Shown in pieces: positions 1-13,534 of a stretch of 13,534 bases of DNA. The notes beneath the pieces were generated by a model that ran no database searches, was not told where the DNA came from, and saw only the letters and a list, made by a program, of their open reading frames with translations. Positions within the stretch are counted from its first letter, which is position 1; every line of letters begins with the position of its first letter. The position numbers and the translations under genes are program-made. Source of the DNA: an uncultured bacterium (GTDB taxonomy: Bacteria; Hydrogenedentota; Hydrogenedentia; Hydrogenedentales; JAEUWI01); the NCBI GenBank assembly GCA_963977445.1, contig CAXBPH010000193.1, forward strand, positions 1-13,534. Direction: 5' to 3'.

Positions 1-17
1 GCAGTTTGCTTTGTTTT

Positions 18-38
18 CGCTGCGCGTTTCCCGCAGCG
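18..38 (-). promoter_or_regulatory. boxB-like hairpin (putative rRNA operon leader)
   Basis: Minus strand CGCTGCG-GGAAACG-CGCAGCG is a 7-bp stem with GAAA in the loop, just downstream of the 46-74 promoter. The minus strand leaves the window as ...AAACTGC, compatible with the first bases of boxA (TGCTCTTT). Confidence 0.45.
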
Positions 39-45
39 GACAGTA

Positions 46-74
46 AGGATATCAAAATTGCAGCCTGTTGTCAA
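46..74 (-). promoter_or_regulatory. sigma70-type promoter (P3 of three)
   Basis: TTGACA (74-69), 17-nt spacer, TATCCT (51-46), with an extended -10 TG. Confidence 0.65.
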
Positions 75-359
75 GCTTTAATTTAGTGTCCGGCGATTGG
101 TGCCAAACAACTTAAGGTCACTGCGAACAGCGGATGTGAAGCTTAGCAAAGGGACGAGCACTATATCAAGCGACTCGCCAATTGCATTTACCAGACAAGG
201 CCTGGATTCAATCCACTGCTATCACGGAGCAAATCCGAAGCAAGTGTACTATGCGATGTTTCAAGTAACTGTCGTCGCGCCTGCCAGGCAGGTCGCAACC
301 GGTATTCCTTCGCACCACTCGGAGAGCGGTGCGCCACCAACGTTGCCGTCAATGTGCTA

Positions 360-389
360 ATAGTAGCAAATCTCGAAAAGCAATGTCAA
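360..389 (-). promoter_or_regulatory. sigma70-type promoter (P2 of three)
   Basis: TTGACA (389-384), 18-nt spacer, TACTAT (365-360), with an extended -10 TG. Confidence 0.6.
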
Positions 390-641
390 CTAATTACCTA
401 ACTCTTTATTGCTTCACCGAAGTGAAGCGCGAAGAGTTTAAAAACCTGGAACGCACCAAAGCGCGTTTCACGTTATATTCAATTGTTCATCGTTGAGGGA
501 CCGAAGTACCCTCAGGGCATTTTTCCTCTTCACGAGAGAATAACTCTTAAAGCAATTAAATCTCTAATCGTTTTCTTTTTTTGCGGAGTTTTCGCTAACA
601 ATGAAGTACGTAAACCAACGCTCGCTCTACAGAGGACGCGC

Positions 642-671
642 AGTATGCCACTTGAGGGTGGATCATGTCAA
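642..671 (-). promoter_or_regulatory. sigma70-type promoter (P1 of three) with GC-rich discriminator
   Basis: TTGACA (671-666), 18-nt spacer, CATACT (647-642), extended -10 TG, followed by GCGCGTCC. Confidence 0.6.
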
Positions 672-828
672 CCACCAATCCGATTTATTTCCCATCATCG
701 GCATATTATCGGTGGTGGAGGTCAAAATTGGTGTCCAATGGGGTATTATGGGGTGGTTTCCGTAGAAATGCGGGCCGGTAATTGGGTCATTCCCTGGTAC
801 CAGCCACCAACACCGAGAGGGAAGAATC

Positions 829-1119
829 ATGAGTCAACGCCCCAGGATTGAGATCCACTACTGTGATCAGTGCCGATGGATGCTTCGGGCTACCTGGTAT
901 GCCCAGGAATTGCTGACCACATTTCAGGGACAATTGGGTGAAGTGGCTCTCGTGCCCGGTACGGGCGGGGTGTTTCAGGTCTTCTGTGAAGGGCACCGCC
1001 TGTGGGACCGAAAGGAAATGGGGGGATTTCCGGAGGCAAAAGACCTGAAACAACGGGTTCGGGACCAGATAGCCCCGGACCAGTCCCTTGGGCACAGTGA
1101 CCGAAAGGACGGGGACTAA
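829..1119 (+). CDS. SelT/SelW/SelH (Rdx) family redoxin, Cys form
   Basis: 96 aa with IEIHYCDQCRWMLRATWYAQELLTTF, LVPGTGGVF, LWDRK and GGFPEAKDLKQRVRD, the characteristic bacterial SelW-like motifs. CxxC with no in-frame TGA. Purine-rich RBS upstream. Confidence 0.93.
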   Translation: MSQRPRIEIHYCDQCRWMLRATWYAQELLTTFQGQLGEVALVPGTGGVFQVFCEGHRLWDRKEMGGFPEAKDLKQRVRDQIAPDQSLGHSDRKDGD

Positions 1120-3119
1120 TCCCGGGTCCGTCCGTACCAGCGGGCGATGCGGTCCGGGGATAGGCCTATAAAAAAGGCCCCGAAGCTGACGATGTTCTTT
1201 GTGGTGAGCCGTAAGCGGCCTTCTTTCAGCCACCTGCGGGATGAGGTTCGCACCCGAGCGGGTACGGTTACAATGGTCCCCTTTTCTTTGGCCCGTCGCA
1301 CCAAATCCAGGTCCTCGAGGATGGGGATATCTTCTATATAGCCCCCCAAGTCGTCGTATACCTCACGGCGCATAAACAAGGCCTGATCGCCGTAAGGCAT
1401 GTTCAGCCAGCGACTTCGGAGGTTCGCCGTCGCCTCGATCCAACGAAACCCCAGTCCGGGGCCATCAATTCCGAGGGAGAAAGCCCCCAGCGACACGTCA
1501 GAAAAGGACAATACGCGACGAACCCAGGCTTCGAAATCACGGGGCAGCTGGGTATCGGCGTGCAAAAACAGGAGTAGGCTACCCGAGCTGGCTTCAACGC
1601 CGGCGGTCATCTGGCGAGCGCGCCCACGGCCACTGGTGACGACGGTGGCACCCAATTCCACCGCTCTTCGGGTCGTTTCATCCGTGCTGCCGCCATCAAC
1701 GACGATAACTTCGACGTTTGCTGCGTACTTTATCCCCGTCAGCAGCGTGCCCAATCGCTCCGACTCATTTAATGTCGGGATGATAATGCTTATCGAATTC
1801 CGCTTCTGGGCCCCTTCCCACACCGCTAAATCGGCGGGGAAATCGACATCATGTCGGATGGGCAACTCAAAGACACGGAGATTGAGCGCCTTCGCCCGGG
1901 CCCGGGTGGCATTGAGCACCGTATCGGTCCCCCACTCCATTTCACCAAAGAAGGCATCCAGATCATCCAGCGGACTATGAATCGCCATGCCTATCAGATA
2001 GTACCCCCCATCGCTCGCCGGCCCCAGCACCAAATCGTGCTCATCGAGGGCTTCAAAGGCCGCCGTAGTCAGGGCACTATCCAAATCGGGGCAATCCGAA
2101 CCTGCTAGGACGACTTTTCCATAGGCCTTGGAAAAGCCATCCTCAACTACCCGGGCCATACGCGCCCCCAGGTCCCCTTCACCTTGGGCCGCATAAAGTA
2201 GCGTCGGCCCCAACCACGAGGTCATGGCGGCCCGCTCCGCCCCCGTATATTGGACCTGCGTATCTACGTCCGGGCGGATTGGTGGCGCGACCGTCACACT
2301 GTGTTTGGTCATGGCCCGTTGCAACTCGGCGGCGCCTTCTTCGCCCAGGGCCGGAATCAGTCGTGTTTTTGTGGTCCCTGCTTCTGGATAGCGACTGAAA
2401 AGAACCAGCAAACCCGTCTTCAGGGTTGGCCGTGCAAAAATGGCGGAGAAGAATATGGTGCTCAAAATCTTGTAGCCCGCCCCAATGACTCCCCGGATGG
2501 TACCGGATACCTTGGAAATGCCAACCCGTTTACGATACGAAACGGGCACTTCATCGGCAGGTACCCCGTGCAACGCCGCCTTAATCTGCATTTCCACCGT
2601 CCAGCCATAGTCCTGATCAGCCATACCCAGTTGGAGCAAGGTGCGGTATCGGATGGCCCGAAAAGGTCCGAGGTCGGTGTAGCGAATTCCCCAGAAGAAA
2701 CGGATAAGCCTGGTGGCCAGCCAGTTTCCGAAATGGGCCTGGGGCGTCAGGGCCCCCCGCTCACGCTCGCCACGGGTACGGGAGCCGATCATCATATCCA
2801 CCTCCCCCTGAATGATTGGGTCGACGAGGAGGGTCATTTCTTCGGGGTAATCGCTGTAATCACCATCCAGAAACACCACTATATCCGGCGTGCCGAGGGC
2901 GGCCATTCCCGCAAGGCAGGCGGCTCCATAGCCCCGTTGCCCTTCCCACACGACCCGCGCTCCGTGGGCGACGGCTTCTGCCCCCGTCCCATCGGTGGAA
3001 CCGTTATCCACGACAATGATGTCATCCACCCACTGGGGGATGGCGTCGATAACCTTCCCGATGGATGCTTCTTCATTGAGCACGGGGATAATAATGGCGA
3101 CGACGTGTTCGTTTCGCAT
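1116..3119 (-). CDS. Triple glycosyltransferase fusion: GT2 (DPM1-like) + TIGR04282/DUF2064-like + TIGR04283-like GT2
   Basis: Domain 1: IIIPVLNEE, VVDNGSTDGT, GYGAAC, FLDGDYSD, TDLGPFRAI. Domain 2: FSRYPEAGTTKTRL, QGEGDLGARM, GSDCP, LGPASDGGYYLIG, DVDFPADL. Domain 3: SIIIPTLNE, VVDGGSTD, FLHADT, PYGDQALF, EDLDL, TSSRRW. Start set at ATG 3119 because AAGGAG lies at 3129-3124 (667 aa). Confidence 0.9.
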   Translation of the reverse strand: MRNEHVVAIIIPVLNEEASIGKVIDAIPQWVDDIIVVDNGSTDGTGAEAVAHGARVVWEGQRGYGAACLAGMAALGTPDIVVFLDGDYSDYPEEMTLLVDPIIQGEVDMMIGSRTRGERERGALTPQAHFGNWLATRLIRFFWGIRYTDLGPFRAIRYRTLLQLGMADQDYGWTVEMQIKAALHGVPADEVPVSYRKRVGISKVSGTIRGVIGAGYKILSTIFFSAIFARPTLKTGLLVLFSRYPEAGTTKTRLIPALGEEGAAELQRAMTKHSVTVAPPIRPDVDTQVQYTGAERAAMTSWLGPTLLYAAQGEGDLGARMARVVEDGFSKAYGKVVLAGSDCPDLDSALTTAAFEALDEHDLVLGPASDGGYYLIGMAIHSPLDDLDAFFGEMEWGTDTVLNATRARAKALNLRVFELPIRHDVDFPADLAVWEGAQKRNSISIIIPTLNESERLGTLLTGIKYAANVEVIVVDGGSTDETTRRAVELGATVVTSGRGRARQMTAGVEASSGSLLLFLHADTQLPRDFEAWVRRVLSFSDVSLGAFSLGIDGPGLGFRWIEATANLRSRWLNMPYGDQALFMRREVYDDLGGYIEDIPILEDLDLVRRAKEKGTIVTVPARVRTSSRRWLKEGRLRLTTKNIVSFGAFFIGLSPDRIARWYGRTRD

Positions 3120-3438
3120 GGGACTCCTTATTGAACGCGGAGCGCGAGACACGCACCGAGGCGATTCAGCTTATGGTCTATGGGATGCTATCAGATGGGC
3201 GGGGTATGGTGACAGGGTAAAGGGGTTGTCCCTCCGCTAAGATTTATTCGTTCAGTCTCCAAATGATGCCACTTCACTCCAGAATTGACATAAGGTGGGG
3301 ATATAACGAATAGAATAGCGGGGGTCGTGGTGCGCGCACCCTGATCGTCCGAGTCGTGGGACTCAACTACCTGGACGATACCCCTGGTAAATCAATCTTT
3401 TATCCTACTAACCAGATTATTTTTGGAATAGCTGCATC

Positions 3439-5406
3439 ATGACCGAACCTTCCGCAATTCTTCTCGTAACCGGTATCCTCGTCTTCGCCAGCATCCTGGC
3501 AAGCAGAATATCGGATCGCCTGGGACTCCCTGCATTGGTTGTCTTTATTTGTATTGGCATGCTCGCAGGGTCCGATGGGCCGGGCGGCATCTACTTTGAG
3601 AATGCGGCAACAGCCAATTTTGTAGGTACTATCGCCTTGGCCTTCATCCTCTTTTCGGGCGGACTCGATACCAATTGGCGATTAATTCGACCCGTGCTGC
3701 TGCGGGGAATGATCCTTTCCACGGGCGGCGTCGTCATCACTGCGGTGATGATGGGACTCTTCGCGTGGCTTGTTTTCGGTTTTTCTCCTCTCGTCGCCCT
3801 GTTGCTCGGTGCCATCATTTCGTCTACCGACGCGGCGGCCGTGTTTTCCGTATTGCGCGGTAAAGGGGTTGGGTTAAAGGGCAACCTGCGGCCTCTGCTG
3901 GAATTTGAGTCGGGCAGCAACGACCCCATGGCCATTTTCCTGACGCTGAGTTTAACCCAACTCCTCACCACACCCGATACTCCCTGGACGAGTCTGGTGT
4001 CGTCTTTCTTTGTTAATATGCTGCTCGGTGTTCTCGTCGGTCTTGCCATCGGTCGTTTTGCTGCGTTTATTCTGAATCGAATCCGCCTGGATTATGAAGG
4101 TCTATACCCGGTAGTTAGCCTGAGCCTGGTTTTGCTGACCTTTGGTGCTGCGGAAATCCTTCACGGCAATGGATTTCTCGCCGTTTACGTCTGCGGCATC
4201 ATCCTGAATGGCGTCGATTTCGCCCACAAACGCTACGTCGCAAAATTTCACGATGGTATTGCCTGGCTGATGCAAATCGGCATGTTCCTGGTGCTTGGGC
4301 TTCTGGTTTTCCCCTCGGAGCTCCCTCAGGTTGCGCTGATATCGCTTATCGCCGCCCTGTTCCTCATGTTCGTCGCCCGTCCCGTGGCCGTATTTCTATG
4401 CCTGTGGGGGAGTGAATTCTCACGGAACGACCGTCTACTCGTTTCCTGGACCGGGCTTCGTGGTGCGGTGCCCATCGTTTTGGCGACGTATCCGCTGATG
4501 GCGGGCTTTGAACAGTCGTCACTTATCTTCGACATCGTATTTTTCATTGTCCTTACCTCGGTTATGATCCAGGGCGCGCTCCTTATGCCTATTGCCCGTA
4601 AGCTCCGAGTGGACGAGCCCCTTGCCACTCGACCGACCTTTTCCCTTTCCATTGAGCGGAAAGGCGTCCTCCAAGGCGAGACGCGTGAGGTGGAAATCCT
4701 GCCCGATATGGGTGTCGTTGGCAAGCGCATAGCCGATCTGGAGGTCCCGGCGGACATCTTAATCTTACTTATCGGGCGGGGCGATGGCTATGTCGTGCCC
4801 CGCGGACAGACCCTGATTCAACCTTATGACACCTTGCTCCTCCTGGGTAATGGCACCTTGCTGAAAGAAACGCAGGCCAGCCTCCTCCTGCCGGTGCCTC
4901 CAAAGCGCAAAGCATCGCCGGAAATTGATCCCCTTGCCTCGTTGCCCCTGTCGACGACCGCGCCCTATCTTGCCAAACAAGTGGTGCTGGTCGGCTACGG
5001 TCGGGTTGGCCGGGAAATCGAATCCCGCCTCTCGGCCCAGGGTGTGCCGACGGTAGTCGTGGATACGTCCCGGGAAATTGTTGAAAAACTGCGGAGCGAA
5101 AAGAAAGCGGCGGTGGTCGGAGATGCGACCGATGCGATGGTACTCGTTCAGGCACATATCGCCACGGCCGCTATCCTCATTGTCGCGACGCCCGATACCA
5201 TCAAGGTGCGCCGTATGCTTGAAGTCGCGAAAGCCATCAACCCGGCCATTGATGTGGCGGTGCGATCGCATAATGAAAAACAGGCCATACAACTTGAACG
5301 CGAAGGCGTGGGAACGATATTTGTTGGCGAACGTATCCTGGCGGGTGCCATTGTCCAACACGTCGTAGCCACGTTGGCATTGCCTGCGAAGCGTGGCGAA
5401 GCCTGA
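3439..5406 (+). CDS. cvrA: Potassium/proton antiporter (CPA1, CvrA/NhaP2 family) with TrkA-C and an additional TrkA-N domain
   Basis: GMLAGSDGPGGIYF, ILFSGGLDT, SSTDAAAVFS, LEFESGSNDPMAIFLT and WTGLRGAVPIVLA are NhaP2/CvrA signatures. TrkA-C-like VVPRGQTLIQPYDTL is followed by Rossmann VVLVGYGRVG...GDAT. Confidence 0.9.
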   Translation: MTEPSAILLVTGILVFASILASRISDRLGLPALVVFICIGMLAGSDGPGGIYFENAATANFVGTIALAFILFSGGLDTNWRLIRPVLLRGMILSTGGVVITAVMMGLFAWLVFGFSPLVALLLGAIISSTDAAAVFSVLRGKGVGLKGNLRPLLEFESGSNDPMAIFLTLSLTQLLTTPDTPWTSLVSSFFVNMLLGVLVGLAIGRFAAFILNRIRLDYEGLYPVVSLSLVLLTFGAAEILHGNGFLAVYVCGIILNGVDFAHKRYVAKFHDGIAWLMQIGMFLVLGLLVFPSELPQVALISLIAALFLMFVARPVAVFLCLWGSEFSRNDRLLVSWTGLRGAVPIVLATYPLMAGFEQSSLIFDIVFFIVLTSVMIQGALLMPIARKLRVDEPLATRPTFSLSIERKGVLQGETREVEILPDMGVVGKRIADLEVPADILILLIGRGDGYVVPRGQTLIQPYDTLLLLGNGTLLKETQASLLLPVPPKRKASPEIDPLASLPLSTTAPYLAKQVVLVGYGRVGREIESRLSAQGVPTVVVDTSREIVEKLRSEKKAAVVGDATDAMVLVQAHIATAAILIVATPDTIKVRRMLEVAKAINPAIDVAVRSHNEKQAIQLEREGVGTIFVGERILAGAIVQHVVATLALPAKRGEA

Positions 5407-5577
5407 TGGGCGCTCTTCGTTGCAATTCAAAATGAGCCTTTGCCGCCCCCAGGCAGTCTGTTTTTCGAAAACAGGTAAGAAAATGAGGCCCGAGAATCGC
5501 CTGTATGGGACGATCTCGATGTATATCGAGGTTAAGGTAGGGTAGATTCTGGCGCCTACGTCGGCGAATGGGGCTTT

Positions 5578-6108
5578 TTAGATCACCCCCAGGCGGGTAA
5601 GACGTTCGCTCACGGGCTTCCCGTCGAGCCAGACTGACTTGAGCGGGGGCACCGAGGTATCGGCGGCACCATCCCATATAACTTCGATGAGCACTTCCCG
5701 ATTCTCGATCATGACCCGTTTCTGCACGCGGGAGCGCGCCATATGAATAAAGGCCGTTGGAACGATGGGGTGGTCTTTGCTCTGAACCGTTACCACGGCG
5801 GAGAGCGCCTCGTCGTCGCAGGTAAGGTGGAAGAATACGGGCCCTACCGTTCGCAGTCCCCGTGGCAGGACATATTCGAATTCCCCTTTGACCACCGACT
5901 TGCACGAACTATAGGTGTCGGTCACGGTCATTGCGGTTGAGGTAATCTGAAAACGGGGGCACCGAATCTCGAGGGGCCCGTCGATGGCCTTGAGACAGAC
6001 GGTCACCGCCCCGTCTCCTTCAACAAAATAGGCCGCCGGAGTCAGCAGGTAGACGCCAACGGGAATTACAACGATCAGTACGACCAGAGTGATGAACAGG
6101 TGTTTCAT
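5578..6108 (-). CDS. Hypothetical protein with N-terminal membrane anchor or signal (176 aa)
   Basis: The ORF 5578-6240 is open. The most plausible start is ATG 6108 (MKHLFITLVVLIVVIPVGVYLL: basic residue plus hydrophobic stretch), followed by a beta-rich-looking soluble domain. No family recognised; start uncertain. Confidence 0.6.
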   Translation of the reverse strand: MKHLFITLVVLIVVIPVGVYLLTPAAYFVEGDGAVTVCLKAIDGPLEIRCPRFQITSTAMTVTDTYSSCKSVVKGEFEYVLPRGLRTVGPVFFHLTCDDEALSAVVTVQSKDHPIVPTAFIHMARSRVQKRVMIENREVLIEVIWDGAADTSVPPLKSVWLDGKPVSERLTRLGVI

Positions 6109-6469
6109 CTTGTCCACAAGCTCACGTGCCGTCATCATGTGCCCCAAATGGTTGTGCCGCCCCCCTTGGGACGGTTTTTGCATTGCCGTATTCGTGGGTC
6201 CCTGATAGTAAGTAAAAGATATCCCGTAGTCTTTTTGCAACTATCGTTTCAGACTACCCGAATCGCCAACTCCGTCCTTCCCCTGCCAGGCTCCCCCATC
6301 ACCTATTCACTTCAGGTGCCAGCGACGCTTCTGGTCTCCTTTCGATACCATAGCCCCATAACAAGGCAATCTATTGGTGTCGGTTTTTCGCGGATGAAGA
6401 GGCCTCCGCACCCCGAGTTTACTACGTAACAAACTGTCAACAAATAACTTAGCAGAAGTAGACGATTCT

Positions 6470-6485
6470 TGGCACGGGATTGGCT
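6470..6485 (+). promoter_or_regulatory. sigma54 (RpoN) -24/-12 promoter for the peptide cluster
   Basis: TGGCACGGGATTGGCT: GG at 6471-72 and GC at 6483-84 are separated by exactly 10 nt, one mismatch to TGGCACG-N4-TTGCW. About 100 nt upstream of the first peptide ATG. Confidence 0.7.
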
Positions 6486-6586
6486 TTAAGTCCAGATGCG
6501 CAACGGAATACGGGGCGCGCGACAGTTAAAGAACGTAACGCAACGGAATGCAACAACAGCCTCGTGCAGGGGCGGAGGAAACTATT

Positions 6587-6766
6587 ATGGCTTCTATCAA
6601 CGTAAACGATATCAACGAAGAAATGACCTTGAGCGACGAAGAAATGGTCCACGTAAAGGGTGGCCCAGCCTATATTAAGTTCGGTGATATCAAAGGCGAA
6701 GTGGCAGACTCTCGTAGGGTCCCAACGGAAAACTTCTCCCTCAATTTCGAAAAAATCCGCTACTAG
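6587..6766 (+). CDS. Double-glycine-leader peptide 1 (59 aa) with Hcp-like core
   Basis: GGAGGA at 6574-79, 7 nt before ATG. Leader MASINVNDINEEMTLSDEEMVHVKGG, core PAYIKFGDIKGEVADSRRVPTENFSLNFEKIRY. Paralogous to the two downstream ORFs. Confidence 0.88.
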   Translation: MASINVNDINEEMTLSDEEMVHVKGGPAYIKFGDIKGEVADSRRVPTENFSLNFEKIRY

Positions 6767-6838
6767 ATTCGCGCTACAGCGACTTCACCTTACTTGTAAA
6801 ACAACAATATATCCCGTGCAGGGATGGAGGAATTTATC

Positions 6839-7018
6839 ATGGCTTCTATCAACGTAAACGACATCAACGAAGAAATGACCATCAGCGACGAAGAGGTTAC
6901 CAGCGTAAAAGGCGGTGCTGGCTATTTAAAGATCGGTGATATCAAAGGCGAAGTGGCGGGCTCCCGTACGATCCCGACGGAAAACTTTTCCCTCAATTAC
7001 GAAAAAATCCGCTTCTAG
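6839..7018 (+). CDS. Double-glycine-leader peptide 2 (59 aa) with Hcp-like core
   Basis: GGAGGA at 6826-31. Leader ends ISDEEVTSVKGG, core AGYLKIGDIKGEVAGSRTIPTENFSLNYEKIRF. 46/59 aa identical to copy 1 (hand count). Confidence 0.88.
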   Translation: MASINVNDINEEMTISDEEVTSVKGGAGYLKIGDIKGEVAGSRTIPTENFSLNYEKIRF

Positions 7019-7090
7019 AACCGCATTGCGGCGACTTCAATTTACTCGTAAATCAACAATGTATCCCGTGCAGGGATGGAGGAATTTATC

Positions 7091-7270
7091 ATGGCTTCTA
7101 TCAACGTAAACGACATCAAAGAAGAAGTGACCATCAGCGACGAAGAGATGGCCCACGTAAAGGGTGGTCCGGCCTATCTTAAATTGGGTGATATCAAAGG
7201 GGAAGTAGCGGCCCCCCGTACGGTGCCGTCGGAAAACTTCTCCCTTAATTATGAGCGAATCCGCTACTAG
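7091..7270 (+). CDS. Double-glycine-leader peptide 3 (59 aa) with Hcp-like core
   Basis: GGAGGA at 7078-83. Leader ends ISDEEMAHVKGG, core PAYLKLGDIKGEVAAPRTVPSENFSLNYERIRY. 47/59 aa identical to copy 1 and 45/59 to copy 2 (hand count). Confidence 0.88.
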   Translation: MASINVNDIKEEVTISDEEMAHVKGGPAYLKLGDIKGEVAAPRTVPSENFSLNYERIRY

Positions 7271-7402
7271 TAGCTCGTGACGGCCACAGACGTCGATCGC
7301 ACTGAAAATACATCTTATAAACGATCCAGGGACCGGCCGATATTCTCTGTAATCGCAGTCGGTATAAAGAGGGGTACGGGTACGTGCGACGGGAGAGAAT
7401 CC

Positions 7403-7443
7403 ATGGCGGCGCGGTGAAAGTTCACCGCGTCGTTATTGATTTT
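7403..7443 (+). terminator. Probable intrinsic terminator of the peptide operon
   Basis: ATGGCGGCGCGGTGA-AAGT-TCACCGCGTCGTTAT forms a long stem with G-U pairs, followed by TGATTTT. Confidence 0.65.
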
Positions 7444-7456
7444 GGATCCCGATGAA

Positions 7457-7476
7457 CCTGGGGCATACGCCCCAGG
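7457..7476. other. GC-rich hairpin between convergent genes
   Basis: CCTGGGGC-ATAC-GCCCCAGG is a perfect 8-bp stem with no good U-tract. It may be a REP-like element or a 3' end structure of the MFS mRNA. Confidence 0.45.
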
Positions 7477-7558
7477 GGCCGTGGCGGAGCAGTGCCAATA
7501 CCGTTGTCTACTTCCGCAAAGGGCAAGAGCAGGACTTCACGATTGTGACGAACCACGC

Positions 7559-9064
7559 TTAGTCGCCCCGCCACCATCCTGAGGGACGTCGGTGATGGCG
7601 GCGCTCTTCCCGGAGAGTCCCATACGGCGAATAGGTGAGACTCCGCATGCCGGCCACGTTGGAAATACTGCGGGCAAACTTGCGCACTTCACCATAGAAT
7701 TCCTGGACCACCACCCGCTCTTTTACTTCGCCCTCTTCCCGCACGGCCAGGAGGCGGTGCAGCGCGTAGAGGCCCAGAAAGAAGGCGAGCACAAAGAGGA
7801 AATCGAGGCCCCGTAGATTTAATGCGGGCACCGTGAGGCTCTCGCTGGGGCCCCCGATCAGGCCATAGTGTGCGACAAAACTGAATTCACGCACCGCAAA
7901 GTAATCCGCCATAAACCCGCCGCATATGGGCGCAATCGTGGCCGCTATTCCGGTCACCAATCCATTGACTGCGAGGAAGGCCGTCGCCTGACCGCGGGGT
8001 GCCGCTTTCAAGGCGATATTGCTGGAACAGAGAGCGACGCCGGCCGTGGAGATGCCGGCGAGGACGTGAATGCCCACCAGGAGCGGCAGGGTCATACTGT
8101 GGCTCTCCGGCAGGGTCGTAAAGGGCCAGAGGAGAAAGCTGATGACAAAGGCACTCCCCGACACGGACAGAACCGATTTATTGGAGAAGCGGTCCGCCAG
8201 ATTGCCCCAGAGGCGAAAAAACAGAACGTTCATAATCTGGCTCAGGACAGAGAGGGCGAGAACATAGCCCATACTCAGGCCGAGGCGACTGAGCATGTAA
8301 ACGGTGAAGAAAGGTGCGGCAAAATTAATGGCCAGATTCCACAACCCGAGAAAGGCGATGAGATTCCGAAAGTTGGCGTGCCTGAACGGGGCGGAAAGGG
8401 TTTCGTACAACCCCGACACGTGCTGGCCAGTCATTTCCGGCTCGGGGATGCGGCTGAGAAACAAGGTGCCTATGAGGCCCGCGACGCCACCGATGACGAA
8501 ATAGATGGAGTAGATACCCATCACATCACCGGTCTTATCATGATATATATCGACGGCGAAACCGGACACGAGACACAGGAACGCCCCCACGGCCGTGGAC
8601 AGGGTCATGCGCTTGGCAAAATAGCTGCCCATGATGCGCTCGGGGATAAAATCACGCATCCAGGAATTGTAGGAGCAGTTGGCGATGGCCCCAAGACCGA
8701 AATAGATGCACAAGGCCAGGAGCAGGACGGGTAGCCGACCTGCGGGTGGCACGATGAAGGGTATGGCCGCAACGAGGAACCAGGGGAGTCGGGAGGCAAT
8801 ACAACTGAGAACGACGAGCGTACGTCGTTTTCGGTAGCGCGCCACCAGATAAATGGCCGGCACCTGAATCACCTGGGAAAGGGGCTGTATGGCGGCGATG
8901 AGCCCGATTACCACATTGGACGCGCCCAGGTGAAGGGCGAAGGCCACCAGAAAGGCACCCGTGGTAAAGACGCCCATGGTCTGGGACGCGATACCATCCA
9001 GGAGCAGCATGCGGAGGCCGTGTTGTGTTTCCTTGCTATGCAATTCGGGATCGGTGTTTGTCAT
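7559..9064 (-). CDS. Major facilitator superfamily transporter
   Basis: 501 aa with about 12 hydrophobic segments. MFS motif-A-like WGNLADRFSNK, plus SWMRDFIPERIMGSYFAKR and APFFTVYML. Substrate unknown. Confidence 0.9.
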   Translation of the reverse strand: MTNTDPELHSKETQHGLRMLLLDGIASQTMGVFTTGAFLVAFALHLGASNVVIGLIAAIQPLSQVIQVPAIYLVARYRKRRTLVVLSCIASRLPWFLVAAIPFIVPPAGRLPVLLLALCIYFGLGAIANCSYNSWMRDFIPERIMGSYFAKRMTLSTAVGAFLCLVSGFAVDIYHDKTGDVMGIYSIYFVIGGVAGLIGTLFLSRIPEPEMTGQHVSGLYETLSAPFRHANFRNLIAFLGLWNLAINFAAPFFTVYMLSRLGLSMGYVLALSVLSQIMNVLFFRLWGNLADRFSNKSVLSVSGSAFVISFLLWPFTTLPESHSMTLPLLVGIHVLAGISTAGVALCSSNIALKAAPRGQATAFLAVNGLVTGIAATIAPICGGFMADYFAVREFSFVAHYGLIGGPSESLTVPALNLRGLDFLFVLAFFLGLYALHRLLAVREEGEVKERVVVQEFYGEVRKFARSISNVAGMRSLTYSPYGTLREERRHHRRPSGWWRGD

Positions 9065-9239
9065 GATGGACTTCCAGCGCGGGTCTTGGGGTTGCTTCGT
9101 TTATCGTGCCGCGGGGGGAGTTGCAGGTGGGTCAGGAGAACCTTGGATGACTGCAAAAGACTCGACTAAGGGTACAGAACGGTTGGCGCGAATGCAATCT
9201 ATTTGATGGGGTTGCCGTCATCTTGCGGGTGTGAGCGAT

Positions 9240-9824
9240 ATGGTGCACTTCGCCATAACACAGCGGCAGTTGCGGCAGGACATCCCGGGACGGACCCGCG
9301 CCAAGCCCTCTCGATTTTGTGGCGGGGAAGTCGTCGCAAGCAGATTGTCGTGAGAAGGAAAAGGTCATTCCGGGCGTGGGCCTGTCCCTGCGGGGTTTTG
9401 AAGGCAATCTTGCTGGACCGTCAGCAGTGACCCCGCTCCACGGGGACATGCCTCCGCCTTATGGTCTGCGGTGTATTCCTGCGTGGCGGGCACTGGCGAC
9501 ATGGTGCACTTCGCCATTACACAGCGACTGTTGCGGAGGGACGTCCCGGGACGGACCCGCGCACAGCCCTCTCGGTTTTGTGGAAGGGACCTTCGTCGCA
9601 AGCAGATTTTCGTGGGAAGGAAAAGACCATTCCGGGCGTGGGCCTGTCCCTGCGGGGATTGGAAGGCGATCGTGCTGGACCGTCAGCAGTGACCGCACTC
9701 CACGGGGACATGCCTCCGCCTTGTGGTCTGCGGTGTATTTCCACGTGGCTGGCACGGGCGGGATGGTGCACTTCTCTACCACGCCGTGGACGTGCGGCGG
9801 GACGTCCCGGGACGGACTCGCGCC
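9240..9824. repeat. Non-coding tandem repeat, ~261-bp unit x ~2.2, palindrome-rich (REP/BIME-like)
   Basis: Units begin ATGGTGCACTTC at 9240, 9501 and 9763 (periods 261 and 262). Long identical blocks such as CATTCCGGGCGTGGGCCTGTCCCTGCGGGG and TGCTGGACCGTCAGCAGTGACC occur in both full units. Confidence 0.9.
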
Positions 9825-9896
9825 CCAGCGTTGCCGAAAGAGATTCAAGTCTCTTGAGAAGAACGGTAGGCGGTACTCTGGACACCTACCCCTATG

Positions 9897-10742
9897 CTAT
9901 TGGTCGGCCATTTCCGAAAATGACTCCAACAATTCATTCGTCATATCAATCTCTTCCGTTCCCTCAGCAATTTTTAGTGTGAAGTCACTATCGTCAATCC
10001 TGGCACCAAAATTGATATTGCTCAGTTCCATCGATTTCGTCCCCCCCGATGTCATCTTGCGCAGTACACCGTCATTGACGCCCAGATATATTTTTTGCTC
10101 AACATCAAACATCCACTGCCATTCCGGGTTCTTCTTGTACTTCTCGAGGGTCTCCGGTTTCATACGCGACTCAATTACGTACACTTCCTCGCCCTTTAGC
10201 GTCTCTTTGCCTGCCAATTTCAGGTCATACATAGCCCCCAACGAGTCCAGTATTCGCGTTGGATTTATCATGAGACCGGCGCTCATCTCTTCACTGTTCA
10301 ACGCCGCAGCAGGAACCCCAAAAGGCACGCCCAATTTCTTTGCCAGCGTATTCAACGAACCCATGTTCATCCGCATTGGCGGCACCGCAGAAGTTGGCGT
10401 CGTTACCTGCATGTGCATGATGTTGTCCCCGTTGATCACGCCCGTATAGACGACATTGAACGCGGGATTGTCTTCCAACTGGATCATCGACATAGACATC
10501 CACATCGACTCCCCCCGAACGATGATCTTCCCCCCCTTTGCCATTGCATCTACCGGATCGGGACTGGGCTTAGCGGCCGCCACATCCATCGTTATGGTGT
10601 AGTCGGCTGTAAAAGAGTCCTTAGCATCGGAAACGGAAGAAAAATGTTCCTTCAGCTCGTCGATAGTCTTCGGCTCGGCAGCAAACGCACCTATTGCGAC
10701 TAACGACACCGTCACACAAATACAGGTTGCATAAATTCGCAT
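9897..10742 (-). CDS. Secreted or periplasmic protein, probably LolA-like fold
   Basis: Signal peptide (…LVAIGAFA|AE) and AGGAGAAGG RBS. SFTADYTITM, LAGKETLKGEEVYVIE, IYLGVNDGVLRKM and LSNINFGARIDDSDFTLKIAEG resemble LolA/DUF2092-type proteins. Confidence 0.7.
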   Translation of the reverse strand: MRIYATCICVTVSLVAIGAFAAEPKTIDELKEHFSSVSDAKDSFTADYTITMDVAAAKPSPDPVDAMAKGGKIIVRGESMWMSMSMIQLEDNPAFNVVYTGVINGDNIMHMQVTTPTSAVPPMRMNMGSLNTLAKKLGVPFGVPAAALNSEEMSAGLMINPTRILDSLGAMYDLKLAGKETLKGEEVYVIESRMKPETLEKYKKNPEWQWMFDVEQKIYLGVNDGVLRKMTSGGTKSMELSNINFGARIDDSDFTLKIAEGTEEIDMTNELLESFSEMADQ

Positions 10743-10766
10743 GTTTCCTTCTCCTGTGGGCAGATA

Positions 10767-10807
10767 CTAATCAACAACCCCCGGCTCTGCCGGTGGTTGC
10801 TGATTAG
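10767..10807. other. Intergenic long hairpin resembling IS200/IS605-type end palindromes
   Basis: CTAATCA-ACAACC-CCCGG-CTCTG-CCGG-TGGTTG-C-TGATTAG is an imperfect inverted repeat. No transposase nearby. Confidence 0.4.
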
Positions 10808-10838
10808 ACGGAGCCCCATGTTGGACTGCGCCTTGGGA

Positions 10839-11579
10839 TCAGCAGCCGCAGCTGCCGCGCCACTGGGCAACCAGCCCCACCAGCGCTCCGGGTTTCGCAG
10901 CAGATGACAGGTAGAGGGCAAGCCGGGTTTCGGTGTGATGCCCGCCCAGGTTGTAGATCAGGTCCAACCGACCGTCACGGTCGAGATCGCCTGCCCAGCG
11001 CAGGCGGGCATTCCCATCCCCAAACGCCTCCGACTCTTTAAACAGCAACTGTCGTGTGGTGCCCTCGCCCGCTCCCCGCTGGAGCCACAGTTCGTAGTCC
11101 TGAATGCTTTTCTGGGTGTGTTTTTCGAATTGCTTAACGACCGGACGCCCCACAGCCAGGAGGCGCAGACGGGTTTCCGGGGTATCGAGTTCCCAGCGCA
11201 AATCACAGTGTTCTCCCACTGCTAAGGGGACGGGGTATTCCGCCAGCTTCACGAATTTCAGCGGGCCAAGGGCGGCGGACATGAGGCCACGGAACACGAT
11301 GAAGCTGCCCCGCTTGCCCGGCACGGAAATCTGGCGCGGGGCTTTCTCCGGCGCAACTACCAGGGAAGGATCGGGTACGGCACGGACCCGGGTAGGCCGG
11401 AGGATATAGCCATCCTTCCCGTCGGGAAAAATACCCCACCAATCACCGCCGGGCTTGATTTGCCAATCCCACTCGTAGAGTCCGGTGACTGCGATCTGAA
11501 CGGTGTCCCCGGCGTGCGTAGGTGTCGCGGTCAGAAGAGCGGTAACCACGATAACAAACCACGCAAAACTTCGTGACAT
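10839..11579 (-). CDS. Secreted hypothetical protein with one FG-GAP/VCBS-like Ca-binding motif
   Basis: Start at ATG 11579 after GAGGGAGG. Signal peptide (…TATPTHA|GD), WAGDLDRDGRLDLI motif, and C-terminal SCGC. Confidence 0.75.
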   Translation of the reverse strand: MSRSFAWFVIVVTALLTATPTHAGDTVQIAVTGLYEWDWQIKPGGDWWGIFPDGKDGYILRPTRVRAVPDPSLVVAPEKAPRQISVPGKRGSFIVFRGLMSAALGPLKFVKLAEYPVPLAVGEHCDLRWELDTPETRLRLLAVGRPVVKQFEKHTQKSIQDYELWLQRGAGEGTTRQLLFKESEAFGDGNARLRWAGDLDRDGRLDLIYNLGGHHTETRLALYLSSAAKPGALVGLVAQWRGSCGC

Positions 11580-11753
11580 GTCTTTGCCTCCCTCGGGCAC
11601 GGTATTCCGACCGATGCGACTCCCGGGAACATTCCCTCACTGCGTGCCGGTTCGATCCACTATCATGGAGTAAAATACGTTACTTGCCTGGAAAGTTCCC
11701 AGATATTTACCGACGGTCGTCACTGCCAATCAACCATCAAGTGTAATACTGGT

Positions 11754-11960
11754 TCAGTCTACCGCCGTAGGCGTCTGCATGGCCGCAAGATAGGCGGATT
11801 CGTTCTTTTCGACCCATTCTGCCACGACGTAGCGCCCTTCATCCCGGAGCCAGCGGAGAACCATCCTGACGTCGGTCATCGGTATGGTGCCAAGGTCACG
11901 GCATTGCCCCAAAACTTCCAATACGGGTGAAGGAATCGGGGGGTGATCTTCGGCGCTCAT
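11754..11960 (-). CDS. Small hypothetical protein, possibly DUF5049-like
   Basis: 68 aa with AAAGGT RBS. The pattern VLEVL..CRDLG...M.D...V......G....AEWVEKN..AY recalls DUF5049 (recognition from memory). Confidence 0.55.
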   Translation of the reverse strand: MSAEDHPPIPSPVLEVLGQCRDLGTIPMTDVRMVLRWLRDEGRYVVAEWVEKNESAYLAAMQTPTAVD

Positions 11961-12222
11961 AGCTACTACCTTTACGTGATCGCAATCGTCCTAACGGCCG
12001 ACAATGTGCGTGTGGAAGGCCGCAGGAACTTCAGTCTGAGTGTAGCACAGGTTAAACAAACACGCTGAATTCAGGCCAATCCCCCGTTGTCGATTCGGGC
12101 CTACTGTTTAACTTTCCTGGAGGAGGAATATTTTTTCTTAGGAGGTAGCTTGTGCGGAGCGCGGTCTCATGGCGCTTACCGACATCAACACACCCATAAG
12201 CTCCCCCGCTGCGCTCCTCCGC

Positions 12223-12278
12223 GTATAGGTGGCACCCGTTACGGTGGCCGTAGTAACCGTCGGGGGTGCCACCTATAC
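12223..12278. repeat. Perfect 15-bp inverted repeat (REP-like stem-loop)
   Basis: GTATAGGTGGCACCC (12223-37) and GGGTGCCACCTATAC (12264-78), with an inner TACGG-TGG-CCGTA hairpin. Confidence 0.75.
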
Positions 12279-12566
12279 AGACGGGAGTTCACGCCGAAGG
12301 CGGGAAGGAGCGGCTTTATGGGTGCAGGTGATTTGATGTTGCGGCTGCGTCTCCACTCTGTGGTTGAGCACCAGCTTGGGGCGTGGTAATGGAGAATAGA
12401 GCGCTTTCCTACGCGTTCTGTGTCGGGTAGGTGCTCATGGGGGTAGGTGGTCACATGGTTCCGCAGCGCCGATTCTAAGGCCAAATCTCCCCTCAAACTC
12501 CCTTCCAGACCCCCAAGTGTGCTATTCTTTGCCGCGGCTTGGGCACATGGGGAGCAAATAAGGTAC

Positions 12567-13534
12567 ATGCATATCGTGAAGTCTCGCGTACAACAGCCGG
12601 ATGAATCGCGTTGGACCGGTGTCCGCGAGATCACCGTAATGTCGGGCCCCATTATCCTCGGCTCCCTCTCCTTTGCCATCATGGAGTTTATCGACCGGGT
12701 CATGGTCAATAAACTCGGCACGGAGGCCCTGGCAGCGGTCGGTTCGGCGAGTATCTGGTCCTATACCATGAGCACCCTCCTCCTGGGCATCGTCGGCTGT
12801 GTCGGCACCTTCGTCGCCCAGTGTCTCGGACGGGGCGAGAAGCATCTCTGTGGAAAATATGCGTGGCAGGGCCTCTATCTCTCTCTCATTGCTGGATTTA
12901 TAGCCGTCGCCTTCTACCCGATTGCCCCCTATCTCTTTGGGATTATGGGCCATGATCCGGAAGTTACCCGGCTGGAATTGATTTATTTTCAAATTCGACT
13001 GTTCAGTTACTTGCCCCTGGCCATCGCCACGGCCCTGGCCACCTTCTTTCAGGCCTCCAATTACTCTGTTGTGCCCATGTTTATCGCGATTATTGGCACC
13101 CTCCTGAATATCGTCCTGAATTACATGTTTATCTTCGGAAACTGGGGGGCACCCGCATTGGGCATTGCCGGGGCCGCCTGGTCGACCAATGTATCCATGC
13201 TTTTACAATGTATACTCCTCTTCGTCGTGTTTCTGAGCCCCTTCATGCACCGCCGATTCCACACGCGGGCGGATATTGGCTACGATCGCGAAAAACTGAT
13301 GGAAATCGTCCGCGTGGGTGCCCCTGCGGGGGGTATGATGTTCCTGGACGTGGCCAACTGGAGCATTTTTATCAGTTTTGTTGTTGGAAGGCTCGGTGCC
13401 GTACCCCTGGCGGCCAACAATGTTGCCTTAAGCTTCATGCAATTGTGCTTTATCCCGGCGTTCGCCCTGAATCAGGGGGTTTCGGCCATCGTGGGCCAGT
13501 GGATCGGCCGGGGCGATTATGCCCGAGCGAAAGC
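12567..13534 (+). CDS. MATE family efflux transporter (truncated by window end; absent from the ORF track)
   Basis: Hand translation: MHIVKSRVQQPDESRWTGVREITVMSGPIILGSLSFAIMEFIDRVMVNKLGTEALAAVG...TFVAQCLGRGE...LNIVLNYMFIFGNWGAPALGIAGAAWST...VGQWIGRGDYARAK. These are NorM/MATE motifs. Confidence 0.92.
   Translation, partial: MHIVKSRVQQPDESRWTGVREITVMSGPIILGSLSFAIMEFIDRVMVNKLGTEALAAVGSASIWSYTMSTLLLGIVGCVGTFVAQCLGRGEKHLCGKYAWQGLYLSLIAGFIAVAFYPIAPYLFGIMGHDPEVTRLELIYFQIRLFSYLPLAIATALATFFQASNYSVVPMFIAIIGTLLNIVLNYMFIFGNWGAPALGIAGAAWSTNVSMLLQCILLFVVFLSPFMHRRFHTRADIGYDREKLMEIVRVGAPAGGMMFLDVANWSIFISFVVGRLGAVPLAANNVALSFMQLCFIPAFALNQGVSAIVGQWIGRGDYARAK

What the first reader, a model, noticed from the sequence alone, without database searches (positions are those of the whole stretch)
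6587..7270. Three double-glycine-leader peptides whose cores look like a miniaturised Hcp (T6SS tube protein)
Seen: each ORF has a 26-aa leader ending [LI]SDEE[MV]xxVKGG and a 33-aa core [PA][AG]Y[IL]K[FIL]GDIKGEV-linker-[VI]P[TS]ENFSLN[FY]E[KR]IR[YF]. Established: LSxxELxxIxGG-type leaders are cleaved during export by C39-peptidase ABC transporters (bacteriocins, RiPPs). Recalled from memory: P. aeruginosa Hcp1 begins MAVDMFIKIGDVKGES and contains DRLTENVTLNFAQVQVDY about 105 residues later. The core matches both segments in the right order (YLKIGDIKGE vs FIKIGDVKGE; PTENFSLNFEKI vs LTENVTLNFAQV) with the middle removed. Inference: these are exported Hcp-derived peptides. They could cap or poison T6SS or contractile-tail tube assembly by beta-strand addition, act as decoys or signals, or self-assemble into beta fibres. 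I know of no described system like this.
Basis: partly seen in the sequence, partly recalled or inferred. Interest (0 to 1): 0.92.

Follow-up and report, generated by a model that had tools for sequence, protein, structure and literature searches.

The report
Exported mini-peptides built from Hcp strands
Three tandem genes encode small peptides with an export leader, and their 33-residue mature parts are made of the first and a late beta-strand of the Hcp tube protein, as in an unannotated family found in several bacterial phyla.

Summary
Three 59-codon genes (6587-6766, 6839-7018, 7091-7270, + strand) form a 252-bp tandem array between a sigma-54-type promoter (6470-6484) and a terminator (7403-7436). 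dN/dS between copies is 0.19-0.35. Each has a canonical 26-aa double-glycine leader and a 33-aa core.

The Hcp link is real at sequence level. A profile of 17 such peptides finds P. aeruginosa Hcp1 (1y12) as the top PDB hit (E 4.9e-4), in two stretches: the N-terminal strand and a late strand. Signal-peptide-bearing Hcp-domain proteins share 13/13 residues with the start of the core. The core tail beats 1000/1000 shuffles against an Hcp-like profile.

The peptides belong to an unannotated family of 144 clusters. Members carry a GG leader or Nif11-type leader, an invariant "N-box" ([YF]xK[LI]GDIKGE), and a variable tail. Tails match another Hcp strand in 25 of 104.

Relatives occur in Hydrogenedentota, Acidobacteriota, Alphaproteobacteria and Desulfobacteraceae. 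Exporter parts (C39-peptidase ABC, HlyD) lie beside 4 of 12 peptide loci. No T6SS gene lies in any flank, and the window has no exporter.

Export and derivation from Hcp are well supported. The mode of action is unknown; poisoning of T6SS tubes has no support. This is a new variant of GG-leader cargo.

The parts
6470..6484 (+). sigma-54-type promoter (-24 GG / -12 GC): TGGCACGGGATTGGC, about 117 nt upstream of the first ATG
   Evidence: It is the only match in the window to TGGCACNNNNNTKGC (expected 0.10 per window; 19 of 200 shuffles had at least 1). The same element sits at the same distance before peptide arrays in Hydrogenedentota loci L001 and L005 and aligns column for column. No sigma-70-like site was found in 6200-7600.
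6564..6580 (+). conserved box GTGCAGGGGCGGAGGAA containing the ribosome-binding site; variants precede genes 2 and 3 (about 6816-6832 and 7068-7084)
   Evidence: The box is invariant or nearly so in the window, L001, L005 and L006. It is repeated before each window gene.
6587..6766 (+). peptide gene 1 (59 aa): leader 6587-6664, core 6665-6763, stop 6764-6766
6839..7018 (+). peptide gene 2 (59 aa, P0001): leader 6839-6916, core 6917-7015
7091..7270 (+). peptide gene 3 (59 aa): leader 7091-7168, core 7169-7267
7403..7446 (+). intrinsic-terminator-like hairpin (15 pairs, 8 G-C) followed by a T-rich tail; likely end of the three-gene transcript

Best explanation
This is a self-contained, sigma-54-controlled operon of three paralogous precursor peptides. 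Each precursor has a double-glycine leader. A C39-peptidase ABC exporter with a HlyD-type adaptor, encoded elsewhere in the genome, is expected to recognise the leader and cut after Gly26. That releases an unmodified, Cys-free, hydrophilic peptide of about 3.7-3.9 kDa and 33 residues. The peptide is an internal-deletion derivative of a secreted Hcp-like protein. It keeps the Hcp N-terminal strand ('N-box', [YF]xK[LI]GDIKGE), starting two residues after the cut, plus the loop and strand near the Hcp C-terminus (R-x-P-[TS]-E-N-F-S-L-N-[FY]-E-[KR]-I). Shown: gene anatomy, purifying selection, GG-leader pattern, homology of both core segments to Hcp, membership of a large family, and exporter genes beside some relatives. 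Inferred: cleavage and export in this organism. The mode of action is also inferred and is the least certain step. In solved Hcp structures the two retained strands belong to the same beta-sheet and to the hydrophobic core. The mature peptide therefore most likely forms a small hairpin that reproduces an edge or interface of the Hcp fold. It would act outside the cytoplasm by beta-strand pairing, either with its paralogues or with exported Hcp-fold or N-box proteins, not with a T6SS. I put about 0.8 on 'exported Hcp-derived peptide' and about 0.35-0.4 on the strand-pairing mode of action.
For: Anatomy. Selection: dN/dS 0.19-0.35.

Leader. Positions -12 (I/L), -11 (S), -8 (E), -7 (V/M), -4 (V), -2 and -1 (GG) fit the LSxxELxxIxGG consensus. 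Across 108 of 114 small family members, -12 is L/I/V/M in 98, -7 is L/M in 76, -4 is V/I/L in 92 and -2 is G in 108. There are weak hits to curated GG-leader models: TIGR01847 at 14.0 bits against a cut-off of 15.7, and TIGR04149 at E 0.04-0.05.

Three export signals place the N-box in the same register. GG-xx-box occurs in 98 peptides, with A (58) or P (32) at +1. Nif11-type leaders in P0058 and P0060 score above the TIGR03798 cut-off and end exactly at the GG. In full Hcp-domain proteins, Sec-type signal peptides judged by eye end ..A|A[AG]-box.

Hcp homology.
- Pfam T6SS_HCP hits two of the three window peptides at profile positions 113-126 of 129, E 0.13-0.29.
- 10 of 86 family members hit PF05638 at E<=0.01, best 2.6e-6.
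- P0005 and P0006 (PF05638) share 13/14 and 13/13 residues with the core start and also ..P-x-E-x-x-SLNYEKI.
- The A4 profile finds 1y12_A Hcp1 at the top of PDB (E 4.9e-4) in two stretches. All 7 hits at E<=0.01 and 13 of 14 at E<=1 are Hcp.
- hhalign of A4 against the Hcp-like alignment gives probability 98.6%, E 6e-16, on the C-terminal segment.
- Core tails score 18.7-24.2 bits against a shuffle maximum of 3.7-6.1, with 0 of 1000 shuffles reaching the real score.
- The Hcp-like protein P0130 folds as Hcp (TM 0.77-0.79 to 4w64, 3eaa and 1y12). Both retained segments are strands in it: E21-26, E136-143 and E146-155.

Structure papers (passages read). In EAEC Hcp1, strands b1, b4, b5, b8 and b9 form one sheet. 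The hydrophobic core includes V5, L7 and L9 in b1, plus V135, L137, Y139 and W144. Strands b8 and b9 contact the helix of the neighbouring subunit (PMC3925092). The A. baumannii Hcp core includes I4, V6, F8, F128 and L130 (PMC4469607).

Export machinery beside relatives. A cNMP-binding/Peptidase_C39/ABC protein plus HlyD lies in L002, and a C39-ABC in L011. L004 has HlyD at the contig end plus a sigma-54 activator. L010 has an ABC protein plus a cNMP-binding protein matching TIGR03896.
Against: - The 13.5-kb window has no C39-ABC transporter, HlyD or any T6SS or Hcp gene. Export must work in trans and is unproven.
- Only 4 of 12 related peptide loci show exporter parts. L002 and L004 are orthologous, so these are about 3 independent cases.
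- The curated GG-leader models are not reached, and Pfam T6SS_HCP is far below its gathering score (11.9-13 bits against 23.5).
- Two of the three cores begin with Pro after GG. I did not check whether C39 peptidases tolerate this.
- The AF2 monomer model of the precursor is disordered (mean pLDDT 56, no strands), so the hairpin is not shown.
- Direct pairing of b1 with the late strand is not stated in the passages I read; they say only that the strands share a sheet.
- The Hcp-like profile used was built from proteins retrieved with the peptide profile, so it is partly circular. The independent tests are Pfam and PDB.
- 79 of 104 family tails show no Hcp similarity. The N-box alone may be the functional unit.
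Confidence: 0.5

Rival explanations
1. The peptides are class II microcin or bacteriocin-like antagonists. The Hcp similarity reflects ancestry only. The conserved N-box would bind a target-cell receptor, as conserved N-terminal boxes do in some bacteriocin classes, and the variable tail would set specificity.
For: The peptides have a GG leader. Tandem diverged paralogues occur here (3) and in L001, L005 and L012 (2 each). The family has a conserved N-terminus and hypervariable tails. The exporters of relatives are closest to NHLP-family 'bacteriocin export' ABC models TIGR03796 and TIGR03797. 2 of 86 members hit Bacteriocin_IIc. An ESM Atlas neighbour cluster is auto-named 'putative bacteriocin', but the score of 0.78 makes this a lead only.
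Against: No small membrane-protein (immunity-type) ORF lies next to the array. Verified microcin immunity genes lie immediately adjacent (PMC12219008, passages). The cores are hydrophilic (GRAVY -0.35 to -0.63), near neutral (+0.8 to +1.0) and Cys-free, unlike typical membrane-active peptides. In the window's subclass the late Hcp strand is conserved across 17 divergent members. That is unexplained if only the N-box mattered.
Confidence: 0.25
2. The peptides are secreted signalling peptides (pheromone or morphogen type), made under sigma-54 control and sensed by a receptor kinase.
For: The sigma-54 promoter is conserved before the arrays. A sigma-54 activator lies directly upstream of the peptide gene in L004, and a large CHASE-PAS hybrid histidine kinase lies 4.5 kb upstream in L002. 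The exporters carry cyclic-nucleotide-binding domains. 2 of 86 members hit the ComC family. The peptides are soluble and unmodified.
Against: The window has no sensor kinase or response regulator. Three diverged copies and very many tail variants are unusual for a single signal-receptor pair. No receptor was identified.
Confidence: 0.12
3. The peptides enter other cells, or stay in the producer, and cap or poison T6SS or contractile-tail tubes by adding to Hcp strands.
For: Both retained segments are genuine Hcp strands. The late strands b8 and b9 contact the neighbouring subunit's helix in the Hcp ring (PMC3925092, passage), so interface mimicry is conceivable.
Against: No T6SS or tail gene was found in the window or among the 206 ORFs scanned from 16 related loci. 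The sole PF05638 hit there is the stand-alone Hcp-like gene of L013. T6SS tubes assemble in the cytoplasm, whereas these peptides carry export leaders. The closest full-length relatives are Sec-exported Hcp-like proteins, not T6SS Hcp.
Confidence: 0.06
4. The ORFs are decaying remnants of a deleted Hcp-like gene with no function of their own.
For: The core looks like a single in-frame internal deletion of an Hcp-like gene.
Against: There are three intact copies with dN/dS of 0.19-0.35, conserved ribosome-binding sites, a promoter and a terminator. The same architecture is conserved in 17 divergent peptides from other organisms.
Confidence: 0.03

Closest known systems
Double-glycine-leader peptides exported by peptidase-containing ABC transporters (class II bacteriocins and class II microcins)
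   Same: The leader is 26 aa and fits LSxxELxxIxGG. The peptides are small, unmodified and encoded in tandem. Relatives sit beside C39-ABC and HlyD genes.
   Different: The mature part is derived from Hcp, and the most conserved part of the family is the first 12-13 residues after the cut. No immunity gene or exporter lies in the window. The cores are hydrophilic and near neutral. The leader consensus and its role are recalled textbook knowledge (Havarstein and colleagues, 1995; not read here).
Hcp, the T6SS tube protein (Pfam PF05638; e.g. P. aeruginosa Hcp1, PDB 1y12)
   Same: The N-terminal strand motif and the late strand motif occur in the same order. Both strands belong to one sheet and to the hydrophobic core of Hcp (PMC3925092 and PMC4469607, passages).
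   Different: Only about 30 of about 130 domain positions are present, so no beta-barrel, helix or ring is possible from one chain. The peptide carries an export leader and has no T6SS context.
Signal-peptide-bearing stand-alone Hcp-domain proteins (P0005, P0006, P0107, P0130, P0142; L013:9947-10501)
   Same: They share 13/14 (P0005) and 13/13 (P0006) residues with the start of the core. The C-terminal motif P-x-E-x-x-SLNYE[KE]I is shared. The predicted mature N-terminus is in the same register.
   Different: They are full Hcp domains (PF05638 E 1e-29 to 1e-38; model TM 0.77-0.79 to solved Hcp) with Sec-type signals rather than GG leaders. As far as my searches show they are themselves undescribed.
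Nif11/NHLP-leader precursor peptides with NHLP-type export systems (TIGR03798, TIGR03796, TIGR03797, TIGR03896)
   Same: Two family members (P0058, P0060) carry a bona fide Nif11-type leader ending at GG before the N-box. The exporters of relatives score best against the NHLP export models.
   Different: The window peptides have the short GG leader and do not match Nif11 or NHLP. No maturation enzyme lies in the window. The background on this system (Haft and colleagues, 2010) is recalled, not read here.

Membership tests
Double-glycine-leader / PCAT-exported peptides | N-terminal leader of about 15-30 aa with the LSxxELxxIxGG pattern ending in GG | tested here: met
   All three leaders fit at positions -12, -11, -8, -7, -4, -2 and -1. 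Family statistics agree. Curated models are only approached: TIGR01847 at 14.0 bits against 15.7, and TIGR04149 at 13.4-13.8 against 25.
Double-glycine-leader / PCAT-exported peptides | Cognate C39-peptidase ABC transporter and membrane-fusion protein encoded nearby | tested here: not met
   The window has none. Among relatives, a full C39-ABC lies beside 2 of 12 peptide loci (L002, L011) and some exporter part beside 4 of 12 (also L004, L010).
Double-glycine-leader / PCAT-exported peptides | Cleavage after GG coupled to export | not testable with these tools
   Indirect only. Sec-type and Nif11-type signals put the same N-box at the same distance from their cut sites.
Class II bacteriocin/microcin | Adjacent small membrane immunity gene and antibacterial activity | tested here: not met
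   No hydrophobic small ORF flanks the array. Activity is not testable here.
Hcp (PF05638) | Full Hcp domain scoring above the Pfam gathering cut-off | tested here: not met
   Scores are 11.9 and 13.0 bits against 23.5. The third peptide has no hit, and only profile positions 113-126 of 129 are reported.
Hcp (PF05638) | Sequence homology to Hcp strands (N-terminal and late strand) beyond chance | tested here: met
   Supported. This shows homology of fragments, not membership as a domain.
Hcp (PF05638) | T6SS gene neighbourhood (sheath, VgrG, baseplate) | tested here: not met
   None was found in the window or in the flanks of 16 related loci.
Hcp (PF05638) | Hexameric ring or tube formation | not testable with these tools
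The AF2 monomer model was disordered.
Nif11/NHLP-leader RiPP precursors | Nif11- or NHLP-type leader domain | tested here: not met
   The window peptides have no hit. Relatives P0058 and P0060 score 35.9 and 41.8 bits against a cut-off of 32.3.
RiPPs in general | Modifying enzyme encoded with the precursor | tested here: not met
   No candidate lies in the window. A SAM-methyltransferase follows the peptide gene in L009, L010 and L012 only.

The most novel reading that the evidence does not exclude
The N-box is an autonomous extracellular beta-strand docking module borrowed from the Hcp tube fold. Bacteria of several phyla, and at least one archaeal contig, would export it in three formats: whole Hcp-like domains via Sec, tandem N-box repeat proteins, and PCAT-exported mini-peptides. 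The mini-peptides pair the N-box with one further Hcp strand. They would act as soluble caps, primers or competitors that control or sabotage the assembly of exported Hcp-fold rings or fibres. That would be a T6SS-independent life of the Hcp fold regulated by fragment peptides.
Probability: 0.15. Interest if true: 0.9.

Novelty: new variant of a known kind. Interest (0 to 1): 0.7.

Why it matters
If the reading holds, a fold known only as the inner tube of a contractile injection machine has been cut into one- or two-strand pieces and sent out of the cell by peptide exporters. The family has at least 144 clusters at 50% identity, spans several phyla and carries no annotation.

This would add a new cargo class for peptidase-containing ABC transporters. 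It also points to stand-alone Sec-exported Hcp-like proteins whose function nobody has addressed. The peptides are short (33 aa), synthesizable and free of Cys and modifications, so beta-strand mimicry, self-assembly, signalling and antagonism can each be tested directly.

If instead they turn out to be ordinary microcin-like peptides, the case still shows how new secreted peptides arise by internal deletion of a structural protein.

Tried and rejected
- Single-sequence phmmer of P0001 against PDB found nothing. Only the 17-sequence profile reached Hcp.
- The AF2 model of the precursor with alignment A4 had mean pLDDT 56 and pTM 0.14, with one 4-residue helix and no strands. It is uninformative.
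- Complex prediction (four copies of the core) was not available and nothing was folded. Self-association and binding to Hcp-like proteins are therefore untested.
- I looked for a GG-leader fused to a full-length Hcp, as an evolutionary intermediate, using P0086 and lengths 'longer'. Of 72 candidates, none scored E<=1e-3. This is weak evidence, as the tool itself notes.
- tblastn of 9 window proteins against the 16 loci found no synteny; the only hit was a weak GT2 match in L016.
- Rfam at gathering thresholds found 0 matches in the window.
- No modifying enzyme, immunity-like ORF, exporter or T6SS gene was found in the window.
It was repeated with 20 closer sequences.
- No paper on this family turned up in these literature searches: 'GDIKGE' anywhere in a word, 0 papers; Hcp + double-glycine + leader peptide, 1 irrelevant paper; Hcp, peptidase C39, bacteriocin, cyclic nucleotide-binding, 3 irrelevant; Hcp-like, signal peptide, Planctomycetes, none relevant among the 20 listed; Nif11, Hcp, T6SS, none relevant among the 10 listed; PCAT, double-glycine, Gram-negative, cargo, 12 listed. 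The class II microcin survey PMC12219008 has 0 occurrences of 'Hcp' in its main text; I did not open its supplements.
- Not checked: the collections viral contigs and metagenome contigs (closed), and any complete genome of the producer.
Full report
OBSERVATION. The three ORFs are real and lie at the stated coordinates: 6587-6766, 6839-7018 and 7091-7270 on the + strand. Each encodes 59 aa: a 26-aa leader ending [LI]SDEE[MV]xxVKGG and a 33-aa core [PA][AG]Y[IL]K[FIL]GDIKGEV-(6 aa)-P[TS]ENFSLN[FY]E[KR]IR[YF]. Tandem Repeats Finder sees one array at 6563-7270, with period 252, 2.8 copies and 84% matches.

ANATOMY OF THE LOCUS. The only match in the window to the sigma-54 pattern TGGCACNNNNNTKGC lies at 6470-6484, about 117 nt before the first ATG (expected 0.10 per window; 19 of 200 shuffles had a match). 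No sigma-70-like site was found in 6200-7600. A 15-pair hairpin with a T-rich tail at 7403-7446 closes the unit. Every gene is preceded by a GGAGGA ribosome-binding site inside a conserved box, GTGCAGGG[GA][CT]GGAGGAA.

Between copies, dN/dS is 0.19-0.35. The counts are small (11-14.5 synonymous and 13.5-18.5 non-synonymous differences), but the copies are clearly kept as coding sequence.

The neighbouring genes are:
- an Rdx-family protein;
- a GT2-DUF2064-GT2 fusion;
- a Kef-type Na/H exchanger;
- an unassigned 220-aa membrane-anchored protein;
- an MFS transporter;
- two unassigned secreted-looking proteins;
- a MatE transporter.

The window has no ABC exporter, HlyD, T6SS gene, modifying enzyme or small membrane ORF of the immunity type. 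Rfam finds nothing.

THE LEADER. All three leaders fit the double-glycine consensus at positions -12, -11, -8, -7, -4, -2 and -1. Curated models are approached but not reached: TIGR01847 scores 14.0 bits against a cut-off of 15.7, and TIGR04149 gives E 0.04-0.05.

THE CORE AND HCP. On their own the window peptides give only weak Pfam hits to T6SS_HCP (E 0.13 and 0.29, third peptide none). Notably these fall on profile positions 113-126 of 129. Stronger evidence came from five directions.

(a) A word-based search among longer proteins returned 2 proteins at E<=10 out of 15 candidates. Both carry PF05638. They share 13/14 (P0005) and 13/13 (P0006) residues with the start of the core (GAGYLKIGDIKGE) and, about 125 residues later, P-M-E-S-L-SLNYEKI.

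(b) I built a profile from 17 peptides with the same architecture (A4) and searched it against 177,635 PDB sequences. P. aeruginosa Hcp1 (1y12_A) came first at E 4.9e-4 with two stretches: profile 29-47 on residues 9-26, and profile 40-57 on residues 119-136. All 7 hits at E<=0.01 and 13 of 14 at E<=1 are Hcp or Hcp fusions; the exception is an S-layer chain at E 0.99.

(c) Profile-profile comparison of A4 with nine Hcp-like proteins gives probability 98.6% and E 6e-16 over the C-terminal 24 columns.

(d) The 20 C-terminal core residues score 18.7-24.2 bits against an Hcp-like profile from which the N-terminal motif had been removed. The maximum over 1000 shuffles each was 3.7-6.1, and 0 of 1000 reached the real score. 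That profile came from proteins retrieved with the peptides, so it is partly circular. Pfam and PDB are the independent tests.

(e) 10 of 86 family members hit PF05638 individually at E<=0.01, best 2.6e-6.

The core is therefore an Hcp-like protein with roughly 110-125 internal residues removed. The linker (..R-x-[VI]-P-[TS]-E..) is itself the loop that precedes the late strand in the Hcp-like proteins.

WHAT THOSE SEGMENTS ARE IN HCP. The Hcp-like protein P0130 was modelled with nine sequences (mean pLDDT 77.8, pTM 0.71). The model superposes on solved Hcp structures: 4w64_A at E 1.8e-15 and TM 0.77, with 3eaa and 1y12 at TM 0.78-0.79. In the model the N-box is strand E21-26, and the late motif forms strands E136-143 and E146-155.

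From passages of the EAEC Hcp1 structure paper (PMC3925092): strands b1, b4, b5, b8 and b9 form one sheet. The hydrophobic core includes V5, L7 and L9 of b1, plus V135, L137, Y139 and W144. Strands b8 and b9 touch the helix of the neighbouring subunit in the ring.

From passages on A. baumannii Hcp (PMC4469607): the core includes I4, V6, F8, F128 and L130. [quoted passage not shown]

So the two retained pieces belong to the same sheet and to the core. Whether they are direct hydrogen-bonded neighbours is not stated in the passages I read.

THE FAMILY. A full HMMER search with a 4-sequence profile over 1.84 billion representatives gave 144 proteins at E<=1e-3 (16 at <=1e-10, 2 at <=1e-30). Of 114 stored proteins of <=120 aa, 108 show GG (or GA) followed by the N-box. 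In 98 the spacing is exactly two residues, with A (58) or P (32) right after GG.

The N-box is the most conserved part of the family: Y/F, then L/M/I/V, K (107/108), L/I/F, G (88), D (93), I (97), K/D/E, G (108/108), E (94). Tails vary. Against the Hcp-like profile without the N-box, 25 of 104 tails score >=8 bits, compared with 0 of 520 shuffles (maximum 4.6). Of these 25, 15 map to the late/C-terminal strand (the window's class), 9 to strand b2 and 1 to the penultimate strand. By eye, other tails recall further Hcp motifs (GGGGAGKVKFDRL; DKSST.LK), and 3 of 86 hit DUF1559.

The same N-box occurs at the predicted mature N-terminus of Sec-signal Hcp-domain proteins (PF05638 E 1e-29 to 1e-38, with profile position 1 on the Y of the box). 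It also occurs as tandem 17-21-residue repeats in secreted proteins (P0022, P0026, P0037, P0068, P0075) and repeatedly in very large proteins (P0007, P0076, P0081, P0122). Signal peptides were judged by eye; no predictor was run.

Two members (P0058, P0060) carry a Nif11-type leader above the TIGR03798 cut-off (35.9 and 41.8 bits against 32.3) that ends exactly at the GG before the box. Three unrelated export signals thus deliver the same N-terminus. This is the best indirect evidence for the cut site.

Mature cores are hydrophilic (median GRAVY -0.41) and near neutral (median charge +0.8). Only 10 of 108 contain a Cys. The window cores are 3.7-3.9 kDa with pI 8.4-8.8. No source gives any member a name other than 'hypothetical protein': 10 clusters were looked up and 1 carried that name. 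NCBIfam and Pfam have no model for the family. An ESM Atlas look-up gave only sub-threshold leads. These include a 57-aa cluster of 51 members, 67% with PF05638, and a cluster auto-named 'putative bacteriocin' (scores 0.77-0.83).

GENOMIC CONTEXT OF RELATIVES. Twelve hold GG-leader peptides:
- four from Candidatus Hydrogenedentota MAGs (L001 has a 58%-identical, same-architecture peptide);
- two from chromosome OW818658.1;
- one from Desulfobacteraceae;
- four from Alphaproteobacteria;
- one from Acidobacteriota.

Exporter genes lie next to the peptide gene in four loci. L002 has cNMP-binding x2 + Peptidase_C39 + ABC, plus HlyD. L011 has the same fused ABC protein. L004 has HlyD at the contig end plus a sigma-54 activator directly upstream. 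L010 has an ABC protein plus a cNMP-binding protein matching TIGR03896, 'bacteriocin-type transport-associated'. L002 and L004 are orthologous.

The best NCBIfam matches of the ABC proteins are the NHLP-family export models TIGR03796 and TIGR03797, all below their equivalog cut-offs. A SAM-methyltransferase with a MethyTransf_Reg domain follows the peptide gene in L010 and L012, and a SAM-methyltransferase without a detected MethyTransf_Reg domain follows it in L009.

The sigma-54 element and the 5' leader of the window align with those of L001 and L005. The window therefore probably comes from Hydrogenedentota; this is an inference. Among 206 ORFs scanned from the 16 loci, no T6SS component appears except the stand-alone Hcp-like gene of L013, on a contig with archaeal markers. 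The window shares no synteny with any locus.

HOW IT MOST LIKELY WORKS. Shown: a regulated three-gene operon, GG leaders, Hcp-derived cores under purifying selection, and a large family whose relatives are sometimes encoded beside peptide exporters. Inferred with good support (about 0.8): the precursors are cut after GG and exported by a C39-ABC/HlyD system encoded elsewhere.

Inferred with modest support (about 0.35-0.4): the mature peptide acts through beta-strand pairing. In the window's subclass both the N-box and the late strand are conserved across 17 divergent members with different leader types. The two strands share a sheet in Hcp. The N-box recurs wherever Hcp-like material is exported. 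The accessible partners would be the paralogous peptides or exported Hcp-fold or N-box proteins, not cytoplasmic T6SS tubes.

The evidence for and against each is given in the Rival explanations section.

NOVELTY. The export route is a known kind. An Hcp-fragment cargo, the N-box family and the stand-alone Sec-type Hcp-like proteins appear undescribed in the libraries and the literature I could search. I file it as a new variant of a known kind.

LIMITS. The producer's genome is not available. Supplements of the microcin survey were not opened. The Havarstein (leader consensus) and Haft (Nif11/NHLP) background is recalled, not read.

Noticed in passing
window 9235-9823: A second tandem repeat lies between the MFS gene and the LolA-like gene, with period about 262 bp, 2.3 copies and 86% matches. 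Each unit holds a GC-rich near-palindrome (..GGGACGTCCCGGGACGGAC..). No Rfam hit and no convincing ORF.
   Followed up: partly
window 1116-3152 (-): A 678-aa fusion protein carries a family-2 glycosyltransferase, DUF2064 and a second family-2 glycosyltransferase.
   Followed up: no
L013:9947-10501: A stand-alone Hcp-domain protein (PF05638, E 5e-33) has a signal-peptide-like N-terminus. Its contig is labelled Woesearchaeota and carries archaeal markers (TFIIE alpha, PTH2, ZPR1, SepF). No other T6SS gene lies within 10 kb.
   Followed up: partly
L009:8877-10106, L010:10439-11830, L012:10198-11550: In three alphaproteobacterial loci a SAM-methyltransferase directly follows the peptide gene; in L010 and L012 it also carries a MethyTransf_Reg domain. 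Some family members may therefore be methylated.
   Followed up: no
family members hitting PF07596 (3 of 86; by eye P0044, P0106, P0147): Some tails look like conserved end motifs of DUF1559 (prepilin-like, planctomycete-type) proteins instead of Hcp strands. The N-box can therefore be joined to terminal strands of another secreted family. The call did not list which members hit.
   Followed up: no
P0035, P0123, P0127: These ORFs of 159-210 aa hold three or four repeats of a GG-leader-like unit (..LTDEQLAEVKGG) followed by a short Gly/Cys-rich core. They matched through the leader only, carry no N-box, and look like multi-cassette precursors.
   Followed up: no
P0007, P0076, P0081, P0122, P0034: Very large proteins (389-936 aa) hold up to 15 repeats of N-box or Hcp pieces. 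Several begin with an ..LEPRxLLAG motif. P0076 and P0081 contain whole or partial PF05638 domains.
   Followed up: no
window 6811-6825 and 7063-7077; L001, L003, L005, L006 upstream regions: The ribosome-binding-site box begins with a short palindrome (CCCGTGCAGGG / CCCTGTGCAGGGG) that could form a small hairpin just 5' of the Shine-Dalgarno sequence. This may be a translational control element.
   Followed up: no
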